Source: an uncultured Bacteroidales bacterium (GTDB lineage: Bacteria; Bacteroidota; Bacteroidia; Bacteroidales; UBA4417). From it: a stretch of DNA of 64,000 nt. The notes beneath the pieces were generated by a model. It saw nothing but the letters and a program-made list of their open reading frames with translations, searched no databases and had not been told where the DNA came from. Position numbers and translations under genes: made by a program. How positions within the stretch are numbered: position 1 is the stretch's first letter; the number at the start of each line of letters is the position of its first letter. This document shows, in pieces, positions 1 through 64,000 of the stretch. Where the stretch lies: contig CAVQQF010000009.1 in the NCBI GenBank assembly GCA_963714825.1, positions 81,788 to 145,787 on the forward strand, read 5' to 3'.

Positions 1-8
1 TAGTATGA

Positions 9-843
9 CTAAGTGGGTACTGCAAAATCTGCAGAAAGCAGTACCCCCATTTTCCCAATCTCCATACCTAAGTAGGGTTGTAATAAACTAGTATACAAAA
101 AACCGCCGGATGTGCCCTGATTGTTAGTTCTTACATTCGTTCTTATAATGCCCAGTCTATTGCCAATGTTAATTCTTGCCGGTAATTGTCCTGTATTAAA
201 ATGATAGCTGAGTCCAATTTGATATAGAAACTGAAAACTGTTCACCCTAAAGTCATAATTATTATCGAATGATCTTAGTTCATTTGAATGCCGGATGTAT
301 CAGATACATGTAACAAGAGATTTGGTCTGTAAAAAGGATTGTGCAAACCCTAAATTAAAACCTGATATGATTGAAAAATTTTTCATTTAAATCAAACTCA
401 CCCTCTATAATTGAAAGCCTTATTTGATATCCCTTTCTATACGACCTCGAATAAGTCTCTGTAAATGTGGTTGGTGACCCCATTACTCAAGTATGTGGAG
501 CCAGGAAATGCCATTCTCTGAGAAGAAGTAACTCCTTTTATATAACCCGCTTCAACCTGCGAAAACCATTTCGATTTGCTTTTTAGGATTTCCTGCGGTC
601 ACTTCATTAGTTTGCAGCTGAGGGAAACGGTGAAGTTTCACCCGGTTTTCGCAGCCATACACCAATTTCAACAACCTTATTTGTATCAGCAAAGCTGACC
701 GATGTCTGGCTTCCAAATGCAGGTAACGGAATTATCGTCTTTTGGTTATCATAGATTACTATTACCGAATCTGCGTTTTGCGCTACCGTTGTGAAGGCTG
801 AAAGCCCAATAATTAAAACTAAGAATTTGTTTAGATTTTTCAT
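9..843 (-). CDS. Signal-peptide-bearing putative outer-membrane protein, third gene of the ECF operon; broken by several frameshifts and possibly running off the window
   Basis: ORF 607..843 has a Sec signal (MKNLNKFLVLIIGLSAFTTVAQ). Protein-like beta-strand sequence (KWFSQVEAGYIKG, GFNLGFAQSF) continues in shifted frames into ORF 9..245 (FQFLYQIGLSYHF). Confidence 0.5.
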
Positions 844-847
844 TTTG

Positions 848-1646
848 TCAGTAGTTAATATTTATGCATAAATAGCTGTTATCATCTCCAATGATGTAGA
901 TTTTATCAGGCTCCCCGTTTGGCTTACGGCTTAGCAACATTTTTGTATTTGTAAATACTTTGCTGAATTTAAAATTTTCATTTCTCGCGATATCATTGTT
1001 TTGTTGATTTAAGCCTGCAATATCCGAAGTTTCAATTGTGATTGTAAAGCGTGGTTTTTTCTCCGGAGCTTTTGCCAATTCATTGGTTTTAAGCGGAACT
1101 GAATCAATTACATGCGGGATTTCAGCTAACGTATTTTCGGCAGGAACACTCGTGTTGGAATCGATAGCAACAGGCATGATTTTATTTTCACTTTTCTGAT
1201 TTCGGGATTGTTTCCGATCAGTAATTGCAATAGTTTCAGCCTGGTTTTGAACTGGTGAGATTAAATTTGTTGCAGGAGTTTGAGGTTTTGAAACTACTTC
1301 TGCACTATCTTGTTTGGGTTTGGAATTAAAATCAGCAGTCAATAAAAAACATACTTGCAACCAGCACAAGTATTGAGGCTGCGGCCGCCCAATAGTAGAA
1401 ATATATTTTACGGCCAGCAACTTTGGGCTCAGCAATCAGAATGATTTTATCAGTCAATTCGCGGCTTTCGTTTGCATAATTTTCGAGTGGATCGACGAAC
1501 CGGGTTTTTTGCCACGATTCCCATTCAAATTTAAAAAGCTCGTCAGATTCAATCTGCCGAAGCAAATCAATCCTGGTTGGTTTATCAAAATCATCTTCCA
1601 CCAGGCGGAACATGATTTCTTCGTAATTATCTATGTTTATTTTCAT
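848..1646 (-). CDS. Putative anti-sigma factor (single TM); one +1 frameshift
   Basis: Overlaps the ECF sigma stop. N-terminal NYEEIMFRLVEDDF and TM segment YYWAAAASILVLVASM. ORFs 1332..1646 and 848..1435 join if one base of the A6 run at 1344-1349 is removed. Confidence 0.7.
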
Positions 1647-2122
1647 ATCGTTTCCAATTCTAAAATCTTTTCTTTAATGGATTTCCTGGCTCTGAAGAGG
1701 TACACTTTTACCTGCGATTCCTTTAAATGGGTAATTTCTTCAATCTCTTTGTATGTGTAGCATTCCAGATCACGAAGTGTGAGTAATTCTTTGTATAAAG
1801 CCGGTAGCTGGTTTATAGCAAGTTGAATTAGCTGTTTATCATCAGTATCAGCTGGTTTATAAGTCAGCTCAAAAGAAACTGAGTCAATGTCCTGCATTTT
1901 TACATCCGACCTGAAGGTATCAATGATCCTTTTGTGCGCAACAGAGAACAAATAAGACTTGGCCGACTTCATTTCCACTTTTTCCTTATTCTTCCAAAGA
2001 ACCTCAAAACACTCCTGAACGATATCACCCGCTTCAATTGCATTTCCTGCTATGCGCTTCGAGAACCTCAAAAGGTTTGGGGTATATTGCTTCGCGCAGG
2101 TAATGAAATCGTCCTTCGTCAT
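1643..2122 (-). CDS. ECF RNA polymerase sigma-70 factor
   Basis: 159 aa; region 2 (DIVQECFEVLW...KSYLFSVAH) and region 4 (LRDLECYTYKEIEEIT...VKVYLFRARK). Confidence 0.92.
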   Translation of the reverse strand: MTKDDFITCAKQYTPNLLRFSKRIAGNAIEAGDIVQECFEVLWKNKEKVEMKSAKSYLFSVAHKRIIDTFRSDVKMQDIDSVSFELTYKPADTDDKQLIQLAINQLPALYKELLTLRDLECYTYKEIEEITHLKESQVKVYLFRARKSIKEKILELETI

Positions 2123-2454
2123 ACTACAGTTAATCGGGAATTGGTTAAAAAAGTTACAGATTGAGAATAAATAGTTGTTTCAACTTTATAATAAGTGGTG
2201 ATCAATTAGATGTATATGCCTGATTTTATATCAACTATGGGTAATATTGACATCAATTATCAGAGAATAATTTTTATGGAAAAGATACAATAGTCTGCCT
2301 GAATTTTGCGTAAATTTTCCTGCTATTCTTTATAAAAACTGAATTTGCATCTTTGATTCAAAGAAATACACCCATTTGATGCTTTTGCATAGAAAAAATC
2401 TTTTCATTTGCAGTATTCAAAAATAAATAAATCCAATTTCAGGGAGACTTTCTG

Positions 2455-4017
2455 ATGCAAAAACTCTTTACATACCTACTATTATCCGGATGCATTCTGC
2501 TTTCCGGCCAATCATTTTCCCAAAAGGACGTAGTCAACAAAATTATCGAAATCGGCAAAACCGATAACCAGACCATGCAACACCTCGATGTGCTGTGCAA
2601 TCGCTTTGGCGGTCGTTTGGTAGGTTCCGATGCGTATGAAAATGCCGCTGAATGGGCAGCTTCGAAATTTAAAGAATGGGGAATGCAGGTACAAATGGAC
2701 GAAGCCGGAACTGTACCAGTGGGTTTTAACCGCGGTCCCTGGTTCGGGAAAATGCTGGCCGAAAACGGTATGGACCTTCATTTTGCAACTCCCTCGTACA
2801 CAGCCGGAACAAAAGGACTACAAACAGGCCATGTTTTGTTGGAGCCAAAAACACAGGACGAATTCGACCGCATGAAAGGCCGGCTGAAAGGCGCATGGGT
2901 GCTGATAAGCGGTAAAAACAACGGATGGCCTATCGATTATTCGGAAAAGGCAAACCACCGCAGAGATTCCCTTATTGCAGCAAACATCGACATAAGGAAG
3001 AAAAACCGCATGATAGAATCCGAAAACGAAAAAGCCGGCGACAGCCTGCCACAAAAAGAGTTTATCGCTATCAACGATGAGCCTGCACTCTTCTACAAAC
3101 AGATGAAAGATGCCGGGATACTGGGTATTATACAGTCAACACCCGTTCCTATCCGGGTAATGTACGACCGGAAAAATATCAACAGCATGACTTTCGAAAC
3201 CCTGCCCGACCTGCCCGATATCAAACTGGACGAACATCAGTATGCTATAATTGAACAAATGGCAAAAGAACGCAGGAATTTTTTCCTCGAATTCGATATC
3301 CGCAATCATTTTAAGATGGGACCTGTAAAATATCACAGTGTAATCGGAATTATTCCCGGAACAAAATATCCCGATGAATATGTACTAATGGGCGGCCACC
3401 TCGATGCTTACGATGTTGGAACCGGCGGCGTTGACGATGGCTCGGGAGCTACACCTGCCATGGAAGCCGCCCGACTGATTATGAAAGCAGGTGGAAAACC
3501 GAAACGCACCATTCTTGTTTGTTTGTGGGCAGGCGAAGAGTTCGGACTGCTGGGGTCAAAAAGCTGGGTGGACCGAAACAAGGAAAAACTGCCTAAAATT
3601 TCGAATATGTTTAACCGCGACGGAGGTCCTACGGTTGCCAATAGCCTGAGTGTGCCTGATGCCTGGTGGGACGATATGGAAAAAATATGCGAACCCTTAA
3701 GCAGCATCAATCCTGATTTCCCGTTTACCCTAAAAAAACGTGAAGCCAGGCCACAGCCCAAAGTTGCATGGGGAACCGATAGCGGACCATTTGCCGTGGA
3801 AGGCGTTCCGACCATGACTTTCGGCACCGAGGATACCAAAGGATACAACTTCAGTTATGGCGAAATATGGCATACCGAAAGGGATCTTTACAATAAAAGT
3901 ATTCCTGAATACCAGGAGCATACCTCTGTTGTAACAGCCATAGTTGTTCTCGGAATTGCCAACCTCAATCATTTACTTCCTGCTGCTGCTTACTATTCTA
4001 TTGAACAAAAAGATTAA
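2455..4017 (+). CDS. M28 family metallopeptidase (carboxypeptidase Q-like), secreted
   Basis: Signal peptide; Zn-ligand motifs GHLD, DDGSG, GEEFGLLGS, NRD, WHT. Confidence 0.9.
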   Translation: MQKLFTYLLLSGCILLSGQSFSQKDVVNKIIEIGKTDNQTMQHLDVLCNRFGGRLVGSDAYENAAEWAASKFKEWGMQVQMDEAGTVPVGFNRGPWFGKMLAENGMDLHFATPSYTAGTKGLQTGHVLLEPKTQDEFDRMKGRLKGAWVLISGKNNGWPIDYSEKANHRRDSLIAANIDIRKKNRMIESENEKAGDSLPQKEFIAINDEPALFYKQMKDAGILGIIQSTPVPIRVMYDRKNINSMTFETLPDLPDIKLDEHQYAIIEQMAKERRNFFLEFDIRNHFKMGPVKYHSVIGIIPGTKYPDEYVLMGGHLDAYDVGTGGVDDGSGATPAMEAARLIMKAGGKPKRTILVCLWAGEEFGLLGSKSWVDRNKEKLPKISNMFNRDGGPTVANSLSVPDAWWDDMEKICEPLSSINPDFPFTLKKREARPQPKVAWGTDSGPFAVEGVPTMTFGTEDTKGYNFSYGEIWHTERDLYNKSIPEYQEHTSVVTAIVVLGIANLNHLLPAAAYYSIEQKD

Positions 4018-4276
4018 CCCATTCATGAAAATATAGAATCAACATCCTCAAATACTATTGAGTTAATCATTATTTCACATTTCGAGGGAACGAACCACTT
4101 GCTTGAATATGCCAGGCGTATGGCTTAGTTATGCCAGCCGGACAGTTCACCACACTATCAGACTTTAAAATTCAGGTTTTTTAAAGTATTGCTAAAATCG
4201 TCATTTTGCTTTTATTGATGCGGTTTGAACAATACGTAAACATTATTGTTTTCGCATCACATCTAAACTTTGCTAT

Positions 4277-6263
4277 ATGAAAGACAAAATCTACTCATTC
4301 TTCCTAATAGTGCTGTCAGTCACTATTTTTAACACCAACGTCGAGGCACAGATTTGCCCAAACAACCACTTATTTAATGGCGATTTTTCGTCAGGTCTCT
4401 CTTTTTTGGTCGCAGTATGGCAATGTTAACGCCATGGTGCTTCCAATTTCCTCAGGGTGCATTTCAACCAGCCTTGTTATGCCCGCCACTAACAATAGTA
4501 ATTCGGGAGTAATTCAAACTGTAACCATGTACAAGGATACATGTTATGATCTTTGCTACTGTATTGAATCGCCTAATACAGGTGGAAACACCAAGGTTAC
4601 AGTGGCGGCTATAACATCCTCGGTAACACAGGCACAGCTTCTGTCGGGTTCTTTTACAGCGTCACAGGCGCAAATTTTAGATTCCTATGTTATTACTACA
4701 CAGTTCCCGGCTTATCAGCGTTGCCCGGGATCATTTAAAGCAACAGGTAATTTTACAGGATTTGTTATTATTAATGAGACATTTGGAGTGTTGGGTTCTG
4801 ATATCAGGGTTGATAATGTATGCCTTGAGTCGCGTCTCCCTTGCGCTGCCAACCCATGCGACAGCACACAGGCTGCATATTCATATTCAACTGCGCCCGG
4901 TCTGATAACTCAATTCACTGATCTTTCGACCTCAGGTTTAAGTTTTCCGATTTCTTCATGGTCGTGGGATTTCGGTGATCCTTCAACAGGCGCTAATAAC
5001 ACCTCTACATTGCAGAATCCCATCCATGTATTTTCATCTTCGGGATGGTTTTATGTTTGTTTATATATAGCAGCTGGCCAGGCTTCAACTGGTTATTGTT
5101 ACGATACGCTTTGTATGGATATTTATATCGCACCAACCGATCCATGCGATAGTCTTCAGGCTGCTTTTACTTATTCAGCATCAGGAACTACGGTAACGTT
5201 CACTGATCTGTCAAGTTCTGCGACGAGCCTGCCTATACTGGGATGGTCCTGGGATTTTGGCGATCCGCCTTCGGGTGCAAATAATTCATCTTCGTTACAA
5301 AACCCGGTGCATGTATTTTCGAACCCTGGATGGCACCTGGTTTGTCTGTATATTTCAGCGGGTGTGCCAGGCACTGTGCCATGCTACGATACAATATGCA
5401 TGGATGTATATGTACCAACTTCGTCACCCTGCGATAGTGTTGTAGCATATTTCACCTATACTTCAACAGGCCTGAATGGCAATTTTACGGACCAATCTCT
5501 GCTTCCTGCCGGGGCATCCATATCAGGCTGGTCATGGAATTTTGGCGATCCTGCTTCAGGCGCTAATAACACCTCAACTTTGCAAAACCCTGTGCACACC
5601 TTCTCGGCTCCCGGTTTTTATTTCGTTTGCCTGTACATTTCAGTTGTTACCAGCGATGGGCTTAACTGTTATGACACCCTATGCAAGGACGTGTGGATAC
5701 AAGGATCTGCTTCCAATCCATGCGATAGCTTAATGGCTTGGTTTACAGCTTCCGGAAATCTTACTGTTACATTCAACGATTTATCCACTGCAGGAGGAGG
5801 ATTGGTGGTTTCGGGCTGGAATTGGAATTTCGGCGATCCTGCTTCAGGCGCTAATAATGTGAGTACCTTACAGAATCCCATTCATATTTATACGGCTCCC
5901 GGCATATACCTGGTATGTCTTATTGTAGATGCTTATCTGCCCGGAACCACAATTAAATGCTCCGATACTATTTGCAGGGATGTTCTTGCATCGCAGGTAA
6001 TAACAAGCCAGCGAAACTCCAGCGAAAACCACGTTATCATTGCTCCTAATCCCAATACCGGGAATTTTGAAATTCTGGGTAATAGTCTGTTAATTAACCG
6101 AATACAGGTGTTTGACTCAAAGGGTCAAAAAGTTGTGGATCAAACTAGTAATGATAGCAGGGTGTCGCTACCATACTACTGTAAAACCGGTATCTATTAT
6201 TTAATAATCGAAACTTCTAAAGGCATCATCAAAAAGCATATTTCAGTAACAAGAGAATCATAG
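4277..6263 (+). CDS. T9SS-secreted protein with four Cys-rich PKD domains; one +1 frameshift near the 5' end
   Basis: ATG 4277 gives signal peptide MKDKIYSFFLIVLSVTIFNTNVEAQ, which joins ORF 4377..6263 if one T of the T6 run 4402-4407 is removed. Four W.W.FGDP..GANN.S.LQNP.H repeats; C-terminal domain IAPNPNTG...GIYYLII...KKHISV. Confidence 0.85.
5535..5857 (+). repeat. 35-bp direct repeat between PKD domains 3 and 4
   Basis: tggaattttggcgatcctgcttcaggcgctaataa (5535-5569) vs tggaatttcggcgatcctgcttcaggcgctaataa (5823-5857); 1 mismatch. Confidence 0.85.
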
Positions 6264-6297
6264 CTTTCGCCTGATCAAACAAATAGAAAGTTTATTT

Positions 6298-6345
6298 TCC
6301 GCTATAATGCTGTGTAAACAGCGTTATAGCGGATTATTTGTTTTT
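6298..6345 (+). terminator. Intrinsic terminator after the PKD gene
   Basis: Stem tccgctataatgctgt / acagcgttatagcgga followed by a T-rich tract. Confidence 0.7.
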
Positions 6346-6543
6346 AAAAAAGGAGGAAATTACCTTCTAAAGATAAACTTAATAATTCGCAAGCTGAAAA
6401 TCCGAAAAATCTTCTTTGGCAGATTACTGAACACGCAATAAGTTAGCATTATTCAAAGCAAGTTATTACTTTTGATCGTTGAGAACCCATATGCTGTTTG
6501 TTTAAAAATAACACCAAATCTATACATAAAATTTATTTTCAGA

Positions 6544-9081
6544 ATGACCCAGGAAATCCCTAATCCCGAACTGCAACTGGCTTTTGACTTTGTCGAACAG
6601 ACCAATACAAACCTTTTCCTTACCGGGAAAGCGGGAACGGGTAAGACTACGTTTTTACGAAATCTGAAAACCATTTCGCCCAAACGCATGATTGTAGTAG
6701 CGCCAACCGGTGTGGCTGCCATTAATGCCGGAGGTGTTACCATACATTCATTTTTCCAGATGCACTTCGGGCCGCATATTCCGGGGCATGCAACAACGCA
6801 GGGAAGCGATTCATCCGATACGCATAAGAGTAATTTTGATCGTTCACAGCGTTTCAGCCGCGAGAAAATCAATATTATGCGCAGCCTCGACCTGCTGGTG
6901 ATTGATGAAATAAGCATGGTACGTGCTGATCTGCTGGATGCCATCGATGAGGTTTTACGAAGGTTTAAGGACCGCGACAAACCTTTTGGCGGAGTGCAGT
7001 TGCTAATGATCGGCGACCTGCAGCAACTCGCACCGGTTGCCAAGGACGATGAATGGGCTATGCTTCGGCCGTATTACGACACTATTTTCTTTTTCGGAAG
7101 CAGAGCGCTGCAAAAAACCGCTTTCACCACCATCGAACTGAAACATATTTACCGTCAGAGCGACGAAACTTTTATACGACTGCTGAACAAGGTACGTGAT
7201 AATTTAATTGACAAACAGGCGCTCGACGATTTAAACCAACGGTTTATTCCGGGTTTTAACCCCGGCAACGACGAAGGCTACATCACCCTTACCACGCATA
7301 ATATGCAGTCGAAGGCCATCAACGAAACAAAACTTAAACAGTTGAAAAGCCCTGAGCATCAATTTACGGCAGTGGTGCAAGGCGATTTCCCTGAATACAG
7401 CTATCCTACCGATTTTGAACTCTCGTTAAAAGAAGGCGCTCAGGTAATGTTTGTGAAAAATGATACCTCGCGCGAAAAATTGTTTTATAACGGTAAAATC
7501 GGTAAAATCGTAGAGATAGAAGACGAAACCATTTTTGTAAAATGTGAGGGCGATTATGCCATTATCCCGGTTGAACCTGCTGAGTGGACCAATAACAAAT
7601 ATGCCATCGACGAAGAAACAAAGGAAATTACGGCAACGCCTGTTGGCAGTTTTGTACAGTATCCGCTGAAACTTGCCTGGGCCATTACCATTCATAAAAG
7701 CCAGGGATTAACTTTCGAAAAAGCCATAATTGATGCCAATGCAGCTTTTGCCCACGGGCAGGTGTATGTGGCGCTGAGCCGCTGCAAGACTTTTGAAGGT
7801 ATGGTGCTGAGCTCGCGCATTTCGCCCGATTGTATTAAAAGCGATTCGAATGTGAAGGGCTTTTCGGACGATGCGGAATTAAAGCATCCCGGCGAAAAAG
7901 AACTCCTGGCATCCAAAATTGCTTATCAGCAGACATTGCTGGTCGAGCTGCTTGATTTTTCGCAGCTGCAGCGCCGTTTATACTACTGTCAGAAACTGAT
8001 CAAAGAAAACTCAAATGTATTGCTTCCTGAAGTGTCAGCAACATTTACCACCATAAATGACCTGGTAAACACTGAGTTGATTGGTATAGCCAGTAAATTC
8101 AAGCCACAGATCGGGCAGTTTCTGGCTGCCAATCCCATGATCGAAGGCCACGAAGCCTTGCAGGAAAGAATTAAGAAAGCAAGCGCCTATTTTTTCGAAA
8201 AAACAGAGCAGGGCATTTGCCAGGTACTCCAGAATACGGATGTGGAAACCGACAACAAAGCCATCCGTAAACTACTGCGCGACAGTATCGAAAACCTGCT
8301 CCAGGAGGCCTTGATAAAATCCGAATGTTTTAAAACATGCATAAATGGATTTACAGTAAAAAGTTATCTCGGCGCCAAAGCCAGGGCAGCCATCGAAAAA
8401 GTACAACTCAAAAAGGAAGTTCAGAAAAAAGAATACAGCCCTGCGGCAGGAGTTGGTGATACAACGCTGGCCCGCGAAATTAAAGCCTGGCGGCACGATA
8501 TGGCTGAAGAAGAAGGCCTGCCGGTTTATATGGTGTTGCCACAAAAAACCATGTACGAGGTTTGTGAAACCATGCCGGTTACAGAAAAAGAACTGGCTGC
8601 TATAAAAGGCTTTGGCAAGAAAAAGCTAAAAAAATACGGCAGCGAATTGCTTGGAATTATCCGCAACTACCTGCAGGTGAACCACCTTGATAAACTTGAA
8701 GTGGAGATGCCCGAAGAGGAAACTGTACGAAAGAAAAAAACCATTAAAGGGCAAACACAGAGGCTTAGTTTCGAGATGTATAAATCAGGGAAAACGATTG
8801 AAGAAATAGCCCGGGAGCGCTCATTATCAGCCACTACAATCGAAACCCATTTATCACGGTACGTTGCAAGTGGCGAGTTGGATATCGCACAGTTTGTTAC
8901 TACTGAAAAACTTGAACGTATAACAAGCTATTTTCTTGATGCCGGTAGCACCTCACTAACAGAAGCAAAAGCTGAGTTGGGCGAAACGGTAAGTTACGGA
9001 GAATTGCGAATGGTGCTTGGGCATATGAATCAAAGCAAATATGATGATGATCCTGAACCCCCTGCCAAATATACTCTTTAA
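6544..9081 (+). CDS. Pif1/RecD-like SF1B helicase with HRDC and C-terminal HTH domains
   Basis: GKAGTGKT, APTGVAA, IDEISMV, GDLQQL, YPLKLAWAITIHKSQG, GQVYVALSR; HRDC (IKAWRHDMA...KGFGKKK). ATG 6544 preferred over the TTG at 6472. Confidence 0.9.
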   Translation: MTQEIPNPELQLAFDFVEQTNTNLFLTGKAGTGKTTFLRNLKTISPKRMIVVAPTGVAAINAGGVTIHSFFQMHFGPHIPGHATTQGSDSSDTHKSNFDRSQRFSREKINIMRSLDLLVIDEISMVRADLLDAIDEVLRRFKDRDKPFGGVQLLMIGDLQQLAPVAKDDEWAMLRPYYDTIFFFGSRALQKTAFTTIELKHIYRQSDETFIRLLNKVRDNLIDKQALDDLNQRFIPGFNPGNDEGYITLTTHNMQSKAINETKLKQLKSPEHQFTAVVQGDFPEYSYPTDFELSLKEGAQVMFVKNDTSREKLFYNGKIGKIVEIEDETIFVKCEGDYAIIPVEPAEWTNNKYAIDEETKEITATPVGSFVQYPLKLAWAITIHKSQGLTFEKAIIDANAAFAHGQVYVALSRCKTFEGMVLSSRISPDCIKSDSNVKGFSDDAELKHPGEKELLASKIAYQQTLLVELLDFSQLQRRLYYCQKLIKENSNVLLPEVSATFTTINDLVNTELIGIASKFKPQIGQFLAANPMIEGHEALQERIKKASAYFFEKTEQGICQVLQNTDVETDNKAIRKLLRDSIENLLQEALIKSECFKTCINGFTVKSYLGAKARAAIEKVQLKKEVQKKEYSPAAGVGDTTLAREIKAWRHDMAEEEGLPVYMVLPQKTMYEVCETMPVTEKELAAIKGFGKKKLKKYGSELLGIIRNYLQVNHLDKLEVEMPEEETVRKKKTIKGQTQRLSFEMYKSGKTIEEIARERSLSATTIETHLSRYVASGELDIAQFVTTEKLERITSYFLDAGSTSLTEAKAELGETVSYGELRMVLGHMNQSKYDDDPEPPAKYTL

Positions 9082-9657
9082 CTACTTTTCGGCCATCGTT
9101 TTATACCTCGAACAATACACCATATGATCATTAATCATCCCCGCCGCCTGCATAAACGCATAACAAATGGTTGAGCCCACAAATTTAAAGCCTCTCTTAA
9201 TCAGGTCTTTACTCATGGCATCCGACTCGGCCGATGTGGCCGGTAGCTGGGTTAACTCAGTCCATTTATTGCAGATGGTGGTGCCCCCGGTAAACTGCCA
9301 GATATACTTGTCGAAGGTGCCGTATTCCTTCTGAACTTTGAGAAAAGCCTGCGCATTGGTAACTGTTGACCTGATTTTTAGTTGATTCCGGATAATTGAA
9401 GTATCCTGCATCAATTGCTGGATTTTTGTTTCGTCGTATGCAGCAATTTTCACCGCATCAAAATTATCAAATGCCTTTCGGAATCCTTCGCGGCGATGCA
9501 GTATGGTTTTCCAGCTCAACCCCGCCTGGAAAGCATCAAGTATCATAAACTCGAACAGTTTGCGGTCGTCGTGCAGGGGAACACCCCATTCGGTATCGTG
9601 GTAGGCTATCATCAGCGGATCGTTGCCGGGCCAGTTGCAGGTGTTGGGGGTTTGCAT
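9082..9657 (-). CDS. tag: DNA-3-methyladenine glycosylase I
   Basis: CNW...YHDTEWG, FQAGLSW, IIRNQLKI, GFKFVGSTICYAFMQAAGMINDH...C. Confidence 0.95.
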   Translation of the reverse strand: MQTPNTCNWPGNDPLMIAYHDTEWGVPLHDDRKLFEFMILDAFQAGLSWKTILHRREGFRKAFDNFDAVKIAAYDETKIQQLMQDTSIIRNQLKIRSTVTNAQAFLKVQKEYGTFDKYIWQFTGGTTICNKWTELTQLPATSAESDAMSKDLIKRGFKFVGSTICYAFMQAAGMINDHMVYCSRYKTMAEK

Positions 9658-9688
9658 GGGAAGATATTTAAAAAGATTTGAAAACTGA

Positions 9689-9723
9689 GTGCCGGGTGCC
9701 GGATGCCGGGTGCCGGGTGTGGG
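9689..9723. repeat. Intergenic heptamer tandem array (GTGCCGG)x4-5
   Basis: gtgccgg gtgccgg atgccgg gtgccgg gtgtggg. Confidence 0.85.
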
Positions 9724-9732
9724 TTAGTAAGA

Positions 9733-10817
9733 TTACTTAAGATAGCTGATTTCTCCGGGTGAAATTATACCTCTTTCGGTTATAAATCCTGTTATAAACC
9801 TTGCCGGCGTAACATCAAATGCCGGATTTAAGGCATGCGAGCCGGGTGAAGCCATGCGGATGGTGCGCATAACGCCTTCAGAGTCGGGTCCTGAATAATA
9901 AAGAACTTCATCTTCGCTACGTTCCTCAATTGGTATTTTTGATTCCATCCGGAAGTGAAAAATCAATGGTCGAAAACGGAACTGCCACATAAAACGGTAT
10001 TCCGAATTCCTTAGCCACAATCGCTTTTTCAAAGGTACCGATTTTATTGGCTGTATCGCCGTTGGCAGCAATACGGTCGGCTCCGACTATTACGAAATCA
10101 ATCATTCCACGACTCATCAGGTGGGCACCGGCATTGTCGGGGACTATTAAATGCTGAATGCCTTCATTCTGTAATTCCCAGGCGGTAAGGCGGGCTCCCT
10201 GGTTACGCGGACGTGTTTCGTCGGCATAAACAAAAAAATCCTTACCCTGTTCTTTTGCGATATACAAAGGAGCAAGCGCACTTCCGTAATCAACAAAATC
10301 CAAGCCATCCGGCATTGCAATGGGTTAAAATCCGGCTTCCATTCTTAATTAAAACACTCCCATTTTCTCCAATCTTTTTTGCATCGGCAATATTCTCATC
10401 TGCAAGCAATTGCGCTTCATGTAAAGCGGCTTCAGCACTTTTTAAACCAGCATAATATACTCTTTCGGTAGCATAAAACAGGTTTCGGGCGGTGGGGCGG
10501 GTTGCTTCTATTTCGTTGCGCGCATTTTCAAAAAACTGAAGTTCTTTAGTTGTATAGTTCTCCCCTCTCCCATCTCCTTTCGCCCCTTCTCCCCTCGTCC
10601 CTTCAACAAACGCCTGTGCCATAGCAAACCCAGCGGCAGCACCTATAGCTCCGGCACCACGGGTAATCATGGTAACAATAGCATGACATGTTTCCCTGTA
10701 ATCCTGTGCTTCAAAGATTTTAAACTCAAAAGGGAGTGCATTCTGGTCGACCATACTCACCACTCCGGTCAGGTTATTCATCCAGATAGTACGATAGTGT
10801 TTGTCTTTAACTTTCAT
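9733..10817 (-). CDS. mtnA: S-methyl-5-thioribose-1-phosphate isomerase; two +1 frameshifts
   Basis: [61 protein letters not shown] spread over three ORFs. Breaks at A4 10295-10298 and T5 9936-9940. Confidence 0.9.
10559..10601. repeat. Heptamer array (TCTCCCC-like x6) inside the mtnA coding sequence
   Basis: tctcccc tctccca tctcctt tcgcccc t tctcccc tcgtccc; the minus strand encodes [14 protein letters not shown]. Confidence 0.75.
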
Positions 10818-10927
10818 CTGAAACAGGATTACATTATTAAAAATCATCTAATTAAATGGCGTTACGGCTTAGAGTTTTACCAGGTAAATCCGGTTAGAAA
10901 AGCAACTTAATACACCATAACATTATT

Positions 10928-12151
10928 TTACCATTGCTGAAGAAGGAAATCCCTGATTTGAAGGTGCTGAATGCCTTTATAATCGGCAGATCCGATTTCA
11001 TCATATGTAATCAGATATTTAGGGAAATTGTCTTTAATATTAATAAGATTCCCGTATTCACGTGCTATGGTTTCCTTGTTTGTTAATTGCATGGCAACCT
11101 GGAAATAGAGGGTCTTATCCAGTTTCTGCGCTACGAAATCAATTTCGGCTGCACCTGATTTCCCAACGTATACCTGGTAATCGTGAGCTCTCAGATGATG
11201 GAACACCAAATTTTCAAGCACCTTACCCAGGTCCTTACGATTGTAGGGAGTATAAATATTTCTGATCCCAATATCTTCAAAATAATACTTTTCACCCACT
11301 TCAAATATTTTTCTTCCACTTATTTCGAACCTCCTTACTTTCTGCACCAGGAACGAACTATCAATAAAGCTCAGGTAATCAATAACAGTTTGGACATTCA
11401 CATTGATCTGTTGTGATTTTAAATAATCGCTTATTCGTTTGGCTGAAAGCAGGCTGCCGGTATTATCAGCCAGAAAAAACAATAGGTTCTTAAGAAATGT
11501 AACATTGCGCACATTATAACGCTGAACAATATCACGCAGCAGAATGGTATCTTTAACACTGGAGATAAACTGTTTGATCACATGGTCATTATCGGGAAAC
11601 TGTGCTATTGCAGGCAATCCACCCCAGTTTATATATTTATCCAGGGCAGCAGAGGTGTTTTCGAGGTGATGAAACTCCATAAATTCGGGATAAGTAAGGC
11701 TATGTACGTGAATCTCGATATAACGACCACTCAGGTATGTTGCCAACTCGCCCGACATAAGTTGAGAGTTGCTTCCGGTGCAATAAATATCGTAATTACC
11801 TTCAGCAAAAAGGCTTCGTATTGCTTTTTCAAAATGCAGGATCTCCTGTATTTCATCAATAAATAAATATATGCGCTTTCCTGTAGGACTTTCTTTTTTA
11901 ATGAAATCATATAATAATTCATCATCCTTCAAATGGCTGAACTCCCTCAATTCCATATTGATATATATAATTTGTGCTTCCGGATTTCTTTTCCGGATAG
12001 CAGTCATAAGCTGAAAAAGCAGATAGCTCTTGCCAACGCGCCTTTGCCCGGTAAGCACTTTAATAACCGGTGTATCAATGTAGGGCTCCGTTTTTTCAAT
12101 ATACAAGAGCCGTGGTATGAAATTCACAAATTGCAGTGGCAAATCTTTCAT
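10928..12151 (-). CDS. AAA_14 family ATPase with C-terminal DUF4143 (PD-(D/E)XK-like) domain
   Basis: Walker A GQRRVGKS, Walker B FIDEIQ, TGSNS, GGLP, KYYFEDIGIRN, EIDFV...YFQV. Confidence 0.88.
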   Translation of the reverse strand: MKDLPLQFVNFIPRLLYIEKTEPYIDTPVIKVLTGQRRVGKSYLLFQLMTAIRKRNPEAQIIYINMELREFSHLKDDELLYDFIKKESPTGKRIYLFIDEIQEILHFEKAIRSLFAEGNYDIYCTGSNSQLMSGELATYLSGRYIEIHVHSLTYPEFMEFHHLENTSAALDKYINWGGLPAIAQFPDNDHVIKQFISSVKDTILLRDIVQRYNVRNVTFLKNLLFFLADNTGSLLSAKRISDYLKSQQINVNVQTVIDYLSFIDSSFLVQKVRRFEISGRKIFEVGEKYYFEDIGIRNIYTPYNRKDLGKVLENLVFHHLRAHDYQVYVGKSGAAEIDFVAQKLDKTLYFQVAMQLTNKETIAREYGNLINIKDNFPKYLITYDEIGSADYKGIQHLQIRDFLLQQW

Positions 12152-12166
12152 GATCGAAAATTTGTG

Positions 12167-12208
12167 CAAATTTAAGTTTATTTCTGTTATAATAGAATAT
12201 TATTCTAT
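12167..12208 (-). promoter_or_regulatory. Bacteroidota -7 promoter box plus palindromic candidate operator
   Basis: TAAATTTG on minus strand (12167-12174); ATAGAATA-T-TATTCTAT (12192-12208) lies over the expected -33 region. Confidence 0.55.
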
Positions 12209-12297
12209 ATTTAATTATATTTACATTACGATTGAAACGAGTGTTATTCTTTGAATTGTTGGACTTATGGTCTCCTTCTTTAACAGAAAAAGCAATT

Positions 12298-13500
12298 TCA
12301 ACTAGTCCATTTCTGCTTGCTCACAGCCAGCCAGGCCATTAACCCCATGCCAGTCTCCAGGCTGCGCTCATCGGCATCAAACTCAGGGGTATGAAGGTTT
12401 CTAATGTTTTCCCATTCAGGATTTTTCACACCCAAACGGTAAAAACAAGCGGGAATAATATGCGAATAATAAGCAAAATCTTCGGCTGTCATGCGTTGTT
12501 CGAGATCCACTACATTTTCGGGACCCAGGTACTGCTGTGCCAAAGCTTTTGCTTCAGATGTTGCCAGGTCGTCATTTACCAGGAATGGATATCCTTTATC
12601 GATAAACACATTGCAGGTACCACCCATGCTTTCGGCTATTCCTTTGGCAATGGAGGTAATTTTTTCGTGGGCAGCGGCGCGCCAGGTTTCGTCGAATGTG
12701 CGGAAAGTACCGTCGATTTTAACTTCCGACGGAATGATATTGGTGCGTCCATCCGCAATAACTCGGCCAAAGGAGAGAACCGTAGGAACTCCCGGAGGCG
12801 CCGAACGGCTTACCACCTGTTGCAGCGAAACAATAATGTGCGAAGCAATTACTATCGGGTCAATATTGAGTTCGGGAGTAGCGGCATGGCCCCCTTTGCC
12901 TTTAACGGTTAAATAAACCTCGTCAGTTGATGCCATATAACGTCCCGGCTTAAATCCTACTTTTCCGACTTCGAGTGTAGGCAGCACGTGCTGACCGTAA
13001 ATTCGCCCAGGAACCGGGTTTTTGAGCACTCCATCTTTTATCATAGCCAGGGCTCCGCCTGGAAACTTTTCTTCCGAAGGTTGAAAAATCAAGCGCAGCG
13101 TGCCTTCAAATTCGTTTCGTAACTCATTCAGAATTCTTGACGCTCCCAGCAACGAAGCCATATGCACATCGTGACCGCAGGCATGCATCACACCGGGATT
13201 CAGCGATTTATACTCACATTCATTCAGCTCATTAATTGGCAAAGCATCCATATCGGCACGAAGCGCCAGGGTGGTAGTCTGTGGTTGTTGACCTTCTATT
13301 TTAGCCACAATGCCATTCCCTCCTATATTCCGGGTATATTGAATTCCATAAGCATCGAGAGTATTGCAGATATAATCAGCCGTTTTGAATTCCTTTTCCG
13401 ACAATTCGGGATTGGCGTGTAAATGCCTGCGAATCTGAACAATATCCGGTGCGTATTGGGCAGAAAGTGTTTTTATTTTTTCGATAAGTGGATTGGTCAT
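12298..13500 (-). CDS. M20D family amidohydrolase
   Basis: RRHLHANPELS..E, LRADMDALP, MHACGHD, FQPSEE, GKGGHAA, AEDFAYY, LHTPEF. Confidence 0.92.
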   Translation of the reverse strand: MTNPLIEKIKTLSAQYAPDIVQIRRHLHANPELSEKEFKTADYICNTLDAYGIQYTRNIGGNGIVAKIEGQQPQTTTLALRADMDALPINELNECEYKSLNPGVMHACGHDVHMASLLGASRILNELRNEFEGTLRLIFQPSEEKFPGGALAMIKDGVLKNPVPGRIYGQHVLPTLEVGKVGFKPGRYMASTDEVYLTVKGKGGHAATPELNIDPIVIASHIIVSLQQVVSRSAPPGVPTVLSFGRVIADGRTNIIPSEVKIDGTFRTFDETWRAAAHEKITSIAKGIAESMGGTCNVFIDKGYPFLVNDDLATSEAKALAQQYLGPENVVDLEQRMTAEDFAYYSHIIPACFYRLGVKNPEWENIRNLHTPEFDADERSLETGMGLMAWLAVSKQKWTS

Positions 13501-13527
13501 AATGTGAAAAGTTAGCATTTAGTACCT

Positions 13528-13739
13528 GTTCCGTGTGCCGGGTTCCGTGTGCCGGGTTCCGTGTGCCGGGTTCCGGAGCGTAGCATTGGGAAGTGGGACG
13601 AGGGATAAAAAAGAGCCTTGTAGTATATGAAACCGTAGGTTTGTTTTAATTATTCAAGAGTTCAAGTAGCATTGTTTAATTTGTTTTGGGTTGAGTTATG
13701 CTTGTCGAACACCGGCACATGGAACATGGCACCCGGAAC
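13528..13739. repeat. Inverted pair of heptamer arrays around a 135-bp spacer
   Basis: (gttccgt gtgccgg)x3 gttccgg at 13528-13576; ccggcac atggaac atggcac ccggaac at 13712-13739, which are reverse-complement units. Confidence 0.85.
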
Positions 13740-13746
13740 TTTTTTC

Positions 13747-15567
13747 TCATGCAAACGACTGCATATCGCAAAGTTTCTTGTAAATCCCTTCTACTGCAAT
13801 TAATTCCTGGTGGTTTCCGCGTTGTACAATCTGGCCGGCATTTAGTACAATAATTTCATCGGCATGCTGAATGGTCGACAACCGGTGCGCTATAACCAGC
13901 GAGGTGCGGTTTTCCATTAGTTTAACCAAAGCGTCCTGAACCAGCCGTTCGCTTTCGGTATCCAGTGCTGATGTTGCTTCATCGAGAATGAGAACAGGAG
14001 GATTTTTTAGCACTGCCCTTGCAATGCTGATGCGCTGACGTTGACCACCCGAAAGTTTCAGCCCGCGGTCGCCTATATTCGTATCGTAACCTTTATCCAG
14101 TTTCTCAATAAATTCGTGAGCATTAGCCACTTTTGCAGCCGAGACAACTTTTTCCATGGTAACATTCTTCATCCCAAATGAAATGTTATCATAAACTGAT
14201 CCGTTGAAAAGTATTGTTTCCTGGTTTACTATTCCCATCAATCCACGTACATCGGCAATGGCCATATCCCTGACATCATTGCCATCAATCAGTAATTGCC
14301 CGCCTGTGATATCATAAAAACGTGGCAACAGGTCAACCATGGTTGATTTACCTCCGCCTGATGGCCCAACCAGCGCGATAGTTTTGCCTTTCGGCACAAC
14401 AAGATTGATACTGGTTAATACTGGCTCGGTATTATATTTAAACGATACATTCCGATATTCGATGCTATGTTCCAGGTCGCCCAGATGGATAGGATCAGGT
14501 TTTTCAACAATAACTTCTTCGGCCTGAAGTATATAATCAATACGATCGAGTGATGAAGCCCCTTTCTGAATATAGGCTGCTGCCTGCGAAATATCTTTTG
14601 CCGGTGGTAGTATCTGTGAAAAAACGCCAAGGTAAACGATAAAAAGTGTGGCATCAAGTGAATTGTCATGAGCAAGAATTAGACCTCCGCCATACCATAA
14701 AATAATTGCCGTAACCATAATTCCCAAAAATTCACTCAGGGGCGAAGCCAGGTCGCGTTTCCGGATCATCCGGGTTGCAACACGGGCATAATCATTGTTG
14801 GTTTTAACAAAGTTATTATAACTGAAGTCAATGGCATTAAATGCTTTTATGATCCTGAGGCCCGAGATGGTTTCTTCAATAAGCGAAACCATCCCGCCCA
14901 TTTTTGATTGCACTTTATCGGAGGTTCTGCGGAGTGAACGGCCAATCCTGCCAATTATAAACCCGGATATAGGTAAAACAATTAAAACAAAAACCGTAAG
15001 TTGAGGGCTTAAAATGAAAAGAAATATGAGGTAAGCAAGCAGCGTAACCGGCTGACGGAAAATGATCTCTATCATTTGAAGTATCGACCATTCCACTTCC
15101 TGCACATCGCCCGTAATGCGCGAAATAATATCACCTTTCCGCTGCTCGTTAAAATACGACAATGGCAGAATTAAAGCCTTGTAATATATCGCGTTACGCA
15201 GATCTTTCACAACACCGTTGCGCAAAACCGCTATAAAAAACATAGCAAGGTACCGGAAAAGGTTCTTTAAAAAATACAACCCAATAAGTAGTGCACAGAT
15301 ATAACCCAGCACCTGAAGCGGGCCATACTGTGTAATAAGACTGCTAACGTAGAAATTCAAGTTCTGCATAATGGAATCTTGAGTTAACGCCAGCGGTGGA
15401 GCCGAAGTAGCCGGTTTCGACATTTTAAAAAGTATCTGCAGTATGGGTATCAGTGCCGCAAATGAAACAATCGAAAAAAGGATAACAATAATATTGCAGA
15501 TTATATTGATTACGGCATAACCCCAATAAGGTTTAGCATAAAGCATTAGTTTTAAGAATTTTCTCAC
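13747..15567 (-). CDS. MsbA-like ABC exporter (fused TMD-NBD)
   Basis: N-terminal TM domain; GPSGGGKST, LSGGQRQR, ILDEATSALD, IAHRLST; GTG start. Confidence 0.92.
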   Translation of the reverse strand: MRKFLKLMLYAKPYWGYAVINIICNIIVILFSIVSFAALIPILQILFKMSKPATSAPPLALTQDSIMQNLNFYVSSLITQYGPLQVLGYICALLIGLYFLKNLFRYLAMFFIAVLRNGVVKDLRNAIYYKALILPLSYFNEQRKGDIISRITGDVQEVEWSILQMIEIIFRQPVTLLAYLIFLFILSPQLTVFVLIVLPISGFIIGRIGRSLRRTSDKVQSKMGGMVSLIEETISGLRIIKAFNAIDFSYNNFVKTNNDYARVATRMIRKRDLASPLSEFLGIMVTAIILWYGGGLILAHDNSLDATLFIVYLGVFSQILPPAKDISQAAAYIQKGASSLDRIDYILQAEEVIVEKPDPIHLGDLEHSIEYRNVSFKYNTEPVLTSINLVVPKGKTIALVGPSGGGKSTMVDLLPRFYDITGGQLLIDGNDVRDMAIADVRGLMGIVNQETILFNGSVYDNISFGMKNVTMEKVVSAAKVANAHEFIEKLDKGYDTNIGDRGLKLSGGQRQRISIARAVLKNPPVLILDEATSALDTESERLVQDALVKLMENRTSLVIAHRLSTIQHADEIIVLNAGQIVQRGNHQELIAVEGIYKKLCDMQSFA

Positions 15568-15614
15568 AAATCAGTTTTTAAAAGAGATAAGCCGTTTATT
15601 ATTTGATTAATTCG

Positions 15615-15622
15615 CAAAATTA
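15615..15622 (-). promoter_or_regulatory. Bacteroidota -7 box for the ABC exporter operon
   Basis: TAATTTTG (TAnnTTTG) on minus strand about 50 bp upstream of the start. Confidence 0.55.
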
Positions 15623-15698
15623 ACATTAAATGAGTTTAATCAGCAATATTTCGGATCAAAGCTTATAAGGCTAAACTATGTATTATTTATAAAATCAG

Positions 15699-15706
15699 TA
15701 CCTTTG
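15699..15706 (+). promoter_or_regulatory. Bacteroidota -7 box directly before rbfA (possibly leaderless mRNA)
   Basis: TACCTTTG-ccgc-ATG. Confidence 0.6.
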
Positions 15707-15710
15707 CCGC

Positions 15711-16049
15711 ATGGATACAACACGCCAACATAAAATAGCCCGACTTTTACAAAAGGACCTGGGAGAAATTTTCCAGCTGATGGGCCGTGATAATTTTCCG
15801 GGCAATATGATCACCGTTACTAAGGTGCATATTTCGCCCGATCTTTTCCTTGCAAAAATGTACCTCAGTCTTTTCGGGAAAACCGATAAACAGGAACTTC
15901 TTGCAACGATAAAGGATCATAAAAGCGAAATAAGGTTTAAACTTGGCAACCGGATTCACAACCAGGTTCGCTCCATCCCGGAATTCGATTTTTTTATTGA
16001 TGACTCGCTCGATTATATTGAGAATATTGATAATCTTTTGAAAGGTTAG
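15711..16049 (+). CDS. rbfA: 30S ribosome-binding factor A
   Basis: MDTTRQHKIARLLQKDL, ITVTKVHISPDL..AK.YLS, VRSIPEFDFFIDDSLDY. Confidence 0.95.
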   Translation: MDTTRQHKIARLLQKDLGEIFQLMGRDNFPGNMITVTKVHISPDLFLAKMYLSLFGKTDKQELLATIKDHKSEIRFKLGNRIHNQVRSIPEFDFFIDDSLDYIENIDNLLKG

Positions 16050-16066
16050 AATCAGGTCGAAGTCAT

Positions 16067-16086
16067 ATCCCGATAGCTATCGGGAC
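16067..16086 (+). repeat. 20-bp palindromic element ATCCCGATAGCTATCGGGAC, copy 1
   Basis: Perfect 18-bp palindrome; an exact reverse-complement copy lies at 53339-53358. Confidence 0.85.
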
Positions 16087-16143
16087 GGAAGTACACAAAG
16101 TCGGAAGTATATACAATCTGCAGAATGTAATTCCAATTGATAT

Positions 16144-16164
16144 CCTTCGCCCTTCGCCCTTCAC
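16144..16164. repeat. Heptamer array (CCTTCGC)x3
   Basis: ccttcgc ccttcgc ccttcac. Confidence 0.65.
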
Positions 16165-16209
16165 GCCCACTCATAATGATAAATTTACTCTAATTATCCT
16201 GAAATAAAC

Positions 16210-17016
16210 ATGCAATACGATCCCATCAAACGTTCGCTCGGCAGCGTTTTCAACAGCACCCCTTTTTTACGGAAAGTATTCTACCGCTTGCTCGACCTGC
16301 TTTTGCTGCGCTCGTGGCATGTAAGGCGGGAAGTTAAAAAATGGGCCTCCACCGCACCAAAAGATGCAAGCATACTGGATGCCGGCATGGGTTTCGGACA
16401 ATACGACTTTTATATGTCGTCGAAAAATCCGGGATGGAAAATCCGTGGCGTGGATGTAAAAGAAGAGCAGATAGCCGATTGCACCGCTTTTTTCAGTCGC
16501 ATTGGTCGAAAAAATGTAACCTTTGGCTATGCCGATCTTACCGCTTTTACTGATGCTTCGGCATACAACTTGATCCTTTCGGTGGATGTAATGGAACATA
16601 TACTTGAGGACGTACAGGTATTCCGCAACTTTCATGCTTCACTGCAGCCCGGTGGCATGGTTTTAATTTCAACACCTTCGGACCAGGGTGGAAGCGATGT
16701 GCACGATCACGACGAGGAATCGTTTATCGAAGAGCATGTCCGCGATGGGTATAACATTAACGAGATACAGGAAAAGCTTAAACTGGCCGGTTTCAGCCGC
16801 ACCGAAGCACGCTACCAGTATGGCAAACCCGGGCAGATCAGTTGGCGCCTTTCGATGAAATATCCCATTCTTGCACTGGGCAAAACCAAGCTTTTCTTTG
16901 TCGTGCTGCCTTTCTATTACCTGCTTACCTTCCCGGTTTGCCTGGTATTAAATTATTTTGATGCTACCATTACACACAAAACCGGTACCGGCCTGGTGGT
17001 AAAAGCCTGGAAGTAA
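16210..17016 (+). CDS. Class I SAM-dependent methyltransferase
   Basis: ILDAGMGFGQ motif I, SVDVMEHI, LQPGG.VLISTP. Confidence 0.88.
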   Translation: MQYDPIKRSLGSVFNSTPFLRKVFYRLLDLLLLRSWHVRREVKKWASTAPKDASILDAGMGFGQYDFYMSSKNPGWKIRGVDVKEEQIADCTAFFSRIGRKNVTFGYADLTAFTDASAYNLILSVDVMEHILEDVQVFRNFHASLQPGGMVLISTPSDQGGSDVHDHDEESFIEEHVRDGYNINEIQEKLKLAGFSRTEARYQYGKPGQISWRLSMKYPILALGKTKLFFVVLPFYYLLTFPVCLVLNYFDATITHKTGTGLVVKAWK

Positions 17017-17021
17017 TTAAT

Positions 17022-17055
17022 CTCACCCCAACCCCACTCCTGAAAAAGGAGAGGG
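17022..17055 (+). repeat. REP-like hairpin (CTCACCCCAACCC-CTCC...GGAGAGGG type)
   Basis: ctcaccccaaccccactcctgaaaaaggagaggg just after the methyltransferase stop; single copy in the window. Confidence 0.45.
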
Positions 17056-17156
17056 TCTAAAGATTTACAATAATTATCAAACTTTTTTATCAGTCTATAC
17101 CTCAATCAGATAAACTCGGGGCAATTAATGCTAACTTAAACTAAACAGATACGCTT

Positions 17157-18380
17157 TTGAATCTCCCGTTTTTCATAGCACGCCGATACCTGATTTCGAA
17201 GAAATCGCATAATATCATCAACCTGATATCAGGCATTTCGATGATAGGGGTTGCGGTTGGAACGGCCGCACTGATTATTGTGCTGAGCGTTTTTAACGGA
17301 TTCGAGTCGGTGGTAAAATCGCTGTTTTCGGTTTTCGATCCCGATATCGAAATTTCAGTACTACAGGGAAAAACATTTCACAGCCACGACATTGATGCTG
17401 ATAAAATCCGATCGCTGCCGGGCGTAATAAGCTATACCGAGGTTGTGGAGGAAAACGCTTTGCTTCATTACAAAAAGCAGCAATACCTGGCTACTATCAA
17501 GGGCGTAGACTCAGGTTTTCAGCACAAAAGCCCAATCGACAGCCTGCTGGTGACAGGCGAAATGATGCTTCAAAATGACAGTCTTGATTTCGCAATTCCC
17601 GGATATGGAATCGCGTATTTCCTGAACCTGGATATGAATGCGCCGGATAATTATATTTCGGTTTACATTCCCAAACGGAAAGGAAATATATCGGGATTAC
17701 CGCAGGAATCCTTCACGAGCGAACTCATCAGACCTACAGGTATTTTTTCGATACAGCAGGATTTCGACGATAAGTATATGCTTGTTCCCCTTCGTTTTGC
17801 GCGCCGTTTACTCGATTATACCGACGAAGTTACCGGTATCGAAATAAGGCTGGGCAAAGGCGCAAATACCGATAAGTTACAGGAACAGATTTCGGCTATT
17901 GCAGGCCCGGGATTTAAGATCCAAAACCGTTTTCAACAACAGGAAATGCTCTATAAAATCATGAAATCCGAGAAATGGGCAGTTTTCCTTATTCTTACAT
18001 TTATACTTATTGTTGCATCGTTCAATGTAATAGGTTCGCTTACCATGCTTATCCTCGACAAGCAAAAAGATATCAGCATCCTTCGCAGCCTGGGAGCGCG
18101 GGATGTAAGCATCAGGCAGATTTTCTTCCTCGAAGGTCTCCTGATTACTCTTACCGGAGCCTTCGCCGGGCTTATCCTTGGCTTAAGCGTTTGTATCCTT
18201 CAGCAGGAGTTCGGAATAATAAAGTTACAGGGAGGCGGATCCTTTATTATGAGTGCATATCCTGTTAAAATGATTGCCACTGACTTTATTTATGTTTTTA
18301 TAACCATAGGCTTAATAGGCACGATAGCAGCCTGGATACCGGTTAACCGCATAGCCGCCAAACTTCGCAAACCGGTTTAA
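17157..18380 (+). CDS. LolE/FtsX-like ABC permease (lipoprotein-release type)
   Basis: FIARRYL, LSVFNGF, DKQKDISILRSLGA...IFFLEG; TM layout typical of LolC/E. Confidence 0.88.
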   Translation: MNLPFFIARRYLISKKSHNIINLISGISMIGVAVGTAALIIVLSVFNGFESVVKSLFSVFDPDIEISVLQGKTFHSHDIDADKIRSLPGVISYTEVVEENALLHYKKQQYLATIKGVDSGFQHKSPIDSLLVTGEMMLQNDSLDFAIPGYGIAYFLNLDMNAPDNYISVYIPKRKGNISGLPQESFTSELIRPTGIFSIQQDFDDKYMLVPLRFARRLLDYTDEVTGIEIRLGKGANTDKLQEQISAIAGPGFKIQNRFQQQEMLYKIMKSEKWAVFLILTFILIVASFNVIGSLTMLILDKQKDISILRSLGARDVSIRQIFFLEGLLITLTGAFAGLILGLSVCILQQEFGIIKLQGGGSFIMSAYPVKMIATDFIYVFITIGLIGTIAAWIPVNRIAAKLRKPV

Positions 18381-18551
18381 CTCGCCTGGGAACCGATTAC
18401 TTTTAAACAATATTAGGTTGCTGGTCAGCGCATTACACACTGATCACATTCCGTTTTACAGCAGATGCCTAGTCATTTCATCTTAATGAAAAAAATCTCT
18501 TAGTTTCCCCTTATTATAGATATTTTTTTGCATATGGTTTAAATAAAAATA

Positions 18552-18559
18552 TAACTTTG
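18552..18559 (+). promoter_or_regulatory. Bacteroidota -7 box for the gingipain operon
   Basis: TAACTTTG about 40 bp upstream of ATG 18598. Confidence 0.55.
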
Positions 18560-18597
18560 CTTTTGGAAAACAAAAACCCACTTAATCAAATCTCCGG

Positions 18598-21500
18598 ATG
18601 TTTATTTCTTTACAAAAAAAATTAACCTCAGCCGTGGTGGCAATATTACTGATCACAGGGCTACATGTTATTGCAGGCAACCAAATCACACTTATCCCTT
18701 CGGGGACTACCGCTACCAATGTAATCGAGAATACATTTTACCGCTTACAGGTATCAAATACCATAAGCAGCTTCAACACTTTATGGCTTAACACCGAAAA
18801 AGGCGAGTTTGTTGAATTACTCGCTCCATCCTATTCGAAAAGCAATGCGATTGGCGCACCACAACTTCCTGTTTTAAGCAAACTGATTGAAATTCCGGCC
18901 GGGGCAACTCCTGAAATTAAAATTATCAGTTACGATGTAAAAGAGTACAAACTTTCGGATTTCGGAATTACTCAGAAATTATTCCCTGCACAGCCACCCC
19001 AGGCTAAAAGCAGCACAAAAAAAGAGCCTTTTGCCTTCGACCAGCAACTTTACGAAACCAACAGCTTTTACGGCGAAACACTGGCAAGAGTCGAAATAGC
19101 GGGCATGCTGCGCAGTGTTCAGTTGGCCAACCTTGTTATTTCGCCGGTTGAATACAACCCGGTAACCAATACCATCAGGGTTTATAACAACCTGGTGGTT
19201 GAGGTGAATTTCAACGGAGCCGATAAAGCAAAAACAGATGAGATTAAAGCCAAAACAAGATCTGCCTATTTTAACAGTGTTTTCGGCAGCGTGTTAAATT
19301 ACAGGGCAGGTGATGCTCCACTCGATACTATCTCGAATGTTCCGGTGAAGTATGTAATTGTTTCGGACCCCATGTTTCAAAGCACACTACAGCCTTTTAT
19401 CAAATGGAAAACAAAACGTGGTTTCAAGGTTATCGAAGCATACACCAACAATCCGGATGTAGGTACAACCAACAATTCGATAAAAGCTTACCTTCAGAAT
19501 CTCTATACTACAGCAACCACAGCCGATCCGGCGCCTACCTTTGTATTGTTTGTAGGTGATGTGGCACAGGTGCCCGCTTTCAACTGCGGTGCTCATGTAA
19601 GCGATCTTTACTATTGCGAATACACAGGCGATTACCTGCCTGAAGTTTATTACGGACGATTTTCGGCTAATAATGTAGCTGAATTGCTTCCACAGATAAA
19701 TAAAACCCTGCAATATGAGCAGTACCTGATGCCCGATCCTTCGTACCTTAATGAAGTGGTTATGATAGCTGGCGCTGATGCTACCTACCAGGCAGTATGG
19801 GGAAACGGGCAAATAAATTACGGTACTACATATTATTTCAATGCAGCTCATAACCTGCTTTCGCATACATATCTTCAACCTGAACCAAGCGGGGCCAACT
19901 ACTCGCAAAGTATAAAAAACAATGTAAGCAACGGTGTTTCCTATGCCAATTATACCGCACACGGCAGCGCAAATGGATGGGCCGACCCTTCATTTTCCAT
20001 TTCAGATATTGCCAGTCTCACAAATGCCGATAAATACTGCCTGATGGTTGGCAACTGTTGCCAGACCAATACTTATAACCAGAACACCTTTGGCGAGGCA
20101 TTGCTGAGGGCCGAGAACAAAGGCGCTTTAGGATACATTGGCGCATCGGATTACAGTTACTGGGACGAAGATTACTGGTGGGGAGTCGGTAATGGGCAAA
20201 TTGTGGCAAATCAAACCTATGAAGCCTCCGGCCTGGGAGCATACGACCGCACCTTTCACGATCATGGTGAGCCTGTTACGGATTGGTACAGCACCATGGA
20301 TCAAATGATATTTGCAGGAAACCTTGCCGTGCAGGAATCCAATTCGAGTATGAAACAATATTACTGGGAAATTTATTGCCTGATGGGCGACCCTTCGACT
20401 ATGGTATATTTCTCGGTGCCTCCTGCCTTAACTGTTGACTACAACCCCATACTTCCGTTGGGATCGCCAACTTTTGAAATACAAACCGAGCCTTACGCTT
20501 ATGTAGCCATCAGCAAAAACAATGTATTGCATGGTGTGGCCGAAGCCAATGTAAACGGACTGGCTACCTTAAACCTGCAACCTTTCGCGGAACCGGGTTT
20601 TGCCCACGTTGTAATCACGAAACAAAACAGGGAACCCTATATCGACAGTGTGATGGTAGCTTCTCCCGAAGGACCTTACCTGGTACTCGATAATTACATG
20701 GTATATGATATGGGCGGCAATAACAACCAGGTACCTGAATTCGGCGAACCATTAAGCGTTGATTTAGCATTCGACAATTACGGCAATGCTGATGCGGTGA
20801 ATGCCATTTCGACACTCAGCACCAACGATCCTTATGTTACCATACCTTTAAATACACATACCTGGCCACTGATCGCCAGCAACGGGTCGGCATCGGTTTC
20901 AAACGCTTTTACCATACAGGTAAACGATTATATACCCGATATGCATAATACGTATTTTACTATCACAACCCAGGCTGATACCAGCACTTTTACATCCGGG
21001 TTTAATGTGATTGTGTATGCACCAAAACTGGTCAACGGGCTTGTAACCATCGACGATACCACTGCAGGAAACGGAAACGGACAGATTGATCCGGGCGAAA
21101 CAATTTATATTACCGTGCCAACCACCAATACAGGCCACTGCAATTCAGCAGATGTTATTGCCCAAATGTTTGTGTTCGGCAACTATATTACCTCCAATTC
21201 GCTGCCGCAAAACCTGGGAGCCCTGGCACCGGGCGAAACGGCAAATGCAACATTCAGTTTTACCGTTAATGCCAATGCAGTAAACGGCACTTCTTTTTCG
21301 CTATACCTTACGGCAACATCAGGACCTTATAACTCAATTTCGAATCTTACTCCTTTTATCGGACCACAGCTCGAAGATTTTGAAACCGGTAATTTCCTGA
21401 AATTCAACTGGCGTATGAAAGGTGCCAAACCATGGAAAATAAGCCAGACAACCATTTACGAAGGATTGAACGGAGCCGTTTCGGGTGCTATCAATAATTC

Positions 21501-22518
21501 GCAGCAAAGCGAAATGTATATCGACGGGCAGGTTCTTTCTAACGATACCATCTCTTTCTATCGCAAAGTTTCGTCGGAGAGCGGTTACGATTACCTGAGG
21601 TTTTATGTTGATGGCAATGAATTGGGAAGCTGGAGCGGTAATAAGGACTGGGCCAGGGTAAAGTACCCCATACCTGCAGGCACACATCGTTTCAGCTGGG
21701 TTTACGAAAAAGATGAAGCTACCATGGCAGGACAAGATGCCGCCTGGGTCGACTATATCAAATTTCCGCCATTCAGCCCCATACTTACAGGTGCTTTAAC
21801 GGTAAATGCACTTGCATCGCCAGCGGCAATATGTGCCGGCGACCCATCACAACTTTACATTTTTGCTACAGGCGGAACCGGTGTTTACAGTTATAACTGG
21901 TCACCGTCTGCAACACTTAACAACGCGTCAATTTTTAATCCCATAGCTACACCTGCCGAAACCACAACATACAATGTTTTTGTCAGCAGTTCATTTTTCT
22001 CGGCAAACGCAAATGTTACAGTAAGTGTTGAGCAGGCTCCTGCAGCACCCGTTGTAACCGTGTCGGGCGACCACCTTGTTTCAACTGCTGCCGATGGCTA
22101 CCAGTGGTATAATATACAGGGGCCTATACCCGGAGCCACTGATCAGATTTTTTATCCGACCAGTACAAATACCTACCACGTTGTTGTAACAAATTCAACC
22201 GGTTGCGAGTCGGCAGCATCCAACGAAGTTGTATTCGGGTTTACCGCTGATAAAATTCTTACCGAAAACAATGTGGCTGTATTCCCAAATCCATTCAGCC
22301 ACAGCCTGAATATAGCTTATACATTAAAAACAGCGGGTCATGTAACAGTAAGCCTTTATAATTCCATTGGTAACGAAGTAGGTATTATCGAAGAAAGCGA
22401 TAAAACTGTTGGTACTCACAAGGCTGTATTTAATGGAAATCATTTGCCGGCAGGCATTTACTACTGCAAAATATATATTGGCGACAGTGTTCATGTTGCC
22501 AAAGTGGTTAAAAAATAA
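18598..22518 (+). CDS. C25 cysteine peptidase, Lys-gingipain (Kgp)-like, T9SS cargo
   Basis: C25 propeptide; catalytic ANYTAHGS...WADP and VGNCC; YIGASDYSYWDEDYWW matches the Kgp pattern; Ig-like repeats (GNGNGQIDPGE); C-terminal domain VFPNPF...GIYYCKI...KVVKK. Confidence 0.9.
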   Translation: MFISLQKKLTSAVVAILLITGLHVIAGNQITLIPSGTTATNVIENTFYRLQVSNTISSFNTLWLNTEKGEFVELLAPSYSKSNAIGAPQLPVLSKLIEIPAGATPEIKIISYDVKEYKLSDFGITQKLFPAQPPQAKSSTKKEPFAFDQQLYETNSFYGETLARVEIAGMLRSVQLANLVISPVEYNPVTNTIRVYNNLVVEVNFNGADKAKTDEIKAKTRSAYFNSVFGSVLNYRAGDAPLDTISNVPVKYVIVSDPMFQSTLQPFIKWKTKRGFKVIEAYTNNPDVGTTNNSIKAYLQNLYTTATTADPAPTFVLFVGDVAQVPAFNCGAHVSDLYYCEYTGDYLPEVYYGRFSANNVAELLPQINKTLQYEQYLMPDPSYLNEVVMIAGADATYQAVWGNGQINYGTTYYFNAAHNLLSHTYLQPEPSGANYSQSIKNNVSNGVSYANYTAHGSANGWADPSFSISDIASLTNADKYCLMVGNCCQTNTYNQNTFGEALLRAENKGALGYIGASDYSYWDEDYWWGVGNGQIVANQTYEASGLGAYDRTFHDHGEPVTDWYSTMDQMIFAGNLAVQESNSSMKQYYWEIYCLMGDPSTMVYFSVPPALTVDYNPILPLGSPTFEIQTEPYAYVAISKNNVLHGVAEANVNGLATLNLQPFAEPGFAHVVITKQNREPYIDSVMVASPEGPYLVLDNYMVYDMGGNNNQVPEFGEPLSVDLAFDNYGNADAVNAISTLSTNDPYVTIPLNTHTWPLIASNGSASVSNAFTIQVNDYIPDMHNTYFTITTQADTSTFTSGFNVIVYAPKLVNGLVTIDDTTAGNGNGQIDPGETIYITVPTTNTGHCNSADVIAQMFVFGNYITSNSLPQNLGALAPGETANATFSFTVNANAVNGTSFSLYLTATSGPYNSISNLTPFIGPQLEDFETGNFLKFNWRMKGAKPWKISQTTIYEGLNGAVSGAINNSQQSEMYIDGQVLSNDTISFYRKVSSESGYDYLRFYVDGNELGSWSGNKDWARVKYPIPAGTHRFSWVYEKDEATMAGQDAAWVDYIKFPPFSPILTGALTVNALASPAAICAGDPSQLYIFATGGTGVYSYNWSPSATLNNASIFNPIATPAETTTYNVFVSSSFFSANANVTVSVEQAPAAPVVTVSGDHLVSTAADGYQWYNIQGPIPGATDQIFYPTSTNTYHVVVTNSTGCESAASNEVVFGFTADKILTENNVAVFPNPFSHSLNIAYTLKTAGHVTVSLYNSIGNEVGIIEESDKTVGTHKAVFNGNHLPAGIYYCKIYIGDSVHVAKVVKK

Positions 22519-22556
22519 ATAATCGACACAGCATACGTTAAAAACCATAGTAAATT

Positions 22557-25500
22557 ATGAAACAAACAATCCTTACACTATTCCTGATACTATCCCTGGC
22601 AATTACATCCACAGCCCAGGAATGGATGGCCATCCGATCGCAACAGCCGGTTGCGGCTTCAGCCGAACTGGTTTCGTCCGACATTTCGACCTCGGTGATT
22701 CATTTCAAACTCGATGGATTCTTCCTAAATCCGGTTAAGACTTCGAGGGGAAATGCGTTCACCATCTCCCTTGGGAATTCAACTCCTTTGCTGGATAAAA
22801 ATGCACCCGATCTCACAAAAATGACCGCATCGGTAATTATTCCCGATATGGCTATGATGGAGATAGAAGAAATGTCATCATCATGGGTTGAATATACTGA
22901 TATCGAAATTGCTCCTTCAAAAGGAAATCTCACCCGGGATATTGATCCGGCATCAGTAGCCTACGAGTATGGACGTCCGTATAACGAAAACAAATTTTAT
23001 CCGGCTTCTGTTTCAGGCTTGCGCGACCCTTTTATACTGCGCGATTACCGCGGACAAACCGTGATTGCATATCCATTCAGGTACAACCCGGTAACAAAAG
23101 TGCTAAGGGTTTACACCGATATTACCCTCAAACTAAAAGTTGCCAATAGCAGCGGTTACAATATCCTAAGCCGCAACCAGGTCCCCACTCATGTCGACCC
23201 TGATTTCGGCCAGGCATACAGCCGTGTATTCCTGAATACCACCTCTAACGATTACACTCCCCTGAACGACTATGGCCGTATGCTTATTATAAGCCATACC
23301 AATTACCTGCAGGCCATGCAGCCTTTTGTTGACTGGAAAAACAGCATGGGTATTAAAACCGAAATGGTGGATCTGGCAAGCATAGGAACCACATCGGCAG
23401 CCATTAAAACCTTTGTTCAGAATTACTATACTGCCAATGGCTTAACTTTCCTTCTGCTGGTAGGTGATGGACCCCAGGTTCCGACCAATACTACAGGATC
23501 GCTGGGCGGCCCTTCCGATAATGCTTATGGCTACCTGGTAGGTAACGATCACTACCCTGATATTTTTGTAGGACGCTTTTCGGCCGAAACAGTAGATCAT
23601 GTAAACACAATGGTTCAGCGTACACTCGAATATGAGAAGCAACCTCTCACTACAACAGCATGGTTTGATAAGGGTGTCGGCATTGCCTCGAGCGAAGGCC
23701 CGGGCGATGATAACGAGATGGACTACCAGCATATGCGTAACATCCGCACCGATTTGGTAGGTTACACCTACTCCATGGTTTCCGAATTGTACGATGGCTC
23801 ACAGGGCGGTGAAGACCTTGCCGGGAATCCCACCTCTGCCATGGTTTCGGCTGAAGTAAATGCCGGCAGATCAATCATTAATTATGTAGGACATGGCAGC
23901 GACAATGCGTGGAGTACTACCGGATTTTCGAGTAACAATGTGAATGCACTCAGCAATAACCATATGTGGCCGTTTATATTCAGCGTAGCATGCGTGAATG
24001 GTAATTTCGTGGGTGGTACCTGCTTTGCCGAAGCCTGGCTGCGTGCTAAAAACACAAACGGACCAACAGGAGCTGTTGCTACGCTTATGTCGACGATAAA
24101 CCAGAGCTGGAATCCACCTATGGACGGGCAGGATGAAATGGACGACATTCTTGTTGAATCCTATCCTACCAATATCAAGCGCACATTTGGCGGAATATCC
24201 ATGAACGGATGTTATAAAATGAATGAAACCTACGGATCCGCTGGTGATGAAATGACCGATACCTGGACAATTTTCGGCGACCCTTCGGTGATGATTCGCA
24301 CGGCAATGCCTACGGCCATAACAGCAACACACGAGAGTATGATATTTCTCGGAACTACTACGCTTGCGATAAACTCACCCGTTGAAGGAGCACTGGCTGC
24401 TTTAAGTAACGATAATCAGTTCCTGTCGTCAGGATTTGTTAACAATGGGATTGTAACTTTGAATTTCCCGGCATTTCAAACTCCCGATACGGTTCAACTG
24501 GTGCTTACCGCCTATAACCACATTCCGTATATGGTTAATATAGCGGTTATTCCCAACAACGGGCCCTACCTTTTGTATTACAGCAATACCATAAGCGATA
24601 CCCTGGCAAATAACAACGGGCGGGCTGATTTTGGTGAAACTGTATTTTTAGACGTGGCTTTTACAAATATTGGCGTATTGGATGCTGATAGTGTTGAAGT
24701 TACTGTTTCGAGCACTGATCCTTTTATTACGATTATTGATTCAACCGATATTTACACTTCAATCCCTGCCCAGGATACGGTTGCTATGACTAATAGCTTT
24801 AGTTTTTCACTTGCAGCCGATATTCCAGATATGTATGTGATACCTTTCCATTTCACAGCGGTTTCGGGAAGTAATGTATGGCAGGGGAATTTTACTGTAA
24901 CAGCTCATGCCGGGGTGTTGAAATATTCCGGTTTTACCATCGACGATTCGCAATCGGGCAATGGAAACGGTAAAGCTGACCCGGGTGAAACTTTTATTGT
25001 TTCGGTGAGTATAAAGAATACAGGTTCAGCTCCTGTTTCCAATGTCAGCGGACAGCTATCCTTTAATGATGTGTATGTCACGTTGCTGTCGTCGCCGGCA
25101 CAGAATTATGGCAACCTCACACCCTTTCAATCCACCTCGCGTACTTTTACCATGCAGGCCGATGCCAATACACCCAACGGGCATGTTGTTCCGGTAACAT
25201 TTCTCATGACTGCCGACCTGGGGTTACAGACTTTATCGAATTTCAACCTGGTGGTTGGCCAGATTCCGGTTGCCGTTATCGACCTGGATGGAAACCACAA
25301 CTCAGGGCCTGCCATACAAGCTGCTTTAGCTGCCAACAGTGTATATGCCGAGTATAAAACTTCGATGCCCACGGATCTGAGCGTATATACCACATTGTTT
25401 GTTTCGCTCGGTGTGAGTACCCAGAAACACGTACTTACCACAAACCAGGGCCAGATGCTTGCGGCTTTTCTTGATGCAGGCGGACGTTTGTATATGGAAG

Positions 25501-26387
25501 GCGGCGACACCTGGTACTACGACCCTAAAACAGCTGTTCACCCGAAATTTAAAACAAACGGTGTAATGGATGGCGGCAACGACCTGAACATTGAAAACGG
25601 ACAGGTTGGACAATTCGCCGATGGACTGAGCTTTACCTATACCGGCGATAACGAGTTTATCGACCACGTTTCGGCCACATCACCTGCTTTTAACCTGTTC
25701 AAAAACGCCACTCCTTTGTATATTACTGCTGTTGCTTACGATGCCGGAACCTATCGCACCATTGCTTCCGCTTTCGAGTTTGGCGGGCTTTCAAATGGCA
25801 GTTTCCCTTCGACCCGCAATGAATATATGCGCAGGATCATCGAATTTTTCGAAATTCTTTCGTCGCCATATACCGTTAATTTTATGGGTAATCCTATCAG
25901 TATCTGCGAAGGCGGTTCCGTATCGTTCAGCGATTATTCAACAGCCGGAACCACTTCATGGGAATGGACCTTCCCTGGCGGCGTTCCCGAAAGCAGTACC
26001 GAGCAAAATCCAACGGTTACCTACGATGCAACCGGCCTGTACAACGTTACACTTATTGCTTCTAACGGTATGTTCAGCGATACACTTTCGAAAAACGACT
26101 ATGTATGGGTTGCCTATTGTACCGATATGAATGATAGCCGCAGCAATACGGTTAGCGTTTATCCTAACCCGGCTTCGGATTATGCCTCCGTTTCGTTCGG
26201 AAGCCTTACCGGCACTGTTGAAATTCAGCTGAATGATGCAATGGGTAAATTATTGCTCAGCAAAAGTCAAATCGATTCGAAGCAGCCTTACACGCTTAAC
26301 CTGAAGGGATTAGCAGAGGGCGTTTATTTTGTAACCATAGTTACTGATGAGCAGCGAATTGTTAAAAAGATTGCTGTCAGCCGATAA
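22557..26387 (+). CDS. C25 cysteine peptidase, Arg-gingipain (Rgp)-like, with PKD domain, T9SS cargo
   Basis: YTP...GRMLII, VGNDHYPDIFVGRFS, IASSEG..DDNEMDYQH, NYVGHGS, ACVNG, STINQSWNPPMDGQDEM, IKRTFGG all track RgpB; C-terminal domain VYPNPA...GVYFV...KKIAV. Confidence 0.92.
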   Translation: MKQTILTLFLILSLAITSTAQEWMAIRSQQPVAASAELVSSDISTSVIHFKLDGFFLNPVKTSRGNAFTISLGNSTPLLDKNAPDLTKMTASVIIPDMAMMEIEEMSSSWVEYTDIEIAPSKGNLTRDIDPASVAYEYGRPYNENKFYPASVSGLRDPFILRDYRGQTVIAYPFRYNPVTKVLRVYTDITLKLKVANSSGYNILSRNQVPTHVDPDFGQAYSRVFLNTTSNDYTPLNDYGRMLIISHTNYLQAMQPFVDWKNSMGIKTEMVDLASIGTTSAAIKTFVQNYYTANGLTFLLLVGDGPQVPTNTTGSLGGPSDNAYGYLVGNDHYPDIFVGRFSAETVDHVNTMVQRTLEYEKQPLTTTAWFDKGVGIASSEGPGDDNEMDYQHMRNIRTDLVGYTYSMVSELYDGSQGGEDLAGNPTSAMVSAEVNAGRSIINYVGHGSDNAWSTTGFSSNNVNALSNNHMWPFIFSVACVNGNFVGGTCFAEAWLRAKNTNGPTGAVATLMSTINQSWNPPMDGQDEMDDILVESYPTNIKRTFGGISMNGCYKMNETYGSAGDEMTDTWTIFGDPSVMIRTAMPTAITATHESMIFLGTTTLAINSPVEGALAALSNDNQFLSSGFVNNGIVTLNFPAFQTPDTVQLVLTAYNHIPYMVNIAVIPNNGPYLLYYSNTISDTLANNNGRADFGETVFLDVAFTNIGVLDADSVEVTVSSTDPFITIIDSTDIYTSIPAQDTVAMTNSFSFSLAADIPDMYVIPFHFTAVSGSNVWQGNFTVTAHAGVLKYSGFTIDDSQSGNGNGKADPGETFIVSVSIKNTGSAPVSNVSGQLSFNDVYVTLLSSPAQNYGNLTPFQSTSRTFTMQADANTPNGHVVPVTFLMTADLGLQTLSNFNLVVGQIPVAVIDLDGNHNSGPAIQAALAANSVYAEYKTSMPTDLSVYTTLFVSLGVSTQKHVLTTNQGQMLAAFLDAGGRLYMEGGDTWYYDPKTAVHPKFKTNGVMDGGNDLNIENGQVGQFADGLSFTYTGDNEFIDHVSATSPAFNLFKNATPLYITAVAYDAGTYRTIASAFEFGGLSNGSFPSTRNEYMRRIIEFFEILSSPYTVNFMGNPISICEGGSVSFSDYSTAGTTSWEWTFPGGVPESSTEQNPTVTYDATGLYNVTLIASNGMFSDTLSKNDYVWVAYCTDMNDSRSNTVSVYPNPASDYASVSFGSLTGTVEIQLNDAMGKLLLSKSQIDSKQPYTLNLKGLAEGVYFVTIVTDEQRIVKKIAVSR

Positions 26388-26406
26388 GGGTTTAATTATG
26401 ATTATG

Positions 26407-26437
26407 AAAGCCATCAGGATTCCTGGTGGCTTTTTTT
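26407..26437 (+). terminator. Intrinsic terminator of the gingipain operon
   Basis: aaagccatcagg-att-cctggtggc followed by T7. Confidence 0.8.
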
Positions 26438-26527
26438 GTGCAGTGCCCCGTAAAGTTTTTTGTTAAAACATTTCCATTGCATATTAAACATTTTTATATT
26501 TGTTTATCCAAACTAAAACCTTGCAAC

Positions 26528-27346
26528 ATGAATAATTTCTTCCTTACTCTGATCGGTTCATTTTACAATCCTGAAACATACCGCGATGCTGTTATCAAAA
26601 TGAAGGGTCGTACTTTCGGATACCTGCTGTTATTGGTTTTACTATGCATGGTTCCACTTATGATTGCCATAGTAAATGGAGGCAACAATTTTATGGCTGA
26701 CGATGGGAAATTTATTGTTGAGCAGGTTCCTGAGATTACATTTAAGAATGGAATTGCATCCATGGATAAGGAATCACCTTATTATATAAAATCGAAACAA
26801 GGCGAAACGCTTTTTGTAATTGACCTTTCGGATTCGGCTGCTATTACGGAGTTACAAGGAAGTGCAAAGGTGCTGCTGACAAAGGATAAATTAATAGCCC
26901 AGCAAAAGGAAAACGAAACCCGTACCTATAAGCTTTCGGATGTGCAGAACTTCACCCTTAATGCCGGAAAAATTATCAACTGGTTCGATTATGCCTGGAT
27001 TGTGTATCTCATCATATTTATTGCAATGCTGATGTTTTTTGCCATCTACCGCCTGGTACAGGCTGCTTTCAACGCTTTGCTCGGCTTAATCATCAGCTCG
27101 TTTATGAAAGTGAACCTCGATTATACCTCCCTATTGTATATTTCAATGATAGCCATTACCCCGGTAGCCATTATAGCCTCGCTTATATGGGCAACAGACT
27201 TTGAAATCCCTTATAAGGGATGGCTGGGTTTTATACTGGCCTTGGGATACATCAGTTTTGGCATTATAGCAAACAAACCGCAGGCTGGGGATTCCACTAT
27301 GCACAATTCCGTGCCCCAACCTCCTGATGACCAGCGCACCTTATAA
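26528..27346 (+). CDS. DUF1189-like membrane protein
   Basis: SFYNPETY...GYLLLL, VPEITFKNG, C-terminal TMs with AITP; TATATTTG promoter box at 26495-26502 supports ATG 26528. Confidence 0.65.
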   Translation: MNNFFLTLIGSFYNPETYRDAVIKMKGRTFGYLLLLVLLCMVPLMIAIVNGGNNFMADDGKFIVEQVPEITFKNGIASMDKESPYYIKSKQGETLFVIDLSDSAAITELQGSAKVLLTKDKLIAQQKENETRTYKLSDVQNFTLNAGKIINWFDYAWIVYLIIFIAMLMFFAIYRLVQAAFNALLGLIISSFMKVNLDYTSLLYISMIAITPVAIIASLIWATDFEIPYKGWLGFILALGYISFGIIANKPQAGDSTMHNSVPQPPDDQRTL

Positions 27347-27450
27347 TAAACGTCTTTACCTGATTCACTATCGAATATTCTAAAATAGGATGGGATATCG
27401 TGCATGCAGGATATAATTGAAAAAATCGTCGACGAAAGAGATTAGTTGGC

Positions 27451-27582
27451 GGTGGATGGTATGGTTAGTTGCCGATTTCGACGCATGTTCCTATCAAGTT
27501 ACAACTACTTCTGATACGAGCGGTGCCTCTCGATTAATCACTGCACCGGCAATTAACTATACCGCGCGTTACCACCAGTGCT
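27451..27582 (-). mobile_element. attC-like recombination site (R'' box and long arms intact; R' end eroded)
   Basis: Minus strand, 14 bp after the AlbA gene stop: AGCACTGGTGGTAAC, then arm GGTATAGTTAATTGCCG (27547-27563) pairing 15/17 with CGGCAACTAACCATACC (27458-27474); inner hairpin 27492-27516. Confidence 0.6.
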
Positions 27583-27596
27583 TCCTTGTTTTTCAG

Positions 27597-29087
27597 CTAT
27601 TTCAATTTTGATTTCATTTTCTTTGTCAAATAATAACCTCCTGTATGAGCTGCTTCTCCTCTGAATTCTATTAGACCACCATCTTTTAATTGTTTTATAT
27701 ATCTTTCCATGCTACTATCTGGTAAACCAGTCGCTTCTTTATAATCAGGAACTCTTTTACCTTCATTTGCGGCAATAGCACTTAATAGAATGGCTAGTTT
27801 ATCTTTAACTCCTTTAGTTACTCCATCAATAGCTCCCTCAACAGCTCCCTCAATAGCTCCCTCATTTGCACCCTCATTTGCACCCTCATTTGCTCCTTTA
27901 GTAGCACCTTCAATTGCTCCACCAAGTTTAACGTCACTAAAGAAAGTAAGTTTAACAGTTCGTTCTCCTATTTCCCATGCGGGTGCTTTAATGCCAGCTT
28001 GTTTACAAGCATCAATAATCTTTAATGTTCCTCTGCCTATCTTTTCGATATAACCTCTTAGAAAAACTATATGTGCTATCTCAGGATTGTATGGCATTGA
28101 TAAATGGTTCTTCTTTAATTCACTTTGTTTGAAAGGAGATTTGCCGCTATTTGTAATTTCTAATTTATCGGGATATATAATAATGGATAATGCACTTGAA
28201 ACCAAACCATATTCTCTATGCACTAAAGCATTCATAACGCCTTCACGCAGAGCAGCCATTGGGAAAACATAATCATCTGTTCGTTTCCAATTATTATTTT
28301 CAAATTTTCGGCTGAATAATAAATGCTTTTCAAAGAAATTTTGAATGGTTTCAATATTCTTAAATAAATTACCTTCTAATAATTGATCATCTTTAAAGAT
28401 ATCGCCAGTTTTTCCGTAGTCGAGAAAAGCGACACGAACTCTTGCTTGTGGAATAAACCGAGACGGTTTCTTAGCAAATAGGATGACAGCTGCATTCGTG
28501 AAATTTCCATTTTGAAAAAGCCCATAATAGGATAGAAACTCAAGAGGCTCTTTTTTAATGTCCTTCATTTTATTGTCAGACAATGCCGCATCCATAGTTT
28601 TTTTGATTTCTTCTATATCCAAATCTTCCAACTCCACACCTAAGGCGGCTTGTCGTTCCCAATGGATTTCGGTTTCCTGTCTTTTATGAATAAGCTCAGA
28701 AATTTCTTTTGAAGAGGCCTGAATGGTTCTGTCAGTTCTGCGGTAATAAATACTGCCGTTAAAAATGTAAGGTTTTTTTGAACCTTCCCAAACCTTTATA
28801 AGCAATAATTGTTTATCGCCATAATTTTCAACCGAAACCATTACAGGTGCTTCGGGCACTAATTCTTTAATCAGGTATTGTTCAATTTCATACTGCCATT
28901 TATATGCATCATTAATTCCTTTAATTTCTTTGTTATCGGCAATTCCAATGAGTATCTGACCGCCTTCGTTATTTAAAAAACCACAAATAGTTTTTCCAAT
29001 AGCATCTTTACGAACAACTTCTTTAAACTCAAGCTGTCCGCTTTCGACCTGTTTTAACAGGTCTTTTATGAGTTGTTCTGTTTTCAT
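27597..29087 (-). CDS. Schlafen/AlbA_2 domain + HATPase_c_4 (RecG C-terminal-like) + wHTH protein
   Basis: ESGQLEFK...ICGFLNNEGG.ILIGIAD (AlbA_2); LREGVMNALVHREY, YPDKLEITNSG, NPEIA...IEKIGRG (HATPase_c_4); terminal HTH. Confidence 0.88.
   Translation of the reverse strand: MKTEQLIKDLLKQVESGQLEFKEVVRKDAIGKTICGFLNNEGGQILIGIADNKEIKGINDAYKWQYEIEQYLIKELVPEAPVMVSVENYGDKQLLLIKVWEGSKKPYIFNGSIYYRRTDRTIQASSKEISELIHKRQETEIHWERQAALGVELEDLDIEEIKKTMDAALSDNKMKDIKKEPLEFLSYYGLFQNGNFTNAAVILFAKKPSRFIPQARVRVAFLDYGKTGDIFKDDQLLEGNLFKNIETIQNFFEKHLLFSRKFENNNWKRTDDYVFPMAALREGVMNALVHREYGLVSSALSIIIYPDKLEITNSGKSPFKQSELKKNHLSMPYNPEIAHIVFLRGYIEKIGRGTLKIIDACKQAGIKAPAWEIGERTVKLTFFSDVKLGGAIEGATKGANEGANEGANEGAIEGAVEGAIDGVTKGVKDKLAILLSAIAANEGKRVPDYKEATGLPDSSMERYIKQLKDGGLIEFRGEAAHTGGYYLTKKMKSKLK
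27810..27920 (-). repeat. Coding 12-bp tandem repeat (9 x GAxE-type tetrapeptide)
   Basis: GAIE GATK GANE GANE GANE GAIE GAVE GAID GVTK. Confidence 0.9.
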
Positions 29088-29668
29088 TGTGCTGGATTAT
29101 TTAAATTGGCTAATTCCCGTTCTACACGCTTAATATCACGGAATAAAGTTTCAACGTGTCTTAACGCTTCATCAGGTCTAAAAAATTCTTGTACCCAATG
29201 ATATTTCCGTTCTTCATAGGCCAAATTTATTTGCACAGCATCGTTATACATATCAATCACCTTAACGCTATCCAGTACTGAAGTTGACTGAATTTCAAAA
29301 TCGTTACGTTGGGTTTTGGCAGCATCGGCATACATATATTGAGCAAGCAATTTTCTTGAGAAAGTGACAAAACTATGAGCAATGAATCTCCGTGGTTTGT
29401 CGATAGCAATAGCTCTTTGAAACTCTAAATGTGTAATTCCAGTGCTGTACATTGGGTTTATGATACCAAAGAAAATATCGCATTCAGCAACTGCGGCTAT
29501 ACAAGCATCAGTGTTGTTCAATCCTAAAGGTGGATGAAGTGTGCCATATTCCGAATTGATAACGTGGTAACCATAGGCATTCAAAATACCGCAAATTTGC
29601 AAAAGCAAATCACGGTTTTGATACACCGTAGAGGCTACCATAACATTTATTTTTCTCTTTTTTGCCAT
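29084..29668 (-). CDS. DUF4062 domain protein (TIR / nucleoside-deoxyribosyltransferase-like fold)
   Basis: VMVAST, CIAAVAECDIFFGII..MY, ITHLEFQRA...KP; stop overlaps the next start (ATGA). Confidence 0.8.
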   Translation of the reverse strand: MAKKRKINVMVASTVYQNRDLLLQICGILNAYGYHVINSEYGTLHPPLGLNNTDACIAAVAECDIFFGIINPMYSTGITHLEFQRAIAIDKPRRFIAHSFVTFSRKLLAQYMYADAAKTQRNDFEIQSTSVLDSVKVIDMYNDAVQINLAYEERKYHWVQEFFRPDEALRHVETLFRDIKRVERELANLNNPAQ

Positions 29669-29764
29669 TCACTAATTTTTCAAAATCAAGTTTATAGATT
29701 TAAATCAAGTTAGCTTTGTATTTCTATTTTTCGTTATTGTCTCGCTGTGTTGTCTGTTTTTTTT

Positions 29765-29800
29765 AGCATTGGTAGCGACTAGAATCTATATACAAATATA
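29765..29800 (-). promoter_or_regulatory. Putative cassette 5' junction plus upstream -7 promoter box
   Basis: AGCATTGGTAGCGAC (29765-29779) matches the reverse complement of 27568-27582 at 11/15 positions; TATATTTG on minus strand at 29793-29800. Confidence 0.5.
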
Positions 29801-29906
29801 CCCACCTTTTCTTCCAACACATCGAAAAACCCGATATTTATTTTCACCAGCAATTTCACTTCTCGAGGATCTGGAATTTCTTTGGAAATAATCACTTACA
29901 AAAAGC

Positions 29907-29937
29907 AAAAAGCCCGCAGCATTATACCACAGGCTTT
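29907..29937 (-). terminator. Intrinsic terminator after the Omp28 gene
   Basis: Minus strand aaagcctgtggta-taa-tgctgcgggc followed by T-runs. Confidence 0.65.
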
Positions 29938-29961
29938 CGGGTTGGTTAATTGATGGCTGTT

Positions 29962-30876
29962 TTATTCTAAAATATGCTGTTCGGCCACCTGCAATATTTC
30001 CTTTGTATCAACATCGTATACAAAAGCTACTACACGGCAGTTTTTAGGGATCAGGGTATTCAGGTTGAAGCCGGCAAACTGGGTTTGAAATGTATTAATA
30101 ACAGGAACTGATGAAGTCTGCTCCTTCGTTAACAAGGAGGTTCCCCAGGTGCCGTTTACTGCGCCACGCATTACATGCATATGCACATAATCCAGTATAT
30201 CGGGTGTTGCTCCTACGAGGGGATCGTTGTTTTTCTGAGCCTTTACAATGCTGTCCTCGGTAATAATAAGCGAGATATTTAGCGAGCGGCCTGAAACAGC
30301 CTGCAGGAACGATGTCTTGGTATGGATGCAAAGTTTATCCTCAGCGGCATTGTACTCAGTAATCAGTTGCAGGTCCATCAAAGGTGCTTCGGAAACCGTA
30401 TTTTTAACAGCATTTGCCCATGCCGGAGGCGACAACACCTGCTGGTTGGCAGGATAACCCTTGCGGCTTACCATCCCGTTGGGATTTCCGATAAGGCCTA
30501 CCTTAAAAAAGTCGTCCCAGGTGGTGCCTTCGGGTGTGCGGAAATCATACGCCCACACCGGGTTCGAAGCGCTTGGCTTGGCGTAGTAACCGGCATGTAC
30601 AGCTATTACCACCAGCGAATCCTGGTACTGTGTCTTTAAGTCGTGTGCAATAAGCCCGGCACGCGGGCAATTAACACAGGTATGTCCGGTATAGTCTTCG
30701 AGCAGGGCTCTTTTAAAATGAGCTGTTACCACCGGAAATTCAGGAACGGGGCATGCTGCTGTATCAACAGGAATATTGGGGATTACATACTGTCCGTCAA
30801 TTTTATCGCAGGAAGAAACTACAAATACCGAAACAGCAGCTATTATCAGGGAAGTAAGAAAATTCAGTTTTGTCAT
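29962..30876 (-). CDS. Omp28-family lipoprotein with thioredoxin-like CxxC
   Basis: Lipobox VSSC followed by DKID; LLEDYTGHTCVNCP; IAVHAG; YVHMHVMR...GTWG; VVAFVYD. Confidence 0.85.
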   Translation of the reverse strand: MTKLNFLTSLIIAAVSVFVVSSCDKIDGQYVIPNIPVDTAACPVPEFPVVTAHFKRALLEDYTGHTCVNCPRAGLIAHDLKTQYQDSLVVIAVHAGYYAKPSASNPVWAYDFRTPEGTTWDDFFKVGLIGNPNGMVSRKGYPANQQVLSPPAWANAVKNTVSEAPLMDLQLITEYNAAEDKLCIHTKTSFLQAVSGRSLNISLIITEDSIVKAQKNNDPLVGATPDILDYVHMHVMRGAVNGTWGTSLLTKEQTSSVPVINTFQTQFAGFNLNTLIPKNCRVVAFVYDVDTKEILQVAEQHILE

Positions 30877-30888
30877 AATTCGTTTGTT

Positions 30889-32572
30889 TTAGAAACTGGT
30901 TGTAACCGTTAATGTAAAACCATTGGAAGCCGGCACATTGCGGCAAACGCCTCCCACGCAGACAATACCTTCGCGCTGTTTGCCATACGAAAGCTGAATG
31001 CGGTTAGCATCGTTATTATAAGCTACAGCTACCAAGGGGTAATGAAACCGTTTGTCGGCATCCTCATTGCCATAATTCCACTGGTCGGCAACGCTCACAA
31101 ACCATTTGGGAGCCACCGTGTATTCGAGTATGCCCATCACCCAGTCGCCTTCGTCTTCTTTGGTAAGCAAGGCCTGTGTTTCGAGGCGGATGGCTTTGTT
31201 TTGAGTGAGTTTATAGGTCATTTCAGCAATAAAAATATCGGCATGAACCATGGGTTCGCCGGTATGGCCTTCTATCACATCGATGTTGTAATCCTCGTAC
31301 ATGTAAGTAAACAGCATCTTGAAACTTTTGCTGAATTTATGGCCTATCTCTATATTAAAATCACGAAAGTATTTGGTGTCGCCCACTTTAAAAAACGATG
31401 ATTTGTACCCAAGTGTGCCTGACTCGCCCAGGGAAGTTGAATCGTTAAGTTGTTCTTTAGCAATTGAATTGATGGCCGAAAAGTTAACGGCAATATCAGT
31501 TCCATATTTACCTCCGAGCAGTGTGTTTTTAGGGATTTTATAATTCAGCTGTGCCTGTAATCCCATTTCACTGCCGGGTTGGGTTGCATATGGGTAAAAT
31601 GCAGCAAGTGTATAGGTTTGCTGTTTTGTGATGGCAGGCAGGTAGTTTATATCCAGCACATTTCCGGTTTCGGTACGCTTCGATTTATATCCCATATTAT
31701 CGAGCCGCTTGGCCTGTACTAGTATTCCGAGTCCTTTCTGGTTATAGGATGCCGAAAGCAACAGCGATTCGCCCTTTTTATAAATGAAATTATTCATGGC
31801 ATTAGGATCATTTATTTTTTGGGCATATTCGCCACCCAGCCCAAAATTACCATAGCTCATATTAAATCGTCCGGCACCGGAAGCAACATTTAAAGGGAGA
31901 ATTAATTCTTCCTGATTGCTGTTGTAAATCACCTCGTTAGCCTGGTATTTGCTTACGAAACTTCCGCCAATCTGCATTCGGAACTTACTGTTTTCGAGTG
32001 GTTTGAAAAGGTCGTTCACATTAATATCGGCATCACCTCCGCGCACAATACCGGGGCCCTGATCCCAGAAATACCGCTGTGTTCCGTAAATTCCTTTTAA
32101 TTCAATTCCATCCACAGGCTTGAATTTCAGGCGGATGCCATTCAGTGAATTATCATATCCCGAGGTTATGCTCCTCATAGGTGCGGAATACGGTTCCACT
32201 TCCAAATTGCTCGTAAATATGGCCTGCCGTTACCTGGAACTGCCCGGTTTTATAATCGACAAACCAATAAGGCACACCTGTTCCCTTATAGCGCGGATCG
32301 TAACCATTTACAGGGTTAAGATACGTTTCGTAACGCAGTCCGGCATTAAAATTACCGGCCGAATAGGTGATATTGGTCCAGGAGTTCATCTGCATTTTTT
32401 CGGGTACAGGTAATGCTCCAATGGCAGAGTCGACACGATAGTATTGTGCGTCCATCTGGAAATTGCCATTTACCTGGCTTCCCAGTGAGTTGTTTTGAGC
32501 CGATACCAGGGAGGGTGAAAGGGAGAAACATGCAAGCAGCAAAGCTGCGAGTGTGAAAATTTGAGTTTTCAA
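30889..32572 (-). CDS. DUF6029-family outer-membrane beta-barrel; one +1 frameshift
   Basis: TTG start with signal peptide; YEQFGSG..FRTYEE..LG|YDNSLNG joins across the C3 run 32159-32161; C-terminus REGIVCVGGVCRNVPASNGFTLTVTTSF ends in Phe. Confidence 0.8.
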
Positions 32573-32642
32573 GGTATTTGGTTTTGAGTGGAGGTTGAAC
32601 AAAACGATAGGCAAATCTACATATTTCTGATTAAAAAAAAAG

Positions 32643-32687
32643 CCTCCGGAAGAATTGTAATGCACTGATTACATATTTTTCAGGAGG
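32643..32687 (-). terminator. Long hairpin plus T-run between the TlpA and DUF6029 genes (possible partial terminator)
   Basis: cctccggaagaattgtaat...attacatatttttcaggagg next to an A9 run on the plus strand. Confidence 0.4.
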
Positions 32688-32741
32688 AGAAGCATTTCGG
32701 TTCAACTATACGTTAAAAACCATCCGGAGATTAAGGAGTTT

Positions 32742-33272
32742 TTAGTGTGCTACCGGCTCGCCTGCATTCAGCCTGCGTACAACGTTAATAAGATCAAGTT
32801 CGGCACCTTCGCTGAAACTGGTATGCTGCCATACAATTTCGCCGTTTCCGTTTACAACAAAAGTGTGCGGCACAGCATTTACGTTCATGGCACGTTTGAA
32901 ATCAGCATTTTTGTCGAGCAGAATTTCATATTCCCAGCCTTTACCGCTTACAAGAGTTTTCACCTGGGCCGATGAGCGCGAATCGTCGATGGAAACGGCA
33001 TACAGTTTAACGCCGGTTTCTTCCTGCCAGTCCTCGTACACATCAGCAATGGTAGTTAGTTCCTTAATACAAGGCTTGCACCAGGTTGCCCAGAAACTGA
33101 TGATAATGGGTTTGCCGTCGTTCGAAAGTTTGTCGGTATCTATTTTTACGCCTTTCATATCGGTAACCGTTACATTGGGAAGTTTAAAAAGCACTTTGTC
33201 GGTAGCGGTTTCCTGTGCGAGTAATGTGGTTCCAATTAAAATCAGCACAGCTGTAATCAGGATGTTCTTCAT
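32742..33272 (-). CDS. TlpA-family thiol-disulfide oxidoreductase, periplasmic
   Basis: Signal peptide; FWATWCKPC; VSIDD; cis-Pro loop VPHT. Confidence 0.92.
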   Translation of the reverse strand: MKNILITAVLILIGTTLLAQETATDKVLFKLPNVTVTDMKGVKIDTDKLSNDGKPIIISFWATWCKPCIKELTTIADVYEDWQEETGVKLYAVSIDDSRSSAQVKTLVSGKGWEYEILLDKNADFKRAMNVNAVPHTFVVNGNGEIVWQHTSFSEGAELDLINVVRRLNAGEPVAH

Positions 33273-33307
33273 AAGTGATAAGTTTTTTACAGGGTTTTAC
33301 TAATGTA

Positions 33308-34295
33308 TTATTTTTGAGGGTAATGAACTTCCAGAATTTTTGTTTCCTGCTGTGGAACGATGCGAATGCGTTCCATCACCGCCGGCACCAGCATTACTTC
33401 GCCAGCATTAAGTACTTCGGAGCCTGCATCGTACTCGACAATGCATTTCCCTTCGGCGCATTGCAGTATCACGAATGAATCGATACCGCTGTAGTCTTTA
33501 ACAACAGCCGTGCCAAAATGAATCAGGCTTGTGTTGAAATAAGTACTCTCCACTACCGGGACTGTTTTATTGAACTGCTCCTGGTATTCGGTCCGGTATG
33601 TATTGTGTTTGGTGAAATCGAGGGCTTCGAGGGCCTGTTCGGTATGCAGTTGCCTCGCGTTTCCCTGCTCGTCGACCCGGTCGAAATCGTAAATGCGGTA
33701 TGTTAAATCGCTTGTTTGCTGAATTTCGAATAGACAGCAGTCCGGGGCCTAAAGCATGAACCCTGCCGGCGGGAATAAAGTAAACATCCCCTTTATGCAC
33801 CTGCTCATAATTCATAATGTCCTTAATAGTTCCATTATCCAGGTTCGACAGGTATAACTCAGGCGTCATTTCCTGGTTGAAACCACTGATAAGTTGTGCA
33901 CCGGGATCGGCATCGGCAATGTACCACATTTCGGTTTTCCCCAGGTCGTTATGGCGGCTTTCGGCAAGCTTATCATCGGGGTGAACCTGAATGGAAAGCC
34001 AGTCGCTTGAGTTGAGGATTTTGATGAGTAAGGGGAATTTGTTGCCATATTGCTCATAAACAGCCTCGCCAACCAGGTCGCCCATATAAACCTCTATCAA
34101 CTCATCGAGCTGATTCCCGGTAAGGAAACCGTTTTTCACGGTACTGATTTCATCGCCATGGCCCGACAACACCCAGGCTTCGCCACAATTTGGCAAAGGA
34201 GTGTAATCCATCCCGAACACAGTATGTATCTTATCGCCTCCCCATATTTTTTCCTTAAAAATGGGATTGAATTTCAGCGGATATAATTCGTTCAT
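33308..34295 (-). CDS. manA: Mannose-6-phosphate isomerase class I; one +1 frameshift
   Basis: KIWGG, GEAW, FPLLIK, LSIQVHP, GKTEMWY, AGRVHA; removing one base near 33734 restores EIQQTSDLTYRIYDFDR and joins ORF 33308..33553. Confidence 0.9.
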
Positions 34296-34395
34296 TTTAA
34301 AACTCCAAATCTTTATTTATCAGCGTATTAAATAACATCACTGATCATTTACAGCTGCCAAAAGTACAATAATATACGGTTACGGCAAAGTATAA

Positions 34396-34755
34396 ATGCC
34401 ATTAGGTTTAAGGAAATTGGGCGAATATCTAAAAAATGCACTTTTGCTGAATCAAACCAGATTCATGTCGCTAAAAACTGATAAAAATACGCTCAAACCC
34501 GACTGCCTGAAGATCAAACATCCGAAAGCGCTTGGGAGGGTACATTAAAAAAATAAATCTCTGTTAACCGTTCCCGGTACCCGTTTAAAAATAAATACCG
34601 GTTAATCGTATTACAACCTGGTAAGCCCTTGTGGATTTAATGATAAAAAAGTAACTTCGTTGCTAAATAAATCAGGTAAGGAAATGTATCTGAATGCTGT
34701 TAAATCAGTGTTGAAGGAGAAACTGGCTGAGGTTTTAGGGATGGAATTGTCGTGA
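34396..34755 (+). pseudogene. lipB: Decayed 3' part of lipB (octanoyltransferase)
   Basis: Frame from 34591 reads INTG*SYYNLVSPCGFNDKKVTSLLNKSGKEMYLNAVKSVLKEKLAEVLGMELS*, matching the LipB C-terminus NTDLxYF..I.PCG..D..VTSL. Similarity upstream of 34591 is weak. Confidence 0.6.
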
Positions 34756-34805
34756 GCAATTTAACCCTTGAAGGGTCTGAAACACGAAAAATATTTTCAA
34801 TTTTA

Positions 34806-34857
34806 AATAACCAGATACAAGCAACCACCAGCAACCAGAAACCAGCAACCAGCAACC
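34806..34857. repeat. Heptamer array (AGCAACC)-type
   Basis: aataacc agataca agcaacc acc agcaacc agaaacc agcaacc agcaacc. Confidence 0.8.
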
Positions 34858-34886
34858 AAAATCAAACAACTATTAACCATCCCCCT

Positions 34887-35492
34887 ATGTCCCAAATCAA
34901 ATCCATCTGCGTTTTCTGCGGCTCGTCCAGCGGAAGCAACCCCGAATACACTTCAAAAGCAAAAGACCTCGGAATTTTACTTGTCAAAAAAAATATAACA
35001 CTTATCTATGGCGGAAGCAATGTCGGGCTAATGCGTGTAATTGCCGATACCATGATGGAAGCCGGAGGGAAAGTGGTTGGCATCATGCCGCATACGCTGA
35101 TTGACCGCGAAGTGGCTCATAAAAATATCAGTGTTTTTCATGTGGTAAATACCATGGCCGAACGCAAGGCTATGATGGAACAGCTTTCGGATGGCTTTAT
35201 TGCCATGCCCGGCGGCATAGGTACTTTGGATGAGTTGTTCGAGGTAATGAGCTGGAACCAGCTTGAGCTGATAAGCAAACCTTTGGCGTTATTTAACATA
35301 AGCGGTTATTACGATCAATTGCTTTCGTTCCTGAATCATTCGGTGGACCAGCATTTTGTAAAAACCGAGCACCGGCAAAACCTGATTGCGGAAAGTGATG
35401 AAAATATACTTCTCGAAAAAGTTCTAAATTATAATCCAATAAAAGTGGATGGGGGGAAGTGGATTAAGGAGCTGAAGGAGAATAAATTATAA
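34887..35492 (+). CDS. LOG family (TIGR00730-type) phosphoribohydrolase
   Basis: ICVFCGSS, YGGSNVGLM, MAERK, PGGIGTLDELFE. Confidence 0.92.
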   Translation: MSQIKSICVFCGSSSGSNPEYTSKAKDLGILLVKKNITLIYGGSNVGLMRVIADTMMEAGGKVVGIMPHTLIDREVAHKNISVFHVVNTMAERKAMMEQLSDGFIAMPGGIGTLDELFEVMSWNQLELISKPLALFNISGYYDQLLSFLNHSVDQHFVKTEHRQNLIAESDENILLEKVLNYNPIKVDGGKWIKELKENKL

Positions 35493-35556
35493 ATGGTATA
35501 GCAATTTAATGCTCATTAATCTAACCTGGTCAAGCCAAAACCATAAAGAGTAATAA

Positions 35557-35722
35557 TTCAAAATGCAAAGTTCAAAATGCAAAGTTCAAAATTAGCAGTA
35601 TTGAAGTAAATAACTTAAAACAATTTTCTTGGACGACATTATCAAACTATTCATTAAATAATCCCAAAGCTACTTCTTGGTATAAAATTTTGCATTTTGA
35701 ACTTTAACCTTTGCATTTTGAA
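35557..35722. repeat. Inverted pair of heptamer arrays around a 96-bp spacer
   Basis: ttcaaaa tgcaaag ttcaaaa tgcaaag ttcaaaa (35557-35591); ttttgca ttttgaa ctttaac ctttgca ttttgaa (35688-35722). Confidence 0.88.
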
Positions 35723-35744
35723 CTACTTATTAAAATAAAACGCG

Positions 35745-36002
35745 ATGAAAGACATAAAACTTTTCGAAAATAAGAAAATACGTTCTAATTGAGATAATGA
35801 ACAAGAGAAATGGTATTTTTCTATTGTTGACATTATTGAAGTGTTAACAGACAGCATTAATCCGTAAGTGTATTGGCGGTTTCAAAAAAAGGCTTCTTGC
35901 CGAGGGAAATGAAACCGTTACAAATTGTAACGCTTTGAAAATTAAAGCCCCCGCAATGCCAAAAGAGTAAAAGAAGCCAAAGAAAATAAAAAATTAAAAT
36001 AG
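35745..36002 (+). pseudogene. Bro-N domain (antirepressor-like) pseudogene
   Basis: MKDIKLFENKKIRSN*DNEQEKWYFSIVDIIEVLTDSINP*VYWR / KKRLLAEGNETVTNCNALKIKAP: two nonsense codons, a frameshift, and apparent loss of most of the gene. Confidence 0.75.
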
Positions 36003-36049
36003 TTTTCAAATTTTAGTAAGACCTTTGCATTAAAATTCTAAACAATAGT

Positions 36050-36613
36050 ATGCTCATCATAGGAATTACCGGAACGCTAGGCGCAGGGAAAGGAACCATT
36101 GTCGATTACCTGGTTCTCGAAAAGGGATTTGTACACTTTTCGGTACGCGGCTATATAACCGAAGAAATTATTCGCCTGGGATTACCCGTAAACCGCGACA
36201 GCATGGTTACCGTTGCCAATAACCTCCGCGCCACCAATTCCCCTTCGTTTATTACCGATCAGCTTTATAATCAGGCCATACTGACTGGTAAAAACTGCAT
36301 CATCGAAAGCATCCGCACACCTGGCGAGGTGGAATCGCTCCGCCTGAAAGGAAATTTCGTGCTGCTGGCAGTGGATGCATCACCCGAATTACGTTACGAA
36401 CGCATTGTAATCCGGAATTCGGAAACTGATAAAATTTCATACGATACTTTCCTGGAAAATGAAAAACGTGAGATGAATTCAGATGATCCGAACAAGCAGA
36501 ATTTACATCGCTGTATTCAAATGGCTGATTTCGTTTTAACAAATAACGATTCAATAACCGAGCTTACCGAACAGGTTTCAGCCATTTTGGGAAAGCTGGC
36601 CATTTCATCATGA
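36050..36613 (+). CDS. P-loop nucleotide kinase-like protein (dephospho-CoA/dNMP kinase-like)
   Basis: IIGITGTLGAGKGT, IESIR..GEV, VDASPELRYER, ADFVLTN. Confidence 0.75.
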   Translation: MLIIGITGTLGAGKGTIVDYLVLEKGFVHFSVRGYITEEIIRLGLPVNRDSMVTVANNLRATNSPSFITDQLYNQAILTGKNCIIESIRTPGEVESLRLKGNFVLLAVDASPELRYERIVIRNSETDKISYDTFLENEKREMNSDDPNKQNLHRCIQMADFVLTNNDSITELTEQVSAILGKLAISS

Positions 36614-36715
36614 GCGCAGTCCAAGGCCAACTTTTTGTAGCACAAGTAAGTTGAGACAGTAATTTTTTTCTATATTGTACCGTCAAACAACTGAACAACT
36701 GAAAATTATACCTGA

Positions 36716-37739
36716 ATGTCCCAGAGTCATCACAATATAAATGTCTTTATAGCTGTAATCCTGTTGTTACTGATTGGATTAATTGGTGTTTCAGGGTATA
36801 TGTTCCTCGAGGACTATACCCCCCTGGAAGCATTGTATATGACGGTAATTACAGTTGCAACGGTTGGATTTAAAGAAGTCCGTCAGCTATCGGATAACGG
36901 AAAGATTTTTACGATGTTTCTGATTGTTTTCAGCTTCAGTATCTTTGCTTATTCACTTTCCACCATTACTTCGCATGTTGTTGAACGAAGGCTCAAATCA
37001 TTATTTAAAGGCAATAGAAAAACAAAAGGAATTACTAAGATGAAAGATCATATAATAATTGTAGGGTTTGGCCGTAACGGGCTTACAAACCACACGCGAT
37101 TTGCAGGCACAAAACAAAAAAGTTGTTGTTATTGAAAAAAAACACGAACTGATTCTTGCACATCAGAATGAGAAAGTAATTTTTGTTGAAGGCGATGCAA
37201 CCGAGGATGAGTTTCTCGAACTGGCAGGAATAAATAAGGCTGGTGCACTTATTACTACACTTCCTATCGATGCTGATAACCTGTACGTGGTACTTACAGC
37301 ACGTTCCTTAAATCCTGATCTTCAGATTATTTCGCGCGCATCGCACGAATCGTCGCATAAAAAACTTATTACCGCCGGAGCTTCCCATGTGGTGATGCCC
37401 GAAAAAGTTGGTGGCACTTTTATGGCCAGCCTGGTAGCAAAACCCGACCTGGCCGAATTCTTTCACCAACTCTCCATCGAAGGGAATGAAGGAGTAAACC
37501 TGGTGGAAGTGGTATGTTCCGATCTGCCATCCGAATTCCAGGACCATACCATTCACGACATGAGCATCAGGCGCCTCACCGGAGCTAACATTGTTGGTTT
37601 CCGAACGCCCGAAGGACAATATATTATTAATCCGGGCGGCGATACCGTAATGGTAAAAAATGCAAAATTGTTTGTACTCGGAACCCCTGACCAGATTGAG
37701 AAAGTAAAAGAAATAATCAGGCGGAACCAAAGGGGATAA
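36716..37739 (+). CDS. Two-TM potassium channel with RCK/TrkA-N and TrkA-C domains; one +1 frameshift
   Basis: YMTVITVATVGF pore loop; IVGFGRNG joins the second ORF across the G3 run 37079-37081; EGDAT, DADNL...AR.LNP. Confidence 0.85.
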
Positions 37740-37943
37740 ATGTTGGTTATAGACTTTGAAAATCAGGCTATAAACTGTAATTTCAGGCCTTTTATAATCA
37801 ATTCCGGACAATTTCCTTTTAAACTTAAAAGATGCGGCGAAAGAAGCTGACTCACTGACAACCAATAACCTACGTAAGATCTTCCTCAAAAAAATATTCT
37901 CAGTTCAAGGGAATCAGGATTGCGTGTTGTACAATCATGATTT

Positions 37944-37981
37944 CGATATGCATATATATTCATGTCGTTTATCTATTTTTG
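37944..37981 (+). promoter_or_regulatory. ModE-like operator overlapping the wtpA promoter
   Basis: 24-bp CGATATGCA-TATATA-TTCATGTCG (37944-37967) partly fits CGnTATATA-N6-TATATAnCG; -7 box TATTTTTG at 37974-37981. Confidence 0.5.
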
Positions 37982-37996
37982 CAAAAAATCATTTGA

Positions 37997-38974
37997 ATGA
38001 CATTATTTAAAATCACTGCCCTCAGAATTTTTGCACTCCTCGCCCTGCTGATTACTATTTCGCTGGCAGCACTCAGTCAGACAAAGCCATCTGTTTCGGG
38101 AAACCTGGTTATTTTTCATGCAGGCAGCCTCTCCATGCCTTTTAAAGAAATAGCCAGGGAATTTAATAAGTTATATCCTGATGTTAATGTTAGGATGGAA
38201 GCGGCAGGCTCTGTAGCCTCGGCACGCAAAATTACTGACCTGGGCAAACCTTGCGATATCATGGCCTCGGCCGATTACGCGATTATCGATAAAATGCTGA
38301 TACCGACCTTTGCTGATTATAACATCAAATTTGCCAGTAACGAGCTTTGCGTGGTTTATTCCGAAAAGTCGAGGTATGCAAACCAGATTAATGCCAAAAA
38401 CTGGATGGATATACTTTTAAAACCTGATGTGGCTTACGGCCGCTCCGATCCAAACAGTGATCCCTGCGGTTACCGCACCGAAATGATGTTTCAACTGGCC
38501 GAAAAGCATTACAAAAAAACAGGGATGTACAGCACCTTCGCTGCCAAGGACAAAATATACATGCGACCAAAGGAAACCGATTTACTCGCCCTGCTCGAAA
38601 CCAACACCATTGATTATATTTTCCTTTACCGTAGTGTTGCCGTTCAGCATAAACTTAAATACCTGGTACTTCCGGATGCCATAAACTTAAAAAGCGCAAC
38701 ATTCGCTCAGCAATACGCTGCGGTAAAAGTTGAAATAAATGGCAGCAAACCCGGCGAAAAACAAACCATGACCGGCGAACCAATGATTTACAGCTTTACC
38801 ATTTTGCGAAATGCACCCAATAGAGCGGCTGCCATAGCATTTGCCGAATTCCTGTTAAGTAAAAATAATGGACAGGCCATAATGATAAGGAATGGACAAC
38901 CTTCGGTAGTGCCGATGGAAGTCAATAATTATGAAAAAGTCCCGGCTCCACTCAAGCCTTTTGTTAAAAAATAA
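37997..38974 (+). CDS. wtpA: Tungstate/molybdate ABC substrate-binding protein, WtpA type
   Basis: IFHAGSLS.PF, EAAGSVASARKITDL, ASADY, GRSDPNSDPCGYR, RPKETDL, YRSVA.QH. Confidence 0.85.
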   Translation: MTLFKITALRIFALLALLITISLAALSQTKPSVSGNLVIFHAGSLSMPFKEIAREFNKLYPDVNVRMEAAGSVASARKITDLGKPCDIMASADYAIIDKMLIPTFADYNIKFASNELCVVYSEKSRYANQINAKNWMDILLKPDVAYGRSDPNSDPCGYRTEMMFQLAEKHYKKTGMYSTFAAKDKIYMRPKETDLLALLETNTIDYIFLYRSVAVQHKLKYLVLPDAINLKSATFAQQYAAVKVEINGSKPGEKQTMTGEPMIYSFTILRNAPNRAAAIAFAEFLLSKNNGQAIMIRNGQPSVVPMEVNNYEKVPAPLKPFVKK

Positions 38975-39039
38975 CCTGCTCTTTCACCTTGAAAATCCCT
39001 ATGCCTTCACTTCGACTTCTACCTTTTCTACTTTCATAA

Positions 39040-39837
39040 ATGAAGCAATTTTCGCCCTTCCAACTCGCAATAACACTGGCTTCTGCCCTTATACTGCTGT
39101 TTATTGTTGCGCCTTTGGCAGGGATGTTTATATCAACAAGCCCATCCGATTTATTCGAAACTGCCCGTGATGTGGAAGTACAGCAAAGCATTAAACTCAC
39201 GTTATGGGTTTCGCTTGCTGCTACCGTAATATTCTCGGTTGCCGCTATCCCTTTGTCCTATCTGCTTGCACGCAAAGAATTTCCCTTAAAAGCCATAGTA
39301 TCAGGGATTATTGATTTGCCTGTGGTAATTCCACATTCGGCAGCAGGTATTGCAATACTGGGATTTGTATCGCGCGATTCGGTGCTTGGCAAAATGGGTT
39401 CGGCCGTAGGTCTGAATTTTGTCGGGCACCCGGCCGGAATTGCAATAGCCATGGCATTTGTAAGCCTTCCATTCCTTATTAATGCTGCCCGCGACGGTTT
39501 CACCGGTGTTCCGGTACGTCTCGAAAAAGCTGCACTTACGCTCGGAGCCTCCCCGGCAAGGGTGTTTTTTACCATTTCGTTGCCATTGGCCTGGCGCAAT
39601 ATTGTTTCGGGGCTAATCATGATGTTTGCCCGCGGAATGAGCGAATTCGGAGCTGTTATTATGGTTGCCTACCACCCGATGATAACACCAATCCTGATAT
39701 ACGAACGCTTTGGTGCATTTGGCATGAAATACGCCCGGCCGGTTTCGGTATTATTTATCCTTATTTCGTTAGCTGTATTTATTGCTCTCAGGTGGCTGGC
39801 ACGAAAAAAAGACCAAAAATTCATTCCCCATGCTTGA
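39040..39837 (+). CDS. wtpB: Tungstate/molybdate ABC permease
   Basis: IDLPVVIPHSAAGIAIL, EKAALTLGAS (EAA loop), ARGMSEFGAV. Confidence 0.8.
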   Translation: MKQFSPFQLAITLASALILLFIVAPLAGMFISTSPSDLFETARDVEVQQSIKLTLWVSLAATVIFSVAAIPLSYLLARKEFPLKAIVSGIIDLPVVIPHSAAGIAILGFVSRDSVLGKMGSAVGLNFVGHPAGIAIAMAFVSLPFLINAARDGFTGVPVRLEKAALTLGASPARVFFTISLPLAWRNIVSGLIMMFARGMSEFGAVIMVAYHPMITPILIYERFGAFGMKYARPVSVLFILISLAVFIALRWLARKKDQKFIPHA

Positions 39838-40882
39838 GCTCCGCAACGTATCAGTTTCCTTTCCGGGATTCAGCCTGAACAATATCAGTTTCAGCGTGGC
39901 CGATGGCGAATATTTTATTCTGTTAGGCGAGTCGGGAGCAGGGAAATCCCTTTTACTCGAAGCTATTGCCGGCCTTAACAAAGTGAAAAGCGGGAACCTG
40001 ATTCTTGACGGCAAAGAAATTACTGACGAAAAAATACAACAACGTGGCGTAGGTCTTGTGTTCCAGGACCAGGCTGTTTTTCCTCATCTTTCGGTTAAAG
40101 AAAATATCACTTACCCTTTGAAAGGCAAGCATTTATCAGCTAAGGAAAAGGATCAGGTTATTAAGGAAATCACAGCCACCTTACAAATCCCACATCTGCT
40201 GAATCGCAGGCCGGCAACACTTTCGGGTGGCGAATTACAGCGGGTAGCACTTGCCAGGGCGCTTGTTCAGAAACCAAAGATATTATTGCTCGACGAGCCA
40301 CTCTCGGCAACCGACAGTAAACTGCGTTCCAGTCTGCGTGCCTTACTCCGGCAAATTAACCGAATGGGACAAACCATTATTCATGTTACGCACGATTTCG
40401 ATGAAGCCGTCTCGCTAGCCGACCACATAGCCATTATGAACAAGGGAAGCATAGTGCAATCGGGTACGCCACAGGAAGTATTTGGCAACCCGGTAAATGG
40501 TTTTGTAGCACATTTTGCCGGTATCCGTAACTTTTTTAAAGTGGAAATAAAAAACCGGAATGGCATATGCATTGCACTTCCTGAGAAAAACATTCCTATT
40601 GCCATTGGCGATTTAACTGAAAATAATTCAGGCTATATTTTAATCCGGAACGAAGATATTCTCCTTTCACCCCATGCTTTCGAGAGCAGTGCGCTGAATA
40701 ATTTTGAAGGTGAAGTGGTGGATATATTCCCTTCGCGTGCAGGCATGGAGGTGGTTTTGGGTATCGGCATACTACTGCATGCACAGGTAAGCCGCGAATC
40801 AGCCCAAAGGCTAAAACTTAGTGCCGGTCAAAAGATATGGGTTCACTTTAAGGCCTCGTCGGTGAAACTTATTGCAAGCTGA
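39830..40882 (+). CDS. wtpC: Tungstate/molybdate ABC ATPase with TOBE domains
   Basis: GESGAGKS, LSGGELQR, LLLDEP, HVTHD; C-terminal SSALN...FKASSV. Confidence 0.8.
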   Translation: MLELRNVSVSFPGFSLNNISFSVADGEYFILLGESGAGKSLLLEAIAGLNKVKSGNLILDGKEITDEKIQQRGVGLVFQDQAVFPHLSVKENITYPLKGKHLSAKEKDQVIKEITATLQIPHLLNRRPATLSGGELQRVALARALVQKPKILLLDEPLSATDSKLRSSLRALLRQINRMGQTIIHVTHDFDEAVSLADHIAIMNKGSIVQSGTPQEVFGNPVNGFVAHFAGIRNFFKVEIKNRNGICIALPEKNIPIAIGDLTENNSGYILIRNEDILLSPHAFESSALNNFEGEVVDIFPSRAGMEVVLGIGILLHAQVSRESAQRLKLSAGQKIWVHFKASSVKLIAS

Positions 40883-40890
40883 TACAAGAA

Positions 40891-41427
40891 TTACTTCCCA
40901 GCCTCAGCAGTATCAATATTATCAACCTGTTGTTTAGCGTACTGCAACACTTCGCTGTTCACATACAGCAGTTCGATACCGGCCTGCTTAAACATTTCCT
41001 CCGACTCAGTTCCCGAATGGTATTTAAATTCACAAACCACACGTTCGATCCCGCAATTGATAATCAGCATGGCGCAGGTACGGCAGGGCGTCATGCGGCA
41101 GTATAATGTGCTTCCCTGCAATGGGATACCGAGCCTGGCAGCCTGGCAAATGGCATTTTGCTCGGCATGTACGGTACGAACGCAATGGTTTGTTACCTTA
41201 CCATCTTCATGGGTAAGCTGTTTGAAAAGATGGCCCACATCGTCGCAATGCGGCAAACCAACAGGGGAACCCACATACCCGGTAACAAGTATCTGTTTGT
41301 TGCGGGCAATCACGCATCCGCTTCGACCGCGGTCGCAGGTAGCACGCTTTGCAATGGTACGTGCAACTTCCATAAAGTACTCGTCCCAGGTGGGGCGTAT
41401 GTATTGGGAATCTTTATCTTCTGACAT
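40891..41427 (-). CDS. dCMP deaminase (ComEB-like)
   Basis: RPTWDEYFM, RATC.R, HAEQNA, PCRTC. Confidence 0.9.
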   Translation of the reverse strand: MSEDKDSQYIRPTWDEYFMEVARTIAKRATCDRGRSGCVIARNKQILVTGYVGSPVGLPHCDDVGHLFKQLTHEDGKVTNHCVRTVHAEQNAICQAARLGIPLQGSTLYCRMTPCRTCAMLIINCGIERVVCEFKYHSGTESEEMFKQAGIELLYVNSEVLQYAKQQVDNIDTAEAGK

Positions 41428-41519
41428 GATTGCAATATTAATTATTATGACTCCTGGTATTCCGGATCAGCCAAATTAGTCTAATTTCTTTAAAATACTC
41501 TATTCCGATCACCACAGGG

Positions 41520-42512
41520 TTATTCCACGCCGAACATAGCTGCCCTAGTCTCTCCCCCCGATTTAACATAGCCCCTGAACATCCCGGCAGTATTAAAAGG
41601 CATGGCAATATTACCCTTATTATCAACGGCTATAATTCCGCCTGTACCGCCTAGTTTCTGCAGCTTATTCATAACCACTTCATTTGCAGCATCTGTGATT
41701 GAAAGTCCTTTGTATTTCATAAGTGCCGAAATATCATAAGCAACCACATTGCGTATAAAAAATTCGCCATGACCGGTTGCTGAAACCGCACAGGTATTGT
41801 TGTCGGCATAGGTTCCGGCACCGATAACGGGTGAATCGCCCACACGGCCATACTTTTTATAGGTCATGCCTCCCGTTGAAGTTCCGGCCGCCAGGTTTCC
41901 ATAGGTATCAAGAGCCACACAACCTACCGTTCCATGCTTTTTATCTGTATTTTCGATTGAATCCAAACGGGCTTTTACTTTCAGGTAATCGTTCCAGCGT
42001 TGCTGGGTGAAAAAATATTCAGGCGATACCATTTCGAGTCCCTGCTCAGTTGCAAAGGTTTCGGCACCTTTTCCTGTAAGCATCACATGAGCTGATTTGC
42101 TCATAACAGCCCGTGCAGCACTTATCGGGTGCCGAATGGCAGAAACTCCGGCTACAGCTCCTGCCATCCCTGTTTTCCCATCCATAATACTGGCATCGAG
42201 TTCATTTTTTCCTTCGGCATTAAACACAGCACCTTTGCCGGCATTAAAAAGCGGGCAGTCTTCCATCCTGCGTATGCATGATTCAACAGCATCCAGGCTT
42301 GTTCCACCTGATTTTAGAATGGAATCGCCAAGCTTTAAAACTTCAAGGAGTTCAGCTTCGTATCGGGCAGCAATATCTGCCGGCAGGTTTTCCGGGGTGA
42401 TGTTCCCGGCGCCTCCGTGTATAACCAGGGTGTAAGTGCCTGATGTTTGGGCATGTGCTGAGAAACCCAGGGAAAAGACTATAGCTGTTAAAATGGTGAA
42501 AACAATTTTCAT
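41520..42512 (-). CDS. iaaA: Isoaspartyl peptidase / L-asparaginase (Ntn hydrolase), with signal peptide
   Basis: VIHGGAG, FNAGKG, ELDASIMDG, HG|TVGCVA, TSTGG, GRVGDSP, TGHGE. Confidence 0.9.
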   Translation of the reverse strand: MKIVFTILTAIVFSLGFSAHAQTSGTYTLVIHGGAGNITPENLPADIAARYEAELLEVLKLGDSILKSGGTSLDAVESCIRRMEDCPLFNAGKGAVFNAEGKNELDASIMDGKTGMAGAVAGVSAIRHPISAARAVMSKSAHVMLTGKGAETFATEQGLEMVSPEYFFTQQRWNDYLKVKARLDSIENTDKKHGTVGCVALDTYGNLAAGTSTGGMTYKKYGRVGDSPVIGAGTYADNNTCAVSATGHGEFFIRNVVAYDISALMKYKGLSITDAANEVVMNKLQKLGGTGGIIAVDNKGNIAMPFNTAGMFRGYVKSGGETRAAMFGVE

Positions 42513-42581
42513 ATTACAGGTTCTGAGTGTGTAAATTTGAATTAGAGAAATCTATTGAGGTTTTTTAAAAGAGGTCTTTTA

Positions 42582-43364
42582 TCAAAACGAATTTGTCACA
42601 AATTCCTTAATATTAATTATTCCAAGCAAGTCGGAAGCAAAAATCACTATTACTACTATCACCACCCAACGCACAAAATTGGCACCCCATGAAACTGCAA
42701 ACCGTGATGCTACGTAAGCTCCTATAATATTGCCAATGGCATGTATTAAGCCATAATCCCAGCGGACCTGGTCGTTCAGGATAAAAACTACCAGTGCTAA
42801 AGGTGTGTATAACAGCACAATCCATACTTTTATCGCATTGGCTTTTACCAGGTCGTAACCGGCGCCCAGCACAACACCTGCCAGAATAAAATACCCTACC
42901 CCTACCTGCACAAAACCGCCATATACGCCAATGGCAAAGAAAATCACCACCTGTATCCACGAAACAGGTTTCTCCATCAGCGATTCTGTGCCCCGAAGCC
43001 ACTGCGAAGGCTTGGTAAGGATAAAATACATCATCACGATCATAACCACGCCTATAGCTTTGCGGAATACTGCCTCGTTAATATCCGAAGCAATCTGTGC
43101 GCCGACTATGGCACCAATCATAGTTGGGATAGCCAGTTTATTGGCTTTTTTGAAATCCAGCACTTTCTTACGGCGGAATTCGTTAACCGAAGTCATATTC
43201 TGAAGTATGACTGCCACGCGGTTGGTTCCATTAGCTATACCGGCAGGTAATCCAAGGAACATAAAGATTGAAAGGGAAATAATGGTTCCTCCACCTGCCA
43301 GGGTGTTAATGAATCCGACAAATATGCCGGAGACTATCAGAACCAGAACTATCAACCACGTCAT
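42582..43364 (-). CDS. TauE/SafE (TSUP) family exporter
   Basis: GFINTLAGGG, ANGTNR, GVYGGFVQVGVG; multiple TMs. Confidence 0.88.
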   Translation of the reverse strand: MTWLIVLVLIVSGIFVGFINTLAGGGTIISLSIFMFLGLPAGIANGTNRVAVILQNMTSVNEFRRKKVLDFKKANKLAIPTMIGAIVGAQIASDINEAVFRKAIGVVMIVMMYFILTKPSQWLRGTESLMEKPVSWIQVVIFFAIGVYGGFVQVGVGYFILAGVVLGAGYDLVKANAIKVWIVLLYTPLALVVFILNDQVRWDYGLIHAIGNIIGAYVASRFAVSWGANFVRWVVIVVIVIFASDLLGIINIKEFVTNSF

Positions 43365-43413
43365 ATCAATATTTCCTGTTTAAGCTTTTGCCGAATACAC
43401 GGTATTTTATGTT

Positions 43414-45141
43414 TTAACCCTCACTCTGTGCTCTTAATTTACTATGTCTCATACCATAAAAAAAGTAGAGAACCAGTCCTATGGCCAGCCATACCAGGAA
43501 CCGCATCCAGTTGGTGATGCCCAGTTCGCTCATCAGGTATAAATTGGTTAGAAGTCCCAGAACCGGGATCAGCGACCATTGCCTGATAAAAGCATAAAAA
43601 GTAGTGATTACAGCAACAGCCATAAAAACAAAAACGGGCACCTGGTTATGGACTCCTTTCGAAACATGGCTGCTGAAATCAAATAATCCTGTAAGAAAAG
43701 CAGGATTCGAATAAAAAACTATCAGTAAAATGAGCCCCCACAACGGAAGCAGGTAGTACCTGCTGTTGACATAGGGTACATAAAAGCCTTTTTTATCGGC
43801 ACTTTGATTCCCCCGCGGATGCAGAATCAATACTCCGCCCGAAACCAGAATAAAAGCGAACAAAGTGCCTATACTTGTGAGATCAGTAACTTCCGTGAGG
43901 TTTAAAAACAAAGCGGGAATGGCAACCACAAAGCCGGTAACGATGGTGGCAAAAGCCGGTGTCCTGTATTTTTTATGCAGCTTTGCGAAGCGCGGAGGCA
44001 ACAATCCATCGCGGCTCATACTCATCCATATACGTGGTTGCCCCACCTGGAACACCAGCAATACACCTGCCATGGCTATTACAGCTCCGAGTGCAATGAT
44101 ACCCGAAAGCTTTGTAAGATGTAGTTTCTCAAAAGCATAAGCCAATGGATCGGCTACTCCCAGGTAACTGTAATTAACCATCCCGGTGAGAACCAGGCTT
44201 ATTGCCACATAGAGGACTGTGGTAATAAGAAGGGCATAAATCATAGAGCGGGGCAAATCGCGGCGGGGATTACGGCATTCTTCGGCCGTGGTCGAAATGG
44301 CATCGAAGCCGATATAAGCAAAGAAAACACCCGAAACACCTTTCAGCACTCCTCCTAATCCGTTTGGAGCAAAAGGGCTCCAGTTTTCGGTATCCACATA
44401 AAAAGAGCCTACCGCAATAACCAGCATCAGTATCCCGATTTTAATCAGCACCATGATATTTCCGGCCATTTTGGTTTCGTAAATACCTTTGTACACCAGC
44501 CAGGTTATAAAAAAAACGATTCCCAATGCCGGGATATCGGCTATTATGCGGATGCTTCCGAATTGGGGTGCCGAAACCCATGCAAGGTAGGCTTCACGAA
44601 GGTTTGAGTCAAGGCCGGCTAGTGTAATTCCCGACTGAAGTTGTTCCGTGGCGATTTTAAATCCTTTGGCAGCACTCAGGTAATCAATAGCCAGGTATTC
44701 AGGAATATGAATATGAAGACCGTTCATCAATCCTACAAAATACCCCGACCACGAAATGGCAACGGCAATATTACCAATGGCATATTCCATAATCAGGTCC
44801 CAGCCAATGATCCATGCAATAAGTTCACCAAAACTTGCATACGCATAGGTATAAGCGCTTCCGCTGATAGGAATGGCTGATGCAAATTCGGCATAGCACA
44901 TGGCTGATAATCCACATGCAATAGCCGTAAAAACGAACAATAAGGATACAGCAGGGCCACCGCTGGCGGCAGCAGTGCCAATGGTACTGAATATTCCGGC
45001 ACCAATTATGGCGGCTATTCCCATCGCCGTGAGATCACGTACTCCAAGGCGGCGCTTCATCAAATCAGGACTTCCCTCGTCGGCATGACGAAGGATCATT
45101 TCAATAGATTTTTTCCTGAAAAGATTTTGCATGGATTGCAT
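43414..45141 (-). CDS. APC family amino-acid permease (CAT-like)
   Basis: GIAAIIGAGIF, YAEFAS.IP.SGSAYTY, FFAYIGFDAIST.AEE, SRDGLLP. Confidence 0.92.
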   Translation of the reverse strand: MQSMQNLFRKKSIEMILRHADEGSPDLMKRRLGVRDLTAMGIAAIIGAGIFSTIGTAAASGGPAVSLLFVFTAIACGLSAMCYAEFASAIPISGSAYTYAYASFGELIAWIIGWDLIMEYAIGNIAVAISWSGYFVGLMNGLHIHIPEYLAIDYLSAAKGFKIATEQLQSGITLAGLDSNLREAYLAWVSAPQFGSIRIIADIPALGIVFFITWLVYKGIYETKMAGNIMVLIKIGILMLVIAVGSFYVDTENWSPFAPNGLGGVLKGVSGVFFAYIGFDAISTTAEECRNPRRDLPRSMIYALLITTVLYVAISLVLTGMVNYSYLGVADPLAYAFEKLHLTKLSGIIALGAVIAMAGVLLVFQVGQPRIWMSMSRDGLLPPRFAKLHKKYRTPAFATIVTGFVVAIPALFLNLTEVTDLTSIGTLFAFILVSGGVLILHPRGNQSADKKGFYVPYVNSRYYLLPLWGLILLIVFYSNPAFLTGLFDFSSHVSKGVHNQVPVFVFMAVAVITTFYAFIRQWSLIPVLGLLTNLYLMSELGITNWMRFLVWLAIGLVLYFFYGMRHSKLRAQSEG

Positions 45142-45414
45142 TTACCGCCGTAAATGTAAGGAATAGTCGAAAAAGATGGCAGTAATCAATAAATTTAATA
45201 ATCACAAATCAGTTCTTGGCTGAAAGTATGACAAATCAATATTTTTAAAAAATTCTCCTTGCAACCTTTATAAACAGCAGCTACATTGTAATACAACCTT
45301 TTGGTTTTTAGCCGGTTTGTTAAACTATCCGGAAAACAACAGGAATTCAACACTTTGTCAGCGTTAAATACCGGCAAGGAATTGTTCAGTAAAAGAGTTC
45401 GCAAAATCATTGAA

Positions 45415-45966
45415 TCAATGAAAAGGACTGATGGTGAGTTCAATGCCACTTTCCATCAACACTTCCATAGGTAAAGTGGGTATATTCCCGTTCAGGTTAC
45501 CATAAACGGAAACAATAAACGGTTTCTTGCTTGCTGACAGGATATCAACATCTTTTACCAGGAAGTTCAGGGAACGGGATTCAGGATCGATTGCATCAAT
45601 GTTTCCTATCCCGAGTGGTAATCCGCTTCCTTCGGGAGTTAACGTAATACGTGCTGAACTTAACCAATTGAATGAGGCCGTTTCGGGCGATACTATATTA
45701 AGCTTTATTTTATAAAAACTGACACTTTCGACCAGGCCACTTGAATCGGCAATGCTGTCGATCGGGATTGAAAATGATTGTGAGAACAGCTCCAATTCCG
45801 TTTTAAACAAAGCTACCGAATCAATTGAATAATGAGCATCGGGCAGGTCGTATTTTATTTTAAAAGTGGTTGCTTCCTGTAATTCTTCGCATGACTGTAG
45901 AAGGCTGAATGCTGCTGCAGCACCCAGTATCAGGAGTAAAGTAAACCAGGTTGATGTAGTTCTCAT
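45415..45966 (-). CDS. Uncharacterised lipoprotein (paralogue of 46440..46988)
   Basis: Lipobox LQSC then EE; beta-rich; collinear with its neighbour. Confidence 0.75.
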   Translation of the reverse strand: MRTTSTWFTLLLILGAAAAFSLLQSCEELQEATTFKIKYDLPDAHYSIDSVALFKTELELFSQSFSIPIDSIADSSGLVESVSFYKIKLNIVSPETASFNWLSSARITLTPEGSGLPLGIGNIDAIDPESRSLNFLVKDVDILSASKKPFIVSVYGNLNGNIPTLPMEVLMESGIELTISPFH

Positions 45967-46439
45967 AGTTATTGTGGTTAGTACTTGAAGATATAAATTC
46001 GGTAAACTTTTTATCGAAGAATTGATTATTCATACTGTTTGTTATCAAACAGACTAATCAGTTTATAGTTAATAAACTAAAGTTTAATACGTAACTGCTT
46101 TAAAAGAATAAAAAAGCACTCAATCCTTATAACTATACAGTTTCAACACATGAAACTTTCAGGAAAAATGCTGAAAGCGGCTAATACGAATCTGTGGCAG
46201 AAGTTTTTGCAGCATGTTTCGAAAATGAAAAGGCGTTTACGATTTAGTAATGATTCCATTGATACTTATATAAATCATGTTCCTTAACTATATAAAAACC
46301 CTTGCCTCTGTGTACTTGACAAAAGCCGGAACCCCAAAGAAGAAAATAAAAACATTAATGCATTATGCTTTTAAATTCCGTTTTTTGAGTATTATAGTAA
46401 CGGATGATTCTGAGACTAGCTCTATAAAAATGTCCCCGC

Positions 46440-46988
46440 CTATATGGTATTGACCGTAATTTTGAATCCACTCCTAAGAAGCATCTGAATGGATTTTGCA
46501 GGCAAAGGCCCATTGAGGTCGCCATAGATATTTAACAGGAATGGGCCTTCAACCGATGAGGCTACATCCAGGTTCTGAACCACAAAGTCGACAGTACGGG
46601 TAAGTGAATTTACAGATGTTGAGGCAGCTACCTGGATAGGTGAGCCACCAAGGGGTGTTATGGTAGCCCTGGCCGAGGTTAGCCAGTCAAATGTAATCCA
46701 ATCAGGAGTAACTACTGATAGTTGCACCATGTAGAAACTTACTCCATCAAGCGAACCGCCATTAGCATCAATAATACTGTCGATATTAACAGTAAAAGTT
46801 TGTGAGAACAGCAGCTTTTCAGATTTCAAGAGTGACAGCGAATCAACTGAAAAGTAACTATCAGGCAGATCATGATTCACATTAACCTGAGTAGCTTCTT
46901 TGATCGCTTCACACGAAGGAAACAGAAAAAACAGAATCCCAATACTAATGAAGATCCCAAAGGTGATTTTTAATACGTTTGGTTTCAT
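46440..46988 (-). CDS. Uncharacterised lipoprotein (paralogue of 45415..45966)
   Basis: Lipobox FPSC; shared DLPD, LFSQ.F...IDSI, VSFY, F.WL.SAR.T.TP, YG.LNG..P. Confidence 0.75.
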   Translation of the reverse strand: MKPNVLKITFGIFISIGILFFLFPSCEAIKEATQVNVNHDLPDSYFSVDSLSLLKSEKLLFSQTFTVNIDSIIDANGGSLDGVSFYMVQLSVVTPDWITFDWLTSARATITPLGGSPIQVAASTSVNSLTRTVDFVVQNLDVASSVEGPFLLNIYGDLNGPLPAKSIQMLLRSGFKITVNTI

Positions 46989-47344
46989 AATATTTGGTTT
47001 TAGTTGAAGAAAAAAAACAGACGCAATACATACCTTTAATAAAGGAATGCATACTTTGCAAACGATGCTTTATTTTCGCATCTTGCACCAACCACTTGAT
47101 TACAAAGTTAATACATAATGGCCCGTATTACAAGCCAGAACGATGAAAAGATCATCGTCAGGGTATTATAATTCCAGGAAAACCCCGGGTAGGCATAAAT
47201 TTTCGCTGGTTAAATTTCGCTGCTAAGAGTTGCGGAAACAAACCGCAGGCAAGTGAAAACAGAATACTTTTTTCTTATATATCCGGGTGATAATGGAAAC
47301 AAAAATACTATTGAAAAATGCAGTGCTTATCAGCCTGTGTGCTG

Positions 47345-49249
47345 TTATAATATCATGATTTGTTCACAGGCTTTTACTATTCCTGCCATATCTATTCCAC
47401 ATTCATGATGCAGTTCCTCGACTGTACCCTGTTCAACAAAATGATCAGGAATGCCAAGCCGGTGAATATAAGCATTGCGGTAAGCGTTATCAGTGGCAAA
47501 TTCAGTTACAGCACTTCCCAGGCCTCCGATTTTTGCAGCATCCTCAATGGTAATAATTTTTGTAAATTTTTTGAATATGCTATGCAGTAATTCTTCATCG
47601 ATTGGTTTCAGAAAGCGGATATCGTAAAGAGCTGCTTCAATACCCTGTTCCGCTAGCTGAGCACATGCATCAAGAGCTACATTTCCCAAGTGCCCTATGG
47701 TAATTATGGCCATATTTTTCCCGTCGCGCACCATACGCCCTTTGCCAACAGGCAATGCCTCGAAAGGTGTTTTCCATTGGTGCATCACACCCCGGCCGCG
47801 GGGATAACGGATGGCAAACGGGCCCATACCTTCGAGTTGAGCCGTGTACATCATATTACGCAGCTCTTCCTCGTTCATAGGCGAGCATATTGTAATGCCA
47901 GGTATTGCCCTGAGGTATGCCAGGTCGTAAACGCCATGATGTGTGGCGCCATCTTCACCAACCAGTCCGCCCCTGTCGAGGCAAAAAACCACCTGCAGGT
48001 TCTGTAATGCCACATCATGAATTACCTGGTCGTAGGCACGTTGCATAAAACTGGAATAAATATTGCAGAATGGCACCAGCCCGCCGGCAGCCATTCCTGC
48101 CGAAAATGTTACGGCATGTTGCTCGGCGATTCCCACATCGAAAGCGCGATCGGGCATTTTAGCCATCATAAGGTTTAAGGAGCATCCGGTAGGCATCGCG
48201 GGTGTAACACCCACAATTTTATCATTCATTTCAGCCAGTTCGATGATGGTTTTACCAAATACTACCTGGTATTTTGGAGCCTGGTTTTTACATTGCGATT
48301 CTTTCAGTTCGCCGGTTTCCATATCGAAGATTCCGGGAGCATGAAATAAAGTCTGGTCCTTTTCGGCTTTTTCGTATCCTTTGCCTTTTACTGTTACCAC
48401 ATGCAAAAGCTTAGGACCCGGGATATTCTGCATATCACGCATCAGGTGAACAAGTTTAACCACATCGTGCCCGTCGACAGGCCCGAAATACCTGAACCCG
48501 AATGCTTCGAAAAGATTACTTTCTTTAAGCAGTGTAGCTTTTACGGCATTTCCTATTTGTTTGACAACAGCCCTTGAGTTGGCACCATAGGGTGTTTTTC
48601 CACCCATGGCCCACCACACCTTATCTTTAAGTTTATTATAAGCCCTCGAGGTAGTTATATCAGTAAGGTAGCGCGAAAGGCCGCCTACATTTTTGTCAAT
48701 AGCGATACCGTTATCGTTCAGAATTACAAGCAGATTAGCTTTTGAAACACCGGCATTATTCAGGGCTTCCATAGCCATGCCTGCGGTCATGGATCCATCG
48801 CCTATAACGGCAATATGCCGCTGGCTTGTATTGCCGAGCAACTCCGAAGCTACAGCCATGCCAAATGCTGCCGATATACTGGTTGACGAATGGCCGGTAC
48901 CGAAGGCATCATATTCACTTTCGGATATGCGTGGGAAGCCGCTTATCCCTTTATAGGTGCGGTTAGTAAAAAAAATATCCTTGCGGCCGGTAAGAATTTT
49001 GTGGGCATAGGCCTGGTGGCCGACATCCCATATCAGTTTATCAACAGGCGTATTATAAGCATAATGTATTGCAGCAGTGAGTTCGATCACGCCCAGGCTT
49101 GCACCCAGGTGACCCGGGTTGCGCGAAATAACTTCGAGTATAAACTGACGGATATCTTTACACACCAGCGGTAACTCTTCTATCTCGAGTTTTCGCAGAT
49201 CGTCGGGTGAATTGATATTTGATAGGAGCGTGCCCTGTGCGGGTGTCAT
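47345..49249 (-). CDS. dxs: 1-deoxy-D-xylulose-5-phosphate synthase
   Basis: GHLGASLG, WDVGHQAY.HK, GHSSTSIS, GDGSM...NDN, DVGIAEQHA, DGATHHG, IRYPRG. Confidence 0.97.
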   Translation of the reverse strand: MTPAQGTLLSNINSPDDLRKLEIEELPLVCKDIRQFILEVISRNPGHLGASLGVIELTAAIHYAYNTPVDKLIWDVGHQAYAHKILTGRKDIFFTNRTYKGISGFPRISESEYDAFGTGHSSTSISAAFGMAVASELLGNTSQRHIAVIGDGSMTAGMAMEALNNAGVSKANLLVILNDNGIAIDKNVGGLSRYLTDITTSRAYNKLKDKVWWAMGGKTPYGANSRAVVKQIGNAVKATLLKESNLFEAFGFRYFGPVDGHDVVKLVHLMRDMQNIPGPKLLHVVTVKGKGYEKAEKDQTLFHAPGIFDMETGELKESQCKNQAPKYQVVFGKTIIELAEMNDKIVGVTPAMPTGCSLNLMMAKMPDRAFDVGIAEQHAVTFSAGMAAGGLVPFCNIYSSFMQRAYDQVIHDVALQNLQVVFCLDRGGLVGEDGATHHGVYDLAYLRAIPGITICSPMNEEELRNMMYTAQLEGMGPFAIRYPRGRGVMHQWKTPFEALPVGKGRMVRDGKNMAIITIGHLGNVALDACAQLAEQGIEAALYDIRFLKPIDEELLHSIFKKFTKIITIEDAAKIGGLGSAVTEFATDNAYRNAYIHRLGIPDHFVEQGTVEELHHECGIDMAGIVKACEQIMIL

Positions 49250-49337
49250 ATTCCGTTTTTTGAAGTGTAAAAGTACGGTTTTCCTTCTTTAACGTGACTG
49301 CTTACGCGATATTATTGTGTTTTTGGCATGTTAACAA

Positions 49338-49371
49338 GAAAACCGGATTCAGTGGAGTGAACCCGGTTTTC
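49338..49371 (-). terminator. Intrinsic terminator after nrfA
   Basis: Stem gaaaaccggattca / tgaacccggttttc. Confidence 0.7.
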
Positions 49372-49453
49372 GTGGCATACAGATGGTTAATAGCTTAGGT
49401 TGGAAAACCGTCCTTCAAAAAAAACAGAAACCCCAAAGCAATATTTAATTTTA

Positions 49454-50941
49454 TCAGTATTTAGCTTCTCTTTCCTTAGCCTGACGCATCCAGTCGACCA
49501 ATACGGTTTTCTTGAAAACATCTTTATCGGCATTAAGCTTAGCCATATCGAGACCAATGTATTTTTGAGCTTTTGCTTTGGTAGTAATATCAGGATATGG
49601 AACTTCCTGGTTGAATCCTTTCTGAGCTAATAACCTGGCAAGTTTAATCCTTGCCTCCTGGGCATAGGTTAATCCGTGGCCCAGCACCCTACCCATTTCG
49701 ATTGGAGCATGGAAGGAGCCGCCATGACTGGCTGCCACAAAATCCCAGCGCCATTGCGATTTCCTGATATCCTGCAGAATAGCTTTCATTTCAGCATCCG
49801 TTGCGCCCAGCGACCAGGCTTTGCCGGCTTCAACATGCGCACGAACCAGCAGTTCTTCAAGTTTATCACGGTTTTCAATAATTTTATCCTGCCGATCGAA
49901 AACATTTGCAATTAATGTAGCAGCCTCTTCGCGATGGCATACCTGGCACGAATTGGCTATGTTGTTGAGCGGGCTTTGGATATGATGATCGGTAAATTTC
50001 TGACCTCCTTCGCTTTTATATGGCATATGGCAATCGGCACAGGCTACACCCCTCTGACCATGGATACCCAGCATAAATGTTTCGTATTCAGGATGCTGGG
50101 CTTTGAGCATGGGTGCTTTGCTGATACTATGTGTCCAGTCGGTGAAGTTGTAACTATCGTAATACTCTTCGATTTGTTCGGCAGTAAATCCCTTATCCCA
50201 GGGGAATGTCAGGTAGGGTGTTCCCTCCACTTTTGTTTTATCGAAATAATATTCGACATGGCATTGAGCACAAACCAGCGATCGCATTTCCTGGTGAGTG
50301 GCTTTGGTGATATCCTTACCCTGTCGTTCGAAAGCCTCGATAAGTGCAGGGCGGGTAATTGCCAGGTTCATGGTTTGGGGATCGTGGCAATCGGCGCAGC
50401 CAATTGGATTAACAATTTCGGGACCTTTTGTTTCCCATCCGCCTTTATAAAATTCGGAAGGAGTCATTTTGCCTAATAAACGGGTTACATCAGGACTTTT
50501 ACAGCTCCAGCAGGTATTAGGCATAGGGCTTGGATTACCCTCAGAGGGTGCTCCGGTGCGCAGCGTATTCGTAATATCCTCAACAGCATAGTAATGCCCG
50601 CGTCCTTGTTTATAGTCCTTCGAAAAACCATATCCTGCCCATAAAACCACCAGTCGCGGATCGACCTCAAGCATATCGATTACAGCGCTCCCGTTGTACT
50701 TGCTACGGAAACTTGTATCAAGAGTCTGGATGTACGATTGATATTGGCGGGGGAAATTCTTACCCCATTCAGCGTTGCGTGGTTCGCCTTGCTTCAGCTC
50801 AACCATAGGTTTATAAACGAATTCTTTTTCGGCACGACGGTTCGTAATTGACGAAGCCAGCATACCTAAAAGGAATACTACTACTACGGTTCCGATAAAG
50901 AGAAGCCAGTAAAACAGGGGTCGACGTTTGTTGTTTTCCAT
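49454..50941 (-). CDS. nrfA: Ammonia-forming cytochrome c nitrite reductase
   Basis: CWSCK active-site heme plus four CxxCH; LWAGYGF; KAQHPEYE; ASHG. Confidence 0.96.
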   Translation of the reverse strand: MENNKRRPLFYWLLFIGTVVVVFLLGMLASSITNRRAEKEFVYKPMVELKQGEPRNAEWGKNFPRQYQSYIQTLDTSFRSKYNGSAVIDMLEVDPRLVVLWAGYGFSKDYKQGRGHYYAVEDITNTLRTGAPSEGNPSPMPNTCWSCKSPDVTRLLGKMTPSEFYKGGWETKGPEIVNPIGCADCHDPQTMNLAITRPALIEAFERQGKDITKATHQEMRSLVCAQCHVEYYFDKTKVEGTPYLTFPWDKGFTAEQIEEYYDSYNFTDWTHSISKAPMLKAQHPEYETFMLGIHGQRGVACADCHMPYKSEGGQKFTDHHIQSPLNNIANSCQVCHREEAATLIANVFDRQDKIIENRDKLEELLVRAHVEAGKAWSLGATDAEMKAILQDIRKSQWRWDFVAASHGGSFHAPIEMGRVLGHGLTYAQEARIKLARLLAQKGFNQEVPYPDITTKAKAQKYIGLDMAKLNADKDVFKKTVLVDWMRQAKEREAKY

Positions 50942-50952
50942 GATAGTTTGAA

Positions 50953-51552
50953 TTATTTGTTGTTTTGTTTGTCCATAAAATTACGAAGCCATTGGGGCAC
51001 GGGATTCTCAAGTTGTGGTACCCTTGCATTCGGTGTAGCCGAAAGGCTGTTAACCCTTCCATGCGGTGTTTCGCGATGGCAATCCCAACATTCGCGCCCG
51101 GTGCGGGTGGTATAGTAATAGGAATGAAATATTGTCTGCATCTGCGGGTCTTCGAGCAACTTCCCGTGGCAACGGACGCAGTTTTTGTGCACTACCTCGC
51201 GGCCGGCATCCTTGATTTGAATAACCTGTGGCTCAAGTCGTAAGGTAAACATATAGGAGTGGCGCATGCCATCCTTAGCCTTAAAAAAGTACTTGTTGAA
51301 AACATTGTTGTGCGGAACATGGCAATCGTTGCAATTGGCAACCTCGCGGTGCGAACTGTGTTGCCACGATGCATACTGCGAATTCATTACATGACAGTTG
51401 ATACAGGTTTCGGGATCGTCGGAGAGATACGATGCAGCGTTAGCTATTTTGAAAATGTAGAATCCCATCCCCACTATAACACCCAGAAGCACAATAACGG
51501 TCAATTTCCATTCGCCGGGTGGTATTAAACTGAAAATGATTTTTTTTATCAT
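50953..51552 (-). CDS. nrfH: Tetraheme quinol dehydrogenase subunit
   Basis: N-terminal TM; CINCH, CNDCH, CVRCH, CWDCH. Confidence 0.95.
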   Translation of the reverse strand: MIKKIIFSLIPPGEWKLTVIVLLGVIVGMGFYIFKIANAASYLSDDPETCINCHVMNSQYASWQHSSHREVANCNDCHVPHNNVFNKYFFKAKDGMRHSYMFTLRLEPQVIQIKDAGREVVHKNCVRCHGKLLEDPQMQTIFHSYYYTTRTGRECWDCHRETPHGRVNSLSATPNARVPQLENPVPQWLRNFMDKQNNK

Positions 51553-51563
51553 ACCATAAAGTA

Positions 51564-52841
51564 TTATTTCTCTGATTTGAAGAACACCGGATTAAAGGTA
51601 AGCATAATCCATGTCCAGTTCTGTATATTATCACGGTTACCGCCTTTGAGTGCCTGCAGGGTTTCGGTTGCAAACATTTGTGAATAGCCGCAGGCTATGC
51701 TCATTTCGGGCGTAACAGCATACGAAAGCAGAATTCCTGCTTCGGTGCCAAGTCCGGCACTCATTGTTTTTGTTGGGTTGGCGGCATCTTTAACATTTGC
51801 TGCTGCCTGGTAATAATGCAGCTGAAACTCGGCTGAAAGCTTATCCTTTTTATAATTTACAGGTAAATATACATCGATTAATCCAACTCCTTTGTGTGAG
51901 CTACCGGCATAGAAATAATCCATCCATCCGTTAAATTTATGCCCGGTTCCGAACAGTGTCGAGAATTCGTGATCCTTTGCATCAGCATTTAGCTGGTCGT
52001 TGCCTGTAAAATACTGGAACCCGGCACCAACGGTAAACTTGTTTAACGAATATCCCAGGTCGCCACCTGCATACCAGGCTTCTTTATCGATATTTTTAGC
52101 ATTTTTACCAAGCTGGTAATAGGAAGCCAGGTTTATTTTCAGATTGTTCTTTTTATAGGTAAGGTAAGGTCCAAAAGTCTGGGTGTACCTGATTTCCTGC
52201 TTAGGATCATTTTCGCCAACATTAACCATAAAAGGAAATCCGGTATTTGCAAAGAGCATGCTGACCGCCAGGTTTTTAAACTCGTGATGAGCCCATACAT
52301 ATTGAAGAGCCTTATAATTATTCAGCGAATAAAAATTACCGGTATCCTTATCGATATTCTGGTTGTAAGCAAAACCGGCATGAACTGAAGTTGTTTTTGA
52401 TGGCGTATATTTCAGCAATAATGCTTCGTGGCTGCGGGCCTGCTGATTCCACTCTGAACCACCAAACAGCCGTTGGTCGTCATACACAATACCCTGTCGG
52501 CCTGCTTTTACTGAGAATTTTTTGGAAAGAAATAACTCGCCCCATGCCTGGTGAACCATCATACCATTTAAATCGGATTTATTAGCTGTTGATACGTCAC
52601 CCCATACCCTGACATCCTGAACGGAAATCACCGATTTGAAGATTTTTGATGAATAGTTCAAATTCAACCTGGTTCGCTGTGTGGTGGAAAAAGCGGGTTC
52701 AACATTATCGCCTATCAGCGAATGGTATCCATTCCTGTATTCGGCCCTGGGCCTGACCTGACCGTTCATTTCGAACGTTTGTGCTATTCCTGCTAAAGGC
52801 AGCAATACGACTGCCATGAAGATTGTGTAAAATAATTTCAT
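51564..52841 (-). CDS. Alginate-export (AlgE-like) family outer-membrane porin
   Basis: RPRAEYRNG, QRTRL, QDVRVWG, GRQ..YDDQR.FG...W, GTGHKFNGWMDYF. Confidence 0.8.
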   Translation of the reverse strand: MKLFYTIFMAVVLLPLAGIAQTFEMNGQVRPRAEYRNGYHSLIGDNVEPAFSTTQRTRLNLNYSSKIFKSVISVQDVRVWGDVSTANKSDLNGMMVHQAWGELFLSKKFSVKAGRQGIVYDDQRLFGGSEWNQQARSHEALLLKYTPSKTTSVHAGFAYNQNIDKDTGNFYSLNNYKALQYVWAHHEFKNLAVSMLFANTGFPFMVNVGENDPKQEIRYTQTFGPYLTYKKNNLKINLASYYQLGKNAKNIDKEAWYAGGDLGYSLNKFTVGAGFQYFTGNDQLNADAKDHEFSTLFGTGHKFNGWMDYFYAGSSHKGVGLIDVYLPVNYKKDKLSAEFQLHYYQAAANVKDAANPTKTMSAGLGTEAGILLSYAVTPEMSIACGYSQMFATETLQALKGGNRDNIQNWTWIMLTFNPVFFKSEK

Positions 52842-52875
52842 AATTTAGGTATAGTAGTACTTGTTTTCCTTATTG

Positions 52876-52883
52876 CAAAAATA
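52876..52883 (-). promoter_or_regulatory. Bacteroidota -7 box for porin-nrfHA
   Basis: TATTTTTG on minus strand about 35 bp upstream of the start. Confidence 0.55.
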
Positions 52884-52942
52884 TTACTAATTCCATAAAA
52901 TCCAACCGAAAGGTGCTATTTTTTTTGTTTCTAAATAACAAT

Positions 52943-52974
52943 AAAAAAACCGGACTATCAATTTGACAATCCGG
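52943..52974 (-). terminator. Intrinsic terminator of the suf operon
   Basis: Minus strand ccggattgtcaa-a-ttgatagtccgg followed by T7. Confidence 0.75.
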
Positions 52975-52998
52975 CCTTTATATGTGGGCAAATTTCTA

Positions 52999-53322
52999 TT
53001 ATAAGAATCCTAATTCCAGCATTCCCGATTCGCTGATCATTTCCCTTTCCCAGGGAGGCTCAAAAGTAAGGGTGATTTTAGCATCGGTAACGCCCTCGGT
53101 ATTTTTAACTTTTTCGTGCACTTCTATGGGCATGCTTTCGGCTACCGGGCAATTCGGCGAAGTAAGTGTCATGCGGATATGTGCCACAAAATCATCGTCG
53201 ATCTCGATGGTATAAATAAGCCCGAGGTCATAAATATTCACAGGGATTTCGGGGTCGTAAATGGTTTTTATAACCTGAACAATTCTTTCGGAAAGTATGT
53301 CTTTTTCTATTTGTTTGCGCAT
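52999..53322 (-). CDS. sufT: DUF59/SufT Fe-S assembly protein
   Basis: IYDPEIPVNIYDLGLIY, MTLTSPNCP, TFEPPW. Confidence 0.88.
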   Translation of the reverse strand: MRKQIEKDILSERIVQVIKTIYDPEIPVNIYDLGLIYTIEIDDDFVAHIRMTLTSPNCPVAESMPIEVHEKVKNTEGVTDAKITLTFEPPWEREMISESGMLELGFL

Positions 53323-53338
53323 TTTCTTAAGGGGTTGG

Positions 53339-53358
53339 GTCCCGATAGCTATCGGGAT
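53339..53358 (-). repeat. 20-bp palindromic element, copy 2
   Basis: GTCCCGATAGCTATCGGGAT is the reverse complement of 16067-16086. Confidence 0.85.
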
Positions 53359-53400
53359 GGGCTTTAGGGGTTGAAAATCATATCAACTTTATAGTCAAAA

Positions 53401-53829
53401 TCAGGAATTTTTTTCCTTTACCTGGTAGGCAAAAGCATACAGTTTAATTTGTTTTACCATCGAAAGAAGCCCGTTGCTCCGGGTGGGTGAAAGATTTTCG
53501 CGCAAGCCAAGTTTATCGAGGAAAGTAGTTTCGGCTTCGACAATTTCGGTTGGCGTATGCCCCGAAAATACACGAATGAGCAGGTAGGCAATGCCTTTGG
53601 TTATTACGGCATCGCTGTCGGCAGTAAAATAGATAAGACCATCGCGGTATTCGGAACTGAGCCAAACCCTCGACTGACAGCCTACGATAAGGTTAGCATC
53701 GGTCTTTTGTGTTTCATCAATCAAAGGTACCGAGCGACCCATTTCGATCAGGTAATTGTATTTGTCCATCCAGTCGTCGAACTGGTTAAATTCAGTGATA
53801 ATCTGCTCTATATTTTCGGTGATAGTCAT
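53401..53829 (-). CDS. sufE: Cysteine desulfuration protein SufE
   Basis: DWMDKYNYLIEMG, GCQSRVW, ADSDA.ITKG, LSPTRSNGL. Confidence 0.93.
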   Translation of the reverse strand: MTITENIEQIITEFNQFDDWMDKYNYLIEMGRSVPLIDETQKTDANLIVGCQSRVWLSSEYRDGLIYFTADSDAVITKGIAYLLIRVFSGHTPTEIVEAETTFLDKLGLRENLSPTRSNGLLSMVKQIKLYAFAYQVKEKNS

Positions 53830-53855
53830 GGATATCGTTCTGTTTTGAATCAAAG

Positions 53856-55091
53856 TTATGCAAAAAGCGTTTTCACCCGACGAATAGCTTCGATCATATT
53901 ATCGATTTCCTGCCGGGTATTATAAAAAGCCATTGAAGCACGCAAGGTACCACTTATTCCGAAAATATCCATTAAAGGTTGTGTACAATGTGTACCTGTT
54001 CTTACGGCTATGCCCATATGATCGAGGATGGTTCCGGCATCGTAAAAGTGAATTCCATCGATCAGAAACGAAACTATGGCTGCCTTATGAGCCGATGTTC
54101 CGACAATTTTCATGCCTTCAATCTCCATCAGGCGCGATGTGGCATAATGCAGAAGATCATTTTCCTGCGAAGTAATAAAATCCCAACCTACATGTTCGAG
54201 GTAATCGATAGCAGCACCGAGCCCCATAACATCGGCAACATTGGGCGTTCCGGCTTCGAATTTATACGGTATTTCGTTGAAAGTTGTTTTTGCAAAAGTA
54301 ACCTTCTCAATCATTTCGCCACCCAGCTGGTAAGGCTGCATTTGTTCAAGCCACGAGCTTTTCCCATACAAACCGCCAATACCCATAGGACCATACATTT
54401 TATGCGACGAAAAGGCATAAAAATCGCAACCAAGCGCCTGTACATCAACAGGTCCGTGCGATAATCCCTGGGCTCCATCCACAAAAACGGGGATATTCAA
54501 GACTTGCGCCATATCAACAATTTTCCGGATAGGGTTAATTGTGCCCAATGTATTGGAAATATGACTGATGGCAATCATTTTTGTATGCTCATTCATAAGT
54601 TCAGCCAAGCATTTCGAGGTTTAATTCACCTTCGGGTGTTACAGGAATTACTTTGAGATGTGCTCCCTTTACGTTCGCAGGCCATTTGCCAGGGAACAAT
54701 ATTGGAATGATGATCGAGTTCGGAAATAATAATTTCGTCGCCGGCTTTCAGAAAAGTTTCGGTAAACGAACAGGCAACCAGGTTTATGGCTTCGGTTGCT
54801 CCACGCGTAAAAATAATTTCTCTGGCATTGCCCGCATTTACAAAAGTGGCTAGCTTTTTTACGCACATTTTCAAAAGCTTCAGTTGCTGATTGGCTAAGA
54901 TAATGAACTCCGCGGTGTACATTGGCATTATCGTTGAGGTAATAATTGCTGATGGCTTCAATTACAGATTTTGGTTTCTGAGTAGTGGCGGCATTATCGA
55001 AGTAAACGAGTGGCTTACCATATACACTACGCGACAGTATAGGGAAATCATCCCTAACCGATTGAATTTTTTGTGCTGAAATTGTATCCAT
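53856..55091 (-). CDS. sufS: Cysteine desulfurase SufS; three +1 frameshifts
   Basis: [55 protein letters not shown]. Breaks at T6 54855-54860, C3 54665-54667 and C2 54605-54606. Confidence 0.92.
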
Positions 55092-55103
55092 CAGGGCCTG
55101 CTA

Positions 55104-56525
55104 TCAAATTTTAGTAATATCAATGGCAAATTCAACTTTCTGATGTTCGTGCGTGCTGCAATTCAACACACATTGTTCGCATTGCGAAAGTTCGCCACGC
55201 AGGCGTTTCTTTACCATATCGTCCATGCGCAAACGCAATTCGGGTATAGATATTTTGTTAATAACCTCCGCTGCGAAAGCATACATCAGCAGAATTTTTG
55301 CATTTACCTCGCTGATACCCCGGGAGCGGATGTAAAACAATGCCTCGGTATCAAGCTGTCCGATAGTTGCTCCATGACTGCATTTTACATCGTCGGCATA
55401 AATTTCGAGGAAGGGTTTGGTATCGATACTCGCCTTATCGGTAAGCAATATGTTTTTATTGGTCTGAAAAGCATTGGTTTGCTGCGCATCGCGGTGCACG
55501 TTGATATGACCGTTGAATACTCCGCTTGCATGATCGTCGAGCACACCTTTGAACAGCTCCCGGCTTTCGCATTGTGGTGCCGCATGATTTATATACACCT
55601 GGTTATCAACATGCTGGTAGCGATCCATCAGGTACAATCCATACACTTCGGCATTGCTGTGTTTCCCGCTCATAGTAACATGCGAAAGATTCCGGATCAA
55701 TCCTCCGTTGAGGCTGATAGCATTGGTCGACAGGTTACTGCCTTCGTCCTGGTAAAAATACATGGAATTGATCAGCGTGGTGTGATCATCCTTATTCTGC
55801 ATTTTATAATGATCGAGCGAGGAATTACGCCCGATTTTTACTTCGGTAACTGTATTGATAAACGAAACATCATGATTGATGGAATCGTCGCACTGTACCA
55901 GTCGCAGGTGGCTGTTTTCGCCTAAAATAACCAGGTTTCGGGTATTCAGAAACAGGTTTTGTTTAAAATCGGTGATATTCACCATTTGAACATTCTGTTC
56001 AACGGTAACATTATCAGGGACATATATAAAAATACCATCCTGAGCCATGGCCGTATTTAAAGCTGTGAGGCTTTCGGCTGAATCGTCGGCATATTTCCCG
56101 AAGTGTTCACTGATAATTTCGGGATACCTGCTGAATGCTGCAGCCAGGCTACCAATGATCATCCCATTCGGATAAACATTGATGAGGTTTTTCCTGTCGG
56201 CATACCAGCCGTTGAGCTGCGACACCAGCAAGGTTTCGAAATGCGGAACATCGCATTTGAAAATTTTATCAATATCGAGGTCGGCTGATGGCGGCTCGGG
56301 GAAAGCATGGTACTCATGATTCAAAGCACGGGTAAGGTCGGTACTTCGCCAGCGTTCGAGGGCTGCATGCGGAAAACCTGCTTTGTTAAATAAAGCATAT
56401 GCCTGTTTGCGTTTAGCGGCAATAAACGGTGTGTCGTTCCTGGTAATATCCTGCTGATGAACAGCAAACATTTGCACCAGGTGTTCTTTTAGATCGTATA
56501 GTGTAGGAACTAATCCAGCTTCCAT
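55104..56525 (-). CDS. sufD: Fe-S assembly protein SufD with Cys-rich C-terminal tail
   Basis: ERWRSTDL, LNTAMAQDG, PFLEIYADDVKCSHGATIG, FYIRSRGI. Confidence 0.93.
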   Translation of the reverse strand: MEAGLVPTLYDLKEHLVQMFAVHQQDITRNDTPFIAAKRKQAYALFNKAGFPHAALERWRSTDLTRALNHEYHAFPEPPSADLDIDKIFKCDVPHFETLLVSQLNGWYADRKNLINVYPNGMIIGSLAAAFSRYPEIISEHFGKYADDSAESLTALNTAMAQDGIFIYVPDNVTVEQNVQMVNITDFKQNLFLNTRNLVILGENSHLRLVQCDDSINHDVSFINTVTEVKIGRNSSLDHYKMQNKDDHTTLINSMYFYQDEGSNLSTNAISLNGGLIRNLSHVTMSGKHSNAEVYGLYLMDRYQHVDNQVYINHAAPQCESRELFKGVLDDHASGVFNGHINVHRDAQQTNAFQTNKNILLTDKASIDTKPFLEIYADDVKCSHGATIGQLDTEALFYIRSRGISEVNAKILLMYAFAAEVINKISIPELRLRMDDMVKKRLRGELSQCEQCVLNCSTHEHQKVEFAIDITKI

Positions 56526-56552
56526 AATTTATTCGGTTTTGTTTTCCTGTAA

Positions 56553-57299
56553 TCAGGATTCATTTTTAATCCATTCGTAGCCTTTTTCTTCGAGCTGAAG
56601 GGCAAGATCTTTACCGCCTGATTTTACAATACACCCATCGAAAAGTACATGAACCACATCGGGCACAATATAATCGAGTAAGCGCTGGTAGTGGGTAATC
56701 ACGATGGTTGCATTATCAGGCCGGCGGAGTTTGTTGACTCCTGAAGCTACTATGCGAAGCGCATCGATATCGAGGCCCGAATCGGTTTCGTCGAGTATAG
56801 CAAGAGCCGGCTCAAGCATTGCCATCTGAAAAATCTCGTTCTTTTTCTTCTCACCACCCGAAAAGCCTTCATTTACCGAGCGGCTGGCAAGTTTCTCGTG
56901 AATGTCGAGCATTTTCTTTTTTGCTTCCATACGGGCCAGGAATTCGGTTGCAGGAACCGGATCGAGACCACGGTATTTACGCTGCTCGTTAAGGGCAGTA
57001 CGCAAAAAATTGGTGATCGAAACACCAGGAATTTCAACCGGGTATTGAAAACCCAAAAACAGGCCTTCGCAGGCACGCTCCTCGGCTGAGAGATCCAGTA
57101 TGTTGCGGCCTCTGAAAATTATTTCGCCTTCGTCGACATCATATCCTTCGCGGCCTGCAATTACATATGCCAGTGTACTTTTACCGGTACCGTTCGGTCC
57201 CATAATAGCGTGTACTTCACCGGCTTTTACGTCGAGGTTAATGCCTTTTAAAATCTGTTTCCCATTAATGGAAACCTTCAGGTTTTTTATGCTTAACAT
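56553..57299 (-). CDS. sufC: Fe-S assembly ATPase SufC
   Basis: [48 protein letters not shown]. Confidence 0.96.
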
Positions 57300-57345
57300 T
57301 TGTTGATTGTTGTGGTGTGTAATGTTCTTGTTTCAGGTGTTGGCA

Positions 57346-57371
57346 GGAGACGCAAAGCATTGTGTCTCTAG
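57346..57371 (-). repeat. REP-like hairpin overlapping the sufB stop codon
   Basis: Minus strand cTAGAGACACAATGCTTTGCGTCTCC; stem GAGACACAA / TTGCGTCTC. Confidence 0.5.
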
Positions 57372-58816
57372 CCGACACTGCCTTCGAGACTGATAGCCAG
57401 AAGTTTTTGTGCTTCAACGGCAAATTCCATGGGTAGCTGCTTCAGCACTTCTTTGGCATATCCATTAACTATTAATCCAATAGCACTTTCGGTGCTGATT
57501 CCGCGCTGTTTGCAATAAAACAGCTGGTCGTCCGATATTTTTGATGTAGTGGCTTCGTGCTCAATGATTGATGATTGATTTTCGGCCTTTATGTATGGAT
57601 AAGTATGTGCACCGCATTTATCGCCCAGCAGCAGTGAATCGCATTGCGAAAAATTTCGTGCATTGGAAGCGCGTTTTATCACTTTTACCAATCCGCGGTA
57701 GCTGTTGTTGCTTTGCCCTGCCGAAATACCTTTGGAGATAATAGTACTTTTGGTATTCTTACCAAGGTGAATCATTTTCGAACCGGTATCGGCCTGTTGA
57801 AAATTATTGGTGACAGCCACCGAATAAAATTCCCCGATCGAATGATCGCCCATCAGCACTACACTCGGATATTTCCAGGTAATGGCTGATCCGGTTTCGA
57901 CCTGTGTCCACGATATTTTTGAATGACTGCCTTTGCAAATGCCACGTTTGGTAACGAAATTATAAATTCCGCCTTCACCCTTTTTATTTCCGGGATACCA
58001 GTTCTGCACGGTACTGTATTTCACTTCGGCATCTTTCATAGCCACAATTTCGACGATGGCTGCGTGCAACTGGTTTTCGTCGCGCATGGGTGCGGTGCAG
58101 CCTTCCATATAGCTCACATAGGCTCCCTCGTCGGCAACAATCAGCGTGCGCTCGAACTGACCGGTATTGGCGGCATTAATCCGGAAGTAAGTGGATAACT
58201 CAACCGGGCAACGCACCCCTTTAGGAATGTAGCAAAATGAGCCATCGCTGAAAACTGCCGAATTGAGTGCGGCAAAATAGTTATCGTTACTTGGCACAAC
58301 ACTTCCCATGTATTGTTTAACAAGCTCAGGATGATTTTGAACGGCATCGCTGAACGAACAAAAAATGATACCGTATTTCGAAAGGGTTTCAGTAAAGGTT
58401 GTTTTAACCGATACACTGTCGATAACAGCATCCACGGCAACCCCGCTAAGCATTTTTTGCTCATCGAGCGAAATTCCCAATTTATTAAACGTATCAATTA
58501 ACTCAGGATCAACTTCGTCGAGGCTGGCTAGTTCTTTTTTCTTTTTGGGAGCAGCATAGTAAATGATATCCTCGTATTTGATTGGCGGATGATGCAGGTG
58601 AGCCCAGGTAGGTTCAGTAAGTGTAAGCCAGTGGCGGTAAGCACTAAGTCTGAATTCGAGCATCCATTCAGGTTCATTTTTCTTTGCTGATATAAATCGT
58701 ACTGTATCCTCATTCAGCCCGACAGGCGCAAAATCCATTTCGATATCCGTATGAAAACCATACTTATAATCGCTGTTGGTTACCTCTTCGAGTATGCTGT
58801 TCTGTTCCTTTTCCAT
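57368..58816 (-). CDS. sufB: Fe-S assembly protein SufB
   Basis: [58 protein letters not shown]. Confidence 0.97.
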
Positions 58817-58865
58817 TGCCTGGTTTTAGACTTGATTCTTATTTAGTTTAAATAAAAACAGACGG

Positions 58866-58873
58866 CAAAGTTA
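58866..58873 (-). promoter_or_regulatory. Bacteroidota -7 box for the suf operon
   Basis: TAACTTTG on minus strand about 50 bp upstream of sufB. Confidence 0.6.
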
Positions 58874-59018
58874 CTATTTTTAAGTACTCGCATCAGCTTT
58901 TATTGCTAATAAAAACAGTTAAAATGACTGAATGTTTATCAAGTCAGCATATTTCGGACTTTTAATACCGAATTAAACGAAACATGATTCCGCTGTGAGC
59001 AAAATCCTGTATTGTTGA

Positions 59019-61889
59019 TTATTCCACGCGCATACCGGGAGGTGAGCCAGGAGGTCTCATCCCGCTGTTGCGCATACGCTCTCTCCTTTCGGGGTCGAAA
59101 CCATCCTTTTCCTTCGGCATTTCGCCCGTAAATTTGCGCAGATTATAGGTAAAAGTTAATATAACATATTGGTTCAGAACCATTGAATTTAAATCTTCGA
59201 TATACTGATCGGTAACATTATGGCTGAAACTGGTATTCTGTTTTAACATATCGAATGCGGTGATTTTAATTTCGCCGGCATTATTTTTAAACAATTTGGA
59301 CCCCATACTGGCATTCCACAGGGTATAGGAAGTTATATCGCCGGTAGCTATTGTATTATAATTCTGATAGGTTAGGTTGGTTTGAACAAAAAGTGTTTTC
59401 CAGAACTGCCAGCGGAATGCTGACGACGCAATCTGAAAAATGTAATTATTGTTGCTTTTGGTTTGAAGAGAATTCTTAACCAGGTTGTAGGTGAAATTAT
59501 AGGTGAGAGTAAAATCAAGATTTTCGCTTATGTTGCTGCTGAGTACGACTCCCTCGTTAATGCCATAAGTGCCCGAAATATTCTTTTCAAAGTTTATCAT
59601 GCTTGGGGTATTGTTGTAACTGAAGCCTGTGTTAAAATTCAGGTTACTCTTAATGATGGCTACAGGGAATCCATAAGTTACAAGTGTACGTGCACTCCAT
59701 GAACCATCGAGATTTACCGGCTTGGTGAGCTGGCCTCCTTTTATAAGGTCGACACCGAGTATGCTGGTATCGGATGCAGCATAGAATATTGAATTACTGA
59801 TGGCATCGAGGGTACGTGAAAGAAACACCATCGCGAAAAAATTCGACGTTTTTGTTTTGTTCGACAATGAAAACCGTGCCATCGAAAAATGCCGTACTTC
59901 CTGTTTTAAATCAGGATTACCAGCCGATATAAACATAGGATCGCTGTTATCAACCACCTCCTGAAGCTGGGTAACCGAAGGCGAATTGCTGCTGGCACGG
60001 TAAACTGTTTTCAGGTTTTTATAATCGGTGAATTTGTAATTGAGCATAAACGAAGGCAATATGCTGTGGAAGCTTTTATTTGCATTTGCCGGTACCGGAA
60101 ATGTTTGTTCCCCTTTTAATGTTGCATACTGGTACGACATGCCGGCATTCAGTGTAACCTTAGGCTTTTTAAACAGGTAACCTATTCCGGGTTTGTGGGT
60201 AATATAGTCGTTGTTGTAATAATTCGATAACAGGGGGTTAAAATCGGTGTAGTCCTGCTGCCCGTCGTAAACATAGTTATAGGTTTTTTTATCATTATTA
60301 TTTTTCGAATAGGACACATTATAATTAACCTGCAATTGACTGTAAGCACTTAACGGCTCGGTATAAACGAGGTTCGACGACAGGCTTGAGCCATCGGTAA
60401 TTGTTTTACTGTATTGTTTGGTGGTATCAGTTTTGTCGAGTTCGAGATTATCGAGGTAACTTTTACGTATACGGTCGTTTACAGCATTGGAGAGGTTTAG
60501 CGAAATAGTTCTTCCTTTTTTGGCGAACTTATAGCGGTATAAAATATCGTTGTTCAGGTTAATTCCGTCAGCCAGGGCAGTATTCGACAGGTAGTTGTAA
60601 CCATAGGGAAGCTCGCCCGAGGTAAGGAAATTTTGCCTGTTAACGCTTTCGGTCTCCGAGGATTGTATGTTGAAGCGTGGTGTCCATATCAAGCTGTTAC
60701 GGTCGTTTATTGAGTATTCGAGCCTGAGATTCATGCGGTGGTTTTGATTCAGGTTGTCGGAATTGCTTTCCTGCGTAAAAAATTTATATGGAAGGGTTTC
60801 AATTATGTATTCACGTTCGGAAGTGGAATACGATTTCGAATTCGTATTGTTGTAAAAATAGCTGCCGCTTACTGATATCTTTGTTCCCAGGTTGTCGGAA
60901 AAATTAACACCCAAAGCATTGGTGGTGGTAATACCATCGCCACCTCCACCCGATCCGAAACTCCTCATACCACCACCGCCAAAACTCCTGCCCGAACCCA
61001 GGAAATCGCCGCTGCCAAAATTCTGATCATTTATATTGTTACTGGCTCCAATGAGGGTTATCCTGCGCTGGTTTTTAAATATGTTCAGATTAACACTGGC
61101 CTGGTATGGGTTTTCGGCCAGCGATTCCTGGTTAATTACACCATAGCCGGCGGTCATTTTGCCAAAAGTGCCCTGGTTTTTACTATTACGGGTAACAATA
61201 TTCAGTGTTTTTTGCGAATTTCCATCGTCAAAACCTGTCCATGCAGCCTGATCGGAGAGTTTATCGAACACCTGTATCTTATCCACAACCTCCGCCGGAA
61301 GGTTTTTTAAGGTTGCCGAAGCGTCGTCACCAAAAAAGGTTTTGCCATCGACCAGTACTTTTTTCACCTCTTCACCATGTGCTTTTACGGTTCCGTTTTC
61401 GACAGTTATCCCGGGCATTTTCTTAATAAGGTCCTCGGTACTGGCATCCTGAGCTACCTTAAACGCAGCGGCATTGTATTGAGTGGTATCGCCTTTCTGT
61501 TCAGCTCTTACAGCCTGTGCAACAACATCAACTTCCGAGAGAGTCGTTACAGAGGCTTCGATAATTAATTTCCCAAGATCGGTTTGCTTTTCCTTCAGCT
61601 CTATCGTTTGGGTATAAGTATTAAAGCCTACAAATGTTACGCTTAAAATTTGCGGTTCCTTTTTCAGGCCAGTGAAGATAAAATTTCCTTTGGCATCGCT
61701 GGTTGTATATTTAGGGCGCGTAGTATCGCGCACAGCGGATAGTTTAACCGTGGCTCCAACCAGTGTGGTATTATCAGTTGCATTTATCAAAGTGCCTTTT
61801 AACCGCAAATCCTGAGCTTGTACCGACGAAAACAGCATGCTCAACACTAAAACAGGTGCAAAAAACTTAATCCTGAAAAAATAAATCAT
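59019..61889 (-). CDS. TonB-dependent-receptor-like outer-membrane beta-barrel with N-terminal carboxypeptidase-regulatory-like domain
   Basis: Signal peptide; LSEVDVVA, KGDT..YNA..F, EDLIKKMPG, VDGKTFFG.D...KNLPA; C-terminal LTFTYNL. ATG 61889 preferred. Confidence 0.85.
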   Translation of the reverse strand: MIYFFRIKFFAPVLVLSMLFSSVQAQDLRLKGTLINATDNTTLVGATVKLSAVRDTTRPKYTTSDAKGNFIFTGLKKEPQILSVTFVGFNTYTQTIELKEKQTDLGKLIIEASVTTLSEVDVVAQAVRAEQKGDTTQYNAAAFKVAQDASTEDLIKKMPGITVENGTVKAHGEEVKKVLVDGKTFFGDDASATLKNLPAEVVDKIQVFDKLSDQAAWTGFDDGNSQKTLNIVTRNSKNQGTFGKMTAGYGVINQESLAENPYQASVNLNIFKNQRRITLIGASNNINDQNFGSGDFLGSGRSFGGGGMRSFGSGGGGDGITTTNALGVNFSDNLGTKISVSGSYFYNNTNSKSYSTSEREYIIETLPYKFFTQESNSDNLNQNHRMNLRLEYSINDRNSLIWTPRFNIQSSETESVNRQNFLTSGELPYGYNYLSNTALADGINLNNDILYRYKFAKKGRTISLNLSNAVNDRIRKSYLDNLELDKTDTTKQYSKTITDGSSLSSNLVYTEPLSAYSQLQVNYNVSYSKNNNDKKTYNYVYDGQQDYTDFNPLLSNYYNNDYITHKPGIGYLFKKPKVTLNAGMSYQYATLKGEQTFPVPANANKSFHSILPSFMLNYKFTDYKNLKTVYRASSNSPSVTQLQEVVDNSDPMFISAGNPDLKQEVRHFSMARFSLSNKTKTSNFFAMVFLSRTLDAISNSIFYAASDTSILGVDLIKGGQLTKPVNLDGSWSARTLVTYGFPVAIIKSNLNFNTGFSYNNTPSMINFEKNISGTYGINEGVVLSSNISENLDFTLTYNFTYNLVKNSLQTKSNNNYIFQIASSAFRWQFWKTLFVQTNLTYQNYNTIATGDITSYTLWNASMGSKLFKNNAGEIKITAFDMLKQNTSFSHNVTDQYIEDLNSMVLNQYVILTFTYNLRKFTGEMPKEKDGFDPERRERMRNSGMRPPGSPPGMRVE

Positions 61890-62097
61890 AATCGTATTTT
61901 TGAGTGAACTCAAAATTAGATGACTATAGCATACAAAAGTTTAACCCCATGATAAATATTAATGTGATTTATTTGTAAACAGCCTGAAAAAATTATAGCG
62001 ACCATGTTATACAGGAATAAATTCTTTGCTATACTGCTGATTGTATGTTCTTTATTGGTACTTAAAAAAAATGCCGCCATTGATATTGCCTGTTGAT

Positions 62098-62105
62098 TAA
62101 CTTTG
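62098..62105 (+). promoter_or_regulatory. Bacteroidota -7 box for thiL
   Basis: TAACTTTG 15 bp before the ATG. Confidence 0.6.
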
Positions 62106-62120
62106 CACAAAATTTAAACT

Positions 62121-63173
62121 ATGCTCCATAATCCAGAATCAAAACGTACCGAGCTCGGCGAGCTGGGCGAATTCGGGCTGATCAAACACCTCACTGAATC
62201 ATTTTCGATCGAACAGCCTTCAACAATAAAGGGTATTGGCGACGATGCTGCCGTTATCGATTATGGCGAAAACCTTACCCTTGTTTCGACCGACCTGCTG
62301 GTTGAAGGGGTTCATTTCGACCTTTCGTACACGCCTCTGAAGCACCTGGGGTATAAATGCGCAGTTGTAAATTTCTCCGATATTGTGGCCATGAACGGCA
62401 CACCCCGGCAGTTGTTTGTCGGAATTTCAGTATCCAATCGTTTCCCGGTTGAGGCATTGGAGGAGCTGTACGAAGGTATAAAACTTGCCTGCAAACGCTA
62501 TAAAGTCGACCTGGCAGGTGGCGATACCACCTCATCGGTTCATGGATTGTTTTTGTCGCTTACCGTTACAGGCGAAGCAGCCAGGGAAGATGTTGTATAC
62601 AGAAATACGGCCAAAGAAAACGACCTGGTATGTGTAAGCGGCGACCTGGGAAGTGCTTATATGGGTTTGTTAATGCTCGAACGCGAAAAAAAGGTGTACC
62701 AGGCCAATCCTGATATGCAGCCCGACCTCGAAGGCTACGACTATATTCTCGAACGCCAGCTGAAGCCCGAAACGCGCACCGATATTATCGAAATTCTGAA
62801 AAAAGCAGGAATAAAACCTACTTCCATGATTGATATTTCCGACGGGCTGGCTTCGGAGGTGCTGCATTTATGCGAAGATTCAGGATTAGGATGCCGGATA
62901 TTTGAGGATAAAATCCCGCTCGACGCCATGACCATTGCTACTGCCGAAGAGTTTAACATTCAACCTGTTACCGCTGCCATGAACGGAGGCGAAGATTACG
63001 AACTCCTGTTTACCATCAGCATGAACGATTTCGAAAAACTGAAAGGCCTCGAAGGGATCAGCATTATCGGGCATATGACCGAACCCAATGCCGGCGTTTT
63101 TATGGCCAGCAATAATGGGCCGCTGATTAAAATTGAAGCGATGGGGTGGAATCATATGAGGGAGGATGAGTAA
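62121..63173 (+). CDS. thiL: Thiamine-monophosphate kinase
   Basis: GEFGLI, GIGDDAA, TDLLVEGVHF, NFSDIVAM, GGDT, IDISDGL, GGEDYELLFT. Confidence 0.96.
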   Translation: MLHNPESKRTELGELGEFGLIKHLTESFSIEQPSTIKGIGDDAAVIDYGENLTLVSTDLLVEGVHFDLSYTPLKHLGYKCAVVNFSDIVAMNGTPRQLFVGISVSNRFPVEALEELYEGIKLACKRYKVDLAGGDTTSSVHGLFLSLTVTGEAAREDVVYRNTAKENDLVCVSGDLGSAYMGLLMLEREKKVYQANPDMQPDLEGYDYILERQLKPETRTDIIEILKKAGIKPTSMIDISDGLASEVLHLCEDSGLGCRIFEDKIPLDAMTIATAEEFNIQPVTAAMNGGEDYELLFTISMNDFEKLKGLEGISIIGHMTEPNAGVFMASNNGPLIKIEAMGWNHMREDE

Positions 63174-63213
63174 GTAAAAGATAGTTTTTGCGATACATTA
63201 ACCATATAAGGTT

Positions 63214-63479
63214 AAAATGCAAAAGGCAAAGGTCAAAGGTCAAAGGTCAAAAGGCAAAGGTCAATCCCGATAATTATTGGTGGCAAAGTGAAGTATTGAC
63301 CTCTGAAATTTTATTTTCACAACACATTAACTGGTTTAAAAACACTAAGTCACTGTTTAAATTTGCTAAATTGCCTTAGTTAAGTAAGAAAAGGTCAGAA
63401 GACGGAAGCATCATCAATTTAAAATCAAATTTCCTAAGATATTTTCGCCTTTCACCCCTCGCCTTGTCTCCCCTCTCTC
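63214..63479. repeat. Purine-rich heptamer array, degenerate palindrome and downstream pyrimidine-rich heptamer array
   Basis: aaaatgc aaaaggc (aaaggtc)x3 aaaaggc aaaggtc (63214-63262); ATCCCGATAATTATTGG (63264-63280); tttcgcc tttcacc cctcgcc... (63443-63479). Confidence 0.8.
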
Positions 63480-63534
63480 ATTAAGAATTTAAAAAATATA
63501 ATTTTAAACAGACTCCAAATCCTTTTCAACATCC

Positions 63535-64000
63535 GTGTCAAAACACTCATCACATATCGAAAACATTGTCCGCGACCTGCCCGGCAGGCCGGGGGTTTAC
63601 CAGTATTACGATAAGGATGGGAAAATTCTGTATGTTGGCAAAGCCAAAAACCTGAAAAAACGAGTGGCTTCGTATTTCAGGCGCGACGAATCGCTGGTGG
63701 GCAAACTTCGGATACTGGTTCAGAAAATAGCTGATATCCAGATTGTTGTTGTTGATACTGAGCTCGATGCCCTGCTGCTCGAAAACAACCTGATAAAAAA
63801 ATACCAGCCGCGTTACAACGTGATGCTGAAGGACGATAAAACCTACCCCTGGATCTGCATTAAAAAAGAGGCATTCCCGCGCATATTCCCTACCCGGCAC
63901 CGCATAAACGATGGTTCCGATTATTTCGGCCCTTATGCATCAGGCAAAATGATGCATACCCTGCTCGATTTAATCAGGCAGTTATACCAGATCCGCAGCT
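63535..64000 (+). CDS. uvrC: Excinuclease ABC subunit C, 5' part (runs off the window; absent from the ORF track)
   Basis: GTG start: SKHSSHIENIVRDLPGRPGVYQYYDKDGKILYVGKAKNLKKRVASYF...ALLLENNLIKKYQPRYNVMLKDDKTYP (GIY-YIG). Confidence 0.95.
   Translation, partial: MSKHSSHIENIVRDLPGRPGVYQYYDKDGKILYVGKAKNLKKRVASYFRRDESLVGKLRILVQKIADIQIVVVDTELDALLLENNLIKKYQPRYNVMLKDDKTYPWICIKKEAFPRIFPTRHRINDGSDYFGPYASGKMMHTLLDLIRQLYQIRS

Follow-up and report, generated by a model that had tools for sequence, protein, structure and literature searches.

Between a DUF1189 gene and an Omp28 gene, an uncultured member of the Bacteroidota carries two coupled genes that end in a long hairpin resembling the recombination site of an integron cassette. 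The locus lies in a window of 64,000 nucleotides, the whole stretch of DNA analysed here, and no integrase stands beside it. Is it a cassette, and if so, of which system? A preliminary description, made from the letters of the window, read it as a stranded integron-type cassette. The comparison with related genomes supports that reading: the hairpin is neither unique nor a plain terminator, its homologues lie in cassette arrays, and the two genes are not syntenic in relatives. Judged by sequence comparison, positions 29779-27448 of the minus strand are probably a single cassette with two genes, belonging to an integron-like system by which Bacteroidota capture genes and which would employ a different kind of recombinase.

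The probable two-gene cassette

Re-inspection of the sequence finds the promoter, junction, coupled genes, boxes, arms and loop of the preliminary description all present where it had placed them on the minus strand. The parts of the locus are as follows.

29780..29878, minus: attI-like insertion block with promoter-like TATATTTG, ending ...TATAGATTCTA immediately before the junction
29800-29793, minus: promoter-like TATATTTG, inside the attI-like block
29782-29765, minus: junction sequence ctaGTCGCTACCAATGCT, seen in the letters
29765..29779, minus: cassette 5' end, a decayed R' box GTCGCTACCAATGCT with GTC in place of the expected GTT
29669..29764, minus: untranslated cassette leader, similar to a cassette start in G197:C3
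29084..29668, minus: ORF A, 194 aa, DUF4062 with an NDT / DNPH1 / TIR-like fold
27597..29087, minus: ORF B, 496 aa, Schlafen/AlbA_2 and HATPase_c_4 with a C-terminal wHTH-like region
27568..27582, minus: R'' box AGCACTGGTGGTAAC with AAC intact, starting 14 nt past the TAG stop of ORF B
27458..27563, minus: folded core of the attC-like site, 17-nt arms and a 72-nt loop with inner hairpins
27448..27457, minus: spacer and R' core, both decayed: ATCCACC GCC here, GCCAAnC GTT in the family
27347..27447, minus: about 100 nt separating the site from the DUF1189 stop, with no counterpart in empty sites

The two reading frames overlap by 4 nt. At 36.1% GC the cassette lies below its genome, which has 42.3%. 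The hairpin arms (27563-27547 and 27474-27458) enclose the loop at 27546-27475 and pair at 15 of 17 positions, the other two being A.C mismatches. With atccaccGCC ending at 27448, the whole hairpin spans about 120 nt (27448-27570). Its R'' box is identical to the box heading the first element behind the recombinase of G197:C3. The site scores 135.1 bits with a covariance model of the family, R1, in whose training set the window copy itself is included. Its folding energy is unremarkable (z = -1.5 as RNA; -0.8 and -1.3 as DNA for the two strands). The stretch at 27347..27447 also occurs on an X3 contig, which is 99% alike and covers 27411-27661. A scan of the window for tRNA and tmRNA genes found none.

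The preliminary description had also drawn on a complementarity of 11 in 15 positions between the 5' junction and the AAC-ending box. Matching the 5' box to the reverse-complemented AAC box of the same cassette reproduces this count, which is weak evidence when taken alone. Shuffling the 3.4 kb searched gives 11/15 or better in 63 of 300 trials, and a second 11/15 site lies at 30906. This complementarity, which chance could yield in the region searched, was rejected as stand-alone evidence.

The two genes carried as cargo are a candidate defence pair, composed of an N-glycosidase-like effector (NDT/TIR-like fold) and a Schlafen-type ATPase/wHTH partner. ORF A matches Pfam DUF4062 at 27.9 bits and has no match with PADLOC or NCBIfam. 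Its AlphaFold model (pLDDT 87.2) finds NDT, MilB, DNPH1 and a TIR domain as best Foldseek matches (E ~1e-4, TM 0.45-0.54). ORF B matches SLFN_AlbA_2 (70.3 bits), HATPase_c_4 (50.1 bits) and, weakly, MarR_2 in Pfam; in PADLOC it aligns with the N-terminal part of a pAgo-fusion profile (74.5 bits). Sequence searches of the PDB with both proteins gave nothing useful. Proteins 90-93% identical to ORF A are encoded in three other families of the order, and the two genes travel together, at about 86% nucleotide identity, in the genomes G227, G336 and G405.

The repeat family, its arrays and their recombinase

BLAST finds the hairpin family in 72 of 401 sampled genomes of the order and in 61 of 236 genera, many copies at 85-91% identity; the sampled genomes, being related, are not independent of one another. 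Copies from other families of the order align with the window element over ~113 nt at 85-91% identity, and the genome of the window (G000) holds at least 15 family members. In five genomes model R1, whose training set came from a single subfamily, finds 7-22 copies each. Searches with the element found no match among plasmid records and one partial match among phage records, in an uncultured 462-kb phage. Within subfamilies the sequence, loop included, is also unusually conserved (85-91%).

Across the family the palindrome keeps a Watson-Crick stem, bounded by AAC on one side and GTT on the other; its copies read ..YAAC and GTTR... there, and both triplets occur in 69 of 81 aligned copies. The stem is kept by compensatory changes across these copies, all 16 main-stem pairs showing such changes and being paired in 93-95%. 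With the 85-91% identity to copies in other families, this marks the element as clearly non-random. Paired stem cells make up 87.9%, compared with 64.1% in shuffles and 28-39% in slid controls, and 480 cells are changed on both sides compared with 150 in shuffles; the alignment was fitted to the model, which favours such pairing counts. Over the family the stem pairs are 1398 Watson-Crick, 30 G.T and 30 A.C. Conserved bulges are not seen among the 81 copies, and two near-invariant A.C mismatches are present instead (A in 68 and 78, C in 77 and 79, of about 81 copies), which would be G.T pairs if the bottom strand is read. RNAalifold, applied to the 28 closest copies, reveals no covariation, these copies being too conserved.

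Set against this family, the window copy keeps AAC and has GCC for GTT at its 3' end and GTC at the 5' junction. The decay of both GTT triplets, proposed from the window, is thus borne out, GTT being retained in 75-77 of the 81 copies. The accompanying claim of deviant cores is correct for the window copy and fails for the family: its AAC and GTT triplets are canonical, so only the window copy is aberrant.

Copies of the repeat form same-strand arrays, for example five copies in a 7.9-kb contig and ten at G000:C12:318-19104. Of the ORFs between consecutive sites, 95 of 104 lie on the strand of the sites, and the median spacing is 1.6 kb. The seven nucleotides after GTT pair with the seven before AAC of the next site at a mean of 4.75 of 7 positions over 36 adjacent pairs (24 pairs score at least 5, 11 of all pairs are perfect, and 12 score 3 or less). 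Scored in the same way, the two boxes of a single site give 2.57 and random pairs 2.47, and none of 20,000 permutations reaches 4.75. Because the bases after each GTT, which are part of the following cassette, match the AAC box of that very cassette, cassettes appear to have been cut and joined at or beside GTT, as in integrons. This end-pairing rule is the diagnostic footprint of integron cassettes. Some of the low-scoring adjacent pairs may hide undetected sites.

The arrays are accompanied by a recombinase, as anticipated for homologues of the hairpin. In G283, in G015 and at two loci of G197 the best IntI/Xer-like match is a co-oriented gene directly upstream of the array; in G253 this match lies at a contig end. 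Among 80 loci encoding relatives of the array recombinase, 10 have same-strand R1 matches downstream, and all 10 records are titled Bacteroidota. Cultured strains such as Algoriphagus ornithinivorans DSM 15282 and Flavobacterium aciduliphilum DSM 25663 are among the carriers. The enzyme is an Xer-like tyrosine recombinase with a long N-terminal extension and without the IntI-specific extra domain. It scores 213 bits with TIGR02249, for which the cut-off is 265, and matches only positions 2-179 and 238-315 of that profile; positions 180-237 are unmatched, with about 17 codons in between. A query with the array-type recombinase returned no tyrosine recombinase from the window or the rest of its contig. 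The G000 assembly (86.8% complete) yielded no array-type recombinase; its best-matching sequences are a 301-aa XerC/D-like gene and a frameshifted one on contig C4.

attI-like sites and the locus in relatives

In relatives, attI-like sites lie 23-125 nt after the stop of the array recombinase; since the site lies past this stop, the recombinase gene is co-oriented with the cassettes. The block ahead of the window cassette resembles these sites, including 'GTGGTATATATTTGTTGCTATAGACTA|GTT' of G015:C25, and is itself without an adjoining recombinase. Elsewhere in G000, further small cassette loci begin with blocks like it. The block contains a TAnnTTTG motif, which we take to be the Bacteroidota -7 box. 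The promoter had been regarded as resident, a view that has to be given up: it is part of a portable attI-like block with homologues behind recombinases in relatives and elsewhere in G000.

An empty DUF1189-Omp28 junction, the arrangement to be looked for in relatives, is seen in G005 and G021, which also lack the attI-like block. In G009 the same junction carries a different cassette. Window positions 29948-29778 are common to both genomes there (71% over 175 nt), and the common block runs up to TTCTAGT. From the cassette 5' end (29779) onward the two diverge, and G009 continues with GTTAGCGGTCATGCT, a 340-aa ORF and an element whose box ends ACCGCTAAC. That element scores 30.6 bits with R1 and is found only with filters off, default filters missing it.

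The cassette start has homologues behind other sites. Window positions 29796-29723 match, at 79% identity over 76 nt, the beginning of the cassette that comes first after the recombinase of G197:C3, a beginning that reads GTTACCACCAATGCT; the corresponding start in X1 and X5 contigs is TTTACC|ACCAATGCT. X1 and X5 contigs that are ~95% alike to the window carry ORF A up to 29773 and then the 3' end of an attC-like site. On an X1 contig, window positions 29790-29871 are joined to a different cassette start. The gene pair lies behind attC-like sites in other organisms; in G405 an element of 62.9 bits immediately precedes it. No R1 match adjoins the pair in G227 or G336, and in G336 a different direct repeat, ~120 nt long, stands on either side, which suggests that the pair also moves by other routes. 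A search of sequencing-run contigs for recombination joints, in partial DNA matches only, found none, and no RNA sequencing runs matching the locus are listed.

The proposed mechanism would have an Xer-like tyrosine recombinase at the head of co-oriented arrays in which each cassette ends in an imperfect palindrome of ~125 nt. The site would act as folded single-stranded DNA, probably as the bottom strand, and the recombinase would also work in trans on dispersed attI-like sites. The window cassette would occupy one of these, a promoter-bearing block at which a close relative has another cassette, and the promoter of the block would drive cassette transcription. With both flanking GTT triplets lost and no array-type recombinase in the assembly, the window copy would no longer be mobile; it is probably a fossil, frozen in place.

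The whole block, attI-like module, genes and hairpin together, could instead have arrived by homologous recombination or another island-transfer route, so that the junction at 29779 would not be site-specific. Relative to G005 and G021 the insert does include ~100 nt on either side of the cassette proper, the gene pair does occur without R1 sites in G227 and G336, and the assembly has yielded no recombinase. This account is unlikely given that G009 has the same block up to TTCTAGT and then a different cassette obeying the end-pairing rule, and that in X1 and X5 contigs the likeness to the window breaks off no more than 6 nt away from where the crossover is predicted.

Two further explanations concern the hairpin itself. 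It might by now serve the operon only as a structured RNA 3' end that terminates or stabilises the transcript, its likeness to a recombination site being historical or coincidental. Its start 14 nt past the ORF B stop suits such a role, the conservation of the loop (85-91%) hints at a further function, and the loss of GTT means that any present role of the window copy would be other than recombination. Yet the hairpin is not followed by a T-run, its arms of 17 nt and loop of 72 nt are unlike the short GC-rich hairpin of an intrinsic terminator, and no Rfam family matches (the region at E up to 10 and eight loci at E up to 1 gave only chance-level matches). Stem pairs are nearly all Watson-Crick, with A.C as frequent as G.T, and the two A.C mismatches of the sense strand would be poorly tolerated in RNA. 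The AAC and GTT ends and the pairing between neighbouring sites are left unexplained, and we consider this account improbable. A miniature transposable element, MITE-like or derived from IS ends, that landed downstream of genes would likewise be multi-copy, often at contig ends and imperfectly palindromic. It is the least credible explanation: neither a target duplication nor a terminal inverted-repeat pair is seen, the repeat is co-oriented with the genes upstream of it, the complementary flanks of neighbouring copies are not a product of transposition, and the copies are tied to one clade of tyrosine recombinases and not to a transposase. The MITE reading and the plain-terminator reading were both rejected.

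Beyond the integron-like cassette at this locus, a broader proposal is offered tentatively, at somewhat less than even confidence. The Bacteroidota may harbor a widespread, hidden integron analogue in which an Xer-like recombinase lacking the IntI domain acts on folded hairpins, both at its own array and in trans at scattered, promoter-bearing, one-slot expression sockets that receive incoming cassettes. The window would then hold a socket locked by GTT mutations, and the rAID-1 clusters discussed below would be one gut-specific branch.

Comparison with known systems

The sedentary chromosomal integron of Vibrio cholerae is composed of IntI, attI and attC cassettes, with VCR repeats of ~125 nt. 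The system described here shares with such integrons co-oriented, promoterless cassettes that each end in an imperfect palindrome with AAC and GTT cores, a crossover footprint at GTT, a structure-conserved stem, repeats that are homogeneous within a family, a promoter-bearing attI-like site beside the recombinase, and defence- and toxin-antitoxin-like cargo. It differs in its recombinase, which lacks the IntI-specific domain, has a long N-terminal extension and is co-oriented with the cassettes, whereas the integron integrase is divergent. The bulged bases of attC have their counterpart in two conserved mismatches, and many small arrays or single cassettes are scattered over the chromosome behind attI-like blocks of their own. 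Like a CALIN, the window has a cassette and site without an integrase nearby; a CALIN is defined by at least two canonical attC sites found with an attC model, whereas the window has just one, and that from a divergent family. Xer-dependent dif modules, known from Acinetobacter plasmids, are also gene modules moved by Xer-type recombinases. Their sites are 28-bp duplexes in alternating orientation, unlike the 125-nt palindromes in direct orientation, with stem covariation, seen here.

In the integron literature the IntI-specific domain is held necessary for cassette recombination and Bacteroidetes are held to essentially lack integrons. The present data amount to a complete comparative footprint of cassette recombination in an order of Bacteroidota, tied to a recombinase without the IntI domain, and show cassettes inserted, amid housekeeping genes, at promoter blocks that have no recombinase. 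If confirmed at the bench, this would widen the definition of integron-type gene capture and open a new route to mobile defence genes in a phylum from which standard integron searches return next to nothing. The window would contain a clean example of a cassette turning into a fixed chromosomal gene.

The closest published counterpart is the rAID-1 cluster (recombinase-associated acquired interbacterial defence) of Bacteroidales (Ross et al., bioRxiv 10.1101/471110). A literature search for attC-like sites in Bacteroidota returned only the rAID-1 papers, whose motif may stand in supplements or figures outside that search. The accessible parts of these papers already note integron-like repeats beside an XerD-like recombinase in Bacteroidales (bioRxiv 10.1101/471110; PMC12247911). 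As given there, rAID-1 clusters have a 5' recombinase at least 44% identical to BF9343_RS08045, at least two co-oriented downstream genes with GC of 41% or less, and orphan immunity genes (bioRxiv 10.1101/471110). They share with the present system a tyrosine recombinase of XerD-like type at the 5' end, co-oriented genes, low in GC at least in the window cassette, and intergenic repeats reminiscent of integrons, and the host order is probably the same. The definition in those parts rests on recombinase and immunity-gene content, and they describe no folded attC-like site, end-pairing rule, attI-like sites or solo cassettes. The window cargo, DUF4062 with Schlafen/HATPase_c_4, is also not an immunity gene, and this cassette of 36.1% GC has no adjoining recombinase. 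Compared by published description, the system is probably related to rAID-1 clusters, and those of gut Bacteroidales would, if the present reading is confirmed, gain a mechanism.

The cassette in the window and its cargo

Between the DUF1189 and Omp28 genes lies one cassette of an integron-like system. The system is real, is widespread in Bacteroidota, and has been only partly described in print. A preliminary description had interpreted it as an integron-type cassette; this interpretation is supported, with corrections, and the motif, junction, genes, box, and arms that it listed were all found on the minus strand where it had placed them. ORF A and ORF B overlap and are AT-rich. The DUF1189 and Omp28 genes flank the block and are convergent upon it.

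Features of the block and its flanks (window coordinates)
29800-29793, minus: promoter-like motif TATATTTG
29782-29765, minus: junction ctaGTCGCTACCAATGCT
29668-29084, minus: ORF A, 194 aa, DUF4062
29087-27597, minus: ORF B, 496 aa, Schlafen/AlbA_2 and HATPase_c_4
14 nt past the ORF B stop, minus: box AGCACTGGTGGTAAC
27563-27547 and 27474-27458, minus: 17-nt arms enclosing a 72-nt loop, followed by atccaccGCC
26426-27346, plus: DUF1189 gene
30876-29962, minus: Omp28 gene

The cassette has a GC content of 36.1%, compared with 42.3% for the genome. The predicted structure of ORF A (pLDDT 87.2) matches nucleoside 2'-deoxyribosyltransferase, MilB, DNPH1, and a TIR domain (E ~1e-4; TM 0.45-0.54), and ORF B has a PADLOC match to a pAgo-fusion profile, in the Schlafen-type N-terminal part of that profile. 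The gene pair is thus a candidate for a role in defence. Neighbouring genes provide an ordinary Bacteroidota surface-protein context. They include Omp28 and DUF6029 (29962-32205) and, at 22557-26387, a C25 (gingipain-type) peptidase of 1276 aa that has PKD and type-IX secretion sorting domains.

The attC-like site as a folded repeat family

The attC-like site (27448-27570, minus strand) is one member of a large family, and not the unique hairpin that would have spoken against a cassette. With a 161-nt query, BLAST located it in 72 of the 401 genomes sampled from the same order, representing 61 of 236 genera. Identity reaches 85-91% across ~113 nt for many copies, and many are situated at the ends of contigs. 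In an alignment of 30 copies with flanks, the conserved part begins just past a variable ...AAC and ends at ...CGTT, and the flanks are mutually unrelated. A covariance model (R1), built from 28 copies of one subfamily, recovers multiple copies per genome (15, 7, 22, 12, and 17 in five genomes, including that of the window) and also reveals same-strand arrays. Five sites share one strand of a 7.9-kb contig in the relative G253, ten form a same-strand array at the start of contig C12 of the window's genome (G000), and many further loci have two to four. The median spacing of consecutive sites is 1.6 kb, and 95/104 intervening ORFs of ≥70 aa are on the sites' strand, by greedy and rough ORF calls. 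In the record of an uncultured 462-kb phage (LR756500.1:402427-402483), 57 nt align at 81% identity with the element's 3' half.

The folding energy of the window hairpin is ordinary, and its region gave no Rfam match and no hit in a tRNA scan. Across 81 aligned copies, 87.9% of cells are paired, versus 64.1% when shuffled and 28-39% with partners slid, and compensatory changes are seen at 16/16 main-stem pairs; this alignment was fitted to R1, which favours both counts. The stem pairs comprise 1398 Watson-Crick, 30 G.T, and 30 A.C. This almost pure Watson-Crick pairing is a better fit to DNA than to RNA. Two A.C mismatches are near-invariant, with adjacent positions covarying, and both become G.T pairs if the complementary strand is read. 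By analogy with attC, the active strand is inferred to be the bottom one.

Crossover footprint and array recombinases

AAC and GTT are both present in 69/81 aligned copies. The 7 nt past one site's GTT complement the 7 nt before the next downstream site's AAC at a mean of 4.75/7 over 36 pairs, with 24/36 scoring ≥5 and 11/36 perfect. Controls gave 2.57 inside a single site and 2.47 for sites paired at random, and the observed mean was reached in 0/20,000 permutations. As read from sequence, this is the pattern of integron cassettes, because the bases after G/TT move with the following cassette. Twelve of the 36 pairs score ≤3; several of these span >5 kb and may hide undetected sites.

As predicted, arrays lie near a tyrosine recombinase. 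The best integron-integrase-model match is directly upstream of the array and co-oriented in the relatives G283, G197 (two loci), and G015, and is at a contig end in G253. These recombinases (Phage_integrase and SAM_4) reach 597 aa, and the longest three have N-terminal extensions of ~200-300 residues before SAM_4. They just pass the XerA/integron-integrase model (221.6 bits, cut-off 220), fall below the integron-integrase model (213 bits, cut-off 265), and leave model positions 180-237, the IntI-specific region, unmatched. Same-strand R1 matches lie downstream in 10 of 80 loci encoding relatives of the array recombinase, a lower bound because R1 was trained on one subfamily. All ten carry Bacteroidota titles, among them Bacteroidales, Flavobacterium, Polaribacter, Algibacter, Algoriphagus, Gilvibacter, Chitinophagales, and others. 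In G283, ~14 tyrosine recombinase loci of ~310 aa (open frames 310 or 316 aa) are packed into 200 kb of contig C1 (110000-303000).

An array-type recombinase was not found in G000, an assembly that is 86.8% complete and whose contig C12 begins inside an array. The closest candidates there are a XerC/D-like gene of 301 aa and a gene on C4 that is frameshifted. The latter (C4:335374-336172) is split across two neighbouring frames of 155 and 162 aa, aligns at 40% identity with the C-terminal half of the array recombinase, and has no R1 sites within 6-7 kb on either side.

Related loci and known systems

Relatives were checked for an empty DUF1189-Omp28 junction, and G005 and G021 have one, with only a shared terminator. 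The closer relative G009 shares with the window this terminator and a block up to ...TATATTTGTATATATGTTCTAGT. Past this block, G009 has GTTAGCGGTCATGCT, an ORF of 340 aa that is unrelated, and an R1 element that scores 30.6 bits with filters off and whose box ends ACCGCTAAC and pairs with the start of the G009 cassette. Broken IS66-like transposase frames lie downstream of that cassette, and the stretch from the Omp28 stop to the attI-like block holds ~30 tandem copies of a ACGTTGAAAT-like 10-nt unit (L048, G009:C13, 870-1160).

The common block is similar to attI-like sites that follow array recombinases at a distance of 23-125 nt and consist of a short palindrome and then TATAnnnnn/GTT; the site in G015:C25 is nearly the same in sequence. 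At least four other small cassette loci of G000 are headed by similar blocks (...TTGnTATA...TA/GTT; C3:494798, C3:~610450, C4:~225680, and C4:~245300); each of these four leads one to three cassettes and has no recombinase next to it. In a contig from metagenome set X1, the attI-like block (29790-29871) runs into the start of a different cassette.

In the window, both GTT triplets are lost, as the preliminary description had proposed. The 5' box is GTCGCT, compared with GTTACC or TTTACC in homologues; it departs from GTTACC at three positions, each by a transition. The 3' core is GCC, where 75-77/81 copies have GTT, and the spacer before it also departs from the family. The window copy is probably a fossil, a cassette fixed in place.

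Its leader and both boxes are homologous to those of the first cassette behind the G197:C3 recombinase (L069), which starts GTTACCACCAATGCT and has four unrelated ORFs as cargo (91, 443, 302, and 519 aa). Cassette "frames" may persist longer than the genes they hold. Contigs from sets X1 and X5 are ~95% alike through ORF A up to 29773 and continue (minus strand) with ...TATATCGTAACC TTTACC, which is an attC-like site's 3' end. Three other families of the order have ORF A proteins of 90-93% identity, and 24 genomes from the same genus as the window yielded no ORF A in a DNA search. The gene pair has ~86% nucleotide identity in G227, G336, and G405. In G405 it lies directly behind an R1 element (62.9 bits); no R1 site was detected at the pair in G227 or G336. 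In G336, a ~120-nt direct repeat unrelated to the attC-like element flanks the pair (L186, G336:C115, ~1850-2030 and 4130-4300) and may mark a cassette boundary of another type.

A conserved non-coding unit of ~270-420 nt precedes 9/29 BLAST-best copies from other genomes (L023:1250-1500; the same region in L027, L018, L033, L031, L035, L036, L038, and L045; L057:10280-10701). It behaves as an ORF-less cassette, because it starts GTTGGCAAC and ends ...GTTGCCAAC. Since it contains a terminator-like hairpin and a promoter-like motif TAAATTTG, it may supply a promoter or small RNA.

In literature searches that covered text passages of the rAID-1 papers, no account came up of the folded site, of the pairing rule, or of solo cassettes in Bacteroidota. 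As excerpted, the IntegronFinder 2.0 paper lists Bacteroidetes with only In0, plus one complete integron in Salinibacter. By published description, and not by sequence, the system is likened to the Bacteroidales clusters termed rAID-1 (acquired interbacterial defence associated with a recombinase). In the available portions of those accounts, an XerD-like recombinase accompanies co-oriented low-GC genes, and the intergenic repeats are called "reminiscent of integrons" (Ross et al., bioRxiv 10.1101/471110; 2025 preprint, PMC12247911).
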